From NCBI GenBank assembly GCA_934102255.1, contig CAKOSN010000004.1, forward strand, positions 29,911-93,910: a stretch of 64,000 nt of DNA, read 5' to 3'. The translations under genes and the position numbers were made by a program. The DNA is from an uncultured Bacilli bacterium. Its GTDB lineage: Bacteria > Bacillota_I > Bacilli_A > RF39 > UBA660. Shown piece after piece: positions 1-64,000 of the stretch (position 1 is its first letter; every line of letters begins with the position of its first letter). Under the pieces are notes generated by a model. The model was not told where the DNA came from, did no database searches, and saw only the letters and a list, made by a program, of their open reading frames with translations.

Positions 1-555
1 AGTTATCCATATAAAGAGTTAAAAAATACTTCTTTTTATTCAAATAGATTACCATCTCGTTATATTTATAATGATTCAATGAAAGAATATATTGATTTGA
101 AAAAACAACCATTACAGTGGGTAGTATATGATGAAAATATAAACTTAATTGATGGAGCAAAAATCCATCCTTTAAGTTTAGTATTATCTTGTTGTAATGG
201 TGCTGGTGGAGGAGATTATTATGCATCTAATAATAATGATGTTGGTTGTTGGATAAAAAGTTCAAATAGCATTATTTTGTCTGACGAACTTAAAGAAGGA
301 TATAAAGCCTCTAATATATCTTTTAATGAGTTTAGTGAAAAAGAAAGTGATATAGAAATAATTATTGATTATTTAACAAAAAATTTTGAAATTACAAATA
401 TAAAAAAAATCGAAAAAATAAAATTTTCACCATCACTTTTTTTAGACAAAAATGAAGAAAAATATATTTTAGAACAATCTATCAAAAATATCAGAGAAAA
501 AGAATTAAATAAAAATATAAAAAATATTGAAGAAGAGCCAGAAATTGAACTATGA
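1..555 (+). CDS. hypothetical protein of the mobile element; probably 5'-partial
   Basis: The reading frame of the 79..555 ORF is open without a stop from base 1, so the gene may begin left of the window. I recognise no family. Confidence 0.4.
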   Translation, partial: SYPYKELKNTSFYSNRLPSRYIYNDSMKEYIDLKKQPLQWVVYDENINLIDGAKIHPLSLVLSCCNGAGGGDYYASNNNDVGCWIKSSNSIILSDELKEGYKASNISFNEFSEKESDIEIIIDYLTKNFEITNIKKIEKIKFSPSLFLDKNEEKYILEQSIKNIREKELNKNIKNIEEEPEIEL

Positions 556-770
556 AAGGAGAATATATTTTGAATAAAACTTTGGAAAAGAAAATAGAAA
601 AATTAGAAGGATTAAAAAGAAAAGAATTAGAAAAAATAGATGCTATTAATATGATAATATCCGATTACGATAAACAGTTAAAAATATTATACGATTATAA
701 AAAACAACAAGAAAAAATATATCAGATGCAACAAGTTTTGGATACTAAAATATTAGGTGATAGTCAATGA
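552..770 (+). CDS. small coiled-coil hypothetical protein
   Basis: 72-aa Lys/Glu-rich ORF whose start overlaps the upstream stop (ATGA). AAAGGAG at 555-561 also fits an alternative TTG start at 570. Confidence 0.4.
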   Translation: MKGEYILNKTLEKKIEKLEGLKRKELEKIDAINMIISDYDKQLKILYDYKKQQEKIYQMQQVLDTKILGDSQ

Positions 771-1714
771 ATATAATTCGTGAAAGAATATCACCAAATG
801 AATATACAATGTTAAATTTGGATATAAATATTGATGCAAATAAAGAACCTGAACATGATAATGTATTTTGGTATGGTGGCAATGTCGCTGATATAAAATC
901 TTCACAGGGAGAATATATAATAGCAGCAAGAGGAGTTGTTTTTTGTGATCTGATTGCAAAAAAAGACTATGTTAATGAATTGGGTGAAAAAATAAAAAAA
1001 GGAACAATAATAGCAAGTGTTAAAGATAAAAATGAATATGCTGTTTTTAAAGAAGTAATGTCGTCATATATAAAAGATGATAATGAATTGTCAGATATAT
1101 TGCTCGGAAATCATGATATATATGAAATGGATATTCATAATAATAATTGGTTTGAGTTATCATTTTGTGATAAAAATGGAGAAATAGAATATGATGATGT
1201 AATGGATGCTGATACATTAAAAGAGGCAATGAATGAAGCTTTGGATATAATTTGGGAACAAAACAAAAATAATAAATTGTATTCAATATATTGTCGTACA
1301 GATAGTAGTAATAAAAATGAAACAACAAATATCATTGATAATCAAATAAAAACTTGTTTATCCTCTATCAATAAAACTGCAAAAGAAAATACTGAATTAA
1401 TAAGAGTGTATTTTGATACATGTTCAGGTGCAGTTAATCATAATCATACATTTGGAAAAGTATTAGCTGATTTAAAAAATGACAAAATAATAGATTTATA
1501 TTCAACAAATATTTCTAGATTATCCAGAGATGTTAGAAGAATGATTGATATAAGAGAAATATTAAAAAATAGTAAAACAGATATTTATTTGAGTAGCGAA
1601 AATAAATATGTATATAAGCAAATATTTAATGAAATGACTATTCCAGATTTTTATAAAAAAACAGATAAAGAGATAGCAGAAGAACAAGAAATGGATGAGA
1701 TAGAATATGAATAA
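767..1714 (+). CDS. protein with an unknown N-terminal domain and a C-terminal serine-recombinase (resolvase) catalytic-like domain
   Basis: C-terminal half reads YSIYCRTDSS...FDTCSG...LYSTNISRLSRDVRRMIDIREILK...DIYL. This parallels the resolvase pattern YxRVS...D..SG...LDRLGRD...GV. Confidence 0.55.
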   Translation: MNIIRERISPNEYTMLNLDINIDANKEPEHDNVFWYGGNVADIKSSQGEYIIAARGVVFCDLIAKKDYVNELGEKIKKGTIIASVKDKNEYAVFKEVMSSYIKDDNELSDILLGNHDIYEMDIHNNNWFELSFCDKNGEIEYDDVMDADTLKEAMNEALDIIWEQNKNNKLYSIYCRTDSSNKNETTNIIDNQIKTCLSSINKTAKENTELIRVYFDTCSGAVNHNHTFGKVLADLKNDKIIDLYSTNISRLSRDVRRMIDIREILKNSKTDIYLSSENKYVYKQIFNEMTIPDFYKKTDKEIAEEQEMDEIEYE

Positions 1715-2654
1715 GCTCCCAAAAAATAGACAAGATTTAATTGATATGTATATAAAAAGCTTGGAAGAAGGAAATATTCCATGGGAGCAAATGTGGAAGA
1801 CTTCCATCCCTGAAAATGCTATTTCTGGAATAAAATATAGAGGGGTAAATAATTTATATTTATCATACATTGCTTATAAAAGGGGATATAAAGATAATAG
1901 GTGGATCACATTTAATCAAATGGAAAAAAAACATTGGAAATTTATTGACTCAGCTAAAGGTAAAGGTGTCCATGTTGAATGGTGGGCAATGAAAAATAAA
2001 AACAATAATAAAGTAATTAGTTTTGAAGAATATAATAAATTAATACAAGAAAATCCAGAAAAAGAAAAAGAATATAAAATTAGTAAAATGAGTTATATTG
2101 TTTTTAATGGGGATTTAATTGATGGATTAGTTAATGACAAAGTAGAACAAAAACAAGAAATTATTAGTAATGATTATATTCAAAATATTATTAATAATAT
2201 TGGTGTAGGATACAAAGAAGAAGGCGAAGAAGCTTATTATAGTCCATACGAAGATACTGTTGTTTTACCACCATCAAACAGTTTTAAAACGAACAATTCT
2301 TATTATGCTACACAGCTTCATGAATTAGCTCACTCAACAGGGCATGAGTCTAGGTTGTCGAGGAATCTTAAAAATAAATTTGGAACAGAAGAGTATGCAA
2401 AAGAAGAATTAAGAGCAGAAATTAGTTCTTCTTTTTTAATGCAAAAATTTCATTTAGAGGAAGATAAAAGACATTTGGATAATCATAAGAGTTATGTTAA
2501 AAATTGGTTGGAACTATTAAAAAATAGTCCACAAGAATTGTTTAATGCAATAACTGATGCAAATAAAATTGTTGATTATTTAGATGATAATAGTGTTAAA
2601 AAGGATAAATTTATAACGAATGAATTAGAACAAGAAATGGAGATGGAAATTTAG
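1707..2654 (+). CDS. ardC: ArdC-like antirestriction protein (N-terminal ssDNA-binding domain plus zincin metalloprotease domain)
   Basis: N-terminal PWE..W motif region followed by the HExxH site in QLHELAHSTGHESRL. The architecture is typical of ArdC/DUF1738 proteins on conjugative elements. Confidence 0.85.
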   Translation: MNKLPKNRQDLIDMYIKSLEEGNIPWEQMWKTSIPENAISGIKYRGVNNLYLSYIAYKRGYKDNRWITFNQMEKKHWKFIDSAKGKGVHVEWWAMKNKNNNKVISFEEYNKLIQENPEKEKEYKISKMSYIVFNGDLIDGLVNDKVEQKQEIISNDYIQNIINNIGVGYKEEGEEAYYSPYEDTVVLPPSNSFKTNNSYYATQLHELAHSTGHESRLSRNLKNKFGTEEYAKEELRAEISSSFLMQKFHLEEDKRHLDNHKSYVKNWLELLKNSPQELFNAITDANKIVDYLDDNSVKKDKFITNELEQEMEMEI

Positions 2655-3022
2655 TGAAAAATTTTAAAAATATATGTTTAGAACTAGATGATTTTTTTGA
2701 AAAAAACAAGGATGATATAAGTGTAAATCAATATCAAAGTTATTTAGGATTAAAAGAAGCAATAGGAACTAAATTTAATGAACTATCTTCTGATGAAATT
2801 AAATTTTTTACATCTTTATGTATTGAAAAAAGTGGGGATAGAATTGACATTTATGATTATTCAGCTGCAATAGCAACAGCAATTTATATAGATGATGTTA
2901 TTACATTAGATGAATTAGAAAAAATTTCTAGCGACTATATAATTGAGTGTTATGAAGATGATAGAATTTATAGGATAGGTGATTATGAGGAGGAATTAGA
3001 AATTGAATATGATAATATCTGA
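2654..3022 (+). CDS. small acidic hypothetical protein, tandem paralog 1 of 3
   Basis: GTG start overlaps the upstream stop. Shares blocks with the next two ORFs (QSYLGL, LSSDEIKFF, ITLDELEKIS). Confidence 0.5.
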   Translation: MKNFKNICLELDDFFEKNKDDISVNQYQSYLGLKEAIGTKFNELSSDEIKFFTSLCIEKSGDRIDIYDYSAAIATAIYIDDVITLDELEKISSDYIIECYEDDRIYRIGDYEEELEIEYDNI

Positions 3023-3353
3023 TTATAAAAAAATTAAAGAGTTTTGTGAATCATTTGAAAATTTTAATATATATAATTATCTATATTATATAGGATTAAC
3101 GAATGTTAAAGAGGATATTTCAAATGAAGATTTAACAATGTTGATTGAAAAATGTAATGCTCTCAGTGGCGAGTATACAGATCCAATTGAAGTAGGACAA
3201 TCACTTGCAAATGAGATATATGAGGAAAAAAATGTGTCGATAGATGATATAAAAATGTTGACGATAGATGAATTTTATAATTGGTATAATAATGGAAGAG
3301 AAATAGGGAATTCTCTTGAAATTTCTTCTTTAGACGAAAGAGAGGTTGATTAA
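3003..3353 (+). CDS. small acidic hypothetical protein, tandem paralog 2 of 3
   Basis: GAGGAGGA RBS lies 7 nt before TTG 3003 (alternative ATG at 3009). Shared blocks are YYIGL, ISNEDLTMLI and VSIDDIKMLT. Confidence 0.5.
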   Translation: MNMIISDYKKIKEFCESFENFNIYNYLYYIGLTNVKEDISNEDLTMLIEKCNALSGEYTDPIEVGQSLANEIYEEKNVSIDDIKMLTIDEFYNWYNNGREIGNSLEISSLDEREVD

Positions 3354-3684
3354 TTTGGATATATTTTTAATATATAAAACAATGCCAGAAATTCATAAAA
3401 ATAATTTAAAATCTTATTATATACTTCAAGGAATATATGATTGTTTTCCAAGTATCAGTGATGAAGATGCAAGATTTATTTATGACATTTCACTAAAAAT
3501 TAAAAATGAAAATATAAATCCTTATTCTATTTCTCATTACTTAACGGATCATTATACAAGAGGAAATCTAACAAAAAAAGATTTGGAAACAGCAACTTCA
3601 AACGAAATTTCTGAGGCAGTTTTTTATGATAGTTTAGACTATTTTTCATCATTAGAAGTTGATGAAAATGAAAAATATTATTAA
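3346..3684 (+). CDS. small acidic hypothetical protein, tandem paralog 3 of 3
   Basis: TTG start overlaps the upstream gene. Shared blocks are YILQGI, ISDEDARFIY and LTKKDLETAT. Confidence 0.45.
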   Translation: MINLDIFLIYKTMPEIHKNNLKSYYILQGIYDCFPSISDEDARFIYDISLKIKNENINPYSISHYLTDHYTRGNLTKKDLETATSNEISEAVFYDSLDYFSSLEVDENEKYY

Positions 3685-3734
3685 TGATTTTTGAAAAAAA
3701 TCTACTAACTGTCAGCGACTATTTAGTGGGTTTT

Positions 3735-3779
3735 AGGGATATTCCCTAACAAGCTTAGGGGTGTGTCAACACCATGCTT
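3735..3779. promoter_or_regulatory. candidate oriT / relaxosome binding region (two adjacent inverted repeats)
   Basis: AGGGA-tat-TCCCT at 3735-3747 and GGTGT-gtca-ACACC at 3760-3773, nested in AAGC...GCTT. It lies in the only sizeable noncoding gap directly upstream of the mob genes. Confidence 0.3.
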
Positions 3780-3840
3780 GATATATTATACAAGACTACT
3801 AAGTAACCTCACTTCTGAATATAAAAGAAAGGAGTTAAAA

Positions 3841-4392
3841 ATGGAATTTAAATCAATGGAGAAGTGGCGTGTTCAACAGAGGTTTAATTTAACTGATGAA
3901 CAATTTGATAATGTAGTTAAGAAGATAAAAAGAAGGCATCCGTTAGAAAGTTGGATTCACAGAAGAACTGCTTCTAATAGTGAGAAAGTTGTGTATATAA
4001 AATTAGAATGTGTGGAATGGCTAAGTGATGTATTTTTTAATAAAAAATATTATTTAGATGCTGATATTGAATTTTTTCAAAAACAAATTCAAAGATTGGA
4101 AAAGGAATTAAATATTGCACATCATGAATTTAGTTATCAAGATATTTCATTGTATGATTTAAGAGATTACTTTGGAAAAACAAAAAATACAATTGGTGTT
4201 GCTATTAATAGAATGGAAAAAAGAAATTCAATATCTTATAAATATATAAAGAATGGAAAGGTTATGATTTCAAAGGAAGGAGTTAAGTGGCTAACTGAAA
4301 ATTATTTTCGTAAAGTATATTTAAAAGAATTAGAGTTATATAAATTAAGTCTTCAGAAAGTGAAAAAGAAAATGTATGAACAATCAAAATGA
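3841..4392 (+). CDS. putative DNA-binding relaxosome accessory protein with an internal duplication
   Basis: AAAGGAG RBS precedes ATG 3841; the track start at 3763 lies inside the inverted-repeat region. Two similar segments are VYIKLECVEWLSDVFFNKKYY and VMISKEGVKWLTENYFRKVYL. Confidence 0.5.
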   Translation: MEFKSMEKWRVQQRFNLTDEQFDNVVKKIKRRHPLESWIHRRTASNSEKVVYIKLECVEWLSDVFFNKKYYLDADIEFFQKQIQRLEKELNIAHHEFSYQDISLYDLRDYFGKTKNTIGVAINRMEKRNSISYKYIKNGKVMISKEGVKWLTENYFRKVYLKELELYKLSLQKVKKKMYEQSK

Positions 4393-5176
4393 AAGATATA
4401 GTAAATTAAGAAGACAAAAAATTAATGTTATGCTTAACGAAGAAGAAAGAAGAATCATAACCGAAAAAGCTATCAAGTATGGATATGGAGATTGTTTAGC
4501 TGAATATATTAGAGCAGCATGTATTTATGAAAATATTTATATTGAAGATATAGAAGGAAAAAATGAGATTTGTAATTATATAAGTGATTTTATTCAAACA
4601 CTTAGAGAAATTTTATATGAACAAAAAGCTATTCTAAAAAATGTTTTGATTTCATCTCAAGCAGTAGAAAATATTAGTAATCAAAATAATCAAATAATTG
4701 AAATGATAGATATATTGTCTAGTTTAATTGTTGCAGTTTTATCAGTTAACACTGAAAAGAAAATTCAACAAAGAATGAGCTTGATTGAGAAGTATTCTCC
4801 AGATGAAAACTTTTTAAGAAGAGTAATTAAAAAGGATAAAAGTATTTATTTAGTAAGACCTTCAAATTTACAAGTTCCAAACATAAAAAATAAGTATATA
4901 GTTTATTTAAAAAATAGTTATGTTGATTTTGATTTGGATAACTTAAACATGAATGTGTTTGAAGAACAAGTAAATGCTTTTCGTGATGTAGCAATGAAGA
5001 AGAAGGCATTGTTATCTTTTTATAGAGAAAATAATAAATTAGAATGTTCAATAGTAATTGGATATGATGATTTAGAATCAGCAAGAAGATGTGCAAGTGA
5101 GATTAAATCAAATGTGTATTGTTATAATAATGAAAAATATGAATGGACTGGTGATATTTATTCCAGCAACAGCTAG
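4376..5176 (+). CDS. mobC: MobC-like mobilization protein (N-terminal ribbon-helix-helix) with an unknown C-terminal domain
   Basis: RRQKINVMLNEEERRIITEKAIKYGYGDCLAEYIRAACI matches the MobC pattern (basic stretch, then v.lt..E...l...A...g.s.s.yiR). It sits immediately upstream of the relaxase. Confidence 0.6.
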   Translation: MNNQNERYSKLRRQKINVMLNEEERRIITEKAIKYGYGDCLAEYIRAACIYENIYIEDIEGKNEICNYISDFIQTLREILYEQKAILKNVLISSQAVENISNQNNQIIEMIDILSSLIVAVLSVNTEKKIQQRMSLIEKYSPDENFLRRVIKKDKSIYLVRPSNLQVPNIKNKYIVYLKNSYVDFDLDNLNMNVFEEQVNAFRDVAMKKKALLSFYRENNKLECSIVIGYDDLESARRCASEIKSNVYCYNNEKYEWTGDIYSSNS

Positions 5177-6839
5177 ATGGGCAGTTCACGGAGTTCAGGG
5201 GAGAATCAAATGTATTGATTATATTAAGAATCCAGAAAAGACTATGGGTGGTAAGTTGGTTACAGGTATAAATTGTTCGGCTGAATTAGCTCCCTATGAT
5301 ATGTTAAGAAATTGTCAAAAATTTAATATAGAAGAGGACAATGATAGTAGAACTTGTTATCATGCTTATCAATCATTTGATCCAAAAGAAAAAAATTTAA
5401 CTCCTGAAGAAGTGCATCAGATGGGTATAGAACTTGCAAAAAAATTATATCCAGATTTTCAAGTAGTAGTCTGCACCCATGTTGACCATTTACATTTGCA
5501 TAATCACTTTTGCATATCAGCCGTAAATCTAAAAGGTAGAAAATTGGAAGACAGATTATCAAATCCTGTTGAGGGGTTATATGGATTAAGAGATGTAAGT
5601 GATCAAATTGCCTTAGAGCATGGACTTCATATAATTGAAGATGCCCCTAAGATTGGTCATTACCATAAGAATAAATATTTATACGACATTGCTAATAAAT
5701 CATGGAGAAAGCAGATTGCAGAAATGATTGATACATTAAAAGATAAATGCTATTCTTTTGATGAGTTATTAGAGCAACTTGCTTTAGAAGGATACTTAAT
5801 TAAGCATGGTAAAAACATTCGTGTAAAACCTTACGGAAAAGAAAGATATGTAACAATGAAAATATTAGGTGATGATTACAGTGAAGAAGCTTTGAAACTA
5901 TTTTTTAGAGAAAAAAGAAGAAACCAAAAAGTTATTAATTTTGAAGAATATAAGTTAAATGTCAATGATAGCGAAATTTTAAATATATATGACCAATTAG
6001 CAAGATTGTCCAAACATTCAGTTTTATATACTATGCAGAATTTGGATTCTAATTCAGATTATTATAAATATTACAATTCTCGTTATTTAGAAGTAAAGCG
6101 TTATCATCAATTAGTAGATACTATTAACTTTTTAAATAACCACGAAATATATAACTATAATTCATTAGAAAATCAAATTAGAGAAATAAAAAATGATATT
6201 AAACAAAAAGAGGAAGAATATCAATCATTACTATCTAAACATGAAACATTACAACTTAGGATTCCATTATGCAATTTATATATAAAATATTTGGATGATT
6301 ATAATGGATATTTAGAACAACAAGATATTTATCCATCTGGTGCTGAATTGCCTAATGAAGTAAAAGCCTTTTTAGATATAAAATCAGAATTAAATGTTGA
6401 AACCCCAGAAGAGGTAGAGGAAATTATTTCAGAAGCAAATAGGATGAAAATAGATATGAACAAAAGATATGCTTATTTATCTTATTTAAAAAATAAAGCC
6501 AGTGAATTAGAAAAAATAAAAGGCATTTCATTAGAGAGTGAAAAGGGATATATTAAAAGTGTATCCATTAGCAAAAATATGATTGATGAACAACGCTCAT
6601 CTTTAGATAAATATTGCATTCGTATTCCATATAGTGAATACTTTTTTTATGTTCCCAAAAAGAGTGTTGCGTGGATTAGTTATGATACCAGAGGAATTGT
6701 ATATTTAGTAGATGATAAAGAATATGCTCTATATGATCAATATGATAAAGAAATAGAAAGAGTCAATGGAGAAGAAATAGAAAAAATATCAAAAGATGAA
6801 AAACAAAAAGTAAATGAATATTATAAAGAAAAATATTGA
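5139..6839 (+). CDS. relaxase / mobilization nuclease (MobA/VirD2-type domain)
   Basis: Histidine triad CTHVDHLHLHNHFCISAVN and N-terminal IDYIKNPEKT are typical of Firmicute relaxases. The start is uncertain (GTG 5091, ATG 5130 or ATG 5139) and overlaps the mobC end. Confidence 0.8.
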   Translation: MNGLVIFIPATARWAVHGVQGRIKCIDYIKNPEKTMGGKLVTGINCSAELAPYDMLRNCQKFNIEEDNDSRTCYHAYQSFDPKEKNLTPEEVHQMGIELAKKLYPDFQVVVCTHVDHLHLHNHFCISAVNLKGRKLEDRLSNPVEGLYGLRDVSDQIALEHGLHIIEDAPKIGHYHKNKYLYDIANKSWRKQIAEMIDTLKDKCYSFDELLEQLALEGYLIKHGKNIRVKPYGKERYVTMKILGDDYSEEALKLFFREKRRNQKVINFEEYKLNVNDSEILNIYDQLARLSKHSVLYTMQNLDSNSDYYKYYNSRYLEVKRYHQLVDTINFLNNHEIYNYNSLENQIREIKNDIKQKEEEYQSLLSKHETLQLRIPLCNLYIKYLDDYNGYLEQQDIYPSGAELPNEVKAFLDIKSELNVETPEEVEEIISEANRMKIDMNKRYAYLSYLKNKASELEKIKGISLESEKGYIKSVSISKNMIDEQRSSLDKYCIRIPYSEYFFYVPKKSVAWISYDTRGIVYLVDDKEYALYDQYDKEIERVNGEEIEKISKDEKQKVNEYYKEKY

Positions 6840-6862
6840 TAAAAAAGAAAAGGAGAAAACAA

Positions 6863-7137
6863 TGAATATAGAAAAAATAAAAGATCATATAAAATATTTA
6901 AGAGAGGATAAATATAATACAGAATTTTATGTTGCTTTATTAGCTTATGATATTTTTGAATTTGATGAAAAAGAGATAACAGAAGAGATAATAAATAAGA
7001 TATTTGAAATAGAAGATAGATATGATTCCATATATAATGAGGAACTTCGTGATGAACTGAGGAGAGAAATAGAAGAAAATCAAGAAATAGAACTAGAAGA
7101 GAAAATAGAAAAGATGGAGGAATTTTATGATAGATGA
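6863..7137 (+). CDS. small acidic hypothetical protein
   Basis: AAAGGAGAAAACA-ATG at 6863 is a better start than the track start at 6814. The protein is Glu-rich. Confidence 0.45.
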
Positions 7138-7318
7138 AAAAGATGAAATTCAATTATATTATTTAATTTGTGATATTTCTAAAATATGTAAAAAATATTT
7201 TTATAATAGAAAATATTTACCACAAGATGCATGGTCAACTGAAACAGTAGTTAAATCAATTTATCAAAAGTCAAAAGTATTAAATAAAAAATATGATGAA
7301 ATTAAAAAATGTAAATAA
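7127..7318 (+). CDS. small hypothetical protein
   Basis: 63-aa ORF overlapping the upstream stop, on the same strand as the operon. Confidence 0.35.
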   Translation: MIDEKDEIQLYYLICDISKICKKYFYNRKYLPQDAWSTETVVKSIYQKSKVLNKKYDEIKKCK

Positions 7319-7367
7319 AAATTAGTATATTAATATAATGATTTTATTTTAAGAAAGAGGGAATAAT

Positions 7368-8042
7368 ATGAATCCACTATATGAATTAGATGTAAAAAAA
7401 TTCAAAGAAAATTATGATTTAGGTGAATTTTGTATGCTTGAGTATTTAAAAGATTATATTCCAAATGATTTAGAAGATTTATATACGGATGCCATGAATT
7501 ATAATGAAATTTTTTGCAATGATTGGACTATCAATAAGTTATTCGAAATGGGGAAAGAAGATAATTATTGGATAAGTAAAGCTAATAATTTTATAAAAAA
7601 ATATAATGTTCCTAAAGAAGATTATGGAGAGCATCAAAAATATTTTGATAAGTATATTGAAATTAGAGATAAACTTCTTGACGAACTAGGATTAAGTCGT
7701 TATATAAGTGATGATTTATCTATTGATATGATTTCAACTACTGGATTACTTGAAGGAGAAATTGTTACTGAAATTAAAAGTATGAATTTAGTTAATTCTT
7801 ATACAGTAGCAAGAGCTATTAGTTTTGGATATTGTGTTGAACTTCACTATAACGAAGGTGAATCTACGATTGAGTATGGATACAAGATTACTCATGATTA
7901 TTGGGAAAGTGAAGTTGAAGAAATAACTTGGTTTAACCTTGATATGAAAGATGATGAAATACTTAATAAATTATTTGAATTATATGATGAACATTTTGGA
8001 ATAGAAAAAGAGCAAGAAAAAGATTTAGAAATAGAAATGTAA
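7368..8042 (+). CDS. acidic hypothetical protein
   Basis: AGAGGGAATAAT-ATG RBS and a clean 224-aa ORF. The protein is strongly acidic. I recognise no family. Confidence 0.5.
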   Translation: MNPLYELDVKKFKENYDLGEFCMLEYLKDYIPNDLEDLYTDAMNYNEIFCNDWTINKLFEMGKEDNYWISKANNFIKKYNVPKEDYGEHQKYFDKYIEIRDKLLDELGLSRYISDDLSIDMISTTGLLEGEIVTEIKSMNLVNSYTVARAISFGYCVELHYNEGESTIEYGYKITHDYWESEVEEITWFNLDMKDDEILNKLFELYDEHFGIEKEQEKDLEIEM

Positions 8043-8098
8043 CTTGTTGTAAATTTTTTCTGTTTTGTGGTATAATAGTCAGCCGATAGGGGGACTTT

Positions 8099-8395
8099 AT
8101 GAAAGATTATAAACAAATACTAAAAGAAGTAAACAATACTATAACTAGCAATAAGATTTTTTCAAAACAAGATTTTGAAAAAATGAGTGATTATCTTTTT
8201 ACTATGAAACAACCTTTAGTTTTTTCAGAACCAAATTCTATTGAATATTATGTTTATTTTGCTATTCAAAATACTTCTCTATATTTAGATAAATGTAGAA
8301 ATAAGAATATAAATTGGAATGTATCTTACCAGAAATTAGGAAAAAAGATAACAAAATATTGGACTAAGGAGTACAAAAAGTTTAGTCTAGCATAG
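8099..8395 (+). CDS. hypothetical protein
   Basis: Extended -10 (TGTGGTATAAT near 8065) and a GGGGGA RBS precede the ATG. A hairpin terminator follows. Confidence 0.45.
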   Translation: MKDYKQILKEVNNTITSNKIFSKQDFEKMSDYLFTMKQPLVFSEPNSIEYYVYFAIQNTSLYLDKCRNKNINWNVSYQKLGKKITKYWTKEYKKFSLA

Positions 8396-8425
8396 ATTGT
8401 TACTGGATTAGTATTTATGTATGGA

Positions 8426-8455
8426 AGCCACTTTAATTATTAAGTGGTTTTTATT
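8426..8455 (+). terminator. rho-independent terminator
   Basis: CCACTT (8428-8433) and AAGTGG (8442-8447) form a stem followed by a T-run. Confidence 0.55.
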
Positions 8456-8476
8456 TGCATGAAAGGAAAGAATAAA

Positions 8477-9211
8477 ATGAAAAAACTAAAAATTTTTTTG
8501 TTATTGATATTATTGTCTTCTTTAATATATTGTGTTTTTGAAATATACCAAATATATAAAGAAGAAAAAAATACAGCAGATATAAAAGAAGAACTAATTG
8601 AATTAGTTGATATTCCTGAAAATATAGAAGAGGAATCATCTTTTAGTGTAAATTTTTCAGAATTACAAAAAATTAATCCTGATATTGTGGGGTGGATTTT
8701 AATTGATGGAACTCAAATTAACTATCCAATTGTTCAAGGAAAAGATAATTCATATTACTTGAATCATTCTTATGATAAAAAATGGAGTGGCTTTGGTAGT
8801 ATTTTTATGGATTATTCTTCATCAAAAAATTTTTCTGACTATAATACATTTATATATGGTCATCATACAAAAAATGGATCTATGTTTGGAGAAATATATA
8901 AATACATGAATAAGTCTTTTTATGATGAACATCCGACTTTTAAATTATATACACCAGATGGAAATTACAATGTTAAAGTATTTAGTTCTTATGTTGCTGA
9001 TACTGAATCCGATTCATATAATCAAAATTATTCTTCGTTGGAAGATTATAATGATTATTTGAATTATATAGTATCTAAAAGTAATTATAAAACGAATATA
9101 GAGGTTAATTATATTAAAGACAAAATAATAACTTTATATTCGTGTTCGAGAGAAGGAAACTGGAATAAAAAATCAAGATATTTTATACATGGAATTCTTG
9201 AAAAATACTAG
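8477..9211 (+). CDS. srtB: class B sortase
   Basis: Signal anchor, then INPDIVGWI..GT.INYPIVQGKDNSYYLNH, FIYGHH and TLYSCS (TLxTC-like active site). The track start at 8444 lies inside the upstream terminator; AAAGGAAAG precedes ATG 8477. Confidence 0.8.
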   Translation: MKKLKIFLLLILLSSLIYCVFEIYQIYKEEKNTADIKEELIELVDIPENIEEESSFSVNFSELQKINPDIVGWILIDGTQINYPIVQGKDNSYYLNHSYDKKWSGFGSIFMDYSSSKNFSDYNTFIYGHHTKNGSMFGEIYKYMNKSFYDEHPTFKLYTPDGNYNVKVFSSYVADTESDSYNQNYSSLEDYNDYLNYIVSKSNYKTNIEVNYIKDKIITLYSCSREGNWNKKSRYFIHGILEKY

Positions 9212-9290
9212 TAAAAACAATGATTTTTAAGGCAAAATATGATATAATATAATTAGTTAAAATTGCTTTTGCAGAAAGTGAGATGATTAT

Positions 9291-10004
9291 ATGTTAGAGG
9301 ATTTAAGAAGAGAAAGAGAAGAACAAGGTTATACTTGTACAGATATAGGATCTATGTTTGGATTAAGTAAAAGTGGTTATAGACAAATAGAAGTTGGCAA
9401 AACAATTCTTTCTTATGAAAGAGCTGTTGAAATTGCAACATTATTAGGAAAGAAACCTGATGATATTTTTTTAAAGGATATAATTTTGATGAAAGGTGAA
9501 AACTTTAGATTTATTCAAGATGCTTCTGAAAAAACATTAGAATATATTAAACGAATTGAAAATATTAAATATGCTGACAGACTTGAAGTTTGTATAGATT
9601 TATTTAAAAAATGGAGCAATAAATCTATAAGTAATGGTAAGGGAGTTGTTTTTAAACCATCTGCTATGGGGTTTGATGATTCACTAGGTACTGAAATATC
9701 TGATTTTTTATTCGTAATGTTAAACAATGATAGAATAAAAAAGGCAGGTAAGTTAGTATTGACAAAAAATGATGATAGTATTTGCAATGATACAAGTAGA
9801 AAAATTATTGCTGACTTTAAAAAACTTGAATTTACTGAACAAGTGGATGTTTTAACTGAATTGATTGTCAAATTAGATAACAAAACATTATTTATGGAGA
9901 AAACAGATTTTCCTAAATTTAGCAGGTTTATGACTGGTTATGATGTTGGAAATGAAATGAGAAATTTTAAAAAAGCATACATTCAAGTTAGTAATGAACA
10001 ATAA
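9291..10004 (+). CDS. XRE-family HTH regulator with an unknown C-terminal domain
   Basis: N-terminal HTH_3 pattern YTCTDIGSMFGLSKSGYRQIEVGK...ERAVEIATLLG. Confidence 0.7.
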   Translation: MLEDLRREREEQGYTCTDIGSMFGLSKSGYRQIEVGKTILSYERAVEIATLLGKKPDDIFLKDIILMKGENFRFIQDASEKTLEYIKRIENIKYADRLEVCIDLFKKWSNKSISNGKGVVFKPSAMGFDDSLGTEISDFLFVMLNNDRIKKAGKLVLTKNDDSICNDTSRKIIADFKKLEFTEQVDVLTELIVKLDNKTLFMEKTDFPKFSRFMTGYDVGNEMRNFKKAYIQVSNEQ

Positions 10005-10064
10005 CTTTTAGCTATGACTAATTCTTTTTGGATTAACTGATGGATACATTTATGTATCCTTTTT

Positions 10065-10250
10065 TTGTCGTACCAAAAAGGAGAGATATTTATAGAAAAT
10101 AAAACTTTAGAAAAAAAGAATTGCAATAATGTATTGGCGTATAGTATGAAGTTAGCATTATTAAATGAATTATTAAGATTAAATAAAATAACAGAGCAAG
10201 AATATTCATTGATTAGAGCAAAAATTAAATTGGAACACAAAATCGTTTAA
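10065..10250 (+). CDS. small hypothetical protein upstream of the recombinase; start uncertain
   Basis: The C-terminal LNKITEQEYSLIRAKI resembles short helical (SHOCT-like) peptides often found next to large serine recombinases. AAAGGAGAG RBS at 10076-10084; in-frame ATG at 10146. Confidence 0.3.
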   Translation: MSYQKGEIFIENKTLEKKNCNNVLAYSMKLALLNELLRLNKITEQEYSLIRAKIKLEHKIV

Positions 10251-10334
10251 TTTGATTCTAAAACTGCTCAAATGTGTGTTATAATTGAATAGGAAAGTTT
10301 TGCTATAAACTTTGATTGAGGAAAGGAGATTTTA

Positions 10335-12182
10335 GTGGGTAATGTTAAAGTTATAGCAGCTAATCCAAAAAAAGCACATGGCATAAAAGGTCTTATAAAG
10401 AAATTATTAAGAGTGTGTGCATACTGTCGTGTAAGTACAGGTACTGATGAACAAAAAACTAGTTACGAATCTCAAATAAAGTATTATAAACAAAAAATAA
10501 AACAAAATGCTGATTGGGAACTTGTTGATATATATGCTGATGAAGCAATTTCAGGAACGCAAGTTTACAAAAGAATAAATTTTAAACGAATGATAGATGA
10601 TGCTTTAGCAGGTAAAATAGACATGATACTTGTAAAATCAATTTCAAGATTTGGTCGAAATACTGTAGACATTTTGAAGTATATTCGTTTATTAAAAGAA
10701 CATGGTGTAGCAGTTTATTTTGAAGAAGAAAATATTAATACAATGCAGATGCAAGGAGAAATATTATTAACTGTTTTATCTGCAATTGCCCAACAAGGTA
10801 GTGCTACAATATCTTCAAGTGTTGCCTTGGGAGCAAGAATGAAAATGAAAAGAGGAGAATTAGTTGGACATTATGCTCCTTATGGTTATAGATACGATAA
10901 AGATAAAGAAGAATTAATCATATATGAAGAAGAAGCACAAGTTGTTAGAGAAGTATTTAGACTGTATGTAGAGGAAGGTTTGGGAACAGCACGAATTGCT
11001 AGAGTATTAAATAACAGGAAAATTCCAAGCCCAACTAATAAGATGTGGTCAGGAACTGTTATTACAAGAATGATACGAAATGAAAAGTATTGTGGTGATT
11101 TATTAACAGGTAAAACTTATACAAGTGATCCTATTTCTAAAAAGAAAATAATTAATCATGGTGAAAAAGATAAATTTTATACTAAAAATCATCATGCAGC
11201 AATTGTTGATAGAGAAATTTGGGAGAAGGCAAATGCTTTATTAGATAGAAGAACTAGTGAGTATAAGGAAAAAAATAAGCTTAATAAAGAAAGTCACATG
11301 TATCCTTTCAGTAGTAAAATTGATTGTGGATGCTGTGGTCAAAAATTTATTAGGAGATCTTGGGCACCACATAAACCAGGGCAACCAAAAAGAGTTGCTT
11401 GGTCTTGTAGAACATTCATGAGGAGAAACGATAATTATTGTCAGAATATAGGTAATGTTAAAGAAAATATAATTGAAGAAGCATTTGTACAAGCATACAA
11501 TAGTGTATGTGAAAATCATACTATAATTATTAATCAATTATTGGACACAATGGAAAAAATATTATCTGGAAATAATTATGACAAAGAAATAGCAAAGGTT
11601 AGAGAACAAATTAACACTTTTAAAGATAGAGAATCTAATCTTGTTGATATGAAGTTAGATGGAATAATAGATTCAAATATATATGTGCAAAAAAGTGATG
11701 AAATTAAAAATAAAATTTTATTGCTTGAAGAAAAGTTGGATGAGTACAAAAATATCATGAAAGATGAAAATGATATTAAAAGAAGAATTGGAGAATTTAA
11801 ATCCATATTCAAAAAGAAAAATATATTAACTGAATTTGATTCAGTAGTATTTAATAGCATTACAGATAAAATTATAATTGGAGAAAAAGATGAGTTTGAT
11901 GTTTTGAATCCAAATGTAATAAAATTTGTATTTAGAAATGGAAAAGAAGTAAAACAAGCGTTACCCCGTAAATTAAATAGCAAACAAACCGTTATAGAAA
12001 AATATGCTGAAGAAATAAGAAAGCAACAATCTTCAGCTTCCTCATCTGAGGAAAATATAATACAAGTGAATACGAAAGAAGTTGATGAAAATGAAAGCGT
12101 TGAATTTGACTCCATTGGTGCAAATTGCAACAACGAGAAATACATGCCTTGCCACTCCAAGAGGCCTTATAGCTGTAATTGA
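10335..12182 (+). CDS. large serine recombinase (integrase of the element)
   Basis: GGAAAGGAG RBS plus GTG start. It has the catalytic YCRVSTGTDEQ..S...Q, ISRFGRN, a recombinase domain, a Cys-rich zinc ribbon (CGCCGQKF...WSCRT) and a long coiled-coil tail. Confidence 0.9.
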   Translation: MGNVKVIAANPKKAHGIKGLIKKLLRVCAYCRVSTGTDEQKTSYESQIKYYKQKIKQNADWELVDIYADEAISGTQVYKRINFKRMIDDALAGKIDMILVKSISRFGRNTVDILKYIRLLKEHGVAVYFEEENINTMQMQGEILLTVLSAIAQQGSATISSSVALGARMKMKRGELVGHYAPYGYRYDKDKEELIIYEEEAQVVREVFRLYVEEGLGTARIARVLNNRKIPSPTNKMWSGTVITRMIRNEKYCGDLLTGKTYTSDPISKKKIINHGEKDKFYTKNHHAAIVDREIWEKANALLDRRTSEYKEKNKLNKESHMYPFSSKIDCGCCGQKFIRRSWAPHKPGQPKRVAWSCRTFMRRNDNYCQNIGNVKENIIEEAFVQAYNSVCENHTIIINQLLDTMEKILSGNNYDKEIAKVREQINTFKDRESNLVDMKLDGIIDSNIYVQKSDEIKNKILLLEEKLDEYKNIMKDENDIKRRIGEFKSIFKKKNILTEFDSVVFNSITDKIIIGEKDEFDVLNPNVIKFVFRNGKEVKQALPRKLNSKQTVIEKYAEEIRKQQSSASSSEENIIQVNTKEVDENESVEFDSIGANCNNEKYMPCHSKRPYSCN

Positions 12183-12276
12183 AAATAACTATCAAGAGGA
12201 CGGCAGTGTTAAAATACCAAAAGTATTACAACCATACATGGGCGGCTTAGAAGTAATTAAACCTAAAAATAAATAA
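12148..12276 (+). pseudogene. serS: 3'-terminal fragment of the seryl-tRNA synthetase gene
   Basis: LATPRGLIAVIENNYQEDGSVKIPKVLQPYMGG matches the conserved extreme C-terminus of SerRS. Nothing in the window encodes the rest of the enzyme. A native terminator follows. Confidence 0.75.
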
Positions 12277-12290
12277 TTAAAAAAAGAAAT

Positions 12291-12321
12291 AGTACTGATT
12301 AAATTTTTCAGTACTATTTTT
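12291..12321 (+). terminator. rho-independent terminator (serS)
   Basis: AGTACTGA (12291-12298) and TCAGTACT (12308-12315) form a stem followed by a T-run. Confidence 0.75.
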
Positions 12322-12430
12322 AGCTTTAGTGAAAATCAATGTCTGATAATTCTTAACTAATTAGTTTAGTTATTGCTAGCTTAAATTTTTTATGATATAA
12401 TACTTATCGCTAAGAAATGAGGGTGTTTAT

Positions 12431-13231
12431 ATGACAGTATCAGGTTCAATACCAGTAAACCTAAAGAAATTTAATAATGAGGTAATTGAAAAATCTATTG
12501 ATTATCTTAATACTAATAATAAAAATTTTAAAGTTACTTTAATGAGTAGTCCAATCGCTGGGATTCCACAAATAGGTTTTGAAATGGAATTAGATTTTAA
12601 AATTCAGTTTACTCAAGATAAAGAATACATATCTTATGCTAATATTTGCCTAAATGTAGGTGGATATGATGAAAAAAATTATAAAACAGGTGGTCGCAAT
12701 GACAATACTAGAGAATTTAATAAGATTTTAGAAGAAGTAGATGCCAATGCCGTTTTAACTATTTCTAGTTGTCCCGTTGATGACATTTATTATTTATTAT
12801 ATCTAAATTTCTTTCAAGCCATGCTAGTAACTTTAAAAAGCGTTGGCAAATCAGTTGAGTATTTTTACCGAGATGACTATGGAATGAAAGACTTTAAATA
12901 TAACAATGTCGAATATTTCGAAAAATTAAAGGGCATGTATATCAATAGTCGTAAAAAATATTTTAAAGAATTGCCACCAAAGAAACAAGAAAAAGAAGAA
13001 ATATTTCAGTGTGAGTATCCTACTTATGAAGATTTGTTAAACAAATATTATCATTCTGATAATCATACTTCTGTTTGGGCAAAAGAAAAAGATATCGCTA
13101 CAAGATATCAAGAACTAGCAAAAAGCCAAAAAGCCAGCAAAGAAGATGTTTCTAGTATTCTTATTCCTTTGATTCTTGTAATTATCTTTTTGTTTATTAT
13201 GTTTATCTCTTTTATAGGTTACATGTCTTAA
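12431..13231 (+). CDS. hypothetical protein with a C-terminal transmembrane anchor
   Basis: GAGGGTG RBS and an extended -10 TATGATATAAT upstream. The C-terminal segment ILIPLILVIIFLFIMFISFIGY is hydrophobic. Confidence 0.55.
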   Translation: MTVSGSIPVNLKKFNNEVIEKSIDYLNTNNKNFKVTLMSSPIAGIPQIGFEMELDFKIQFTQDKEYISYANICLNVGGYDEKNYKTGGRNDNTREFNKILEEVDANAVLTISSCPVDDIYYLLYLNFFQAMLVTLKSVGKSVEYFYRDDYGMKDFKYNNVEYFEKLKGMYINSRKKYFKELPPKKQEKEEIFQCEYPTYEDLLNKYYHSDNHTSVWAKEKDIATRYQELAKSQKASKEDVSSILIPLILVIIFLFIMFISFIGYMS

Positions 13232-13336
13232 AATAGTAAAATAACGTTTTTAAAAAATTAAATACCTTTTAAATTACATTGTAATCATTTATATCAAACC
13301 TTAACTATTAGTTTTTTACCCGATAACTAATAAAAA

Positions 13337-13367
13337 GCTGTAATAGAGGGTATTTTCTTATTACAGC
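13337..13367. terminator. bidirectional hairpin terminator between convergent genes
   Basis: GCTGTAATA (13337-13345) pairs with TATTACAGC (13359-13367), with A/T runs on both sides. Confidence 0.6.
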
Positions 13368-13384
13368 ATACAAACAATTAATAA

Positions 13385-14176
13385 TTAATTTTTCTTCTTG
13401 GTTAAAGTTTTATTACTTTTATAATTTTTTAGAACATCACTAAGATCTTCGGAAAATTCTGAAACTACGCTAGGAATAAAGTCTAAAATATCTTCAATCT
13501 TGAATACTTTTAAATCATTATCAGTTGCATAACTTTCAGCAATAAAAGCTTTAGTTTGGTCTAAAACAGCAAAAATATTTTGGGGATTAACTTCCGATAT
13601 AGGAATATCAGTAAAACTACTACCAGCACTCTTTAAAGCTTCATAATCAAAGCCGTATCCGAAATGCTCAAGAACGATTTTATTAATAGTAGTATAGTCA
13701 TCATAAATACTTGTATCAGTATTATGAGTCCAAAGGTCCTTATTATTAATAACATTACCATTCTTGTGTAATCTTACGAAAGCCACTTGGCTAGCATAAA
13801 TTGTTGGCTTATGGTCTTTATCTAAGAAAGTAAATGAATCTCTAAATAATTGGTTAAAGAATTTACAATCAGTATAAAGATGAAATAAATAACCCAAAGT
13901 TTTAAAGTCGCCAGCTTCTAAATAAGCTGCATACTTATTCAAAAACAAATTTAAGTCAGGATATTGAATAACTTTATCTCTGTCATCGTCACCGCGAAAA
14001 TGAGTGGCGATTTTTTGTGTTTGCTTATCAAGGCTACTATTTTTATCGATTGAGTCAACAATTAAATTACTTAGTAAGAAATCATTACGATTCTCTTCGC
14101 TAATCTTAATATTTTCTTTTTCTAACTCATCAAGAAAATGCATTCCTGCAGTATGATGAACAACAAATGATGCCAT
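13385..14176 (-). CDS. hypothetical protein, possibly from the zinc-dependent phospholipase C-like hydrolase family
   Basis: His-rich pattern HHTAG..., THF, GYLFHLYTDCKFF resembles the H..., sHF, GYl.HLi.D signature of that family. It is divergent from a LysR regulator. Confidence 0.45.
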   Translation of the reverse strand: MASFVVHHTAGMHFLDELEKENIKISEENRNDFLLSNLIVDSIDKNSSLDKQTQKIATHFRGDDDRDKVIQYPDLNLFLNKYAAYLEAGDFKTLGYLFHLYTDCKFFNQLFRDSFTFLDKDHKPTIYASQVAFVRLHKNGNVINNKDLWTHNTDTSIYDDYTTINKIVLEHFGYGFDYEALKSAGSSFTDIPISEVNPQNIFAVLDQTKAFIAESYATDNDLKVFKIEDILDFIPSVVSEFSEDLSDVLKNYKSNKTLTKKKN

Positions 14177-14242
14177 AATTTCTCCTTTCTTAGGTATATT
14201 TTAAATAAGCCATTACAAAATGTAAAATAGAAATTAATTATA

Positions 14243-14262
14243 ATAACGATAACTTTAGTTAT
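14243..14262. promoter_or_regulatory. candidate LysR-type binding site (interrupted palindrome)
   Basis: ATAAC-N10-GTTAT in the divergent intergenic region between the LysR gene and the 13385..14176 gene. Confidence 0.3.
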
Positions 14263-14323
14263 AGATATTGCTTTTTTTAATTTTATGGTTATAATAAATA
14301 CTACTTAATTTGGGGGAGTTTTT

Positions 14324-15214
14324 ATGAATATTAATTTTGAATCTTATCGTATATTTTATTATGTAGCTAAAAATGGAAATATTACCAAAGCATCAACTGA
14401 GTTACATATTAGCCAACCAGGAGTAAGCAAATCATTAAAAATTTTAGAAGAACAACTAGGTTGCAAGTTATGTCTTCGTGGCAAAAAAGGAATAATTCTT
14501 ACTGAAGAAGGTAAAGCTTTTTATGAAGAGCTAAAAAGAGGTATTGAATCGTTTACTAACGCTGAATATCGTCTAAAAGAAATGTTATCTTTAGAAACTG
14601 GCTTAATAAGAATTGGGATTAGTAATACTTTAACTCAAAATTATTTATTAGACTATATTAAAATATTTAATGATAGATATCCTAAAATTCAAATTCAAAT
14701 TTATACTAATCCGACTTGTGAATTATTAATTAAAGCTCGCAATCATGCTCTTGACTTTATTATTTTAAATTTACCTTATGATATTCCCGAGGATTTTACT
14801 AAAAAAATATTGATAGATACTCATGATACTTTAGTTTCAGCAAGTACAAGAAATATTAAAGAAGAAATAACTCTTGATAATATTAATGATTATCCGTTAA
14901 TAATAATGGCTAGAAATTCTAATACAAGATATTTCTTAGACAACTACTTCTTAAGTCATAAAATGGTTTTAAATCCTGAAATGGAACTTGCATCTTATCA
15001 ATTAGTAACTAAATTTATTGAAAAAGATTTAGGGATTGGCTTTTTGACTAAAGAATTTATTAAAAAACAACTAGAAGAAGGAACTCTCTTAGAGTTAAAA
15101 ACTAATATTGTATTACCTTCTAGAGCTATCGGTATGGTTTGGCTAAAAGATAAAAGCTTATCGGTAGCTGCTACTAAATTTGTTGAAATACTAGGAAGTA
15201 GTAATGTTAAGTAA
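14324..15214 (+). CDS. LysR-family transcriptional regulator
   Basis: N-terminal HTH FYYVAKNGNITKASTELHISQPGVSKSLKILEEQLG plus a substrate-binding domain of typical length. Confidence 0.9.
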   Translation: MNINFESYRIFYYVAKNGNITKASTELHISQPGVSKSLKILEEQLGCKLCLRGKKGIILTEEGKAFYEELKRGIESFTNAEYRLKEMLSLETGLIRIGISNTLTQNYLLDYIKIFNDRYPKIQIQIYTNPTCELLIKARNHALDFIILNLPYDIPEDFTKKILIDTHDTLVSASTRNIKEEITLDNINDYPLIIMARNSNTRYFLDNYFLSHKMVLNPEMELASYQLVTKFIEKDLGIGFLTKEFIKKQLEEGTLLELKTNIVLPSRAIGMVWLKDKSLSVAATKFVEILGSSNVK

Positions 15215-16331
15215 ATACTTAGAAAAAACTTTTGGTTACGATTGTGAATATATTATTCCTAGAGAGTATTCTTGGCAAGGATATGATAAGCCTCCATATT
15301 ATGGCCTAGAGTTTAAAGTCCGTGATTTATTTAGAAAGTACAAGAAACTTAATGAAAAAGATATATATAAGTTACTTAAAGAATATCCTAAAGAAGAAAT
15401 AAGAAAAAGGATATTTATGGAACTTATGCGTTATGGAAGTCTTCTGCAAACTTTAGAAGATGATTTTACTTATACTTACGAATATGTAGAAGAAAAGAAT
15501 CTTCGTAAATCCGGTTATACACGTCATCATTTTGAAACAAACATTGCTCCCAATAACCATTTTCTTTTAATATCTGATACCCATATTGGTAGTGAAATTG
15601 CCGATTTTGATTTAATAAATTATATTTATGATTATGCTGTAAGTAACAATATTAGCCTGGTTTTTCATTTAGGTGATGTCTTTCAAAAATTCACAAGAAG
15701 AGAAGGTTACGATTCTAAAAAAGACTTTTATCATACCAGTGAAGACGGTGGTGTCGACTATAGTTGGTGTGCAAATCGCTATGATGAGTATGATGAACGT
15801 ATTAAACTGTTTTTAGATAATTACCCCAATATTCCAGAAGTTAAAACTATAGCTATTTTAGGCAATCACGATATGGAAATTAATGAACTTTATCATAATC
15901 ATCCTGAAGAGATAGACTTGCGAGCTTTAAATCTAATAAATCCCAACTTTTTCTTTAGTCCTCACGATAATTTATCTTGGGACAATGGTCCGACTAGTAT
16001 TCGCTTTTCTCATTGCCTTTACTTAAACGGTCTTTATCGCAAAACTTGGTTACATAACGCCGAAGAACTTAACTCTTGGTATATTACTATGATTAATATT
16101 GAAGAGGACTATAACCTATTAATATCTGGTCATCTTCATAAATCTTTAATAACATATGTTAATCATGATAGAAACTTACTTATTAGTGTTCCTTCCACTA
16201 GTAAAGTTAATATCGATGATATTGCTGCTTTTGAATGCCAAATCGACGAAGAAAAAAATATTTTTATTACTCCTTTAGAATATAGCAAAAACAAAATTAC
16301 CACTGGTAAAAAATTAGTAAGAAAACTTTAA
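15204..16331 (+). CDS. metallophosphoesterase with a roughly 115-aa N-terminal extension
   Basis: Calcineurin-like motifs LLISDTHIGSE, HLGDVF, ILGNHD and SGHLH. Confidence 0.8.
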   Translation: MLSKYLEKTFGYDCEYIIPREYSWQGYDKPPYYGLEFKVRDLFRKYKKLNEKDIYKLLKEYPKEEIRKRIFMELMRYGSLLQTLEDDFTYTYEYVEEKNLRKSGYTRHHFETNIAPNNHFLLISDTHIGSEIADFDLINYIYDYAVSNNISLVFHLGDVFQKFTRREGYDSKKDFYHTSEDGGVDYSWCANRYDEYDERIKLFLDNYPNIPEVKTIAILGNHDMEINELYHNHPEEIDLRALNLINPNFFFSPHDNLSWDNGPTSIRFSHCLYLNGLYRKTWLHNAEELNSWYITMINIEEDYNLLISGHLHKSLITYVNHDRNLLISVPSTSKVNIDDIAAFECQIDEEKNIFITPLEYSKNKITTGKKLVRKL

Positions 16332-16416
16332 AATAACATTAGTTATGATATAAATAACTAAAAGTAATTATCAAAATTACTCATTTAATGCTATTATTAA
16401 GTTGGGAGGTTTAAAA

Positions 16417-17043
16417 ATGCAAAAAATATTATTTGCTTCCAATAATAAAGGAAAGCTGCAAGAATTAAAAGAGATATTTAATGATTATGAAATTTTATGT
16501 CCAAAAGACATTGGCTTAAATCTAGACGTTTTAGAAGACGGTCAAACTTTTTTAGAAAATGCTAAGAAAAAAGCTTATGCTTTCTATAATGCTAGTAAAT
16601 CCTCAGGAATTGATGCAGTTATTGCTGATGATTCTGGACTATGTGTTATTGGCTTAGGTAACTGGCCAGGTATTTATACTCATCGTATTACTGATGAAAG
16701 TGATGAAGTTCGTAATCAGATGATTATTGATAGAGTAGATGCCGCTAAAATAAATAGAGATGCTTTATTTACTTGCTCATTAGTTTATTATAATGGTGAA
16801 AATTTCATCGAAAAAATAGGTAATATTAAAGGACTTATTGCCGATACTCCAAAAGGAACAAATGGTTTTGGCTTTGATAGCATATTTATTTTAAATGATA
16901 TTAATTTTAATGTTTATAATGGTAAAACTCTAGCTGAACTGCCACCACTTGCAAAAAATACAGTTAGTGCTAGAAAGCTAGCAGCTTTAGAACTTCAAGA
17001 AGAATTATTAAAAGAAAATGTATTAGAAAAAAGAAGGAAATAA
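16417..17043 (+). CDS. rdgB: non-canonical purine NTP pyrophosphatase (RdgB/HAM1 family)
   Basis: MQKILFASNNKGKLQELKEIF and FGFDSIF motifs. GGGAGG RBS precedes ATG 16417 (track start 16402 is TTG). Confidence 0.85.
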   Translation: MQKILFASNNKGKLQELKEIFNDYEILCPKDIGLNLDVLEDGQTFLENAKKKAYAFYNASKSSGIDAVIADDSGLCVIGLGNWPGIYTHRITDESDEVRNQMIIDRVDAAKINRDALFTCSLVYYNGENFIEKIGNIKGLIADTPKGTNGFGFDSIFILNDINFNVYNGKTLAELPPLAKNTVSARKLAALELQEELLKENVLEKRRK

Positions 17044-17048
17044 AATTT

Positions 17049-17551
17049 ATGAAAGAAACTGTTGAATTATTAATTGATAGAAATGAAACTATCGCTACTA
17101 TGGAGTCTTGTACTGGTGGTGGCGTTGCTAATGCCATTACTAATGTACCTGGTGCTAGTGGTATTATTAAGTATAGTGCTGTTACTTATTCTAATGAATA
17201 TAAGATTAAAATGGGAGTCCCAGAAGAAGTAATTGCTAAATTTACTGTTTATAGTAAAGAAACTGCTATTGCTATGGCAAGAACTATAAGTGCTTTTGCC
17301 AATGCTGATTATGGAGTAGGAGTAACTGGTCGTTTTGGCGTTATTGACCCAGCTAACCCAGGTGTGAAACTGACCTTGTCTATATTAGCATTTATGATAG
17401 AGCAAATAATAAAGATAACACCTTTATTGTCAGAAGCCTTGATGCCGAACGTAGTGAAAATAAAGAACTAGTTATATCAGAAATCAATGCAAGAGTTAGT
17501 GAAATTTTAAGAAAGAAAAATGAAACCAAGACTTTAAAAAGAACTAGATAG
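17049..17551 (+). pseudogene. pncC: CinA C-terminal / PncC-type nicotinamide-nucleotide amidohydrolase with an apparent frameshift
   Basis: IATMESCTGGGVANAITNVPGAS...VGVTGRFG is in frame 1 up to about 17365. The expected C-terminus (DLVYISIYD...SEILRKK) continues in another frame from about 17366 to the TAG at 17549-17551. Confidence 0.65.
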
Positions 17552-17721
17552 TAAACATATTTAAAAATATAAGCTAAAAAATAACTATTTAATGAAAATA
17601 AAATACTTAAACGAATAACTTTTACTTACATAACTAAAATAAAATAACAAAAAAGTGCTAAATTTTAGGACTTTATGTAAAATAATTATTCCAAAATAAA
17701 AATGTTGTGATATACTAAGTT

Positions 17722-17937
17722 AGTAATTAAAAAAAGGTTTTGATTAAGAAGTAGTAATAAACCAAAATACTTTTTAAGAGAGTAATTCTAGTAGCTGGAA
17801 AGAATTATAAAAGTAGAGTTTATGAATTCACCTTAAGAACTGGAGTAATCCCGCAAAAATTTGCGTTACAAATAAGAGTATAAATTAAGGTGGTACCACG
17901 GTTCTTACGTCCTTTAGGGGAGGTAAGAATTTTTTTA
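17722..17937 (+). promoter_or_regulatory. T-box riboswitch leader (Phe specifier) with intrinsic terminator
   Basis: AGAGA box, candidate specifier UUC-A at 17827-17830, T-box sequence AAGGTGGTACCACGG at 17887-17901, and terminator TTCTTAC...GTAAGAA plus a T-run. Extended -10 TGTGATATACT at 17705-17717. Confidence 0.85.
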
Positions 17938-17967
17938 GTTAAAACTTTAAAAAGAAAGGAAATAAGT

Positions 17968-19020
17968 ATGCAAGAAAAGATAAAGAATATTAAAGAAACT
18001 ATTTTAAATAACTTACAAAATATTAAAGATATGAATAGTTTAACTGAACTTAAAAATAAGTATTTATCTAAAAAAGGAGAAATATCTGGTTTACTTGCTA
18101 ATTTAGGAAGTATGGATATTGAAGAAAGAAAAACTTATGGTAGTTTAGTAAATACTTTAAAACAAGAAGTTACTAAGTTAATTAGTGATAAAGAAACAGA
18201 AATAAAAGAAGAAATATTAAATAAAAAATTAGAAAGTGAAGATATTGATATTACCTTACCAGCTACTAAAATACCTGTAGGTTCCCCTTGTATTTTAGAA
18301 AAATTGATTCTTGATGTAGAAGAAATATTCATGAGTATGGGCTATGACGTTGTAGACGGTCCGGAAATCGAGTTAGATAAGTACAACTTTGAAATGTTAA
18401 ATTTACCAAAAGGACATCCTGCTAGAGATGCTCAAGACACCTTCTATGTTAAAGATGAAGAGCTATTACTAAGAAGTCAAACTTCGCCAGTTCAAGTAAG
18501 AACTATGTTAGAAGGTGAAGGCAAAAAGCCAATCCGAGTAATTTGCCCCGGTAAGACTTACCGCCGTGATGATGATGATGCTACGCACTCACATCAATTT
18601 ACCCAAATTGAAGGTTTATTAGTTGATAAAAATATTTCTCTAAGTGATTTAAAAGGCACTATAGATTTAGCAGCCAAGAAACTATATGGCATTGATACGA
18701 AGACTCGTTTCCATCCAAGTTATTATCCATTTACAGAACCTTCAGTTGAAGTTGATATCACTTGCTGTAATTGCCATGGCAAAGGCTGTAATGTCTGCAA
18801 GCAAACAGGCTGGGTTACTGTTTGTGGGGCTGGTATTGTTCATCCTAATGTCCTAAGAATGGCAGGCTACAATCCAAGCGAGTGGAGTGGTTTTGCTTTC
18901 GGTTTTGGGGCTGAACGTTTAGCTATGATTAAATATGATATTAATGATTGTCGTGTTTTTTATAATAATGACTTAAGAGAAGTTAGAGTATTTGATAGAA
19001 AGGAAAAAGAAAATGATTAG
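17968..19020 (+). CDS. pheS: phenylalanine--tRNA ligase alpha subunit
   Basis: Class II motifs (HPARD, FRPSYYPFTEPS, GFAFGFGAERLAM). ATG 17968 follows the T-box terminator and an AAAGGAAA RBS. Confidence 0.95.
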   Translation: MQEKIKNIKETILNNLQNIKDMNSLTELKNKYLSKKGEISGLLANLGSMDIEERKTYGSLVNTLKQEVTKLISDKETEIKEEILNKKLESEDIDITLPATKIPVGSPCILEKLILDVEEIFMSMGYDVVDGPEIELDKYNFEMLNLPKGHPARDAQDTFYVKDEELLLRSQTSPVQVRTMLEGEGKKPIRVICPGKTYRRDDDDATHSHQFTQIEGLLVDKNISLSDLKGTIDLAAKKLYGIDTKTRFHPSYYPFTEPSVEVDITCCNCHGKGCNVCKQTGWVTVCGAGIVHPNVLRMAGYNPSEWSGFAFGFGAERLAMIKYDINDCRVFYNNDLREVRVFDRKEKEND

Positions 19021-21385
19021 TTTAGAATGGGTTAGTGATTATATTGATATTAAAGACCAAGATTTAAAAGAATTAGCCGTTAAAATTACTAAAGCCGGTA
19101 TTAATGTTGAAAAAGTTATTTCTAATAATATTCCTGGTTTAGTAATAGGACAAGTAGTTGAATGCGTTAATCATCCTAATTCTGACCATATGCATATTTG
19201 TAAGGTTGATGTAGGTAGAACTGAGTTAGTTCAAATAGTGTGTGGTGCTCCTAACGTTAAAAGTGGCATCAAAGTAATAGTAGCCTTAGACGGTACTAAA
19301 TTACCTGGTGGTGTTATTAAAAATACTAGCTTACGTGGTGTAGATTCTAACGGTATGATTTGTGCTTTATGTGAAATTGGTCTCGAAGAAAATACTAAAG
19401 AAAATTATGCTAAAGGTATTTTTATCGCTCCAGATAACTTAAAAAATGGCGCTCCTGCTATTACCGCTTTAGGCTTAGAAACAACTCTTTATGAGTTAGA
19501 TATCCATAAACATCGTAATAACGATTGCTACTATCATATCGGTTTTGCCTACGAAATTGCTTCAATCTTAAATCGTAAGGTTACTTTACCAGATATGTCT
19601 TATAAAACAGTTAATGATGATGTAAATAACTATATCACACTAGAAGTAGATACTCCTAAATGTCCATATTATACTGGTCGTATGGCAACTAATTTAACTA
19701 TTAAAGAAAGTCCGGAATTTATTAAAAAGAGATTAATTGATGCTGGTATGCGTCCAATTAACAATGTCGTTGATATTTCTAACTATGTAATGCTAGAATT
19801 TGGTCAACCTCTTCATTTCTTTGATAAAGATACTTTAGGTAAAAAAATAGTAGTTAGAGATGCCTATGAAAATGAAAAATTAGTTACTCTAGATAATAAT
19901 GAAAGAACTTTAAAAACTAGTGATATTGTTATTACTGACGGTGAAAAATCTATTTGTTTAGCTGGCGTTATGGGTGGCTTAAATACCGAAGTTACCGAAA
20001 ATACTAAGAATATCTTTATTGAAGCCGCTATCTTTGACAATATTAGTATTCGTAATACAGCTAATCGTCTAAATTTAAAGAGTGAAGCATCTATTCGTTA
20101 TGGTAAAGGCTTATCTTATGAATATACTAATTATGCCTTAGATAGAGCTTGCCATTTATTAGAAAAATATGCTGATGCTACTATTTTAAATAATACTGTT
20201 ATTTATGATAAATTAGATAAAACTCCTAAAGTAGTAACATTTAAGGAAGATGATATTAGTAAACTTTTGGGTATCGATATTAAACCAAATGATATTGAAC
20301 ATGAACTTGATAGATTAGAATTCCCATATAAATTTAATGATAATACCTTCACAGTAACTATTCCTAATCGTAGATTAGATATTGATGCTAACGTTAACGA
20401 TATTGCTGAGGAAATAGTTCGTCTTTATGGTTATGAAAACTTAGCTTGTACTTTGCCAAAAGTGGAAATAAAACAAGGCGAGTATAAGGGTGATGTTAAA
20501 TACCGTAAGATTATTGCTAGTCGTCTTCGCACTTTAGGTCTTACCGAAACTAGAACTTATACCTTAACTTCTCCAAGTATGGCTAGTACCTTTAATTATG
20601 AAGGTAAAACTCATTTAAATTTACCTAATCCAATGAGCATTGATAAATCAGTTTTACGTACTTCTTTAATTCCTAGTATGTTAAATGTTTATAACTATAA
20701 CAAAGCTCGTAAAGTAGATAATATGTATCTATATGAAATCAGTAAAACTTATGATGTTAACTATAAAGAAGAAAGTAAGATTGCTATTTTAATGAAAGGT
20801 AACTATATAATTAATGAGGCTACTAAGGTTAATGTTAAATGTGATTTCTATTTAATCAAAGGTATAGTAGAAAACTTACTTGATTATTTAGGCTTTAATG
20901 GCCGCTATCATTTTGTTAAGAGCGAAATCGATAACATGCATCCAAAAAGAAGTGCTAAAATCTATTTAGATGATACTTTCTTAGGCATAATTGGTGAGGT
21001 TCATCCAAGCTTATGTAAAGATGAAATTTATACTGCCGAAATATCTTTAAATAAATTAATGCAAGAAATAAAACCACTTAAATACGTTGGCGCTTCCATT
21101 TATCCAGAAATCGTTAAAGATGTAGCGTTTGTTGTAGATAAATCTTTACCAATTGAAGAGATAATGAATGAAATAAGAATATCAGGTAAAGACTTACTAA
21201 CTAATATTAGTATTTTCGATGTTTATACTGGACCAAATGTATTAGAAAACGAAAAATCAGTAGCATTTAAATTAACATTCCAATCAAATACGAGAACTTT
21301 ACAAGAAGAAGAAGTTATGACTATATTTAATGACATAATGACTAATGTTAAAAATAAACTTAATTGTAAAGTTAGGGATAACTAA
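19013..21385 (+). CDS. pheT: phenylalanine--tRNA ligase beta subunit
   Basis: MISLEWVSDYIDI start, tRNA-binding domain (CGAPNV), B3/4 and B5 domains and a C-terminal FDVY...KS.AF motif. It overlaps the pheS stop. Confidence 0.95.
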   Translation: MISLEWVSDYIDIKDQDLKELAVKITKAGINVEKVISNNIPGLVIGQVVECVNHPNSDHMHICKVDVGRTELVQIVCGAPNVKSGIKVIVALDGTKLPGGVIKNTSLRGVDSNGMICALCEIGLEENTKENYAKGIFIAPDNLKNGAPAITALGLETTLYELDIHKHRNNDCYYHIGFAYEIASILNRKVTLPDMSYKTVNDDVNNYITLEVDTPKCPYYTGRMATNLTIKESPEFIKKRLIDAGMRPINNVVDISNYVMLEFGQPLHFFDKDTLGKKIVVRDAYENEKLVTLDNNERTLKTSDIVITDGEKSICLAGVMGGLNTEVTENTKNIFIEAAIFDNISIRNTANRLNLKSEASIRYGKGLSYEYTNYALDRACHLLEKYADATILNNTVIYDKLDKTPKVVTFKEDDISKLLGIDIKPNDIEHELDRLEFPYKFNDNTFTVTIPNRRLDIDANVNDIAEEIVRLYGYENLACTLPKVEIKQGEYKGDVKYRKIIASRLRTLGLTETRTYTLTSPSMASTFNYEGKTHLNLPNPMSIDKSVLRTSLIPSMLNVYNYNKARKVDNMYLYEISKTYDVNYKEESKIAILMKGNYIINEATKVNVKCDFYLIKGIVENLLDYLGFNGRYHFVKSEIDNMHPKRSAKIYLDDTFLGIIGEVHPSLCKDEIYTAEISLNKLMQEIKPLKYVGASIYPEIVKDVAFVVDKSLPIEEIMNEIRISGKDLLTNISIFDVYTGPNVLENEKSVAFKLTFQSNTRTLQEEEVMTIFNDIMTNVKNKLNCKVRDN

Positions 21386-21394
21386 TATAACTTT

Positions 21395-21418
21395 AAAAAG
21401 TACTTAGGTACTTTTTTC
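21395..21418 (+). terminator. rho-independent terminator (pheST)
   Basis: AAAAAGTAC-ttag-GTACTTTTTT. Confidence 0.7.
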
Positions 21419-21463
21419 TTTTCTCTAAAATAAAGATTATGTTATAATTATTTAGGAGATTTT

Positions 21464-22204
21464 ATGGATACAGAAAAAGTAGGAAAATTAATTAAACAGA
21501 TAAGAAAAAATAATCATTTAACACAAAAAGACTTAGCTTTAAAATACAATATAACTTATCAAGCTGTTTCTAAGTGGGAAAACGGTAAAAATATTCCTGA
21601 TATAAGTTTACTTAAACAAATATGTGATGACTTTAACATCGATATAAATTCTCTTTTAACAGGAGATTATACTGCTAGCGATAAAATGATAAGTAATAAC
21701 AAAACTAAAAAAAGCTTACTTAAAAATAAAAAGTTTCTTTTCTTATGCCTATTTGTCCTTTTAATTGGGGTTATCTTAAGCTTTATAATTCTAAAAAACA
21801 GAAGTAATGATTTTGAATTTAAAACTATAAGTAGTGATTGCAATAATTTTACTATAACTGGTTCTGTTGCTTATAACGATATTAAAAGTGCTATTTATAT
21901 TGCTAATATTAACTATTGTGGTGGTGCTGATGATAATTTATATAAAAGTATCGAATGCGTTCTTTATGAAAAAAATGGTACTTTAGAAAATAAGATATCA
22001 CAAATAGTAATAAAAGAAGAAAGTCCTAAAAAATTAGAAGATTTACTAAAAAATGTTACTTTTAATATTGATAATTATATCCATAAGTGTAAGGAATTTC
22101 AAAATCATGAACTGTATGTTGTGATAAAAGCAACGGATAGTGATGATAAGCAAGTTACCTATAGTGTTCCTTTAGCTATGAATAGTGTATGTACTGATAA
22201 GTAA
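21464..22204 (+). CDS. membrane-anchored XRE-family HTH regulator
   Basis: HTH_3 (LTQKDLALKYNITYQAVSKWENGKNIP), a central TM helix (FLFLCLFVLLIGVILSFIIL) and an extracytoplasmic Cys-containing domain. Confidence 0.75.
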   Translation: MDTEKVGKLIKQIRKNNHLTQKDLALKYNITYQAVSKWENGKNIPDISLLKQICDDFNIDINSLLTGDYTASDKMISNNKTKKSLLKNKKFLFLCLFVLLIGVILSFIILKNRSNDFEFKTISSDCNNFTITGSVAYNDIKSAIYIANINYCGGADDNLYKSIECVLYEKNGTLENKISQIVIKEESPKKLEDLLKNVTFNIDNYIHKCKEFQNHELYVVIKATDSDDKQVTYSVPLAMNSVCTDK

Positions 22205-22237
22205 GCTTACTTGTCATTTTCTTTACTTAAATTTAAC

Positions 22238-22275
22238 AAAAAAATGTCAAACTTTCGAATATTTTGACATTTTTT
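22238..22275. repeat. perfect AT-rich inverted repeat; weak terminator and/or operator
   Basis: AAAAAATGTCAAA (left arm) and TTTGACATTTTTT (right arm) separated by an 11-nt loop. The right arm contains TTGACA. Confidence 0.5.
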
Positions 22276-22336
22276 AAGAATTTTATTGTCAAGCAATGTT
22301 TAAATATGCTACTATTATAATAGGTGATAGGATAGT

Positions 22337-22873
22337 ATGAATATAGTAATGGTAATTGCAAGAAATTTATTAGAATATTTTAATTCATTGAATACTTATG
22401 ATATTATTTTTATTGGTGCAAATATTTTACTGATGATGTTACTAGTAACTTTTGCTTATGTTTTAAAATTTAAAGATAAGAAGGAAGAAGTAACTAATAC
22501 TATTGTTGTTGATAATAGTGATATTTCTCTAGAAGCTCTAACTACTAAGCTTCAAGAAAATACAGCTGTTGTTAGAACTGATTTAACAAAATTTGAAAAT
22601 GAAGAAGAAACTAAGGCTATTATTAGTTATGATGAGCTTGTTAATACTCAAGGTATTCCAGTTTTAAAATATAAAAATGAAGAAGAAATTAATGGTTTAT
22701 TAGTAAGAGCTATCGATGTTAATAACTTAATTGAAACTATGGACCCTAAACCAATAAGTCATCCAGCTGTTTATAATGCTAATAAAAACAAAAAATATGC
22801 TGCTATTAGTAAAGTAAAAGAAGAAGAATTGCTTTTAAGTTTAAAAAAGTTAAATAGCATGTTAGAAAAATAA
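22337..22873 (+). CDS. hypothetical membrane-anchored protein
   Basis: N-terminal TM helix (IIFIGANILLMMLLVTFAYVL) followed by an acidic soluble domain. Confidence 0.5.
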   Translation: MNIVMVIARNLLEYFNSLNTYDIIFIGANILLMMLLVTFAYVLKFKDKKEEVTNTIVVDNSDISLEALTTKLQENTAVVRTDLTKFENEEETKAIISYDELVNTQGIPVLKYKNEEEINGLLVRAIDVNNLIETMDPKPISHPAVYNANKNKKYAAISKVKEEELLLSLKKLNSMLEK

Positions 22874-23142
22874 TAAGAAAATTTAGACCTATTTCTCTAA
22901 AAAAGGGAAGTGGGTTTTTATTTTTTTTAAAATTCATAAACTGTCATTATAGAGAATAAGTATAAGATTTGTAAGGCAAAAAATTACTATAAGTAAAAAT
23001 ATAATCAAAAATATCTAATTACCAGGGATTGGCACTAAAATAAAGCAAAAAAAGTTTGACAAAGCTTTAAATATTTGATAATATTAAGTCCCAATGGTAA
23101 ATAGCATCTATTATGTATGTTGCAGGGATTATAAGCTGAAAT

Positions 23143-23171
23143 TTGACAAATGTAAACTTTCGTGCTATAAT
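23143..23171 (+). promoter_or_regulatory. consensus sigma-A type promoter
   Basis: TTGACA (23143-23148), a 17-nt spacer and TATAAT (23166-23171). Confidence 0.6.
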
Positions 23172-23207
23172 CAGAGGTATCAAAGGGTTTTATAGGGGGA
23201 ATTGGTT

Positions 23208-23630
23208 ATGAAAGGTTTTGTTTTAGATTATACAAACGAAAATGAGTATCACAAACTAGAAAGAGCATTAAAAAAATATAACATGCTTGCTTATAAGAAA
23301 TTAAATTTTGAATATTATCCTGATTTGAGGGATGGTAAATTTGTTGGTGAATTAGTTTCTCAAAATAAGAGTAAACACACTAAGACTTATGAGTTAAAAT
23401 TACCTAGTGATAGAAAATTTGCTCAAATTCACGGTGATGTCAAATTACATTACGTTGTATACGAACAAGAAGAAATTGTTATGTTGGATACTATTACACC
23501 ATCAAGTATTTTACTTGAAGGACATCAATCAGAACTTGCAACATATAAAGGTGTTATGATATCTAAAGAAAATGCTTCAAAAGACATGTTTAAAATTGAT
23601 TTATTAAATATGTTACAAAATAATAAGTAG
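23208..23630 (+). CDS. hypothetical protein
   Basis: GGGGGA RBS precedes ATG 23208. The central YELKLPSDRKFAQIHGDVKLHYVVYEQEEIVMLDTITP loosely resembles a RelE/ParE-like core, but no partner gene is present. Confidence 0.45.
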   Translation: MKGFVLDYTNENEYHKLERALKKYNMLAYKKLNFEYYPDLRDGKFVGELVSQNKSKHTKTYELKLPSDRKFAQIHGDVKLHYVVYEQEEIVMLDTITPSSILLEGHQSELATYKGVMISKENASKDMFKIDLLNMLQNNK

Positions 23631-23719
23631 TGATACTTATTTTTTTTAAGCTTTTTGCTAAAAAGTTATTGCAAGAAAGGCTTATTTATGATATATTTAA
23701 TTAGTCGAAAGAAATGAAT

Positions 23720-23796
23720 GGACCCTTAGCTCAATCGGTTAGAGCAATCGGCTCATAACCGATGGGTTGTAGGTTCGAGTCCTACAGGGTCCACCA
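23720..23796 (+). tRNA. tRNA with CAT anticodon (Met, or Ile2 if lysidine-modified)
   Basis: Cloverleaf with acceptor GGACCCT/AGGGTCC, anticodon loop CTCATAA, T-arm GTAGGTTCGAGTCCTAC and an encoded CCA. Confidence 0.9.
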
Positions 23797-23809
23797 TTCT
23801 TTAATAATC

Positions 23810-23894
23810 GCGGGTATGGCGGAATTGGTAGACGCACTAGACTTAGGATCTAGCGGAGAGATCCATGGGGGTTCAAGTCCCTTTACCCGCACCA
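23810..23894 (+). tRNA. tRNA-Leu (TAG anticodon)
   Basis: Acceptor GCGGGTA/TACCCGC, anticodon loop CTTAGGA, a long variable arm, T-loop GGTTCAAGTCC and an encoded CCA. Confidence 0.9.
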
Positions 23895-23904
23895 GATAGA
23901 AATT

Positions 23905-23931
23905 AAAGTCCTTGTAAAAGGGCTTTTTTTG
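23905..23931 (+). terminator. rho-independent terminator after the tRNA pair
   Basis: AGTCCTT-gtaa-AAGGGCT followed by a T-run. Confidence 0.6.
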
Positions 23932-24141
23932 TTGCACAATTTTACTTTAATAATTCATGCTGACATTTTTAGCCTCCAGTATTTATAATACTATTCTTAA
24001 TACCGCTCTTTATATGAAAAGACTCATAACCAAACTTATCATAACCATAGCTAATAATTATTTTTCTAAACTAGTAATCTGATATATACTTTAAATAGGA
24101 TATGAAAATATTCTAATCTTAAAAAGGAAAGAAGATATATA

Positions 24142-24903
24142 ATGATTTTAACAATTACGCCCTTAGGAACTGTTTCTCCTTATTGTAAGGAAGAACATAA
24201 TTGTCCAGGCTTTTTAATTAATTATAAAGACTATAGGATACTTTTAGACTGTGGTAATGGTATTACTAGGTATTTACATTTTCCTGATGATTTAAATAAT
24301 TTATCCGTTATAATAACTCACTATCATAAAGACCATTATGGCGATATTGGCACCTTACAATACGCTTCCTTTGTTTATCATAATTTAGGAAAAATAGATA
24401 AGAAAATAAACATTTACCTGCCCAAAGAAGATATAAACTATCGTAAAAAAGCCATTTGCCAAAATAGTGAAGCTTATTCCTTATATCACGATATTAATGA
24501 GGAAACCCCAATACATTTAGCTGATTTAAAAATTACTTTTGAAAATAACCAATCTCATTCGATTCCTTCTTATATGGTTAAATTAGAAACTAGCAAATTT
24601 AAGGTCGTTTATACCTCAGATATCGGCCTTGCCAACTGGCAAAAATTAGTTGCTTTTTGTAAAAATGCTGATATTCTTATTAGCGAAAGTTCTTTTCTAA
24701 AAAGCCATAATTCACCATCTAAAACGCATTTAACTGCCTGCGACGCGGGAATGCTTGCTAAAGAAAGTAACGCCTCAAAACTTCTATTAACGCATTTATG
24801 GCCAGAAGAGGTAAGAGAAAACTATCTAAATGAGGCTAAAGAAATATTTTCTGATACAGAACTTGCTTTAGAAAATAAAAAATTAATATTAAAAAAAGAA
24901 TAA
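24142..24903 (+). CDS. MBL-fold metallo-hydrolase
   Basis: ITHYHKDHYGD (HxHxDH motif) plus downstream His/Asp ligands. Confidence 0.8.
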   Translation: MILTITPLGTVSPYCKEEHNCPGFLINYKDYRILLDCGNGITRYLHFPDDLNNLSVIITHYHKDHYGDIGTLQYASFVYHNLGKIDKKINIYLPKEDINYRKKAICQNSEAYSLYHDINEETPIHLADLKITFENNQSHSIPSYMVKLETSKFKVVYTSDIGLANWQKLVAFCKNADILISESSFLKSHNSPSKTHLTACDAGMLAKESNASKLLLTHLWPEEVRENYLNEAKEIFSDTELALENKKLILKKE

Positions 24904-24907
24904 ATAA

Positions 24908-25435
24908 TTAGAACCAACAAGTTAGGGCACTCATATTATTTATTCTTCTTTCTTCATTACGGAATATTATTTCTAGAACATCTCTTTGACTTAATTTCTT
25001 TAAAACATCAGCTAATCTTTCTGCTTCGATAAGAGCAGTTTTGTAATCTTTATAAATAACTAGTAATTTTAACGGCTTACATTTATCACTATTAGACACA
25101 TCAATATAAGATGCATATTTATTTATTAAACCCGTTCTAACTTTACTTAACGACATTTTAAAACTAAAGTCCTTAGTCTGCCATTTATAAGTTTTAATTG
25201 GCTTAAGGGTGTACTCATTTTGACTAATTTGATAATAAAGAAATTCCTCTTTACAAAAACTATCAAAATGTTTGTCGAAAAAAATAGCAGCTCGATTATA
25301 TAAGCTCCCATGATGATAGATATTATCATATTTATCAATCATATTTTTTAATTTATCCTCTAAAGTATCAAAGTGGGGAAATACACACTCACGCTTACTG
25401 TTAGGACTTATTTTGTAATAATTTAAATTTATCAC
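24908..25435 (-). CDS. hypothetical protein
   Basis: 175-aa ORF with a GTG start, convergent with the MBL gene. I recognise no family. Confidence 0.45.
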   Translation of the reverse strand: MINLNYYKISPNSKRECVFPHFDTLEDKLKNMIDKYDNIYHHGSLYNRAAIFFDKHFDSFCKEEFLYYQISQNEYTLKPIKTYKWQTKDFSFKMSLSKVRTGLINKYASYIDVSNSDKCKPLKLLVIYKDYKTALIEAERLADVLKKLSQRDVLEIIFRNEERRINNMSALTCWF

Positions 25436-25496
25436 ATTTATTTGTCAGTTAAACTTCAATTAAATTGTAAATAAAATTTTATCAGAAGTCAACCTC

Positions 25497-25552
25497 AAAA
25501 TAGTAAATTTGGTTTAAAAATAGTAATTTTGTCTTAAAATAATAATTTTTTA
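25497..25552. repeat. three phased direct repeats (about 20-bp period) upstream of the bacteriocin-like locus
   Basis: AAAATAGTAAATTTGG (25497), AAAATAGTAATTTTGT (25517) and AAAATAATAATTTTTT (25536). Confidence 0.5.
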
Positions 25553-25688
25553 CTTATTAATAACAAAATATTAGTTAAGATAATAAATTTTCTAGTAATA
25601 CAATTTTTTAGCTTTTTATCTAATTATTTCCGCTTTTATTAAGTCTAGTAATATGATATAATTTTTTAAGAAGAGAGGAAAACTTGCT

Positions 25689-26138
25689 ATGAAAAAAAAT
25701 TATAAGAAAAATATATTTAATTTTTTATTTTTAATATTTACTACTTTTATATTATTTGGAAATACTGTACTAGCCGAGGATGTTTCTGATTTAGCGTTTT
25801 GTTCATCAAATGGTGTTAAACTAGCTTTAAAAATTGTTGGCTATGCTATATTTGTTGTTAAAATAGTAATACCTATAGTATTAATTGTTTATGGTACCAT
25901 CGATGTAACTAAGGCTGTTCTTGATGCTAAAGACGGTTTACAAAAAAACTTAATTCAATTTGCTAAAAGATGTATTGCGGCTATCCTAATTTTTATGGCT
26001 CCTGGTATTATTAATGGTATTTTTAACATGGTAATTGACGGCTATGAAGAATCAACTAATAATCCTAGTGAATATAAAGATTGCTTTACTTGTCTTTTCA
26101 ATCCTAATAAATGTGATGTTAAAAGATATGGTGAGTAG
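25689..26138 (+). CDS. secreted/membrane protein with a signal peptide, two TM helices and a Cys-rich tail (VirB2/TrbC pilin-like topology)
   Basis: Signal peptide ending VLAEDV, helices IVGYAIFVVKIVIPIVLIVYG and CIAAILIFMAPGIINGIF, and C-terminal CFTCLFNPNKC. Confidence 0.5.
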   Translation: MKKNYKKNIFNFLFLIFTTFILFGNTVLAEDVSDLAFCSSNGVKLALKIVGYAIFVVKIVIPIVLIVYGTIDVTKAVLDAKDGLQKNLIQFAKRCIAAILIFMAPGIINGIFNMVIDGYEESTNNPSEYKDCFTCLFNPNKCDVKRYGE

Positions 26139-26156
26139 TCTTAGTATGGAGAAAAT

Positions 26157-26933
26157 ATGTATCTAAAAGTAATGGAAATATTTTTATATTTTTTAGTAGC
26201 TAGTTTTCTTGGTTATACAATGGAAGTAATTAAATGTAGTATAGATACCAAAAAACTAGTAAATAGAGGCTTTCTATTCGGACCAATCTGCCCAATTTAT
26301 GGTGTTGGTTTTGTCCTTATTACTTGGCTTCTAACTAAATATGAAAATGATTTAATTGTCCTTTTTTTAATGGGAGCTTTAATAACTAGTGCGGTTGAAT
26401 ATTATACTAGCTATATCTTAGAGGTAATATTTCATAATCGCTGGTGGGATTATTCTTATCGTAAAGATAATATAAATGGGCGTATTTGCTTGAAAAATTC
26501 TATCCTTTTTGGAGTAGGAACTTGTTTTATAATTAAAGTTATTAACCCTTTAATATATCAACTTAGAGCTTTCTTAAGTGATAAATTAATTATTGTTTTA
26601 GGAAGTATTCTTTTAGTAATATTTATTTTAGATATGATTTTCTCTTGTATCATAGCATATAATCTTCGTCATCGTATTATTATTGCTGAAGAATTAAAAA
26701 GTGCTAAATTAAGAATGATACCAACGCTTTTAGAACGAAAATATAAAGAAGAAATTACTCATTTGAAGTTTGTAAAAAATAGATTATTTAATGCTTTCCC
26801 TGATATTTGGAAAGACAGTAAAAAAGAGCAAGAACTTATTACTAAAATCAAAGCCAAAGATAAAGAAACGAAGAAAAAATACAAAAAAAACGGTAAAATT
26901 AAGAAAAAAATGTCAAAAAAGTCAAAAAAATGA
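26157..26933 (+). CDS. polytopic membrane protein of the 'putative ABC-transporter type IV' (CmpB/DUF1113-like) family with a Lys-rich tail
   Basis: GFLFGPICPIYGVG and EYYTSYILEVIFHNRWWDYS match the family signature. The C-terminus is a KKKYKKNGKIKKKMSKKSKK tail. Confidence 0.6.
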   Translation: MYLKVMEIFLYFLVASFLGYTMEVIKCSIDTKKLVNRGFLFGPICPIYGVGFVLITWLLTKYENDLIVLFLMGALITSAVEYYTSYILEVIFHNRWWDYSYRKDNINGRICLKNSILFGVGTCFIIKVINPLIYQLRAFLSDKLIIVLGSILLVIFILDMIFSCIIAYNLRHRIIIAEELKSAKLRMIPTLLERKYKEEITHLKFVKNRLFNAFPDIWKDSKKEQELITKIKAKDKETKKKYKKNGKIKKKMSKKSKK

Positions 26934-27003
26934 CTTTTTTTTAAAACTTTTGAAGGAAATTCGCGATGTGTTACCAATATATATAATTAGGAGGTGTAAT
27001 TAT

Positions 27004-29016
27004 ATGCACAAATTGGTAACTATCCAAAGTGATGTTAATGATTGTGGTCCAGCCGTCATTTATAGCTTAGTAAAATACTATCATGGTTACGTTTCTGTGG
27101 AAAAAATTAGATTAGATACAAATTTAAGTAGGGAAGGAGTAACAGCATACGATATCGTCTTGACTTTAGAACGTTACGGCTTCGAAGCTAAAGGTCTAAA
27201 ATTAACGCTAGATGATATCAAAAACGTATCTAGACCAATGATTCTCCATTTTGATTATAAAAAATATAACCATTATGTTTTACTAGTGAAAGTAAAGAAA
27301 GACACTTGTACTATTATGGACCCTAGTAAAGGCTTAGTTAAAATGTCTTTAAATGACTTAAGAAAAGTTTGGACCGGAATTGCTATTAGTGCTATTCCTA
27401 GTAATGCTATTATAAAACTAGATAAGAAAACATCTTTATTTTGCTTGTTAAAAAAATTAATCATTCAAAATAAAAGAGTAGTATTACTTATTAGCATCTT
27501 AGGAATTATATTAAATATTTTGGAATTAATATCTAACTATTACTTACAATCTTTAATTAATTTCTCAAGCTATACTAAAATAGTAAAAATCTTTTTATTC
27601 TTAATAATAGCTAAAACTATAATTGAATATTCTTTCGTTAATTTAAGTCAAGTTTTAAGTAGAAAAATCGACTATACTTTGTTAGATAGCTACCTTACGC
27701 ATTTCTTACACCTCCCACTTCCCAATTTAGAGGGAGCAACATCAGGAAGAACTTTAAAACATATTGAAGATTTACAAATTATTAAAGAAGCTATTTTAGA
27801 ACTTTTATTAAAAGTTGGTCTTACTTTATTACAATTTAGTGGTGGTTTACTTCTTATAATTGTTTTATCTCTTAAATTAAGTATTTTATTTTTAATACTT
27901 GTCTTAGGTTATATTCTTTTAAAATTAATCGAAAACAAGAAAATTAATAAATATACTAACTATCTTCTAAATAAAACAACTGAATATCAAGAAACTTTAG
28001 TAGATACAGTTAAGAGTTATAAAACCATTAAAGACTTAAATAGTGAAGACTTATTTAAAAACTATACAATGCAAAAGAATCTCGATTATTTAGATTATGG
28101 AAAATATTATGCTACTATTTTAAATAAATGGCATAGTTTTGAAAACTTAAATCTAGAACTAGGTAATTTTCTACTTATTAGTGTTGGTTTTCTTTTAAGT
28201 AAGAATGGTAATCTAAACTTAGTTAATCTATTTACTTTTATTACTCTAACTAATTATTTATTCTTTAGTCTTAAAAGTACAATGGATATTATGCCTAAGT
28301 ATTACTATTTAAAACAAAGTTACTTACGAATAAGTGAATTTTTAGACGTTTCTTTAGAGAAAGATAAAGGTCTTATTTTTACCAATGGTGATATTACTTT
28401 TAGTCATGTAAGTTTTACCTATAATAACGGTAATACAGTTATTAAAAATCTAAATCAAGTTATAAAAAAAGGACAAAAAGTTATATTATCTGGAAAAAGT
28501 GGTGCTGGTAAATCAACTCTATGTAAATTATTATATCGCTATTATGAACCTAGTAGAGGAAGTATTATGATTAATAATATTGACATTAAAAATATTAAAT
28601 TATCTAGCCTAAGAGATAATATTGGCTATATTAGTCAAGATGCTGTTTTGTTTAACAATACAATATTAGAAAATATTGTTGGTAAATCTAAATTAGATAT
28701 TAATAAATTAAACCAAGTTATTAGTGTCTGTAAATTAGAAAAACTGATAAATAAATTACCTAATCATTTAGAAACTAATTTAAAAGAACAGAGTAATAAT
28801 ATATCGGGTGGTGAATCAGAACGAATAATTCTTGCTCGTAGTCTTTATAACTTAAAGCCAATTATGATTTTAGATGAAGCCTTAAGTCAGGTAGATATTA
28901 CCACAGAAAAAGAAATAATAGAAAATATAAAAAATAATTATCCGGCTTGTACTTTAATTTATATAACCCATAAAGATGTTAAAGAAATCTTCACATCGGA
29001 AATAAGTTTATCTTGA
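27004..29016 (+). CDS. bacteriocin ABC exporter with an N-terminal C39 double-glycine peptidase domain
   Basis: AGGAGG RBS precedes ATG 27004. It has C39 motifs (QSDVNDCGPAV, later NHYVLL), six TM helices, Walker A GKSGAGKST, signature ISGGESERI and Walker B ILDEALS. Confidence 0.9.
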   Translation: MHKLVTIQSDVNDCGPAVIYSLVKYYHGYVSVEKIRLDTNLSREGVTAYDIVLTLERYGFEAKGLKLTLDDIKNVSRPMILHFDYKKYNHYVLLVKVKKDTCTIMDPSKGLVKMSLNDLRKVWTGIAISAIPSNAIIKLDKKTSLFCLLKKLIIQNKRVVLLISILGIILNILELISNYYLQSLINFSSYTKIVKIFLFLIIAKTIIEYSFVNLSQVLSRKIDYTLLDSYLTHFLHLPLPNLEGATSGRTLKHIEDLQIIKEAILELLLKVGLTLLQFSGGLLLIIVLSLKLSILFLILVLGYILLKLIENKKINKYTNYLLNKTTEYQETLVDTVKSYKTIKDLNSEDLFKNYTMQKNLDYLDYGKYYATILNKWHSFENLNLELGNFLLISVGFLLSKNGNLNLVNLFTFITLTNYLFFSLKSTMDIMPKYYYLKQSYLRISEFLDVSLEKDKGLIFTNGDITFSHVSFTYNNGNTVIKNLNQVIKKGQKVILSGKSGAGKSTLCKLLYRYYEPSRGSIMINNIDIKNIKLSSLRDNIGYISQDAVLFNNTILENIVGKSKLDINKLNQVISVCKLEKLINKLPNHLETNLKEQSNNISGGESERIILARSLYNLKPIMILDEALSQVDITTEKEIIENIKNNYPACTLIYITHKDVKEIFTSEISLS

Positions 29017-29039
29017 TAAAGAAAGGAAAAAAATTAAAT

Positions 29040-29177
29040 ATGATATTAAAAAATGAAGAATTAAAAAATGTTTATGGAGGCGGTATGTCATTCGGCTTTA
29101 TTGCTGGTTTAGTTGGACTAGGGGCTTTTCTAATCGGCGTCTTAGATGGTATTATGCGCCCCTTATCTTGTCATTAA
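29040..29177 (+). CDS. double-glycine-leader bacteriocin precursor, peptide A (45 aa)
   Basis: MILKNEELKNVYGG | GMSFGFIAGLVGLGAFLIGVLDGIMRPLSCH. The leader fits the EL..(I/V).GG consensus. The hydrophobic core has GxxxG motifs. Not in the ORF track (too short). Confidence 0.75.
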   Translation: MILKNEELKNVYGGGMSFGFIAGLVGLGAFLIGVLDGIMRPLSCH

Positions 29178-29201
29178 AATATTGTTAGAAAGGAATTAAA
29201 T

Positions 29202-29369
29202 ATGATATTAAATGTTACAGAATTAAAAGAAATAAAAGGAGGAGCCAGCAGTATTCTAAGTGCTACTTTCTTTAATGCCTTAGCAAGGAGTCTAAGTACT
29301 CTTACTGATATTGGTAGAAGTCTTGGTACTTCTATTAGAATGCTTTTTTCAAGGAGAGTTTGTAAATGA
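29202..29369 (+). CDS. double-glycine-leader bacteriocin precursor, peptide B (55 aa)
   Basis: MILNVTELKEIKGG | ASSILSATFFNALARSLSTLTDIGRSLGTSIRMLFSRRVCK. AAAGGA RBS. The core is cationic and amphipathic with GRSLG. Not in the ORF track. Confidence 0.75.
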   Translation: MILNVTELKEIKGGASSILSATFFNALARSLSTLTDIGRSLGTSIRMLFSRRVCK

Positions 29370-29598
29370 TAAAATGGTTAATTAATTTTTTAAGAAAAAT
29401 TTATTATATTATTTAAATTTATTTTAATAATATTAGAAGGGATTAACTATGAGTAGAAATTTTTATACTTTTATAAGATGCTTATGCTATGTTATTAATT
29501 ATTTAAGATGGTAATTAATAAAATTTAGATTTAGAAAAAGATAAATAAGTGAAAAATAACTATCTTTATGCTATACTTTAAAATAGAGGTGGTTAAAT

Positions 29599-31212
29599 GT
29601 GAATAAAATAAATAATAAAGGTTTTATTGCAACAACACTTATTTATTCTTTTTTACTTTTGTTTGCAACTTTGGTAACGGTTATTATTACTAATTATAAT
29701 TATTATCGTAATACTCTTAATAAATATAATAAAAATATTAACGATGCTTTAAATAACATAGTAAATAATAAATATGTTACTTTATATAATGAAATTGATA
29801 ATAGTGATTTTGAAACTAAAAATGTTTCATGGCATACTGGTTCAAGTACAACTAATTTTAATAACAATGGCAATCTTGGTTATGATTGTAATCAAAGCGA
29901 TTGTACTAACAAAAACGGCTCTTATCAAACGGATTATACCAATGCTGGGGGTAATAACTCTTTTAGATTTGCTCCCAAAACTAATAGTATCGTTAATTCT
30001 AATGTGTTTAGTTGTATTGCCAATAATTATTATTATGTAAGTTATGATGTTTTTACTAGTGGCGCCTTAAGTGGGGGCAATATTGGCATATATAATAATT
30101 CTGGCCGTTTTGAAGTATCTGAATCTTTAAATTATGGTTTTCAAAATTGGAGTCGTCGTGGTTTTATTGGTAAAGTCTCTTCCGGTGGTAATTGTGTTTT
30201 TAGAATTGACTATCAAAATAGCGGTGGCGGGGCTGATATTAGAATGAATATTGATAACGTTGCCGTTATAAATATTACTGAACTATTAAGTAAGGCCGGA
30301 ATTAGTATTCCTGATTCCGGGGGTAATGAATTAAAAACTAAGTATAGTCTGGCTCTTACTGAGGCTCAATCTGATGCTAAAATTACCCATTTTAATGTTT
30401 CAACAGTATATGATATTGATGCTCTAAAAAATGCTAATAATACAACTTATAACTTTGTTTATATGGGCGGTACTCAGGAATTTACGGCTCCAAGTGATGG
30501 TACTTATCTTTTAGAAGTCTGGGGCGCCCAAGGCGGAAATCAATATGAGGGTCGCGGGGGCTACGGCGGTTATTCTTATGGTGAATATAAACTTAATAAA
30601 GGTCAAAAACTTTATGTAAAAGTTGGTTATGGTGCCCCAGATTGGTCTTTAGATGGTGGCGGTGCCACTTCGATTCAAAATTACCTTATTGGCGATGGTC
30701 AATTAAGAAATTATAAAAATAATATAGGTAACGTTATCATTGTTGCTGGCGGTGGTGGCGCTGGTGAAAGAGAAAACGGTGGTAATGGTGGCGGTTACCT
30801 AGGAGGTACTGGGTATCAAAAATCGACCGGCTATGAATATTATGCTGAAGGTGGTACTCAATATAGTGGAGGCCGTGGTAGAACCGCCGCCGGTCATAAT
30901 AACGGTGGCAATTTAAATGGTGATTTTGGTATCGGGGGTAGTGGTTATAGCCCAACCGATTCTGGTCCTAATGGCGGTGAAGGCTACTATGGTGGCGGTG
31001 GGGTTACCTATGCCGGCTCCGGCGGCGGCGGCTCTGGTTATATTGGCAACGGTAACCTTACTAATAAAGGTATGTATTGTTATCTTTGTAGTGAAAGTAA
31101 TGATGTAAATAACAAAACTACGACAACTTCTTGTTATGAAGAAAACCCAACCAAAAATTGTGCCAAAAAAGGAAGTGGTTACGCTAGAATTACTCTTATC
31201 GGCGCCCGATAA
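29599..31212 (+). CDS. signal-anchored surface protein: pilin-like N-terminus, CBM4_9-like domain and a C-terminal glycine-rich domain
   Basis: GAGGTGG RBS plus GTG start. N-terminal KGFIATTLIYSFLLLFATLV, NSDFE...W (CBM-like), then FTAPSDGTYLLEVWGAQGGN...GGYGGYSYG...VAGGGGAG...GSGGGGSGY. Confidence 0.75.
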   Translation: MNKINNKGFIATTLIYSFLLLFATLVTVIITNYNYYRNTLNKYNKNINDALNNIVNNKYVTLYNEIDNSDFETKNVSWHTGSSTTNFNNNGNLGYDCNQSDCTNKNGSYQTDYTNAGGNNSFRFAPKTNSIVNSNVFSCIANNYYYVSYDVFTSGALSGGNIGIYNNSGRFEVSESLNYGFQNWSRRGFIGKVSSGGNCVFRIDYQNSGGGADIRMNIDNVAVINITELLSKAGISIPDSGGNELKTKYSLALTEAQSDAKITHFNVSTVYDIDALKNANNTTYNFVYMGGTQEFTAPSDGTYLLEVWGAQGGNQYEGRGGYGGYSYGEYKLNKGQKLYVKVGYGAPDWSLDGGGATSIQNYLIGDGQLRNYKNNIGNVIIVAGGGGAGERENGGNGGGYLGGTGYQKSTGYEYYAEGGTQYSGGRGRTAAGHNNGGNLNGDFGIGGSGYSPTDSGPNGGEGYYGGGGVTYAGSGGGGSGYIGNGNLTNKGMYCYLCSESNDVNNKTTTTSCYEENPTKNCAKKGSGYARITLIGAR

Positions 31213-31244
31213 AACAATTTCGGCAAAAACCAAGAGAAAAACAG

Positions 31245-31274
31245 TTGAAACCCAGCAAATATATGTGGTATAAT
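31245..31274 (+). promoter_or_regulatory. sigma-A type promoter for the rpsU operon
   Basis: TTGAAA (31245-31250), an 18-nt spacer with a TGg extension, and TATAAT (31269-31274). Confidence 0.55.
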
Positions 31275-31303
31275 TGGCTTGTTGATTGAAGGGAGGGATA
31301 AAG

Positions 31304-31489
31304 ATGACAAAAGTAGTGGTAAAAGATGGCAATGTTGATGGCGCATTAAAAAAATGGAAAGTTAAAGTTGCTAAAAGTGGTGTCCCTTCAGAATTGAAAA
31401 AGAGAAAACATTATGAAAAACCAGGCGTAAAAAGAAGAGAAGCAAAAAAAGAAATGATTCGTAATGCGAGAAAACATCATAGAGATTAG
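31304..31489 (+). CDS. rpsU: 30S ribosomal protein S21
   Basis: MTKVVVKDGNVDGALKKWK...HYEKPGVKRREAKKE is typical S21. GAAGGGAGGG RBS precedes ATG 31304. Confidence 0.95.
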   Translation: MTKVVVKDGNVDGALKKWKVKVAKSGVPSELKKRKHYEKPGVKRREAKKEMIRNARKHHRD

Positions 31490-31499
31490 GAGTATTGAT

Positions 31500-31943
31500 A
31501 TGTTAGAAAAACAAATCGTAACTGATACTCTTACGGCAATGAAAAATTCTGATAAGTTTAAAGTATCCGTTCTAAGAATGCTTAAAAGTGCTTTACAAAG
31601 CGAAAAAATTAATAGCAAGTCAGCTGATTTAACAGATGAACAAGTTATTATGGTCTTAAAAAAGCAAATAAAAGAAAGAACAGCCAGCATAGAAGAATAT
31701 ACTAAATATAATCGTCTAGATTTGGTAAGTGATTTAGAAAAAGAAATTGCAATCTTAGAAATATATCTTCCTAAACAATTATCACATGAAGAATTAGAAA
31801 CTAAAGTTCAAGAAATCTTGAAAAATTATCCAAACGCAACAATTAAAGATATGGGTAAAATTATGAAAGAGGCAAGTAGTACTTTGGGTTCGGTTGCTGA
31901 TATGAGTGAAGTTAGTAAACTAATCAAAGCAAGTTTAAACTGA
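31500..31943 (+). CDS. yqeY: GatB/YqeY domain protein
   Basis: MLEKQIVTDTLTAMKNSDKFKVSVLRMLKSAL... matches the YqeY family. It occupies the conserved position after rpsU. Confidence 0.85.
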   Translation: MLEKQIVTDTLTAMKNSDKFKVSVLRMLKSALQSEKINSKSADLTDEQVIMVLKKQIKERTASIEEYTKYNRLDLVSDLEKEIAILEIYLPKQLSHEELETKVQEILKNYPNATIKDMGKIMKEASSTLGSVADMSEVSKLIKASLN

Positions 31944-31967
31944 GAAGTCTTATTAGACTTCTTTTTT
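31944..31967 (+). terminator. rho-independent terminator
   Basis: GAAGTCT-tatt-AGACTTC followed by a T-run. Confidence 0.7.
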
Positions 31968-31990
31968 CATAGGATTATTTAGGTGATACT

Positions 31991-32230
31991 ATGCATATCT
32001 GGACTAATCTCCAAAAGTTTTTATATGATAAAGATTATTTTTTAGCCTATTTTAACAGCACTTTGTATGTTTATAATTTTACTAAAATCTATTATATAAG
32101 TAGTAAAAAAATAATTTTAGATATAAATAATCGCAAAATAACGATATCCGGTAATGATCTTATTTTAAAAAAGTCATGTGGTAATGAATTAATTATTTAT
32201 GGGACTATTAAAGGAGTTACCTATGAATAA
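31991..32230 (+). CDS. yqfC: YabP/YqfC-family sporulation protein
   Basis: The C-terminal ITISGNDLILKKSCGNELIIYGTIKGVTY parallels B. subtilis YqfC (LLIKGSSFVIKTILPEEILLEGKIDQVIY). Synteny with yqfD supports the call. Confidence 0.65.
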   Translation: MHIWTNLQKFLYDKDYFLAYFNSTLYVYNFTKIYYISSKKIILDINNRKITISGNDLILKKSCGNELIIYGTIKGVTYE

Positions 32231-33326
32231 TTTACTTATCGTAAATATTCGGGTATTTAATCTTAATAGTTTTCTTCTAAATTCAGTAAAAAATGATATT
32301 TATATCGAAAGAATAAGTTACAAGCAAAATGTTTTAAAATGTAAAATAAAAAAAGAGGATTTAAAAAAGATAAATAAGTATTATAAAGTAACTATTTTAA
32401 GAGCAATTAATTTAGAAAGTATTTTCTTCTCGATAAAGCAAAACTACCTATTAGTATTAAGTATAATTTTTAGCATAACTCTCTTCTTCGTATTTAAAAA
32501 TGTTATTATTAAAGTTGAGATAGTAAGCCCTAATGATACTCTAGTTAAAAGCCTAAATAAATCTTTAGAAAATTATGGTCTTAAAAGATTAAGTTTAAAA
32601 AAAGATACAAATAGCATTTTAAAAATTAAAAATCAATTAGAAAAAGATTATAAAGATACCATTGAATGGCTAGAAATCAAAAACGTTGGTATGACTTATT
32701 TGGTAACCATAGAAGAGCGTAAAATAAAGACAGAAAATCCGACCGCAGAATATTGTAATGTTTATGCTTCTAAAGACGGCATCGTAAAAAAGATAATTGC
32801 TACTAATGGTAGTGTTATCGTTTGGGAAAATAAATACATAAGAAAAGGGGACTTACTTATCAGTGGCGATATCGTTTTAAACGAAGAAACTAAAAGTAAA
32901 ACTTGTGCGAAAGGAACTGTCTATGGCGAGACCTGGTATAAAGCAAGTATCAGTGTTCCCAAAAAATACCAAATAAAAAACTATACAGGAAAAACTCAAA
33001 CTAATTTTAAACTCGATTTAGGGCGTAATGATTATAAAATTTTTAGAAGTAAATATCAAAATTACGATGAAGAATCTAAAGAAATAATTAGTATTTTAGG
33101 TAAAAAACTTTTAAAAACAACAGAAAAAGAGTATACTTATCAGGAAGCTTACTATACCGAAGAAGAATTAAATAGTAAAATAGATGAAGTAATTAGTACC
33201 AAGATTAATTTAAAAAAAGATATGGGTGAAGAAATTTTATATAAAAATATTTTGAAAAAGACCGAGTTTGATAGTACAATAGAAGTAGAAGTATTTGTAT
33301 CGGCTTTAGTAATACTTTCAGAATAG
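32223..33326 (+). CDS. yqfD: sporulation protein YqfD
   Basis: AAAGGAG RBS precedes ATG 32223. It has a central TM helix and the conserved GDLLISG...AKGTVYGETWY block. Confidence 0.7.
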   Translation: MNNLLIVNIRVFNLNSFLLNSVKNDIYIERISYKQNVLKCKIKKEDLKKINKYYKVTILRAINLESIFFSIKQNYLLVLSIIFSITLFFVFKNVIIKVEIVSPNDTLVKSLNKSLENYGLKRLSLKKDTNSILKIKNQLEKDYKDTIEWLEIKNVGMTYLVTIEERKIKTENPTAEYCNVYASKDGIVKKIIATNGSVIVWENKYIRKGDLLISGDIVLNEETKSKTCAKGTVYGETWYKASISVPKKYQIKNYTGKTQTNFKLDLGRNDYKIFRSKYQNYDEESKEIISILGKKLLKTTEKEYTYQEAYYTEEELNSKIDEVISTKINLKKDMGEEILYKNILKKTEFDSTIEVEVFVSALVILSE

Positions 33327-33339
33327 ATAGTGAGGATTT

Positions 33340-33957
33340 ATGTTTAATGAGGCATTTCATAACATTGTAAATAGTGCTTTACCAATGTTAATTATATTTA
33401 TAGTTGTAATTTGTACAGTAAGAGTTAGTTATATAAGAAGTACTAATCAAAAAATCGTCTTACATGATGAAATATTTAATTTACTTTTTATTATATATGT
33501 ATTACTTTTATTTGAGCTTTTAACCGGAACGGAAAACTCTACTGGTAGTGGCATGAATATTATTCCTTTTAAAGAAATAATGCGCTATAAATTTGGTAGT
33601 AGAATGTTTATTTATAATGTTTTAGGTAATATTTTAATCTTTGTTCCCTTTGGTTATTTTATTTCTAAATATATTAAGCCTAAGAAAATCCTACCTATTA
33701 TTGTTGATGCTATAATTACTAGTGTTACGGTTGAAACCGTTCAATTAAAAATAGGGCGTTCTTTTGATATTGATGATGTTATGTTAAACGTAGTGGGAGC
33801 TATTTTAGGGTATTTTGTTTACATAGCTTTAGATGCTATTTATAAACATTTACCAAAAATTTTACAGAAAAGCTTTATTTATGACGTCATTTCTCTTATA
33901 ATATTAGTTATGTTTATTTTGTATGCAGCAAATATACTAGATTTAAGGTGGTTTTAA
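33340..33957 (+). CDS. VanZ-family membrane protein
   Basis: NIIPF, NILIFVPFGYF and SVTVETVQL...GRSFDIDDVMLNVVGAILGY. Confidence 0.8.
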   Translation: MFNEAFHNIVNSALPMLIIFIVVICTVRVSYIRSTNQKIVLHDEIFNLLFIIYVLLLFELLTGTENSTGSGMNIIPFKEIMRYKFGSRMFIYNVLGNILIFVPFGYFISKYIKPKKILPIIVDAIITSVTVETVQLKIGRSFDIDDVMLNVVGAILGYFVYIALDAIYKHLPKILQKSFIYDVISLIILVMFILYAANILDLRWF

Positions 33958-34400
33958 TGGAAAATAATTATACAATCGTTGACAATGGTTTATACAAGGA
34001 TTATGCCTATTTAGATAAAGTAATTAATAAGACTTTAGAAGAAGAACAAGTAAGTGGGGCTGTTTTTTCGATAATTTTTGTTACTTTAGATGAGATACAT
34101 AAATTAAATAAAGAATATCGTGGTATTGATAGACCAACTGATGTTATTTCTTTTGCTCTAGAAGACAGTGATGATTTTGAGATTACAGGCTTACGTGTTT
34201 TAGGCGATATTTATATCTGTATTGATAGAATGGAAGAACAAGCTAAAGAATATGGTCATAGTAAGATGAGAGAATTATCATTTTTAACTTGTCATGGTCT
34301 TTTGCACCTTTTAGGTTACGACCATATGGAGCCTGCTGATGAAAAAGTCATGTTTGGTAAACAAGATAAAATATTAGAAGAATTGGAGATTACTAGATGA
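33957..34400 (+). CDS. ybeY: rRNA maturation endoribonuclease YbeY
   Basis: HGLLHLLGYDH zinc site. AAGGTGG RBS precedes ATG 33957. Confidence 0.9.
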   Translation: MENNYTIVDNGLYKDYAYLDKVINKTLEEEQVSGAVFSIIFVTLDEIHKLNKEYRGIDRPTDVISFALEDSDDFEITGLRVLGDIYICIDRMEEQAKEYGHSKMRELSFLTCHGLLHLLGYDHMEPADEKVMFGKQDKILEELEITR

Positions 34401-35275
34401 AAAGTGGATTTGTAAGTATAATTGGGCGTCCAAACGTAGGAAAATCAACCCTTTTAAATAATATTGTTAATTATCATGTAGCCATAACCTCAGATAAAGC
34501 TGGAACAACCCGTAATATTATCGAAGGAATTTATAATGATAGTCAAAGTCAAATAGTATTTGTTGATACCCCTGGTATTAATAAACCGATTGATAAATTG
34601 GGCAAAGTCTTAAACAAACAATCTCAAAGTCAACAAAAAGAAGTAGATTGCATTTTATTAGTTGTCGATGCTAAAAGCGGCCTTGGTCGTGGCGATAGAG
34701 AAATTATTAAAAATTTAAATGCTGATATTCCGACAATTTTAGTTTTAAATAAGATTGATGCCATGAAAAAAGAAGAAATAATGACTAGAATAGTAGAATA
34801 TAAAGATTTATTTGATTTTAGTGATATTGTTCCTGTAAGTGCTAGAGGTGGTGAAAATGTTAAAACTTTAATAGAAGTTGTTAGAAAATATTTAACTGAT
34901 GATATTAAGTATTTTAAAGATGATACTATTACTAGTAGTTCTATACGCTTTATGATAAGTGAATATGTTAGAGAAAAGCTATTTAACCATTTAGAACAAG
35001 AAATTCCTCATGCCATAACTTGCTTTACAACCGGCTATGAAGAAAAAGAAAAAATAGTTAATATTAACGTTGATATTATCGTTGATAGAGAATCTTTAAA
35101 GAAGATAATTATTGGTCATAACGGCGAAATGCTAAAAAATATCGGTATGGAATCTCGTAAAGATATTGAAACCTTAGTAGGCAAAAAAGTTTATTTAGAA
35201 TTATATGTTAAATGCATTCCTAACTGGCGTGATAAAGAATTTATCTTAAAAGATTTAGGATTCTATGAGTTTTAA
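34397..35275 (+). CDS. era: GTPase Era
   Basis: G1 GRPNVGKST, G3 DTPG, G4 NKID and a C-terminal KH domain. Confidence 0.95.
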   Translation: MKSGFVSIIGRPNVGKSTLLNNIVNYHVAITSDKAGTTRNIIEGIYNDSQSQIVFVDTPGINKPIDKLGKVLNKQSQSQQKEVDCILLVVDAKSGLGRGDREIIKNLNADIPTILVLNKIDAMKKEEIMTRIVEYKDLFDFSDIVPVSARGGENVKTLIEVVRKYLTDDIKYFKDDTITSSSIRFMISEYVREKLFNHLEQEIPHAITCFTTGYEEKEKIVNINVDIIVDRESLKKIIIGHNGEMLKNIGMESRKDIETLVGKKVYLELYVKCIPNWRDKEFILKDLGFYEF

Positions 35276-35389
35276 AGATTAATTAAAATAATAAAAAGAG
35301 AGAAAATTTATAAAAATTCTTTCTTTTTTTATAAAAATAGTGAATAAAAAAATAATTCTTGCATCATTATAATAATAGGTGATGAAAAT

Positions 35390-35470
35390 ATGAGTAAAGA
35401 AGAATTATGGCAATTATTTAAGGAAACTGGAAAGATTGAATATTATTTACAATATAAAAAACACAAATAA
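35390..35470 (+). CDS. yqzL: YqzL-family small protein (26 aa)
   Basis: MSKEELWQLFKETGKIEYYLQYKKHK resembles YqzL (W.lF..TG.IE.YLlYK). It lies in the conserved slot between era and recO. Not in the ORF track. Confidence 0.6.
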   Translation: MSKEELWQLFKETGKIEYYLQYKKHK

Positions 35471-35493
35471 GTTTTAAAAAGAAGTAGGCAAAA

Positions 35494-36222
35494 ATGGAAG
35501 AATGCGTTGAAGGAATTATTTTATATGTAACTCCATTTAAAGAAAGTAGTGAAATATTACAAGTTTTGACAAAAGAATACGGCCTAATAGGCCTTCTTTG
35601 TCGTGGCTCTAAAAAAGTTAAAAGCAAATTTTTAAATAAAACTAGAATATATAATTATGCTAAATTTATCATTAGTTATAAAAAAGAGGGATTATCTTTA
35701 GTAAAAGAAATAGATGTTATTGATTATTTTACTTATTTTCATCAAGACATAACTTTAATAACTTATCTTAGTTATTTAGGCTCTCTTACTTATCAAGTAG
35801 TAAAACAAGATAATAATAAAGAGATACTAAATATACTGCTTACTACCTTAGAAAAAATAAGTAAGGGTTTAGATGCTTTAGTTCTTACTAATATTTTAGA
35901 AATTAAGTATTTAAAGTATTTAGGAATCAACTTGAATTTAAGAAGTTGTATTAAATGTGGTAGCAGTGATAATATTATGACTTTAAATGGTTCTTTAGGT
36001 GGCTTAATTTGCCGTAATTGTTACCAAAAAGAGTATTTAGTAAATAAAAAGACAATCATAATGATAAGAAACTATGCTACTATTGATATTACTAAAATAA
36101 AAGAAATTAAAATTAGTCCTTTAGTTAAAACTGAAATCAACTTATTTTTAAGTAACTATTATGAAACTTTTACCGGATTATACGTTAAAAATAAAGAATT
36201 ATTAAATAAACTAGCAATGTAA
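35494..36222 (+). CDS. recO: DNA repair protein RecO
   Basis: N-terminal OB-fold region (GIILYVTPFKESS.IL.VLT.EYG) and zinc motif CIKCGS...CRNC. Synteny after era supports the call. Confidence 0.85.
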   Translation: MEECVEGIILYVTPFKESSEILQVLTKEYGLIGLLCRGSKKVKSKFLNKTRIYNYAKFIISYKKEGLSLVKEIDVIDYFTYFHQDITLITYLSYLGSLTYQVVKQDNNKEILNILLTTLEKISKGLDALVLTNILEIKYLKYLGINLNLRSCIKCGSSDNIMTLNGSLGGLICRNCYQKEYLVNKKTIIMIRNYATIDITKIKEIKISPLVKTEINLFLSNYYETFTGLYVKNKELLNKLAM

Positions 36223-36268
36223 CCTTGCAAAAAAGGCCAAGTTTTATTATACTAAATGGTGTTAAAGG

Positions 36269-36964
36269 TTGATGGTGGTTGTTTTGGATATAGAAGTAGT
36301 AAGAGCATTAACAGGGGACTATCGTAGTATTGTTATAAGTCGAGAAGGTGTTAAATGTATTAAGTTTAAAGCTAACATAACTCCTCCAGAAGATATAGAG
36401 CCAAAAGAATATTCGACAGACATGATGATTAGAAATATTATTCTTGGTTTTACAAGTCAGGAGCTAGTCTATTGGCAACCAGACTGTGTTAACAGGACTT
36501 TTGACATTATAAGAAGAAAAGACGGTAAAACTTTAAAAATCGAGAGAGCTTTGATAGATAGCGTAGGTAACGAATTATTTAAAATTTTAAGTTATGCCTC
36601 ACTTTGGAGCTTTATGAATATTATTTATGGTGATATTCGTTATCTGGAAGTTACTTTAGATAAAAATGAGATAAGTATAAATGATAAAAGCTCTGATGTT
36701 ACTTGCTATCAGAATTATTATTTTGACAGAAATAGCATTGATATTGTCATAGCTAATATTTTATCAAGAATAAAAAAGCCTGATAACATTAATATTTTTG
36801 AGGATTCTAGTCTGTCAAAAATGGTTGAGTTCAATGCTTTTGGAAAAAGAATTGTTGTTCGTGGCAACGGAGAATGCTTAGCCAGAGTAATTGAATTAGC
36901 AAAAAAATATAAAGAAAGTTTAAATGATAATATGTGTTATCAATTAAAAATGGAAGGATTTTAA
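36269..36964 (+). CDS. hypothetical protein
   Basis: 231-aa ORF (TTG start, uncertain) inserted between recO and glyQS. I recognise no family. Confidence 0.45.
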   Translation: MMVVVLDIEVVRALTGDYRSIVISREGVKCIKFKANITPPEDIEPKEYSTDMMIRNIILGFTSQELVYWQPDCVNRTFDIIRRKDGKTLKIERALIDSVGNELFKILSYASLWSFMNIIYGDIRYLEVTLDKNEISINDKSSDVTCYQNYYFDRNSIDIVIANILSRIKKPDNINIFEDSSLSKMVEFNAFGKRIVVRGNGECLARVIELAKKYKESLNDNMCYQLKMEGF

Positions 36965-36967
36965 AAT

Positions 36968-38353
36968 ATGAAAAATAAAATGGAAGATATAGTTAATTTT
37001 TGTAAACAATATGGATATATATTCCCGGGTAGTGAGATTTATGGTGGTCTTGCTAATACTTGGGATTTCGGCCCTTTAGGAAGAGAATTAAAAGAAAACA
37101 TCAAAAAATGTTGGTGGAAAAAATTTATTGTTGAAAATAAATATAATTATGGCATTGATGCGGCTATTTTAATGAACCCTAATGTTTGGGTTGCCTCAGG
37201 CCACGTTGCTTCATTTGCTGACCCTCTAATTGATTGTCGTAAATGTAAAACTAGAAGTCGTGCTGATAAATTAATTGAAGAATATTTTGCTAAAAACGAT
37301 ATTAGTGGTAGTGCTGACGGTTGGAGTAATGAAGAACTTAGTAACTACATTAAAGAACATAATATTTGTTGTCCAAAATGTGGTGCTTGTGATTTTACGG
37401 ATATTCGTCAGTTTAACTTGCTATTTGAAACTAGTCAAGGTGTAACTGAAGATACTAAAAATAAAATTTATTTACGTGGTGAAACTGCTCAAGGTATCTT
37501 TGTTAACTTCTTAAATGTTCAAAGAACAATGCGTGCTAAAGTACCATTTGGTATTGGTCAAATTGGTAAGAGTTTTAGAAACGAAATAACTCCAGGTAAC
37601 TTTATCTTCCGTGTTCGTGAATTTGAACAAATGGAATTAGAATTTTTCTGTAAACCAGATAGTGATTTAGAATGGTTTGGTTTTTATAAATCATATTGCA
37701 ATAGTTTCTTAAAAGATTTAGGTATTAAGCCAGAAAACTTAAGAAATAGAGACCATGAAAAGCAAGAATTATCATTCTATTCTAAAGCTACAACTGATAT
37801 TGAATATCATTATCCATTCGGTTGGGGTGAATTATGGGGAATTGCTGATAGAACTGATTATGATTTATCAACCCATATGGAACACTCTAAGAAAGATTTA
37901 AGATATATTGACCCTGAAACTAATGAAAGATATTTACCTTATGTTATTGAACCAAGTGTTGGAGTTGAAAGATTATTCCTTGCTGTTTTATGTGATGCCT
38001 ATGAACGTCAAGTTCTAGAAAATGGTGCTGAAAGAGAAGTATTACATCTGTTACCAGCCTTAGCGCCATTTAAAGCAACAATTTTACCATTGGTTAAAAA
38101 AGTTCATAGCGATAAAGCTAGTGAAATTTATTCTGAATTATTAAAAGATTTCTATGTTTCTTATGATGATGCTGGTAGTATTGGTAAACGTTATAGAAGA
38201 TGTGATGCTATTGGTGTTCCTTTCTGTATTACTGTTGATGATGAAACAATTAACGATAATGTTGTTACTGTTCGTAATCGTGATACCATGGAACAAGAAA
38301 AAGTTAAAGTTAGCGACTTAAAAGAATATATCGCAAGAGCAATTAAATTCTAA
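36968..38353 (+). CDS. glyQS: glycine--tRNA ligase (homodimeric type)
   Basis: GYIFPGSEIYGGLANTWDFGPLG, RGETAQGIF, FRNEITP and IEPSVGVERL. Confidence 0.95.
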   Translation: MKNKMEDIVNFCKQYGYIFPGSEIYGGLANTWDFGPLGRELKENIKKCWWKKFIVENKYNYGIDAAILMNPNVWVASGHVASFADPLIDCRKCKTRSRADKLIEEYFAKNDISGSADGWSNEELSNYIKEHNICCPKCGACDFTDIRQFNLLFETSQGVTEDTKNKIYLRGETAQGIFVNFLNVQRTMRAKVPFGIGQIGKSFRNEITPGNFIFRVREFEQMELEFFCKPDSDLEWFGFYKSYCNSFLKDLGIKPENLRNRDHEKQELSFYSKATTDIEYHYPFGWGELWGIADRTDYDLSTHMEHSKKDLRYIDPETNERYLPYVIEPSVGVERLFLAVLCDAYERQVLENGAEREVLHLLPALAPFKATILPLVKKVHSDKASEIYSELLKDFYVSYDDAGSIGKRYRRCDAIGVPFCITVDDETINDNVVTVRNRDTMEQEKVKVSDLKEYIARAIKF

Positions 38354-38425
38354 AAAATCCTAATTTGTAGTTGCTAAATTAAAAACAATTTGATATTATA
38401 AATAAGCACGAAAGTCATAAAAGAA

Positions 38426-38454
38426 TTGCAAAAAGTGCTTATTTTATGTATAAT
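38426..38454 (+). promoter_or_regulatory. sigma-A type promoter upstream of sepF
   Basis: TTGCAA (38426-38431), a 17-nt spacer and TATAAT (38449-38454). Confidence 0.5.
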
Positions 38455-38484
38455 TGTTGTTAGATAAAGTAAGGAGATTTAGTT

Positions 38485-38889
38485 ATGGCTTTAAATTTAA
38501 AGAAAATGATGGGGTTAGATGGTGATGATAGTTCGCTTCAAACTGAAGACGAATTTTATACAGCAACCGAAGAAGAAGCAACAGGCAGTAAAAATGGTGG
38601 CTCAAAAATGATTTTACTTGAACCACGTGCTTACTCAGAATCTCAACAGATTGCTGACCACTTAAAGAAAAGAAATAGTGTAGTTGTTAACTTGAAAAGA
38701 GTAACTTCTGACCAAGCTAAAAGAATTATTGATTTTTTAAGTGGCTGTATCTACGCCATAGGTGGTACCATGCAAAAAGTTGGTGTTGGTATTTATTTAT
38801 GTGCACCTAAAAATGTAAATGTACAAGGAAAAATCACGGAAGATTCATCAGTTGCCGATGAAGAAGCAAATGAGGAAGTGAAGTGGTAA
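38485..38889 (+). CDS. sepF: cell division protein SepF
   Basis: [31 protein letters not shown]....[23 protein letters not shown]. Confidence 0.9.
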
Positions 38890-38915
38890 TTTAATAAAAA
38901 TTGAGGTGGGGGATT

Positions 38916-39368
38916 ATGCCTAAAACGTTTGGGATGTCTTTTTATGGCTATAATAAAAATGAAGTTAATGAGTTTATAAACAATGTAACTAATGAGTACG
39001 AAAGTATGTTAGAAAAGCTAAAAAAAACTAATGAAGAAATGAAAAAACTTAGAGATGACAATATTAAATTGCAAAGTGAAGTAGAGCAATATAAAAATAT
39101 TGAAGGAACTCTAAGAAGAACATTGGTACTTGCGGAAGAATCTAATCAAACCATAAGAAAATCTGCTAATGATGAATCTCAAGCAATAGTGGAAGACGCT
39201 AAGAAAAACGCCTCAAGAATTGTTAATGATGCTTTACTTAAAGCCCAGAAAATACAAGACGATGCTGATGCCATAAAAAGAAGTACGGCAGTGTATCGTA
39301 ATCGTATGATAAACATAATGAAAGAACAAAAAGAACTATTAGATAAATATGAAGATATTGAATACTAA
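38916..39368 (+). CDS. divIVA: DivIVA-domain protein
   Basis: F....GYNKNEVNEFI followed by a coiled coil. GAGGTGGGGG RBS precedes ATG 38916. Confidence 0.8.
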   Translation: MPKTFGMSFYGYNKNEVNEFINNVTNEYESMLEKLKKTNEEMKKLRDDNIKLQSEVEQYKNIEGTLRRTLVLAEESNQTIRKSANDESQAIVEDAKKNASRIVNDALLKAQKIQDDADAIKRSTAVYRNRMINIMKEQKELLDKYEDIEY

Positions 39369-39430
39369 GTCTTCGTATTACCTATAGTTCTTTTTTTTAT
39401 ACTTGAAAATATAATTTAGTAGGTGATGAA

Positions 39431-40123
39431 ATGTTAAATTTACTTATTAATTTTATTAAAAGTATCTTTTTATTTACTGGTAGTTACTCTAATACCGTTT
39501 TTAAAGACCCTTTAACTAGTGAAGAAGAAGAAAAATATATAAAACTAATGCAACAAGGGGATAAAGAAGCTAGAAATATTTTAATTGAGCACAATCTTCG
39601 CTTGGTTGCTCACATCGTAAAAAAATTTAATCCACCGATTGGTCTTACTGATGACTTAATTAGCATTGGTACCATAGGTTTAATTAAAGGCGTCGATTCT
39701 TACCAAAGTGGTAAAAATATAAAAATAACAACCTATGCAGCTCGTTGCATTGAAAATGAAATTTTAATGTATTATCGTTCCTCTCGAAAATTTCAAAACA
39801 CCGTATCTTTAGATGATTATATTGGCACTGATAAAGAAGGTAACAAAATTAATTTAAAAGATGTTATCAAAGATAAAAGTAAGCCTATCGAAGAGGAATT
39901 GTATTTAAAAGATAATATTAACCTATTAAAACAGTTCATTACTAAATTAAATAAAAGAGAACAAGATATCATTATAAAAAGATATGGTCTTAATAATAAA
40001 AAAGCCATGACTCAAAAAGAGATAGCCAAAGAAATGCATATTTCCAGGAGTTATGTTTCCCGAATTGAAAAAAGAGCAATTAGTAAAATTTTACGAGAAT
40101 TTATTAAGAAGAATAAAGATTAA
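39431..40123 (+). CDS. sigK: sporulation sigma factor SigK (pro-sigma, uninterrupted)
   Basis: Hydrophobic pro-sequence, then PLTSEEEEKYIKLMQQGD, IEHNLRLVAHIVKKF, TYAARCIENEILM, DKEGNKINLKDV and ISRSYVSRIEKRA. These match B. subtilis SigK rather than SigE. Confidence 0.85.
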   Translation: MLNLLINFIKSIFLFTGSYSNTVFKDPLTSEEEEKYIKLMQQGDKEARNILIEHNLRLVAHIVKKFNPPIGLTDDLISIGTIGLIKGVDSYQSGKNIKITTYAARCIENEILMYYRSSRKFQNTVSLDDYIGTDKEGNKINLKDVIKDKSKPIEEELYLKDNINLLKQFITKLNKREQDIIIKRYGLNNKKAMTQKEIAKEMHISRSYVSRIEKRAISKILREFIKKNKD

Positions 40124-40150
40124 TAGACTTAAAAATAAAATTATAAAAAA

Positions 40151-40453
40151 CTAAAACCCATTTTTTCTTTTAACTAAGCTTAAAATATCGTTATTGTTAA
40201 AAGATGATAGATAATTATAGAGAGTACAATCATTACCCGGCTTACTTATATTTCTAATGCTTTTGATAACAATAGTTATTCTTTGAAAATTTAAAAATAA
40301 GTCATTACCATTTTTAGTATAACTAACTAAATTACCATAATCCTTAAATAATATATTATGTATTACTTCTTTATCTGTTGTCTTTTTAGTAAATCCTTGG
40401 TATTTAATAACATAATGATTTTTATTAATACTAATCTCAATCTTATCTAACAT
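40151..40453 (-). CDS. hypothetical protein
   Basis: 100-aa ORF on the opposite strand between sigK and deoD. I recognise no family. Confidence 0.4.
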   Translation of the reverse strand: MLDKIEISINKNHYVIKYQGFTKKTTDKEVIHNILFKDYGNLVSYTKNGNDLFLNFQRITIVIKSIRNISKPGNDCTLYNYLSSFNNNDILSLVKRKNGF

Positions 40454-40648
40454 CGTTTAAGTAACTAATTCCTTTCTATAAATCGAAAAAATGCTTTTCT
40501 AAGTTAGAAAACTATTTTATTTGTATAGCTTACAAGAAAGAAATTGGTTTGTAAAGGTGTTTTTTTAAAAAATAAACCATTTTTTGCAAGTTTTAGTTTT
40601 ATTATTAGTAAATTTAGGCTATAATGTAATCATAGGAGGATAGAAAAA

Positions 40649-41380
40649 ATGAAACCACAAGAAGAGCCTATTCACATTAAAGTAAAAAATAAAAAAGATA
40701 TAGCTCCCTTAGTCTTAATGCCAGGGGACCCCTTAAGAGCTAAATATATTGCTGAAAAGTTTTTAAAAGACACTAAACTAGTTACTAGTGTTCGTAATAT
40801 GTTTGGCTTTACAGGAACTTATAAAGGTCATGAAGTAACCATTATGGGTAGTGGTATGGGTATGCCTAGTATGAGTATTTATGCGTTTGAATTATTTTAC
40901 TATTTTAATGTCGAAAAAATTATTCGTATCGGTACTTGCGGCGTTGTAACTAAAGATATTAATGTTCCAGAGTTAATACTTGCTGATAACATCTTCAGTT
41001 TATCAAACTTTGCTTACAATTATGACGGTTATGATAAAAATATGGTTTATCCAAGTAAAAAATTAAATGAAAATATTATAGCAACTGCCAAAGAACAAGA
41101 TAAGAAATTACATGTTGGCACCATGCTTACTTGCGATGCTTTCGGTCCTTATATCAATATGGATAATGTTTTAAAAAGAATTCCTGATGATGTAAAACCA
41201 ATCGCTGAGGAAATGGAAGCATATGCCCTTGTTCACGTTGCTAACTCATTTAAAAAAGAAGCTACCGCTATTGTAACTGCCGTTGATTCTAAATTTAGTG
41301 ATGTTGTTTTACCAATCGAAGACCGTGAAAAATCACTTGATGACATGATTACATTAGCACTCGATGCGATAATAAAATAA
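40649..41380 (+). CDS. deoD: purine nucleoside phosphorylase, DeoD type
   Basis: LMPGDPLRAKYIAEKFL, GSGMGMPSMSIY and EMEAYAL. Confidence 0.9.
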   Translation: MKPQEEPIHIKVKNKKDIAPLVLMPGDPLRAKYIAEKFLKDTKLVTSVRNMFGFTGTYKGHEVTIMGSGMGMPSMSIYAFELFYYFNVEKIIRIGTCGVVTKDINVPELILADNIFSLSNFAYNYDGYDKNMVYPSKKLNENIIATAKEQDKKLHVGTMLTCDAFGPYINMDNVLKRIPDDVKPIAEEMEAYALVHVANSFKKEATAIVTAVDSKFSDVVLPIEDREKSLDDMITLALDAIIK

Positions 41381-41445
41381 AAAGGGTAGTTGGCAAGCAC
41401 CAACTTGAATTATAGGTCTTAAGGCCTATTTTTTTAGGACAAATT

Positions 41446-42318
41446 ATGTTAAAAGAATTTGAAAATTATTTAAAAAACGTAAAAAAATATAGTATAAATA
41501 CAGTAAATAGTTATGTAAGTGATATAAATATATTTATTTCTTATTTAAGTGTTGAAAAAGTAAATTATAAAAATATAAATCGAGATATTATTCGTAGTTA
41601 TTTAAAATATTTAGATGAAAATAACTATAAAAGTAGTAGTATTAATCGTATCTTAAGTAGTCTTAATGACTATTATAATTACTTAGTAAAAAATAAAATT
41701 ATAAAATATAATTATTTTAATGATATAAATAGACCTCGAAAAGAAAAAAAGTTACCTAATTTTATTAATTATGCTGAATATATGAATTTAATTAGTACCA
41801 TTGAAAAAGAAGATAATGCTTATTTAAGACTAAGAAACCTTCTTTTATTAGAAATATTATTTGATACCGGTTTACGTGTTAGTGAGGCCGTTAATATTAA
41901 AATAAAAGATATTGATTTTAAAAATCATAGTATTAAAGTTTTAGGAAAAGGGAGTAAAGAAAGAATAGTTTACTTTGGGGATTATGCATCTAATTATTTA
42001 GAAGAATATCTTAGTTTAAGAGAAGGTATTAAATCATCAGACGATGAATACTTATTTTGGAATAAGAACTATCAAAAACTAACGAGAAGAGGGGCTGAGT
42101 ATTTAATAAATAATATTGCTAAAAAAGCTTTATTAAAACAGAAAATAACTCCCCATACTCTAAGGCATACTTTTGCAACCGAGATGTTAAATAACGGCTG
42201 CGATATAAGAAGTGTTCAAGAGCTACTTGGTCATAAATCATTATCAACAACTGGTATCTATACTCATGTTACTAACGAAGTAGTAAGAGAAGAGTATTTA
42301 AAAGCTTTTAAAAGATAG
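41446..42318 (+). CDS. tyrosine recombinase XerC/XerD family
   Basis: Core-binding domain plus the catalytic region (GLRVSEA, TPHTLRHTFATEML, LLGHKSLSTTGIYTHV). Confidence 0.9.
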   Translation: MLKEFENYLKNVKKYSINTVNSYVSDINIFISYLSVEKVNYKNINRDIIRSYLKYLDENNYKSSSINRILSSLNDYYNYLVKNKIIKYNYFNDINRPRKEKKLPNFINYAEYMNLISTIEKEDNAYLRLRNLLLLEILFDTGLRVSEAVNIKIKDIDFKNHSIKVLGKGSKERIVYFGDYASNYLEEYLSLREGIKSSDDEYLFWNKNYQKLTRRGAEYLINNIAKKALLKQKITPHTLRHTFATEMLNNGCDIRSVQELLGHKSLSTTGIYTHVTNEVVREEYLKAFKR

Positions 42319-42408
42319 CTTAAATAACTTTATAAAAAATACCCAAAAATTAGTGGTAAAAGTAAGAAAAAAATGCTATATTTAATTAGAATAGAAGGAG
42401 AATAAAAA

Positions 42409-45036
42409 ATGGAAAAATTTGTGTATGACTTCAGTGAAGGCACAAAAGACATGAAAGAACTACTAGGTGGTAAAGGCTCAAATTTAGCTTGTATGAAAAA
42501 TCTAGGCTTACCAGTTCCGGACGGTTTTATTGTAACTACTGAGGCTTGTAATAAATACTATGAGGAAAATGAAGTTATTTCAGCAAGTATTGAAGAAGAA
42601 ATTAATAATCATTTAGCATCTTTAGAACAAAAAACAGGAAAAATCTTAGGCGATGTAAATAATCCTTTATTAGTATCAGTAAGAAGTGGTGCTAGAAGTA
42701 GTATGCCTGGTATGATGGATACTATTTTAAATTTAGGTCTTAATGATGAGGTAGCAGCATCTTTTGCGAAAATAACTAATAATGAAAGATTTGTATATGA
42801 CTCATATCGTCGTTTAATTATGATGTTTGCTGATGTAGTTATGGGTAAAGATAAAAGTATCTTTGAAGAATATTTGACTAATTATAAGAAAGAACATGGT
42901 TATCAAAATGATACTGATTTGACTGGTACCGATTGGCATAACATAGCTATAAAATATAAAGAAATGTACCAAGAACTTACTGGCGAAGCTTTTCCTAGTG
43001 ATACAACTCGTCAATTAATAATGGCCGTTGGTGCTGTCTTTAAATCATGGAATAATAGTCGTGCTATATATTATCGTAAGATTAATAATATTCCTGATGA
43101 TTGGGGTACAGCTGTTAATATTCAAGCCATGGTTTATGGTAATAAAAATAATAATTCTGGTACTGGTGTTGCCTTTAGTAGAAGCCCAGTTAATGGTGAA
43201 GCTAAATTATTTGGCGAATATTTAATTAATGCTCAAGGTGAAGATGTTGTTGCGGGCGTTAGAACTCCTCAAAGTATCGAAACCTTAAAAAATATTATGC
43301 CAGACGTTTATGAAGAGTTTGTTAAAACCGCTAAAATTTTAGAAGATTACTATAAAGACATGCAAGATATGGAGTTTACAATCGAAGATGGCAAACTTTA
43401 TATGCTTCAAACTAGAAATGGTAAGAGAACTGGTCTAGCTGCCGTTAATATTGCTACTTCCTTAGTTCGTGAAGGCAAGATTAGTATGGAAGAAGCTATT
43501 AGAAGAGTAAGCGTAGATGATATTACGCAAGCTTTGCATCCCGTCTTTAAAACTGATAGTCTAGAAAAAGCTACTTTAATTGGTAATGGTCTTGCTGCCA
43601 GTCCAGGAGCGGCTTGTGGAGAAATTGTTTTCGATGCTAGCATTGCGATTAAAAAATCTAAAGAAGGCATTAAAACAGTCTTAGTTCGTCATGAAACTAG
43701 TCCTGAGGATATCGAAGGTATGCATTATGCCCAAGGGGTTTTAACTATTCGTGGTGGTATGACTTCGCATGCTGCTGTTGTAGCTCGTGGTATGGGTATT
43801 TGCTGTGTAAGTGGTTGTGGTAATATGGATATTACTGATAATACTTTAATTACTAAAGATAAAGAAATCTTACACGAAGGCGATATAATCTCAATCGACG
43901 GTACAACTGGTAATGTTTATAAAGGCGAAGTTGAATTAGAAAGTGCTAGTAACAATACTTCTATAAATGAACTTTTAACTATGTGTGATGCCATTAAAAA
44001 CTTAGGTGTCCGCGCTAATGCTGATACTAAAAAAGACATGGAAATTGCTAAAAACTTTGGGGCTGAGGGTATTGGCTTAGTTCGAACTGAACATATGTTC
44101 TTCGAAAAAGAAAGAATCTTTAAATTTAGACAAATGATATTAGCAAATGATAAAAAGACCCGCTTACAAGCTTTAGTATCTTTATTACCATATCAAGAAA
44201 AAGACTTTGAAGAACTATATCGTCTAAATTCTGGTTTACCCGTTGTTATTCGTTATTTAGACCCACCATTACATGAATTCTTACCAAAAGAAGAAGAGGA
44301 AATAAAAGAATTAGCGGTCTCTTTAAATACAACTGTTGCTGACTTAAAATTAAAAATAGATAGTCTAAAAGAATTTAACCCAATGATGGGACACCGTGGT
44401 TCTAGACTTGATATAACTTATCCAGAAATAGCCGTAATGCAAACTAACGCTGTTATCAGCGCCGCATGTAATGTTAAAAAAGAAGGTATTAATCCAGTTG
44501 TTGAAATCATGTTGCCACTTATTATGGATAAAAAAGAATTTATCTATATAAAAGATATCGTTGAAAAAGAAATAAAACGTGTTCTTGCTAAAAAAGGTAT
44601 GCAAATTGATTATCAAATAGGTGCAATGATTGAAGTACCAAGAGCTGCTATTCTAGCTGATGAATTAGCAAGCGTTTGTGATTTCTTCTCATTTGGAACC
44701 AATGACCTAACTCAGTTAACTTTCGGTTTCTCAAGAGATGATGCTGCTAAATTCTTAAAAGATTATTATAATAAAAATATTTTAAGTCATGACCCTTTCA
44801 TGAGTCTTGATACTAATGGTGTTGGTACTCTTGTTAAAATTGCCACACAAATGTCTAAGAGTATTAAACCTAATATTTCGCTAGGTGTTTGTGGTGAACA
44901 TGCTGCTGATGAAAAATCTATCGAGTTCTTTGATAAGATTGGTCTTTCTTATATTTCGGCCTCAGCTTATCGTGTTCCTGTTGCTAAACTAGCCGCTGCC
45001 AAAGCCGCTTTAGCTAATAGTAAAGATATAGCTTAG
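42409..45036 (+). CDS. ppdK: pyruvate, phosphate dikinase
   Basis: LLGGKGSNLACM, the catalytic His region GGMTSHAAVVARGMG and the C-terminal PEP-utilizing domain (GTNDLTQ, CGEHA). Confidence 0.95.
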   Translation: MEKFVYDFSEGTKDMKELLGGKGSNLACMKNLGLPVPDGFIVTTEACNKYYEENEVISASIEEEINNHLASLEQKTGKILGDVNNPLLVSVRSGARSSMPGMMDTILNLGLNDEVAASFAKITNNERFVYDSYRRLIMMFADVVMGKDKSIFEEYLTNYKKEHGYQNDTDLTGTDWHNIAIKYKEMYQELTGEAFPSDTTRQLIMAVGAVFKSWNNSRAIYYRKINNIPDDWGTAVNIQAMVYGNKNNNSGTGVAFSRSPVNGEAKLFGEYLINAQGEDVVAGVRTPQSIETLKNIMPDVYEEFVKTAKILEDYYKDMQDMEFTIEDGKLYMLQTRNGKRTGLAAVNIATSLVREGKISMEEAIRRVSVDDITQALHPVFKTDSLEKATLIGNGLAASPGAACGEIVFDASIAIKKSKEGIKTVLVRHETSPEDIEGMHYAQGVLTIRGGMTSHAAVVARGMGICCVSGCGNMDITDNTLITKDKEILHEGDIISIDGTTGNVYKGEVELESASNNTSINELLTMCDAIKNLGVRANADTKKDMEIAKNFGAEGIGLVRTEHMFFEKERIFKFRQMILANDKKTRLQALVSLLPYQEKDFEELYRLNSGLPVVIRYLDPPLHEFLPKEEEEIKELAVSLNTTVADLKLKIDSLKEFNPMMGHRGSRLDITYPEIAVMQTNAVISAACNVKKEGINPVVEIMLPLIMDKKEFIYIKDIVEKEIKRVLAKKGMQIDYQIGAMIEVPRAAILADELASVCDFFSFGTNDLTQLTFGFSRDDAAKFLKDYYNKNILSHDPFMSLDTNGVGTLVKIATQMSKSIKPNISLGVCGEHAADEKSIEFFDKIGLSYISASAYRVPVAKLAAAKAALANSKDIA

Positions 45037-45174
45037 TAAAAATATTCTTAAAAAAGTAATTGTTTAAAATTAAGTATCACCAAATTATGTAAAATAAAAT
45101 GGTCTGGTACTTTTTTTATTCTCAAAAATATAGTATAATTTTTAGTATGAATATAAAGATAAATGGAGGAAAAT

Positions 45175-46080
45175 ATGATTAAAACTTTATCATTAGGTCA
45201 AGCAAATTATGATATATATGTAAGTGTAGATGATTACCCTAAAGAAGGGACTAAGCAAAGATTTATTAATAAGATTGGCTGTGGCGGTGGTACAGCTTGC
45301 AACGTAGCTTATATGTTAGCTAAGTGGGGTGTTTCATCAACTTTTGCAGGTGTTGTTGGAAATGACGTCTATGGCAATAGAGTTCGTAAAGAATTAGAAA
45401 GTGCTGGCGTTGATACCAGATATATAGAAACTTCTTATGAAAAAGATACGGTCTTATCTTTTGTGCTAGTAGATAATAAAAACAAAGTACCAACCTCTTT
45501 TGATGTTGCTGATGAGTTCGTTAAACTAAAAAAGTTCGATTTTGATTTTCAACCAGATTTAGTTATTTTAGACGGCAATGATACTTATGCTTCTAAATCA
45601 ACAATCGAACGCTTTCCAAAAGCTGTTACCGTATTAAGAGCTACTAGATTTAATCAAGATATTGCTAATTTAGCTATCAAAGTAAATTATTTAATTTGCT
45701 CATTAGACTTTGTTAGTGGTCATTTAAAGATGCCAGTTGACGGTAATAATGTTCAAAGTTTAGTTAATGCTTATACTGAGTTACGTAACCGTTACGAACA
45801 CCAAAATATCATTATCACTTTAGGAGCTAATGGTGCTATGTATATGGTAGATGACCAAATAAAAATTTCTCCAACTTTAAAAATGGATATTGTTGATACA
45901 TCTGGTTGCGGTGATATATTTACAGGTGCTTTTAGTTACGGGATTGCTAGTAGCTTTACATTAGAAAAATCTATTAAATATGGTAATATTGCTGCTGGTT
46001 TGGCAACTAGAGTTGTTGGTGGTCGTCTTTCAATTCCTAAACTTGATGAGGTAAACAAAATTTATGAGAAAAATAATTGA
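45175..46080 (+). CDS. PfkB-family carbohydrate kinase
   Basis: GGGTACNVA and the C-terminal DTSGCGDIFTGAF signature. GGAGG RBS precedes ATG 45175. Confidence 0.8.
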   Translation: MIKTLSLGQANYDIYVSVDDYPKEGTKQRFINKIGCGGGTACNVAYMLAKWGVSSTFAGVVGNDVYGNRVRKELESAGVDTRYIETSYEKDTVLSFVLVDNKNKVPTSFDVADEFVKLKKFDFDFQPDLVILDGNDTYASKSTIERFPKAVTVLRATRFNQDIANLAIKVNYLICSLDFVSGHLKMPVDGNNVQSLVNAYTELRNRYEHQNIIITLGANGAMYMVDDQIKISPTLKMDIVDTSGCGDIFTGAFSYGIASSFTLEKSIKYGNIAAGLATRVVGGRLSIPKLDEVNKIYEKNN

Positions 46081-46339
46081 CCCTTTTACTGATTATCTTC
46101 CCCATTTGGACTTGCATGGTGAAACAACTGCTACTACAGTTTATTTAGTTGAATCTTTTATAAGAGATAATCTTAAATTAAAAAATAGTAAAATTGTTAT
46201 CATTCATGGTAAGGGCAGTGGTGCTTTAAGAAGTAAAACACATGAAATACTAAAAAGAAATAAAAGGGTTAATAAATATTATATTGACGGTTTAAATGAC
46301 GGACAAACTATCGTCGAATTAAACATAAATGCAAAGTAA
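46064..46339 (+). CDS. Smr-domain protein
   Basis: LDLHGET......V..FI and IIHGKGSGALRSKTHEIL. Confidence 0.75.
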   Translation: MRKIIDPFTDYLPHLDLHGETTATTVYLVESFIRDNLKLKNSKIVIIHGKGSGALRSKTHEILKRNKRVNKYYIDGLNDGQTIVELNINAK

Positions 46340-46363
46340 GTAGAACTTTTACTTACTTTTTTT
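46334..46363 (+). terminator. rho-independent terminator
   Basis: AAGTAAGT...ACTTACTT stem followed by a T-run, overlapping the stop codon. Confidence 0.7.
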
Positions 46364-46524
46364 GGAAAATACTTGCAAATATTCTCAAAATAGTCTATAA
46401 ATATTAGTGAAAAAAGTCATTTGAATTTATTATTTCTTAATAAAAAAATAAATAATTAAATAGTAAAATTTAGATAGACAAAAAGAGTTTATTAATGTAA
46501 AATTTAAGTTGTGAGGCATGAGGT

Positions 46525-47268
46525 ATGGAAAACGAAGAAAAATTAATGGGTTCAAGAATAAAGAAATTAAGAAAAGACTCAGGAATGAGTCAAGAAGAAC
46601 TAGCAGGTAAACTAGGTATTTCCCGAAGTTACTTTTCTAAAATAGAAAATGACCAAAGAGGATTATCTATTGATATTATGCAAAAAATCTGTCGGATTTT
46701 TAATATTTCAATGGATGAATTCTTTAATAATGAAGAAGAAAAAGATACTTATTTAGAAACTGAAACTAAGAAGTTTCATAAAAAGATAGATAGATTTTAC
46801 TTTCTAACAGTAACTATGTTTACCTTAACAGTTTTATTTGTTTTATTAAGTATTTATTTCTTTAATAATTTTAATAAAATTAGAGTATATATATTAAACG
46901 GAGAAAGTGATTCATTTACTTATACTAATGGAGTATTTGTTGAATCTCGTCAAAAATTCATTTTAAAAATTGGTACTTTTGATATTAAAAATGAAAGTAT
47001 TAATGAAGATGATATTGTAAATGTTGAATTTAAAATAGATGATGAGTTGATAAAAGGTCAAAATAGTTTCTTTACTGGTATTAATGTTGAAGATTATAGT
47101 TTTGATGATTTATTTACTAAAAAAGGGTATAAGAACAGTAAGTTTAGTGTTGATATAACTTATAAATTAGATGATAAAGAATACACAGAAACTATGCTAA
47201 TAAATAAAGATTTGGCTATCAGTAATAACAAGTTAATATATCCTAAAGGAGAAACTAAAGAAAAGTAA
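46525..47268 (+). CDS. membrane-anchored XRE-family HTH regulator
   Basis: HTH_3 (MSQEELAGKLGISRSYFSKIENDQR), a TM helix (FLTVTMFTLTVLFVLLSIYFF) and an extracytoplasmic domain. The architecture matches 21464..22204. Confidence 0.7.
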   Translation: MENEEKLMGSRIKKLRKDSGMSQEELAGKLGISRSYFSKIENDQRGLSIDIMQKICRIFNISMDEFFNNEEEKDTYLETETKKFHKKIDRFYFLTVTMFTLTVLFVLLSIYFFNNFNKIRVYILNGESDSFTYTNGVFVESRQKFILKIGTFDIKNESINEDDIVNVEFKIDDELIKGQNSFFTGINVEDYSFDDLFTKKGYKNSKFSVDITYKLDDKEYTETMLINKDLAISNNKLIYPKGETKEK

Positions 47269-47377
47269 TTATATCTCTTCTAAAACGTTTTATTTAACCT
47301 AGTGCTATTGGCATAGCGTAGGTTGATTTTATAAGGCTATCTAAGGTAATTGGGTAGTCTTTTAAAGTCTAAAAATC

Positions 47378-47406
47378 TTGACATAATGTAAACTATGCGC
47401 TATGAT
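47378..47406 (+). promoter_or_regulatory. consensus sigma-A type promoter
   Basis: TTGACA (47378-47383), a 17-nt spacer and TATGAT (47401-47406). Confidence 0.55.
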
Positions 47407-47433
47407 AACTCACAACAAAGAGGAGGATAATGC

Positions 47434-48222
47434 ATGGAATGGATAAGAGGTACAGAATTAGAAGATATTAGATATTTGAATAAATCCACTGATGAAGAAT
47501 GGAAAATAGTGAAGAACTTTATTTTATGTGGTGATTGCAATTCCTTAGAAGAAAAAATTATTTGCTATAAAAACATGTTAGAAAATCATAATTGGTATGA
47601 GACTAGTCTGGTAGATGCTATCTCTACAAACGATATAATAGCGGAAGCGGTAGGTGCTTTCCTTAAGTTTATTTTCTTGCTCGCAGTATTTACTGACAAA
47701 ATGCCCAAAGTTATAGCCGTTTTCTTGGTAAGCGATATTATTCTTTATAGAGTGGTCAATAAAATAATTAGTATTAAAAAGCATAAAGAGGCAAAAACTA
47801 TTTTATCTGAACTTGAAAATCAATTAAAAGAACAAGTAAAAGATATTTATCAAAGAGATGATGAAATCATCAGAGAAATTTCTAGTACTTTAGATACAAT
47901 CGCCCAAGTAAAATATCCCGGCTACCAAAGTGATTTATATGAATTACAAAATATTGCCCATCAATATGTTAAAGATATTAAGTCTAAAAAAATATTAACC
48001 GTAGCCGAAAAAGTAGCAATATTTAAAAAAATTTTGGACCTTGATATTGAAAATAAAATAAAGTTTTATCAAAGGAGTAAAGAAATTAATTATCAGATTC
48101 AAAATATTGTTGATAGAAAATTGGATACTTTAAATATCGATGATAACCCCAAATATGATATAGATTTTACTAGTGATTTTAGTGATAAAGGCCAAGGGCT
48201 AACTTTAAATAGAAAGAAGTGA
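47434..48222 (+). CDS. hypothetical membrane protein, tandem paralog 1
   Basis: GAGGAGGA RBS. Shares EEW.IV.NF, Cys-containing ICYKNML.N..WY, a TM region and YPGYQSDL with the next ORF. Confidence 0.55.
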   Translation: MEWIRGTELEDIRYLNKSTDEEWKIVKNFILCGDCNSLEEKIICYKNMLENHNWYETSLVDAISTNDIIAEAVGAFLKFIFLLAVFTDKMPKVIAVFLVSDIILYRVVNKIISIKKHKEAKTILSELENQLKEQVKDIYQRDDEIIREISSTLDTIAQVKYPGYQSDLYELQNIAHQYVKDIKSKKILTVAEKVAIFKKILDLDIENKIKFYQRSKEINYQIQNIVDRKLDTLNIDDNPKYDIDFTSDFSDKGQGLTLNRKK

Positions 48223-48228
48223 TTTAAT

Positions 48229-49095
48229 ATGGAATTGGTAACAGAATTTGATTTACTTGGTACTCGCGCCGGAAATAATTGTACTGTTGAAGAATGGCAT
48301 GTTGTTGAAAATTTTCTAATAAAAGGATATTGTTCCACCAAAGAAGAAGCCTTAATTTGTTATAATAATGTTTTAAAAAATGAATTTTGGTACAGACATA
48401 GATATAATTCCATTTTTCTTTACAGTTCAAAAACAAAGCCCACAGTTAAATTTGCTCTTACCATTGCTTGGCTTTTTTCATCATTTCCTATATCAGCAGT
48501 AATTACCGCCATAGTAGAAAAAAATAATGATGAAAAGGCTTCTAAACGTATTGAAGAAATCAAAAAAACGTTAGAGGCTGAAATAAATAAAACCAGAACC
48601 TATATTAATGTTTCTGATAGCAAAGAAGAAAATTTGTTTTTAAACTATGTTAATAATCTTATCGATTATATTATTGCTGCTAAGTACTCTGGCTATCAAA
48701 GTGATTTAGCCCAAATTAGAGAAATAACTTACACCTACGCAAAAATTAGTCCCGAAGAAACCCATGACTTAGATTTAGCATTTTTTAAACGCCAAGAGTG
48801 CTACTCTAGACTTGCTAAAATACAGTTAAATGCTTACTTAAAAATTGAAGAAATGGTAAAAATGCAAGAGGCTAATAATGAAGAGCAAATTTCTGATAAT
48901 AAGCAAAATCATTTAGAACAACAACTTAAAAATTCAATTGATAAAAAGATTGAAGAAATATTAGATACAAATTTGGATGATGAAAAGATTACCGAAGATG
49001 TTAAGGCTAATGTTGAAGAGTATAGCCAATATGAAAAGAACATACGAATCATGATAGATACGGCTGCTCAAAAAAGGCTGGTTAGAAAGTTGTAA
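48229..49095 (+). CDS. hypothetical membrane protein, tandem paralog 2
   Basis: EEWHVVENF, ICYNNVLKNEFWY, a TM region and YSGYQSDL match the ORF upstream. Confidence 0.55.
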   Translation: MELVTEFDLLGTRAGNNCTVEEWHVVENFLIKGYCSTKEEALICYNNVLKNEFWYRHRYNSIFLYSSKTKPTVKFALTIAWLFSSFPISAVITAIVEKNNDEKASKRIEEIKKTLEAEINKTRTYINVSDSKEENLFLNYVNNLIDYIIAAKYSGYQSDLAQIREITYTYAKISPEETHDLDLAFFKRQECYSRLAKIQLNAYLKIEEMVKMQEANNEEQISDNKQNHLEQQLKNSIDKKIEEILDTNLDDEKITEDVKANVEEYSQYEKNIRIMIDTAAQKRLVRKL

Positions 49096-49184
49096 AATTA
49101 AATGTTTTATAACTTTTTTTAGGTTCTTTAATTTTAAATGTATAAAACCTTAGAAAAATTTCCATAATTTGGTTAGGTGATGTT

Positions 49185-49958
49185 ATGGGAAGATATAAAG
49201 TAGATATTGCAGGTATTAAAACGAGTAGTCTAAAAACACTAACTAATGAAGAAATGAAAGAATTATTTATTAAAATGCATGAAGGAAATACTTTATGTAA
49301 GGATGCTTTAGTCAATGGTAATTTACGCCTTGTTTTATCCATAGTCCAACGTTTTGATAAAAGTAAGTATAATGTTGATGATTTATTTCAAATTGGTTGT
49401 GTAGGCCTTATAAAAGCCGTAGATAATTTTGATATTAACTATAATTGTCTATTTTCAACGTATGCTGTGCCACTTATTATGGGAGAAATTAGAAGATATA
49501 TTAGAGATAATACTTCCTTAAGAGTTAGTAGAGGGATTAAAGATAATGCTTATCGGATTTTAAAGTTTAAAGAAGAATATTTAAAAGAACATGATAGAGA
49601 ACCTTCTTGGCAAGATATTGGCCAGGCTTTAAATCTTAGTTTATATGATATAAAAGGAGCGATGGACTCCTTAGTAGCGCCGGTAAGTATTTTTGAACCA
49701 ATTTATAATGATGGGGGCGATACCATTTATTTATGTGATAAACTTGCCGATAAGAGTTTCGATAAAGATAAAGATTTATTACTTACTTTAAGAAAAGCCT
49801 TAACTAGTTTAAAACAGCGCGAACAGATAATTTTAGAAGACAGGTATGTTATGGGGAAAACGCAAGAAGAAATAGCGGCCACTTTAAATATCAGTCAAGC
49901 CCAAGTTTCGAGAATTGAAAAAAGTGCTATTAGCACTCTTCGTCATATTATCAAATAA
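49185..49958 (+). CDS. sigG: sporulation sigma factor SigG
   Basis: KVDIAGIKTSSLKTLTNEEM, LVNGNLRLVLSIVQRF, DDLFQIGCVGLIKAVDNFD, FSTYAVPLIMGEIRRYIRDN, FEPIYNDGGD and ISQAQVSRIEK closely parallel B. subtilis SigG. Confidence 0.9.
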   Translation: MGRYKVDIAGIKTSSLKTLTNEEMKELFIKMHEGNTLCKDALVNGNLRLVLSIVQRFDKSKYNVDDLFQIGCVGLIKAVDNFDINYNCLFSTYAVPLIMGEIRRYIRDNTSLRVSRGIKDNAYRILKFKEEYLKEHDREPSWQDIGQALNLSLYDIKGAMDSLVAPVSIFEPIYNDGGDTIYLCDKLADKSFDKDKDLLLTLRKALTSLKQREQIILEDRYVMGKTQEEIAATLNISQAQVSRIEKSAISTLRHIIK

Positions 49959-50345
49959 TTATTTTATTTTTTTATTTATCTCATTTAAATTTAGATAAAT
50001 TTTATAGATAACCATTAGGCCTTCAAAAACCATTCTTAAAATAACATTTCCCAAGATTAAAAGTAAAAAGAATAATAAGAAGGAAGTACCAATATAGCCA
50101 AAAGCTGTAATAGTTACATATAAACTACAAAAGATATAAGTAATCTTTAAAATAGGTTCCATAAAGAACTTATTAAAATGTAAGTAATCAAATAATTTCT
50201 TTAAAGGATTACTATAAGTATCTTTGTTACGTTTATCCATAAAAACAGTATAAATAATGATAGTAGCGGCAATAGCAATTATAAATGCAACTAATTTAAA
50301 AGTATAAAAGCCACCAACACTTGTTTTATAAGCGTAATCGTACAT
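49959..50345 (-). CDS. small polytopic membrane protein
   Basis: AAAGGA RBS precedes the ATG at 50345 (MYDYAYKTSVGGFY...). It has three or four TM helices. The track extension to 50396 lacks an RBS. Confidence 0.55.
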   Translation of the reverse strand: MYDYAYKTSVGGFYTFKLVAFIIAIAATIIIYTVFMDKRNKDTYSNPLKKLFDYLHFNKFFMEPILKITYIFCSLYVTITAFGYIGTSFLLFFLLLILGNVILRMVFEGLMVIYKIYLNLNEINKKIK

Positions 50346-50417
50346 ATTAATCGTCCTTTCTATAAATATTTTAACAAAAAATAGATAATTCAGCAATATA
50401 ATTAATTAGGTGATATT

Positions 50418-50648
50418 ATGCATTTATCCGATTTACAGACTAAAGATGTCGTTAATATTAATGATGGTAAAAAAATTGGACGAATAATTGATGCGGTAAT
50501 AAATGATACGGGAATTATTGAATATCTAAGTATTGAAAAAAGAGGGAGTTTAAATAACTTATTTAATAAAGACAACGAAACGACGATTACTTTTAAACAA
50601 ATAAAAAGAATTGGGGAAGATGTTATTTTAGTTGATATTATGATATAA
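50418..50648 (+). CDS. ylmC: YlmC/YmxH-family sporulation protein (PRC-barrel)
   Basis: LSDLQTKDVVNINDGKKIGRIIDAVIND.G.I..L. Confidence 0.8.
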   Translation: MHLSDLQTKDVVNINDGKKIGRIIDAVINDTGIIEYLSIEKRGSLNNLFNKDNETTITFKQIKRIGEDVILVDIMI

Positions 50649-50663
50649 TAAACGAGTGATGTT

Positions 50664-51104
50664 ATGAAAGCAAGTATTATAATAAGTATTTTAGTAGCCT
50701 TATTAGATCAGATAATTAAATTTTTTATAGATAAACAAGTATTATTTAGAGAAGTAATTCCTAATTTATTTAATATTCATAAAGTCTATAATTATGGCGT
50801 AGCCTTTAGTTTCCTAGAAAATAAAAGATATTTAATCTTATTATTTAGTATTATTTTAATATATTTTTTATTTAATTTAAGAAAAGATTTACCAAAGGCT
50901 AAAAAGTATGATATATTATTCGGAGTAATCTTAGGCGGTATTTTAGGAAACTTAATAGATAGGATATTTAGAGGTTTTGTTATTGATTATTTTGAAATCT
51001 TTTTAGGACAATATAGTTTTCCTATCTTTAATTTAGCCGATATCTGTATTACTTTAGGAATAATCATAATGATTTTAATAATGAGTTTGGGGGATAAAAA
51101 ATGA
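50664..51104 (+). CDS. lspA: lipoprotein signal peptidase II
   Basis: NYGVAFSF, GGILGNLIDR and FNLADICITLG. Confidence 0.9.
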   Translation: MKASIIISILVALLDQIIKFFIDKQVLFREVIPNLFNIHKVYNYGVAFSFLENKRYLILLFSIILIYFLFNLRKDLPKAKKYDILFGVILGGILGNLIDRIFRGFVIDYFEIFLGQYSFPIFNLADICITLGIIIMILIMSLGDKK

Positions 51105-52012
51105 TTGTAGATGTAAATGATGTAAGAATAGATAAGTATCTTGCCGATAATACGGATTATTCAAGAAACTTAATTTTAAATTTAATTAAAAATGGTGAAG
51201 TTTTAGTTAATGATAAGAAAATAAAACCTAGTTATAAAGTAAAATGTGGAGATAAAATTACGATTAATAATATTAAAACTGATACTGATGATATTACCCC
51301 TTGGGATTATCCTTTAGATATAGTGTATGAAGATGATGATATCATTATTGTTAATAAACCCAGTGGTATGGTCGTCCATCCAGGTAATGGTAATAAAGAT
51401 CATACTCTTGTTAATGCCTTAAAAAATTATACCGATAAATTATCAGATATTAATGGAGTCGAACGTCTGGGAATAGTGCATCGTATTGATAAAGATACTT
51501 CCGGACTTATTATGGTGGCTAAGACTAATAAAGCCCATGAAATATTAGGACAGTATTTTAAAGAACATAGTATCAAAAGGGAATATATAGCCCTTTTGTG
51601 TGGAGTATTTCCTCATGATACAGCCACCATTGATGCTCCTATTGGCCGAGATGAAAAAAATCGCTTAAGAATGACCGTAACGCCCAATAACAGTAAAAGA
51701 GCCGTTACTCATTTAGAAGTTTTAAAAAGATATAAAGCCGGATTTACTTTAGTAAAAGCCAGACTAGAAACAGGAAGAACTCATCAAATAAGAGTTCATA
51801 CGAAATATATTGGGTACCCAGTTTATAATGATCCTGTGTATGCAAATAAAAGTACGGGTGACTTTGGGCAATTCTTACATTCTTATAGTATGGAGTTTAT
51901 TCACCCCATAACTAAAGAAAAAATGTATTTTAAAAGAGATGTTCCAAAGTATTTTCAAGACTTTTTAGATAAGTTAAATAATGAAGAAACAGGAGAACAA
52001 AATACCCTATAA
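51101..52012 (+). CDS. rluD: RluA-family 23S rRNA pseudouridine synthase (RluD-like)
   Basis: S4 domain, VVHPG, HRIDKDTSGLIMVAK and GRTHQIRVH. Confidence 0.9.
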   Translation: MIVDVNDVRIDKYLADNTDYSRNLILNLIKNGEVLVNDKKIKPSYKVKCGDKITINNIKTDTDDITPWDYPLDIVYEDDDIIIVNKPSGMVVHPGNGNKDHTLVNALKNYTDKLSDINGVERLGIVHRIDKDTSGLIMVAKTNKAHEILGQYFKEHSIKREYIALLCGVFPHDTATIDAPIGRDEKNRLRMTVTPNNSKRAVTHLEVLKRYKAGFTLVKARLETGRTHQIRVHTKYIGYPVYNDPVYANKSTGDFGQFLHSYSMEFIHPITKEKMYFKRDVPKYFQDFLDKLNNEETGEQNTL

Positions 52013-52330
52013 TTTAAAAGTTAATAGATACAAAAAATAGATATTAAATAATAGATAAGGAATACTAAAGAAAAAGTATTTAATATTAACTTTTTTAAGT
52101 TCAATAGCAAGACAAGTATTATTTATAAAATAAAAAATACTAAATATTAAAGATAAATAATAATCATTAAAGTAATAGTAAAATAATAAAATACTAACTA
52201 AAGTAATAGAGTTACTTAAGATAAAATAAATAGTATCATTAGTAATTCTATTATGGTAGAAAGTAGATATTAAAGAAAAGTTGAGTAAAGCAAAACTAAG
52301 AACAAATAATATAATAGTAATAGCGGTCAT
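52007..52330 (-). CDS. small hydrophobic membrane protein
   Basis: AAAGGAG RBS precedes the ATG at 52330 (MTAITIILFVL...). The longer track version would overlap the rhomboid gene start. Confidence 0.45.
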   Translation of the reverse strand: MTAITIILFVLSFALLNFSLISTFYHNRITNDTIYFILSNSITLVSILLFYYYFNDYYLSLIFSIFYFINNTCLAIELKKVNIKYFFFSIPYLLFNIYFLYLLTFKL

Positions 52331-52385
52331 AAATACTCCTTTACTAATTATATGAAGTATAATAAAATAATAGAAGGTGGTTAAA

Positions 52386-53510
52386 ATGAGTTCAATTAGT
52401 ATGGATAAAAAAGATGAAATTGTCATGAAGTTAGTACATTTCTTAGTTACTAAAGAAAACTATACCCCAATAGTAGTAAATGGCGTAAGAAATGAAGTAT
52501 GGTTAGAAAATGTGGAAGGACCATATAAAATAATAAGAATTAATTCAAATTATATACATAATAAAGAGCAGTTTAATTTTGATATATATAAAACTAATAA
52601 TGTTGCTCGTCAAATTAAGAAAAAAACTTTATCTTGGAAGATGAATGTTTTAAATATTTTCTTAGATTTAAATGATAATGTTAAATTAGATAGTATTAAT
52701 TATATTGATAATATTAAAGTAAATGATACCCAAGATTTAGTACATAACGAAACCGTAGTTGAGGCTTTTCCTAATATTGAAAAAGATATCATTAATACGG
52801 ATAATGATGTTGATTTAATAGTTAATGTTACTAATGATATTAATAGTAAGACAGCCAAAGAAAACAGAAAATATGAAGAAGTATTTAAGCCTAAAAAAAT
52901 AGTAGTTACTTATGCTTTAATGGCTATTTGTACTTTAATTTATATTTTACAAATATTCTTTCCGGGTATAACTGCCTTGGGAGCCGTTAATGGTACTTTA
53001 GTAAGAAATGGTCAAGTTTATAGATTAGTTACCGGAATGTTTATGCATGGTTCTATCTGGCATTTACTATGTAATATGTATTCCTTATATGTTATTGGCT
53101 GTGCTACCGAAAATTATTTTGGTAAGAAAAAGTTTTTAATTATTTATTTTGTAAGTGGTATTATTGGTTCAATGTTTTCTTGTATCTTTAATACCGGCTG
53201 GTCACTAGGAGCCAGTGGGGCTATATTTGGTCTTATGGGAGCCTTGTGTTATTTTGGCTATTATTACCGCTTATATATGGGTAAAGCCTTATATAGCGAG
53301 ATTATTCCGGTAATTGTTCTTAACTTAGCCTTAAGTATAATTGTATCTAATATTGATTTTTATGCTCATATTGGCGGTTTGATTGGTGGTGTCTTTATCA
53401 CCATGGGCCTTGGCGTTAAAAATAAAACTGATAAACAAAGTAGTATTAATGGTTGGATAACCTTTGGTATTCTATTTATATTTACTCTTTATATGTTGTT
53501 TTTTAGATAA
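52386..53510 (+). CDS. rhomboid-family intramembrane serine protease
   Basis: GAAGGTGG RBS precedes ATG 52386. It has the catalytic GASGAIFGLMGA and HIGGLIGG motifs and an N-terminal cytoplasmic domain. Confidence 0.85.
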   Translation: MSSISMDKKDEIVMKLVHFLVTKENYTPIVVNGVRNEVWLENVEGPYKIIRINSNYIHNKEQFNFDIYKTNNVARQIKKKTLSWKMNVLNIFLDLNDNVKLDSINYIDNIKVNDTQDLVHNETVVEAFPNIEKDIINTDNDVDLIVNVTNDINSKTAKENRKYEEVFKPKKIVVTYALMAICTLIYILQIFFPGITALGAVNGTLVRNGQVYRLVTGMFMHGSIWHLLCNMYSLYVIGCATENYFGKKKFLIIYFVSGIIGSMFSCIFNTGWSLGASGAIFGLMGALCYFGYYYRLYMGKALYSEIIPVIVLNLALSIIVSNIDFYAHIGGLIGGVFITMGLGVKNKTDKQSSINGWITFGILFIFTLYMLFFR

Positions 53511-53627
53511 AAAGCTGTTGCAGAAATATAGAAATCCTGTAGCAGCTTTTTTTTATCTTAATTAAGTTTTTATTGATATATAGAAAAAAATGTATTAATA
53601 TAGCAAGTATTGTGAAGGGGGATTACT

Positions 53628-54596
53628 ATGAATCCATATCAAATATTAGGTATTCCAATAAATGCCACAGAAGAAGAAATTAAAAATGCTTATCGAAAAC
53701 TTGCTAAACAAAATCACCCGGATTTACATTCGGATACCGAAAGAGAAAACTATAATGCTAAGATGAAGCAGATAAATGAGGCCTATAGCACAGTATTAAA
53801 AAATCATTCTAAAGAAATTGAAGATACTGATTTTTATGGCGATAATAAAGCAACTAATTTTGATGATGACTATTTTTATTATCAAGAAAAATGGCAAAGT
53901 GAATCAGAGGACTTTGAAGAAACTTACCATTTGAACAGTACTGAATCATATATTTTTGATATTATTATGAGCAATGCTAAGACGATTAATAGTATCTTAA
54001 GTCAGTTAAATCAATTAATAGTTAAGGAAACTAGCTACCATAATAAATTAATTGCAATAATCCGTGAATATTTACAAGAATATTATGGAAAAGTAAAAGA
54101 CTATTTGAAATATTATCATAGGACTGATAGATTAACGCCTGTAGATTATGGAAAATTGCGAAGATTTATTAGTAGTATATGGAAAGATAACAAAAGTAAT
54201 GCTTTAACTTGGTTAAATGTTTTTACAAATGCCCTAGAAGAAGAAATATTTCCTGCTTTGAAATTTGCAGAAGAATATCAGGCGTTTATAAAAGAATCAG
54301 AAGACATGCGCAGTAAAATAGAGCTGGATTTTCTTGGAACCACTGATGTTTTAAAATTTTTAGAAGAAAATATAATTGTTTTTATTAGTCGTAGTCAAAT
54401 GTTATATGATACTAATCCAATGTATGAAAGCTGTGATATTAAAGATGAAAATCCAAAATATTTAGCTGGTGATTTTTATAGAAAAGGTGTAGCAGAAATA
54501 GAAGAATCAGATATGGTTGACGATTTTACTAAGGAAGAATCTGCAAAGAGTGATGATGAATCAAAGTTAAAATTAAAAAAGAAAAGCAAAAATTAA
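53628..54596 (+). CDS. J-domain (DnaJ-like) protein with an unknown C-terminal domain
   Basis: [31 protein letters not shown] (HPD motif). There is no Gly/Phe or zinc-finger region. The C-terminal domain is paralogous to the next gene. Confidence 0.8.
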
Positions 54597-54678
54597 AACT
54601 TGGGATTATTCTCAAAAATTTGTTGACACAGAGTGAAATGAGTGCTAGTATAGTGCTCAATTATAGGGGGAGATATTA

Positions 54679-55380
54679 ATGGAACAGACATATAAGCTAG
54701 GATTTTATGAGTCTTTGATTTTTAAGAAAATTATGGAAAACGCTTTAAATGTTCAGGATATTTTAGATGATATGGCAAAATTTACAAAAGCTAATACTGA
54801 TTGTCCAAATAAAACTGTAAGAAGAATGCGTGATGCTTTACAACAATATTTTAAGAAAGTACAAGGCTACATGGTTTATATTGGGTGTACTGATAAATTA
54901 ACTTATGATGATTATAACCGTATACTAAATTTTATAAAAAGCATGATGGATATTGATGCCAAATCAGCTAAATTTTTAGTCGGTAGTTTTGACAAAGTTT
55001 TAAATGAAGAATCATTTCCAGTTTTAAAATGTACTGATGAATACAAAAAGTTAATGGAAGAACTTGTAAGTGTTCAAGCAAATATTAAAGATTTTGGGTC
55101 AACAGCCAACGTTTTAGATTTTCTAGGTAATAATTTAATGGGGTTTGCTAGTCGTAATCAAATGCTATATAAAGCTAATCCTTTATGTGCAAACTATGAT
55201 AACGAAGATAGCACTTTAAATGAAGTAGCTGAAAAATTTTATAATAAATGCTTAATTGAGGCTAGCGACGGCGATGTTTTCTCAGAATTAATAAAGAAAA
55301 ATGCTTTTGATGAATTTGTAAAAGAAGAATATTCTAATAGTAAACAAGGCCCAAAATTAAAAAAAGCTAAAACTAATTAA
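54679..55380 (+). CDS. hypothetical protein, paralog of the J-protein C-terminal domain
   Basis: FPVLKCTDEYKKLMEE...ANVLDFLGNNLMGFASRNQMLYKANP matches [16 protein letters not shown]...[26 protein letters not shown] upstream. Confidence 0.55.
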   Translation: MEQTYKLGFYESLIFKKIMENALNVQDILDDMAKFTKANTDCPNKTVRRMRDALQQYFKKVQGYMVYIGCTDKLTYDDYNRILNFIKSMMDIDAKSAKFLVGSFDKVLNEESFPVLKCTDEYKKLMEELVSVQANIKDFGSTANVLDFLGNNLMGFASRNQMLYKANPLCANYDNEDSTLNEVAEKFYNKCLIEASDGDVFSELIKKNAFDEFVKEEYSNSKQGPKLKKAKTN

Positions 55381-55427
55381 AGATAAGCAAGTAAAAACTT
55401 GAGAGAAAATCCCAAGTTTTTTGTTTT

Positions 55428-57353
55428 CTATTCTGTTTTTATCATAAATGGTTCATTAATGGTACCAATTCCACCAGATATTTCAACATTTGATTTTAAA
55501 GAAATTACCGGTCTTACTGTATAATTGCCATATCGATAATTTAAATCTAAATAGCCGTCACTATTTAAATGCCAGTGCTTAATACAACCTGCTCCAGCAT
55601 CATAATAAGAAGGAGTTATTGACCAATAGTTATCTAGAGAATAGGCATATGATAATCTATTAATACTATTTGGATTTAAGCCAGCAGCCATTAATTCATC
55701 ATAAGTGGGTAGGCCAATTGAATAGGTAAGTGCTTTATTACCAATACTGGCATTTCTATTGGTGAATAGGTCATTATCCACATTTGGACATTTAAATGAA
55801 ACATTGTAATCATTATTTCTATAAAAAGTGTTTTTTAGTAAACTTTCTCCATCGCCAGAGAAAATTTTTCTACTATTGCAAAAACCAGCGTCATCTATAT
55901 AGTTATTGAAATTTTTATTGAAAATATTATTTTTATACCAATTATCTAAAACTTCTTTTATAGTTGAACTAACCTCATTTTTAATCATATTTTCCCTAGT
56001 ATCAATAATATTACCATACATATATCCCTCGTAAGCAGGATTATATTTATTATCATTAAAATTACTATTTCCAATATTATTATTTTCGTTAATATTTGTA
56101 CCGTTGTAGAGTAATCTTATTGAATTGTTTCCATTAATTCTAATTATTTGCCAGTAAGCGTTAGCAAAGTAAACATTATTATTTTTTACATTACCACGAT
56201 AATAATAGGTTATTCCGTAATCGTCTTCAGCTTTATATAAGCCTTTATCTGATTTATCGCTTTCCGTTTCTTTTTGAATAATTTTTATTGCATTAAGGGT
56301 ATATGTAATACGATATTTATTAGTATTTTCTTCACCTGTTGCTTTTTTTGAGGCACTTGTGATTTTATATAGAGTAGTGCAATCAAAATTATCAAAAGTA
56401 CTTATAAAACCATTGCTATTTATGTTAGTGCCAGCATAACAGTAGTAGTAATCACCATTATAGTCAATTTCAGTCGGATCTAAATATTTGATGTTTTCAA
56501 TGATATAATTACCTGTTTTTTGATTAAAGCTATAATTAGTTCCAAGACCTAATTTATCATCATTGTTCACTAAATTTTGACCACCATAATTACTATTTCC
56601 AATTATACTTGGATGTGGTTTTGAAACAGTAATAGATGTTTTAGCACCTATTGTACTTTGCCATTCAACAATCGGAGCAGTTTCACTAAAATCTGGTGTT
56701 CCTTTAGCTTTTATTTTTTTAATAGCTGCCTCGGGAGTAGTTTGATACTCATTAGCTAAAATGGCATCATGTAAAGTAGTGTATCCTTCATTTACAGGAT
56801 TCCAACTACTAGGTTGGGCTTTAACGACAATTTTAGATTTAAAAATTTTTGTCTCATTATCTAAATCTTCCATGGTTGTATCATAATCTATCCAAATTCT
56901 TAAAGTATAACCCTCAGAATCGCCACTACCCAGAGAACCTTTAGCTAGAGTATGGCTTTCAATACTACCCGTATTTACCGTATCAGTTGTCTCATAATCA
57001 CTTAATCTTTTAATTTCTTCATTATTAATCATTGCATTAATAAATTTACTAGATAAAGTAGTATCTTTTAAACTTTCTAAATTAACAGTATAACTAGCAA
57101 AAATATCACAAGTATTAGTCATTGTAAAACTAAATGGGGTTAATTTCTTACCCTTTTCATTACTAATAGGATAAGTATTTTCTAAAGCAATATTGTTTTT
57201 TTGACTAGTAATTTCAACATTAAAACATTTAGTCGTAGCAACATTAATATTATCTTGACTAACACTGATATTCCATAAAGAATAAGAAAAACCAATTCCT
57301 AAAATAATTAATATTCCTAATGACAAACTAATTAATAAAATATTCTTTTTCAT
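55428..57353 (-). CDS. large signal-anchored surface protein (shared N-module plus a distinct C-terminal region)
   Basis: The N-terminus MKKNILLISLSLGILIILGIGFSYSLWNISVSQDN... is paralogous to the ORF at 63116. The C-terminal GLPTYDELMAAG...YWSITP...VRPVISL resembles DUF1566-type domains. Confidence 0.7.
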   Translation of the reverse strand: MKKNILLISLSLGILIILGIGFSYSLWNISVSQDNINVATTKCFNVEITSQKNNIALENTYPISNEKGKKLTPFSFTMTNTCDIFASYTVNLESLKDTTLSSKFINAMINNEEIKRLSDYETTDTVNTGSIESHTLAKGSLGSGDSEGYTLRIWIDYDTTMEDLDNETKIFKSKIVVKAQPSSWNPVNEGYTTLHDAILANEYQTTPEAAIKKIKAKGTPDFSETAPIVEWQSTIGAKTSITVSKPHPSIIGNSNYGGQNLVNNDDKLGLGTNYSFNQKTGNYIIENIKYLDPTEIDYNGDYYYCYAGTNINSNGFISTFDNFDCTTLYKITSASKKATGEENTNKYRITYTLNAIKIIQKETESDKSDKGLYKAEDDYGITYYYRGNVKNNNVYFANAYWQIIRINGNNSIRLLYNGTNINENNNIGNSNFNDNKYNPAYEGYMYGNIIDTRENMIKNEVSSTIKEVLDNWYKNNIFNKNFNNYIDDAGFCNSRKIFSGDGESLLKNTFYRNNDYNVSFKCPNVDNDLFTNRNASIGNKALTYSIGLPTYDELMAAGLNPNSINRLSYAYSLDNYWSITPSYYDAGAGCIKHWHLNSDGYLDLNYRYGNYTVRPVISLKSNVEISGGIGTINEPFMIKTE

Positions 57354-57395
57354 ATATAAAACTTCCTTTTTTAATGACTATAATGGTAATTTACT

Positions 57396-57435
57396 AAAAC
57401 TTCAGATTCATAGAGTTTAATACTCTATGAAAAAT
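57396..57435. repeat. repeat A, copy 1 (contains an 8-bp hairpin)
   Basis: AAAACTTCAGATTCATAGAGTTTAATACTCTATGAAAAAT; CATAGAGT and ACTCTATG are inverted repeats. Confidence 0.7.
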
Positions 57436-57473
57436 GGGCTTTAAAGTCCGTATTCACCTAGCTTTTATAAAAT

Positions 57474-57523
57474 TTGACTAGAAATTTTGACTAGAAAATA
57501 TTTATCTTTTTGACCACGAATAT
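57474..57523. repeat. repeat B, copy 1 (tandem TTGACTAGAAA boxes ending in ACGAATAT)
   Basis: TTGACTAGAAAT at 57474, TTGACTAGAAAA at 57487, TTGACC at 57510 and ACGAATAT at 57516-57523. Confidence 0.7.
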
Positions 57524-57565
57524 ATTAATTAAACTTAGGAAACACTTAGACTTAAAAGAAAATAA

Positions 57566-57600
57566 TTGACTAGAAATTTGACTACAATAACAACGAATAT
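57566..57600. repeat. repeat B, copy 2
   Basis: TTGACTAGAAAT at 57566, TTGACTACAA at 57578 and ACGAATAT at 57593-57600. Confidence 0.7.
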
Positions 57601-57660
57601 TTACTTTAAAATGCCGTAAAATTATGGTATAGTTTATATATAAATTAAAAATATGACCTT

Positions 57661-57699
57661 AAAACTCGGATTCATAGAGTATTAAATTCTATGAAAAAT
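57661..57699. repeat. repeat A, copy 2
   Basis: AAAACTCGGATTCATAGAGTATTAAATTCTATGAAAAAT, a direct copy of repeat A with a shorter stem. Confidence 0.7.
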
Positions 57700-57877
57700 A
57701 CCTTAATTAACTAAAAAAATAGTCTTTAAATATAACCTAATACTATCCTCATAAAAGAAACTATTTAGGGTGTGGCGGGTGGGAAGTAACCATAGATTAG
57801 AAAATAATTTATAAATAACTCATTATCAATAGAATAATTCTTAAAACTATGTCATAATAATAGGGGAGAATTTATAT

Positions 57878-58795
57878 ATGAGTAATTTAGAAAAAAGAAT
57901 AATAGAATTAATTAAACAAGGAAAAAGTAGTATTGAAATATGTCAGAAATTAAAAATAAGTGGTCTTGACTTACAAAATATATTATTAAACTTAAAAAAT
58001 AAAGGCCTTGAATATAATAAAAGATACCTATTAAATGGCGGTGTTTTATATACTCCTAATAAAGATTTATATGGTAAAAATATAAGCGAAAGAGTTACTT
58101 TACTTACCAAAAATAAAGACGAATTAAATGCTCTTTTAATATCTGATTTACATTTAGGTACTAAAGAAGAAAGACTTGATTTACTTAACTTAGCCTATGA
58201 TTATGCCATTAAAAATGGTATTCATATAATTATTAACGGCGGCGATCTAATAAATGGTCTAACTAGTGAAAGAAAAAATATTTGTAAGACTCATCTTAGT
58301 CAGTGTGAGTATTTTATCGAAAATCATCCCTTTGTTGAAGGCATTTTAAACATTTGTGTTCTAGGTAATCATGATATTAAAAGTCTAAATAAAGAGGGAA
58401 TTAATTTTGCCCGTATCTTAGAAAATTATCGCCCTGATTTTGCTATTGCCGGGATTGAAAATGGCCATATCTTAGTTAAAAATGACTTTATAAATATGTA
58501 CCACCCATTAAGTTGCGATTGCAATAATGTCCCCATGAAAAAAGTGGTTTTAGTGGGACATTCTCATCAATATAAAGTAAAAGTAGTAAACGATAATATT
58601 TTAATTTATATTCCCGCCTTATCTAATTATGTTCCTGCTACTAAGGGAGTTATTCCCTCATTTTTAAATATGAAAATGGGCTTTGATGAAGGCCATATTA
58701 GTTATATTGACTTAGAAAATTTAACCTTTATTGATAATAAATTATCGTTATTAGGTAAACAAGAAATAGAAGTAAAAAGAACTTTAAAAAAATAA
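57878..58795 (+). CDS. fusion of an N-terminal helix-turn-helix domain and a metallophosphoesterase
   Basis: HTH-like IELIKQGKSSIEICQKLKISGLDLQNILLNLKNKG, then LLISDLHLGTKEE, GGDLING, VLGNHD and VGHSHQ. Confidence 0.75.
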   Translation: MSNLEKRIIELIKQGKSSIEICQKLKISGLDLQNILLNLKNKGLEYNKRYLLNGGVLYTPNKDLYGKNISERVTLLTKNKDELNALLISDLHLGTKEERLDLLNLAYDYAIKNGIHIIINGGDLINGLTSERKNICKTHLSQCEYFIENHPFVEGILNICVLGNHDIKSLNKEGINFARILENYRPDFAIAGIENGHILVKNDFINMYHPLSCDCNNVPMKKVVLVGHSHQYKVKVVNDNILIYIPALSNYVPATKGVIPSFLNMKMGFDEGHISYIDLENLTFIDNKLSLLGKQEIEVKRTLKK

Positions 58796-58888
58796 TATAT
58801 CAAAGTTAAAGTAAAAACTTAAATGATTTAGTATTTCTATATTTACTTAATTTATTAATTAACTTATAATAGAAAAACAGGTGATAAC

Positions 58889-61081
58889 ATGGGTAGTATT
58901 AAAGGAAAAATAAGAGTAATTATCTATGAATCAGATAGTAACTATAAAGTAGGTGTTATAAGAGTAAAAGAAACAAGTGATAAAGAAATGGAAGATTTTG
59001 TCGGAAGAACGGTCCATTTTACCGGTTATTTTGCTAATCTTCAAATTGGGGATAATTATGAAATGGAAGGCAATTTAATATATAAAGATAAGTATGGTTA
59101 TCAATATAATGTTACTGACTATAAAAGAGTAGAAGTTAAAGGAAGAGATGCCGTAATTGAATTTTTAACTAGTGATTTAGTTAAGGGGTGTGGGGAGGCA
59201 ACCGCTACTTTAATAGTTGATACTTTAGGAGAAGATTGTCTAAAAAAAATCAAAGAAAATCCCGAAGTTTTACTTACTGTTCCCAAAATGACCGAAAAGA
59301 AAGCCGAAAAAATATATCGCTCGTTAATGAAAGTTGCCAATACTGATGAAATGCTGATTGGCTTAAAAGAATTAGGCTTTTCCATTAGCGAGGCTTTAAA
59401 CATTATTAATAAATTTGGACCCAATGCTCTTAGTATTACGAAATCTAATCCCTACGCTTTAAGAGAAATAATTGATTTTCGAAAATTAGATAATGTTTAT
59501 ATGAATCTTGGTATTCCCGATGATTATTTACGAACGAAAAATTGTCTTTTAGAAACTATAAGAGAGTTAGAAATAAAAAATGGCGATACTTATTTTTTTG
59601 AAGAAGAACTAAGAGATGGACTAAAAAGTTATTTTGGCATTTTAACTGATGATAATTTGCCTAATATTCTTTTAGATTTACAAAATAATAATGATATATA
59701 TATTAAGGATAAAAGAATTTACCTTTATGATACTTATAAAATGGAAGTTGATATCGCCAAAACTTTGATTCATATTAATAATATGCCTATTGTTAATAAA
59801 AATATTAGTATGTTTGATACCGAGGTGGTAAAACTTCAAGAAAAATTAGATGTAACTTATGATACCAACCAATTAGCCGCGATTAAAAAAACTTTAGAAA
59901 GTCGGATTAGTATTATTACTGGCGGGCCCGGTACAGGTAAAACGACTATAATTAAAGCCATAACCAGCCTTTATATGCAAATGTATAAATTAGGACCAAA
60001 TAATGTTGAGGCTCATATTGCTCTTTTAGCGCCTACTGGCCGGGCTGCTAAAAGACTTAGTGAAGCAACCGGACTTGGCGCCTCCACTATTCATAAATAT
60101 TTAAAATGGAATAAAGATACTAATGAATTCCAAGTTAATGAATTAAATAAAAATTATCATCATTTAATTATTATCGATGAAGTAAGTATGATAGATACAA
60201 ACCTTTTTGATGCTCTTTTAAAAGGTTTAACTAATAATATTCAGCTAATTTTAGTTGGCGATAAAGACCAATTACCTTCAGTTGGTTGTGGCCTTGTCTT
60301 AAGTGATTTAATTGCTTCTGATTTATTTAACTTCTGTCCTTTAGAAAAAATATATCGTCAAAGTGAAAATTCTTTTATTCCTTATTTAGCTAAAGAAATA
60401 AAAAATAAAGATATCGGTGAAGAGTTCTTAAGTAAAAAAGATGACTATAACTTCTTACAAGTAAATAGTGATAATATGGTTGAAAGTATTAAAAAAGTTT
60501 GTGAATTATCGATTAATAAAGGCCTTACTGATAGAGATATTCAAATTCTAGCCCCTATGTATAAAGGCATCAACGGTATTGATAATTTAAATAATAATTT
60601 ACGTGATTTATTTAATCCTAAGAGTAAAAAGAAAAAAGAAATTAGGGTAGGCGAAAACACTTTTCGCGTAGGTGATAAAGTCTTACAACTTGTAAATGAC
60701 CCTGATAAAGGTATATATAATGGGGATATCGGTTATATTGATGACATTTTTAGTTATGATAACTCTAAAGCTTTAAATGTTAATATTGATTTTGACGGTA
60801 ACTTAGTAACTTTAACAACCACCGAAATGTTAAATGTAAAACTAGCTTATGCTATATCAATTCATAAAGCCCAAGGTAGTGAGTTTATTAATGTTATCAT
60901 GCCTGTTGTTAAAAACTACTATAAAATGTTATATAACAAGCTCATTTATACTGGGGTATCACGTGCAAAAAAAAGCCTTGTTCTAATCGGTGAAGCCCAG
61001 TCTTTCTTAATGGCCGTTAATAATGATTATAGTATGCATAGAAAGACCTCTCTAAAAGAACAATTACTTGCTTATATTTAA
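58889..61081 (+). CDS. recD2: ATP-dependent RecD2-type (SF1B) DNA helicase
   Basis: N-terminal OB/HhH region, Walker A ITGGPGTGKTT, IIIDEVSM, LVGDKDQLPSVG and the C-terminal AISIHKAQGSEF...YTGVSRAK. Confidence 0.9.
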   Translation: MGSIKGKIRVIIYESDSNYKVGVIRVKETSDKEMEDFVGRTVHFTGYFANLQIGDNYEMEGNLIYKDKYGYQYNVTDYKRVEVKGRDAVIEFLTSDLVKGCGEATATLIVDTLGEDCLKKIKENPEVLLTVPKMTEKKAEKIYRSLMKVANTDEMLIGLKELGFSISEALNIINKFGPNALSITKSNPYALREIIDFRKLDNVYMNLGIPDDYLRTKNCLLETIRELEIKNGDTYFFEEELRDGLKSYFGILTDDNLPNILLDLQNNNDIYIKDKRIYLYDTYKMEVDIAKTLIHINNMPIVNKNISMFDTEVVKLQEKLDVTYDTNQLAAIKKTLESRISIITGGPGTGKTTIIKAITSLYMQMYKLGPNNVEAHIALLAPTGRAAKRLSEATGLGASTIHKYLKWNKDTNEFQVNELNKNYHHLIIIDEVSMIDTNLFDALLKGLTNNIQLILVGDKDQLPSVGCGLVLSDLIASDLFNFCPLEKIYRQSENSFIPYLAKEIKNKDIGEEFLSKKDDYNFLQVNSDNMVESIKKVCELSINKGLTDRDIQILAPMYKGINGIDNLNNNLRDLFNPKSKKKKEIRVGENTFRVGDKVLQLVNDPDKGIYNGDIGYIDDIFSYDNSKALNVNIDFDGNLVTLTTTEMLNVKLAYAISIHKAQGSEFINVIMPVVKNYYKMLYNKLIYTGVSRAKKSLVLIGEAQSFLMAVNNDYSMHRKTSLKEQLLAYI

Positions 61082-61137
61082 AAATAACAGTATAAAAAAA
61101 TAATTTATATTCATACTAATTTTAGAAAGGAATTGGT

Positions 61138-61269
61138 ATGAAAAAAATTTGGAATATATCCTTAGGAGTAGGTATAGCCATTGCCTCAATCATGGCTTAT
61201 GAAAAAATAAGTAAATTAAAATATGAAGCTTTATTTAATGAAATATTAGATGAAGTAGACTTACTTTAA
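61138..61269 (+). CDS. small membrane protein (43 aa)
   Basis: GAAAGGA RBS and one TM helix (ISLGVGIAIASIMA), followed by a hairpin terminator. Not in the ORF track. Confidence 0.4.
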   Translation: MKKIWNISLGVGIAIASIMAYEKISKLKYEALFNEILDEVDLL

Positions 61270-61294
61270 CATACGAAAAGTATGTTCTTTTTTC
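61268..61294 (+). terminator. rho-independent terminator
   Basis: AACATAC-gaaaa-GTATGTT followed by a T-run. Confidence 0.7.
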
Positions 61295-61338
61295 AATAAT
61301 TATGGTATATTTAGAATATATTTAAAGGAGGGATAACA

Positions 61339-62490
61339 GTGGATAAAGATAAAGAAAAGAAAAATGGTAAAATAAATGTTCGTGATGTAAATGAAGTTGT
61401 CGGACTTTCTAAAAAAATATTACATCTTGTTTATATAATGATGATAATTGGTATCATTTTCTTAGCCACTTTAATTATTAAAGAGTGGGGGATATTAAAT
61501 TTAATTGTAACTCTTTTAAAAGTAGCAACTCCATTTTTTATCGGTTTTGTACTTGCTTGGTTATTTAATCCTATCGTTGTTAAGCTAGAAAATCGTGGCT
61601 GGAAACGAGGTCTTGCTTGTGTAACTGTTTATTTAGCTTTTATTATTATTATGTTTGCTTTCTTTGGCATGCTAATTCCAACTCTTTATAATCAGTTAAA
61701 TGATTTAGTAGCAGCCTTACCTAGTATTTTTAATCAAGTTAAATTATGGATTACTAACTTTTTAGATAAATTTAATAGTAGTGAAATGTTTAATGTAGCT
61801 GAGATTGAAAATAATATCTTTAAAACTATGGAAAATTTAGCTGGTGGAATTGCTAATGACTTACCTTCAACGATTGTAAGTATTGCGGGTTCTTTGGTTA
61901 GTGGCTTAGGTACTATTGGTGTATCTTTAGTAGTTGGTATTTACTTATTATTTGATTTTAATGATGTAACTGACCATTTACTTAAATATATTCCTAAGAG
62001 TCATAAAGAAGAAACTAAGACTTTAGTTGATAATATTGCTAATGAGCTAAGAAAATGCGTTAATGGTACTTTACTTGTCGCTTTTATGGTCTTTGTTTGT
62101 GATTCGATTGGTTTTGCCTTTGCCGGTTTAAAATCACCAATCTTATTTGGACTTCTTTGTGGAATTACTGATTTAATTCCTTATATCGGACCTTATATTG
62201 GTGGTGCGGCTGCTGTAATTGTTGGTTTTTCCCAAAATCCAATTATTGGTATTATTACTCTAATTGTTGCAACTGTTGTGCAGTTAGTTGAAAACTATGT
62301 TTTACAACCAGTTGTTATGAGTAAGACCATGCAATTACACCCAGTAACAATTATTATTGGCTTATTAGTTTTTGGTCATTTCTTTGGCATTGTAGGAATG
62401 ATTCTAGCAACGCCAATCTTGAGTTTATTTAAAGTTTTATATCGATTCTTAGCAAATAAGTATGATTGGTTTAATAAAGATGTGTTCTAA
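61339..62490 (+). CDS. AI-2E family transporter (PerM/UPF0118)
   Basis: Eight-TM topology and the conserved C-terminal block DLIPYIGPYIGG...QPVVMSK...HP....IGLLVFG..FGI.GMILA.P. Confidence 0.85.
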   Translation: MDKDKEKKNGKINVRDVNEVVGLSKKILHLVYIMMIIGIIFLATLIIKEWGILNLIVTLLKVATPFFIGFVLAWLFNPIVVKLENRGWKRGLACVTVYLAFIIIMFAFFGMLIPTLYNQLNDLVAALPSIFNQVKLWITNFLDKFNSSEMFNVAEIENNIFKTMENLAGGIANDLPSTIVSIAGSLVSGLGTIGVSLVVGIYLLFDFNDVTDHLLKYIPKSHKEETKTLVDNIANELRKCVNGTLLVAFMVFVCDSIGFAFAGLKSPILFGLLCGITDLIPYIGPYIGGAAAVIVGFSQNPIIGIITLIVATVVQLVENYVLQPVVMSKTMQLHPVTIIIGLLVFGHFFGIVGMILATPILSLFKVLYRFLANKYDWFNKDVF

Positions 62491-62507
62491 AGTGAACACA
62501 TTTTTTT
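62481..62507. terminator. hairpin terminator between convergent genes
   Basis: TGTGTTC-taaagt-GAACACA followed by a T-run. Confidence 0.65.
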
Positions 62508-62549
62508 ATTTAAAATAACTAACTGAGTAATCTCAATTAGTCTAAATAT

Positions 62550-62993
62550 TTAACGATATTTTATGTTACTACGGCCGAGTAAGTAATCAGCTGAAACCTT
62601 ATATTCCTTACATACTTCATAAAGAAAAGCTCCTAAAATAATAACTTTACCATTTTCATAAGCATTCCATGTCGAAGGGGAAGTATTTAAAAGTTTAGTA
62701 AACTCACTTAAAGACATCTTTGTATCATTTCTTATTTCTTTAGCACGTTTAGCAACTAATTCTTTATTGATTTCTTTAGTACTATTAATTTCTTTCTTTA
62801 CAGAAGAAAGTCCTAAAATATAATCTGCATTAATACCATAATAATTAGCTATCTCATAAAGTCTTCTGGTAGGTAATATATCTTTACCTTTTTCCCAACG
62901 TGAATATATTGAGTCACTAACTCCTAACTCCTTAGCTAATGTCTTTTTAGTTAAAAACTTATTTTCTCTTAATTCTTCTAGTTTATTATTCAC
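62550..62993 (-). CDS. XRE-family regulator with two tandem HTH domains
   Basis: Two HTH_3 units: LTKKTLAKELGVSDSIYSRWEKGK and MSLSEFTKLLNTSPSTWNAYENGK, each followed by ADY(I/L)LG. AGGTGA RBS plus GTG start. Confidence 0.8.
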   Translation of the reverse strand: MNNKLEELRENKFLTKKTLAKELGVSDSIYSRWEKGKDILPTRRLYEIANYYGINADYILGLSSVKKEINSTKEINKELVAKRAKEIRNDTKMSLSEFTKLLNTSPSTWNAYENGKVIILGAFLYEVCKEYKVSADYLLGRSNIKYR

Positions 62994-63115
62994 GTCAAAT
63001 CACCTAATATGATTTTCACATTTATATAAGCTATTATAAAAATATCGAACAAAATACGAATAAAATATGCTATAATTAATTTATAAAATAAGAAAGTAGT
63101 TAGGAAGATAAGTAA

Positions 63116-64000
63116 ATGATAAAGAAAAATATAGTAGTAATAAGTATATGTTTAGTATTAATAGTAATACTAGGAATAGGATTTTCTTATTCCTTATGGA
63201 ATATATCAGTTAGTCAAGATACAACCAATATAGCCGAATCTAAATGTTTTGATTTATCTATATCTAATCAAGAAAATAGTATTAATTTAGAAAATGCTTA
63301 TCCAATAAGTAATGATAAAGGAAAAGAATTAACTCCTTTTACTTTTACAGTTACTAATACTTGTGATATTACAGCTCAGTACTCAGTTAATTTAGAGGCA
63401 CTAAAAGATTCTACTTTACCTAGTAAATTTATAGATGTTATGTTTGAAGGTAATATTAATTTACTTAGTAGTTATGACTCTACAGATAAAGTAAATTCAA
63501 ATAGTATAGAAAGTAGAAAACTTGCTACTGGTATTTTAAAATCACAAAAAAGTAAGTATTATTCTTTAAGATTATGGATAGATGATGATACTACCTTAGA
63601 AGATTTAAATAACGAGATTAAAACTTTTAAATCAAAGATAGTAGTAGTTGGTAAGCCAATTAATTATGAAGGCGATACGGTCTTTAACTTTGACTATACA
63701 GGAGCAGAGCAATCTTTTACGGTTCCTGTTTCTGGAATTTATAAGCTAGAAACATGGGGAGCACAAGGCGGAAGTTACAATACAGCTATAGGTGGTTTAG
63801 GTGGATACTCAAAAGGCAATGTATATATCAATAAGAAAGCAAATATCTATATTAATGTAGGTGGTAGTGGAGTCGCAAATTCAACAGTGAGTGCCAATGG
63901 TGGCTACAACGGTGGCGGTTCATCTTCATATCAGCCTACTTTTGAAAATAATAGATATTTTTCTTCTGGTGGCGGTGCCACTCACATTTCAATTAATTCA
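63116..64000 (+). CDS. signal-anchored surface protein (shared N-module plus glycine-rich module), 3'-partial
   Basis: Open from ATG 63116 to the window end, so it is absent from the ORF track. The N-module is about 60% identical by eye to 55428..57353. Next comes FTVPVSGIYKLETWGAQGGS...GGLGGYSKG...GGYNGGG...GGGATHI, as in 29599..31212. Confidence 0.75.
   Translation, partial: MIKKNIVVISICLVLIVILGIGFSYSLWNISVSQDTTNIAESKCFDLSISNQENSINLENAYPISNDKGKELTPFTFTVTNTCDITAQYSVNLEALKDSTLPSKFIDVMFEGNINLLSSYDSTDKVNSNSIESRKLATGILKSQKSKYYSLRLWIDDDTTLEDLNNEIKTFKSKIVVVGKPINYEGDTVFNFDYTGAEQSFTVPVSGIYKLETWGAQGGSYNTAIGGLGGYSKGNVYINKKANIYINVGGSGVANSTVSANGGYNGGGSSSYQPTFENNRYFSSGGGATHISINS

What the first reader, a model, noticed from the sequence alone, without database searches (positions are those of the whole stretch)
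29040..29369. Two unannotated double-glycine-leader peptide genes: a likely new two-peptide (class IIb) bacteriocin
Two short ORFs with RBSs lie immediately after the C39 ABC exporter and are below the ORF-track cut-off.
- Peptide A: MILKNEELKNVYGG|GMSFGFIAGLVGLGAFLIGVLDGIMRPLSCH
- Peptide B: MILNVTELKEIKGG|ASSILSATFFNALARSLSTLTDIGRSLGTSIRMLFSRRVCK

Both leaders are 14 aa, start with MIL, and fit the E-L-x-x-(V/I)-x-G-G cleavage consensus of C39 peptidases. The predicted cores are a hydrophobic 31-mer and a cationic amphipathic 41-mer. Both carry GxxxG-type motifs (GFIAG and GVLDG in A; GRSLG in B), the helix-helix interaction hallmark of two-peptide bacteriocins. Each core has one Cys at the penultimate position (…SCH and …VCK), so an intermolecular disulfide is possible. 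I do not recognise either core sequence.
Basis: partly seen in the sequence, partly recalled or inferred. Interest (0 to 1): 0.75.

Follow-up and report, generated by a model that had tools for sequence, protein, structure and literature searches.

The report
Exported peptide pair, likely two-peptide bacteriocin
Two small genes behind a peptide-cutting export pump in an uncultured human-gut bacterium are real and always occur as a pair, so they are most likely a new member of the known two-peptide bacteriocin class, though killing activity is untested.

Summary
Both ORFs exist exactly as described: pepA at 29040-29177 and pepB at 29202-29369. Each has a ribosome-binding site and a textbook 14-residue double-glycine leader. 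They start 23 nt after a C39-peptidase ABC exporter whose catalytic Cys/His/Asp align with PCAT1.

They are real genes. Core dN/dS is 0.02-0.2 against sister species, with synonymous sites near saturation.

The two-peptide reading has strong comparative support. pepB-type genes directly follow pepA-type genes in 73 of 73 testable metagenome loci, and a C39-ABC gene lies upstream in 50 of 50. Every pepA and nearly every pepB keeps one GxxxG motif and one C-terminal Cys.

The pair is not a one-off. It belongs to a large, undescribed family in uncultured gut and rumen Bacilli or Mollicutes-like MAGs. A few pepA homologues are already auto-named "class IIb bacteriocin, lactobin A/cerein 7B family". 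The window pepA scores just below that cut-off, and pepB matches no curated family.

Relatives carry a fuller cassette: ABC, accessory protein, A, B, and a small membrane protein whose tail is homologous to pepB. This genus lacks the accessory and third genes.

The cassette is chromosomal, often just upstream of rpsU-yqeY, and absent from plasmid and phage collections. Antimicrobial activity, immunity and a disulfide link remain untested.

Verdict: new member of a known kind, moderate interest.

The parts
27004..29016 (+). C39-peptidase ABC exporter (670 aa). It would cleave the leader after GG and export both peptides.
   Evidence: Pfam Peptidase_C39 3.7e-30, ABC_membrane 4.2e-19, ABC_tran 2e-28. 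The peptidase domain aligns with PCAT1 4RY2 (1.6e-19), and the Q/C (..QSDVNDCGP..), H (..NHYVLL..) and D (..IMDP..) positions are conserved. The 670-aa start is the one used by gene callers. It falls below the curated cut-offs of TIGR01193 (286 vs 524 bits) and NF045998 (266 vs 500).
29021..29027 (+). Ribosome-binding site of pepA (GAAAGGA)
   Evidence: Read directly from the sequence. The motif is conserved in sister species.
29040..29081 (+). pepA double-glycine leader (14 aa, MILKNEELKNVYGG)
   Evidence: Translation. The L-12, E-8, L-7, V-4, G-2, G-1 register is seen directly. The leader evolves faster than the core (dN/dS 0.2-1.0 against 0.02-0.18).
29082..29177 (+). pepA core, a hydrophobic 31-mer with GVLDG and a C-terminal ..RPLSCH, plus the stop codon
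   Evidence: Core dN/dS is 0.02-0.18 with dS 0.9-2.9. The family motif G[VIL][IFL]DG and a C-terminal Cys occur in 52/52 distinct cores. There are at least 128 clusters at 90% identity. TIGR03949 scores 19.9 bits, below the 21.5 cut-off.
29190..29194 (+). Ribosome-binding site of pepB (AAGGA, 7 nt before the ATG)
   Evidence: Read directly from the sequence.
29202..29243 (+). pepB double-glycine leader (14 aa, MILNVTELKEIKGG)
   Evidence: Translation. It has the same register as the pepA leader.
29244..29369 (+). pepB core, a cationic amphipathic 41-mer with the invariant DIGRSLGTSIR and C-terminal ..VCK, plus the stop codon
   Evidence: Core dN/dS is 0.06-0.22. There are 164 clusters at 50% identity at E<=1e-3. 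The GxxxG-type motif occurs in 47/47 distinct cores, and 47/47 have exactly one Cys, near the C-terminus. No Pfam or NCBIfam family matches. AlphaFold2 predicts a helix with core pLDDT 86-90.
29449..29514 (+). Conserved 21-codon micro-ORF (MSRNFYTFIRCLCYVINYLRW) with its own GAAGGGA ribosome-binding site. Its function is unknown. It occupies the slot where relatives carry the third, pepB-like membrane protein.
   Evidence: It is present in L018-L022 and L024 and absent in L013/L023. The central FYTFIRCLCYV is invariant, with up to 5 synonymous and 0 non-synonymous changes (read from the sequences). It is not a significant match to the third-protein HMM, so membership is uncertain.
29549..29577 (+). 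Promoter-like site (GTGAAA-17-TGcTATACT) of the next gene. It marks the likely downstream limit of the peptide operon.
   Evidence: Promoter scan. The same -10 region is conserved in all sister species.
25689..26933 (+). Two same-strand upstream membrane genes: p149 (signal peptide plus TM helices) and a PF06541 CmpB-like protein. They may be co-transcribed with the exporter. A link to the peptide system is unproven.
   Evidence: PF06541 1.2e-49. They are syntenic in the 7 close species. No CmpB or p149 homologue lies next to the exporter in the more distant metagenome cassettes; the only hit is a CmpB-like ORF in L107, just upstream of the exporter. The one paper found lists PF06541 only as an untested transporter candidate.

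Best explanation
pepA and pepB are the two precursors of an unmodified, class IIb-like two-peptide bacteriocin. They are co-transcribed with their own C39-peptidase ABC exporter.

Proposed mechanism:
1. The exporter's N-terminal cysteine protease recognises the 14-residue amphipathic leader.
2. It cuts after Gly-Gly and exports a hydrophobic 31-mer (A, 3149.8 Da) and a cationic amphipathic 41-mer (B, 4449.2 Da).
3. The two helices are proposed to pack through their invariant GxxxG motifs (GVLDG in A, GRSLG in B) in a target membrane and permeabilise it.
4. The invariant C-terminal Cys of each may stabilise the pair as a disulfide.

Shown here: gene reality, leader fit, an intact protease triad, obligate A-B pairing, and motif and Cys invariance.

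Inferred: cleavage, export, helix-helix pairing, antimicrobial action and any disulfide.

In relatives, the producer is probably protected by a third small membrane protein whose outward-facing tail copies the C-terminal half of pepB. In this genus that gene is missing, so immunity is unassigned.
For: - ORFs, ribosome-binding sites and leaders are confirmed.
- The exporter has C39+TMD+NBD domains, and its catalytic Cys/His/Asp align with PCAT1, LahT and ComA.
- Both cores are under purifying selection.
- A and B are adjacent in all 9 GTDB species found and in all metagenome loci fetched by exact peptide look-up.
- pepB follows pepA in 72/73 testable loci, and the 73rd has it overlapping. The ABC gene is upstream in 50/50.
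- Family-wide, GxxxG and a C-terminal Cys occur in 52/52 pepA and 47/47 pepB cores. Charges are complementary, with medians of +1 and +3.
- Of 23 pepA homologues, 19 match TIGR03949 and 10 match PF10439 at E<=0.01. Sources name P0046 and P0067 class IIb bacteriocins.
- Relatives show the canonical class IIb layout: ABC, accessory, A, B, small TM protein.
- The third protein is homologous to the C-terminal half of pepB (hhalign probability 93%, E 2.9e-7).
- No modification enzyme lies next to the genes in the window.
Against: - No activity, expression or mass data exist, and no cultured host was found (only MAGs).
- The window has no accessory protein and no recognisable immunity gene.
- No quorum-sensing kinase or regulator lies next to the operon.
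- The cassette is vertically inherited. It sits in a conserved housekeeping position, upstream of rpsU-yqeY in 23/42 loci, even where the exporter is only about 30% identical. It is absent from plasmids, phages and viral contigs. That is unusual for antagonism genes, which tend to be patchy.
- pepB matches no bacteriocin model, and pepA is below the curated cut-off.
- An extracellular disulfide is doubtful in a strict anaerobe's reducing habitat (general knowledge).
Confidence: 0.6

Rival explanations
1. The peptides form an endogenous small-membrane-protein system rather than a weapon. pepA, pepB and (in relatives) the membrane-anchored pepB paralogue would assemble in or on the producer's own membrane. 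The complex could be, for example, a channel, an envelope or division-related complex, or an autolysis/sporulation factor. It would be kept by the whole clade for a physiological role.
For: - The cassette is conserved clade-wide and lies upstream of rpsU-yqeY (23/42 loci) or ftsA-ftsZ, even at about 30% exporter identity.
- Both cores are under strong purifying selection.
- It is absent from plasmids, phages and viral contigs.
- The third gene is a leaderless, TM-anchored homologue of pepB with the same GxxxG-T-x-I-R...C tail. That reads naturally as a subunit.
- This genus keeps A and B although the putative immunity gene is gone.
Against: - I know of no precedent for double-glycine-exported peptide pairs with a housekeeping role.
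- All characterised substrates of C39 exporters of this type are bacteriocins or pheromones (established knowledge).
- pepA resembles class IIb models.
- Core bacteriocin loci do exist in some lineages.
Confidence: 0.2
2. The two peptides are independent one-peptide (class IId) bacteriocins that merely share an exporter.
For: Each has its own ribosome-binding site and leader. Many C39 exporters serve several unrelated peptides (established knowledge).
Against: - The order and adjacency are fixed in 73/73 loci and 9/9 species, with no A-only or B-only locus seen where testable.
- The physico-chemistry is complementary, and each has a single invariant GxxxG.
- Spacing is tight at 0-24 nt, often overlapping, which suggests coupled, equimolar translation.
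Confidence: 0.1
3. The peptides are exported signalling peptides (ComC/BlpC-type pheromones) or other non-lytic effectors.
For: Double-glycine leaders and C39 exporters also serve pheromones, for example ComA, the second-best structural relative. The peptides are conserved across the clade, and the window has no immunity gene.
Against: - No histidine kinase or response regulator lies next to the operon in the window, and none was seen in the annotated relatives apart from a response-regulator gene about 3.5 kb downstream in L029.
- The cores are 31-41 aa, one of them a transmembrane-like helix, which is unlike known pheromones.
- The obligate pair and the GxxxG motifs point to membrane insertion.
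Confidence: 0.07

Closest known systems
Class IIb two-peptide bacteriocins (lactococcin G, plantaricin EF/JK, and the lactobin A/cerein 7B family TIGR03949)
   Same: Two adjacent genes each carry a double-glycine leader. A dedicated C39 ABC exporter is present. Each peptide has GxxxG motifs, and one peptide is hydrophobic while the other is cationic and amphipathic. Relatives add an accessory protein and a small membrane protein downstream. pepA homologues hit TIGR03949 and PF10439.
   Different: - Core sequences are unrelated beyond the leader and Gly-rich stretch. The C-terminal IGVxDGxxRPLxC and DIGRSLGTxIR motifs were not found in any paper searched.
- Each peptide has one invariant C-terminal Cys.
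- The structural genes lie downstream of the exporter.
- There is no quorum-sensing module.
- The cassette is chromosomally fixed across a clade.
- The window lacks the accessory and immunity genes.
- The candidate immunity protein in relatives is a pepB paralogue, not an Abi/CAAX-type or LagC-type protein.
Peptidase-containing ABC transporters PCAT1 (4RY2), LahT, ComA
   Same: The domain order is the same, and the Cys/His/Asp protease residues are conserved.
   Different: Identity is only about 30% in the protease domain. The protein falls below the curated cut-offs of TIGR01193 and NF045998.
Mycoplasma Mbov_0121 (C39 ABC) / MAG1140 gene pair (NCBIfam NF045998, NF045999)
   Same: The window exporter's second-best NCBIfam hit is NF045998. 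Accessory proteins of related cassettes give weak full-length hits to NF045999 (3/13, E about 3e-4).
   Different: All scores are far below the cut-offs. The window has no accessory gene. No function is published for the Mycoplasma pair.
ComC/BlpC double-glycine pheromones
   Same: The leader type and the exporter type are the same.
   Different: There is no kinase or regulator. The cores are longer and membrane-like, and they come as an obligate pair.

Membership tests
Class IIb (two-peptide) bacteriocin | Two precursor genes adjacent in one operon | tested here: met
   The genes are 24 nt apart on the same strand. They are adjacent in 9/9 species and 73/73 testable loci.
Class IIb (two-peptide) bacteriocin | Double-glycine leader on both precursors | tested here: met
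   Both have 14-aa leaders with L-12, E-8, L-7, V/I-4 and GG. The leader is conserved across the family.
Class IIb (two-peptide) bacteriocin | Dedicated C39-peptidase ABC exporter with catalytic Cys/His | tested here: met
Class IIb (two-peptide) bacteriocin | Accessory (export) protein gene in the locus | tested here: not met
   The 64 kb window has no homologue (HMM search). One is present in 41/62 related loci.
Class IIb (two-peptide) bacteriocin | Immunity gene next to the structural genes | tested here: inconclusive
   Relatives carry a 48-60 aa TM protein right after pepB, in at least 43/65 loci. The window has only a conserved 21-aa micro-ORF that does not match it significantly.
Class IIb (two-peptide) bacteriocin | GxxxG helix-helix motifs in both peptides | tested here: met
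   pepA has GMSFG, GFIAG and GVLDG; pepB has GRSLG. The motif is invariant across the family.
Class IIb (two-peptide) bacteriocin | Antimicrobial activity that needs both peptides in about equal amounts | not testable with these tools
   This needs synthetic peptides or expression.
TIGR03949 class IIb bacteriocin, lactobin A/cerein 7B family | Score at or above the curated cut-off (21.5 bits) | tested here: not met
   Window pepA scores 19.9 bits, and the match covers the leader plus the Gly-rich part only. The relative L029 pepA scores 23.6 bits. 19/23 relatives match at E<=0.01. pepB does not match; 2/11 relatives match weakly.
Pfam PF10439 Bacteriocin_IIc (double-glycine class II) | Significant match to the model | tested here: not met
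   Window pepA and pepB have no hit. 10/23 pepA relatives match at E<=0.01. 0/11 pepB relatives match.
TIGR01193 peptide cleavage/export ABC transporter | Score at or above the curated cut-off (523.85 bits) | tested here: not met
   The score is 286 bits, full length. The domain architecture and catalytic residues are nevertheless met.
NF045998 Mbov_0121 family peptidase ABC transporter | Score at or above the curated cut-off (500 bits) | tested here: not met
   266 bits.

The most novel reading that the evidence does not exclude
The pair is one face of an ancient, vertically inherited three-peptide system of uncultured Mollicutes-like gut Bacilli. It comprises exported pepA, exported pepB, and a membrane-anchored, leaderless pepB paralogue that shows the same GxxxG-T-x-I-R...Cys tail outside the cell. 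There are two possible readings. In one, the anchored paralogue protects the producer by mimicry: it captures pepA through GxxxG packing and/or the conserved Cys, so that no active A-B complex forms. I know of no such immunity mechanism for class II bacteriocins. In the other, all three form a clade-specific membrane complex with a physiological role, and are not bacteriocins.
Probability: 0.2. Interest if true: 0.7.

Novelty: new member of a known kind. Interest (0 to 1): 0.45.

Why it matters
If the peptides are active, they would be the first bacteriocin system assigned to a whole group of uncultured, reduced-genome gut Bacilli ('Mycoplasma sp. CAG:956' relatives and other Bacilli/Mollicutes MAGs). 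That would give a handle on how these common but unculturable gut members compete.

The family offers many natural variants: at least 128 pepA clusters and 164 pepB clusters. The constant features are sharply defined, with one GxxxG and one Cys per peptide, which makes it a convenient model for helix-helix pairing.

The pepB-like anchored third protein suggests a testable immunity-by-mimicry idea.

If the peptides are instead not antimicrobial, the clade-wide fixed position next to rpsU-yqeY would point to an unknown physiological use of double-glycine peptide export.

Tried and rejected
- PDB sequence searches with both peptide profiles gave only chance hits.
- Full-text search for the core motifs (RPLKCN, DIGRSLGT, GVIDGY and others) found nothing.
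- A search for two-peptide bacteriocins with an intermolecular disulfide gave no relevant paper.
- 'RF39' plus 'bacteriocin' gave nothing relevant.
- The IIBacFinder gut atlas paper does not mention this clade, and its supplements are not held, so I cannot tell whether these peptides are listed there.
- Plasmid, phage and viral-contig searches gave no match, so a mobile-element origin is rejected.
- The idea that the 21-aa micro-ORF is a remnant of the third protein rests on a shared TFIRxL string. The third-protein HMM does not score it, so I dropped it as a claim.
- CmpB (PF06541) or p149 as immunity or accessory proteins: no CmpB or p149 homologue lies next to the exporter in the more distant cassettes, apart from one CmpB-like ORF just upstream of it in L107, and no functional literature exists. 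This stays speculative.
- No intrinsic terminator was predicted after pepB.
- AlphaFold2 of pepB gave one long helix at moderate confidence, which adds little.
- A taxonomy look-up of 'Mycoplasma sp. CAG:956' failed.

Full report
**1. Observation**

- pepA is 29040-29177 (45 aa).
- pepB is 29202-29369 (55 aa).
- Each is preceded by a purine-rich ribosome-binding site.

Both 14-residue leaders fit the double-glycine register: L-12, E-8, L-7, V/I-4, G-2, G-1.

The ORF ending at 29016 has Peptidase_C39, ABC_membrane and ABC_tran domains. Its long reading frame overlaps the previous gene. The start used by gene callers in public assemblies is ATG 27004, giving 670 aa. The protease domain aligns with PCAT1, LahT and ComA, and the catalytic Cys, His and Asp are in place.

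The predicted cores behave as described:
- A is a neutral, very hydrophobic 31-mer (GRAVY 1.35).
- B is a +5, pI 11.8 amphipathic 41-mer.

A pattern scan of all six frames finds no other double-glycine-leader ORF in the 64 kb window.

**2. Are they genes?**

The exact peptides are called as genes in more than 100 human-gut metagenome assemblies, always in the same synteny.

Against sister species, the cores have dN/dS of 0.02-0.2 while synonymous sites are near saturation. The leaders evolve faster. These are protein-coding genes under purifying selection.

**3. Organism and spread**

A scan of one genome per GTDB species found pepB homologues in nine species. All are MAGs titled 'uncultured Bacilli bacterium', plus 'Mycoplasma sp. 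CAG:956' and one contig binned to Muribaculaceae, which looks like a mis-binned contig. In all nine, pepA precedes pepB downstream of a C39-ABC gene.

A profile search with pepA found at least 128 clusters at 90% identity. They share a striking C-terminal motif, IGV(I/L)DG(Y/F)xRPL(K/A)C(N/H). Where sources give names they read 'Bacilli bacterium' or 'Mollicutes bacterium'. Two clusters are named 'class IIb bacteriocin, lactobin A/cerein 7B family' and one 'bacteriocin-like protein'.

A full HMMER search with pepB found 164 clusters at 50% identity. Their motif is D(I/L/M)GRSLG(T/S)(A/S)IRR...C.

**4. Is it a pair?**

I scanned metagenome contigs with the pepA motif and fetched 80 loci from human gut, rumen, digesters and sediments. 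HMM annotation of their six-frame translations gave these counts among testable loci:

| Feature | Present |
|---|---|
| pepB directly after pepA | 72/73 (the 73rd, L073, has it overlapping) |
| C39-ABC gene upstream | 50/50 |
| About 145-aa N-terminally anchored accessory protein between exporter and pepA | 41/62 |
| Third small ORF right after pepB | at least 43/65 |

Gaps between A and B are 0-24 nt or overlaps.

Across distinct cores:
- 52/52 pepA and 47/47 pepB keep one GxxxG-type motif.
- All keep a Cys within the last eight residues, and 47/47 pepB have exactly one Cys.
- Median net charges are +1 (A) and +3 (B).

Inside the window alone, the GxxxG counts are barely above shuffles. The family-wide invariance is what gives them weight.

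This is the comparative signature expected of a two-peptide system. It argues against two independent peptides.

**5. The third gene**

In canonical cassettes (for example L025, L027, L030) the ORF after pepB encodes a 48-60 aa protein. It has a short basic N-terminus, one transmembrane helix and a tail ...IFxxGxx(V/L)GT(F/Y)(I/V)Rx(4-7)C.

A profile-profile comparison aligns this tail with the C-terminal half of the pepB core through the terminal Cys (probability 93%, E 2.9e-7, 26 columns). So the third protein is a leaderless, membrane-anchored relative of pepB.

By the positive-inside rule the tail would face outward. That is an inference.

The most economical reading is an immunity protein that mimics pepB and captures pepA. 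A third subunit of a membrane complex is the alternative.

**6. What this window lacks**

HMM searches of the whole window find no accessory homologue and no third-protein homologue. The best hit of the third-protein model is pepB itself.

In the slot after pepB there is a 21-codon ORF at 29449-29514 with its own ribosome-binding site. It is conserved in five related species. Its central FYTFIRCLCYV is invariant despite up to five synonymous changes. It is absent in one sister lineage (L013/L023), and it does not score against the third-protein model. Its role is open.

Upstream, p149 and a PF06541 protein are syntenic in this genus only. No published function links them to bacteriocins.

No kinase or regulator and no modification enzyme lie next to the operon. 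One distant lineage has a SAM methyltransferase inserted between A and B.

**7. Genomic setting**

The cassette sits between pheT...tRNA genes and rpsU-yqeY-yqfD-ybeY-era in the window and its relatives.

In 23 of 42 metagenome loci with enough downstream sequence, rpsU-yqeY follows within 4 kb. Most are within about 0.1-1.3 kb and a few are at 1.8-3.7 kb. In others ftsA-ftsZ follows. This holds even where the exporter is only about 30% identical to the window's (L025/L026).

Neither peptide has a match in the plasmid collection. pepB has none in the phage collection, and the pepA motif has none in IMG/VR contigs.

The cassette is therefore old and vertically inherited in this clade. That is not typical of bacteriocin loci, and it is the main reason I keep a physiological-role rival at 0.2.

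**8. Comparison with known families**

In architecture and peptide chemistry, this works like a class IIb bacteriocin.

Membership by curated models is borderline or negative:

| Protein | Model | Result |
|---|---|---|
| pepA | TIGR03949 | 19.9 bits vs 21.5 cut-off, via the leader and Gly-rich stretch only |
| pepA relatives | TIGR03949 | 19/23 at E<=0.01 |
| pepA relatives | PF10439 | 10/23 at E<=0.01 |
| pepB | any Pfam or NCBIfam family | no match |
| Exporter | TIGR01193 and NF045998 | below the cut-offs |
| Accessory proteins of relatives | Mycoplasma MAG1140 family | weak hits |

No solved structure and no paper in the library contains the motifs. A 2025 atlas of gut class II bacteriocins may well list such peptides, but I could not check its tables.

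**9. Verdict**

The two-peptide, C39-exported nature has strong comparative support. The antimicrobial function, the immunity mechanism and the proposed intermolecular disulfide remain inferences. The pair is one member of a large existing family, not a singular novelty.

- Best explanation: class IIb-like two-peptide bacteriocin (0.6).
- Rivals: endogenous membrane system (0.2), two independent bacteriocins (0.1), signalling peptides (0.07).
- Novelty: new member of a known kind.
- Interest: 0.45. This is lifted somewhat by the clade-wide fixed cassette and the pepB-mimicking third protein, both of which are testable.

Noticed in passing
window 23202-23630 (+), wider block 23047-23956: The 142-aa ORF p142 has no Pfam or Rfam hit. 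It is 100% identical in protein and 98.6-99.5% identical in DNA to sister species whose flanking genes are only 55-90% identical, and all differences are synonymous. This is either a recent sweep or transfer, or constraint at the nucleotide level. It is unexplained.
   Followed up: partly
window 23720-23796 and 23810-23894 (+): tRNA-Met (CAT) and tRNA-Leu (TAG) genes lie here. They explain the right half of the highly conserved block next to p142.
   Followed up: yes
window 29599-31212 (+): A 537-aa protein has an N-terminal membrane anchor and a C-terminal ALK/LTK-type glycine-rich domain (PF12810, 2.9e-23). It has its own conserved promoter-like site. Sister species have a 289-aa version that aligns only with roughly the first 280 residues, ahead of the glycine-rich domain, so the C-terminal part appears to be swapped or lost between species.
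   Followed up: partly
window 29449-29514 (+): A 21-codon micro-ORF (MSRNFYTFIRCLCYVINYLRW) has a ribosome-binding site and is conserved in five species, with synonymous-only changes in its centre. It is absent in one sister lineage. Its function is unknown.
   Followed up: partly
L029 5144-5827, also L030 and L031: In one distant lineage a SAM-dependent methyltransferase (Methyltransf_11/25) is inserted between pepA and pepB. This hints that some family members may be modified.
   Followed up: no
L016 8187-11280: In one strain of a sister species, a serine recombinase (Resolvase/Recombinase), a RhuM-like gene and others sit right after the cassette where rpsU-yqeY normally follows. This looks like a mobile-element insertion at that junction.
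   Followed up: no
window 25689-26138 (+): p149 has a signal peptide and two hydrophobic helices, with only faint similarity to TraA/VirB2-type pilins (E 0.47). It is syntenic with the exporter only in this genus.
   Followed up: partly
L025 6798-7235, L026 1578-2003, L027 4568-4999: The accessory proteins of related cassettes give weak full-length matches to the Mycoplasma MAG1140 family (NF045999). That family's neighbour model, NF045998 (Mbov_0121 C39-ABC), is the window exporter's second-best hit. True mycoplasmas may therefore carry a related, unstudied export pair.
   Followed up: partly
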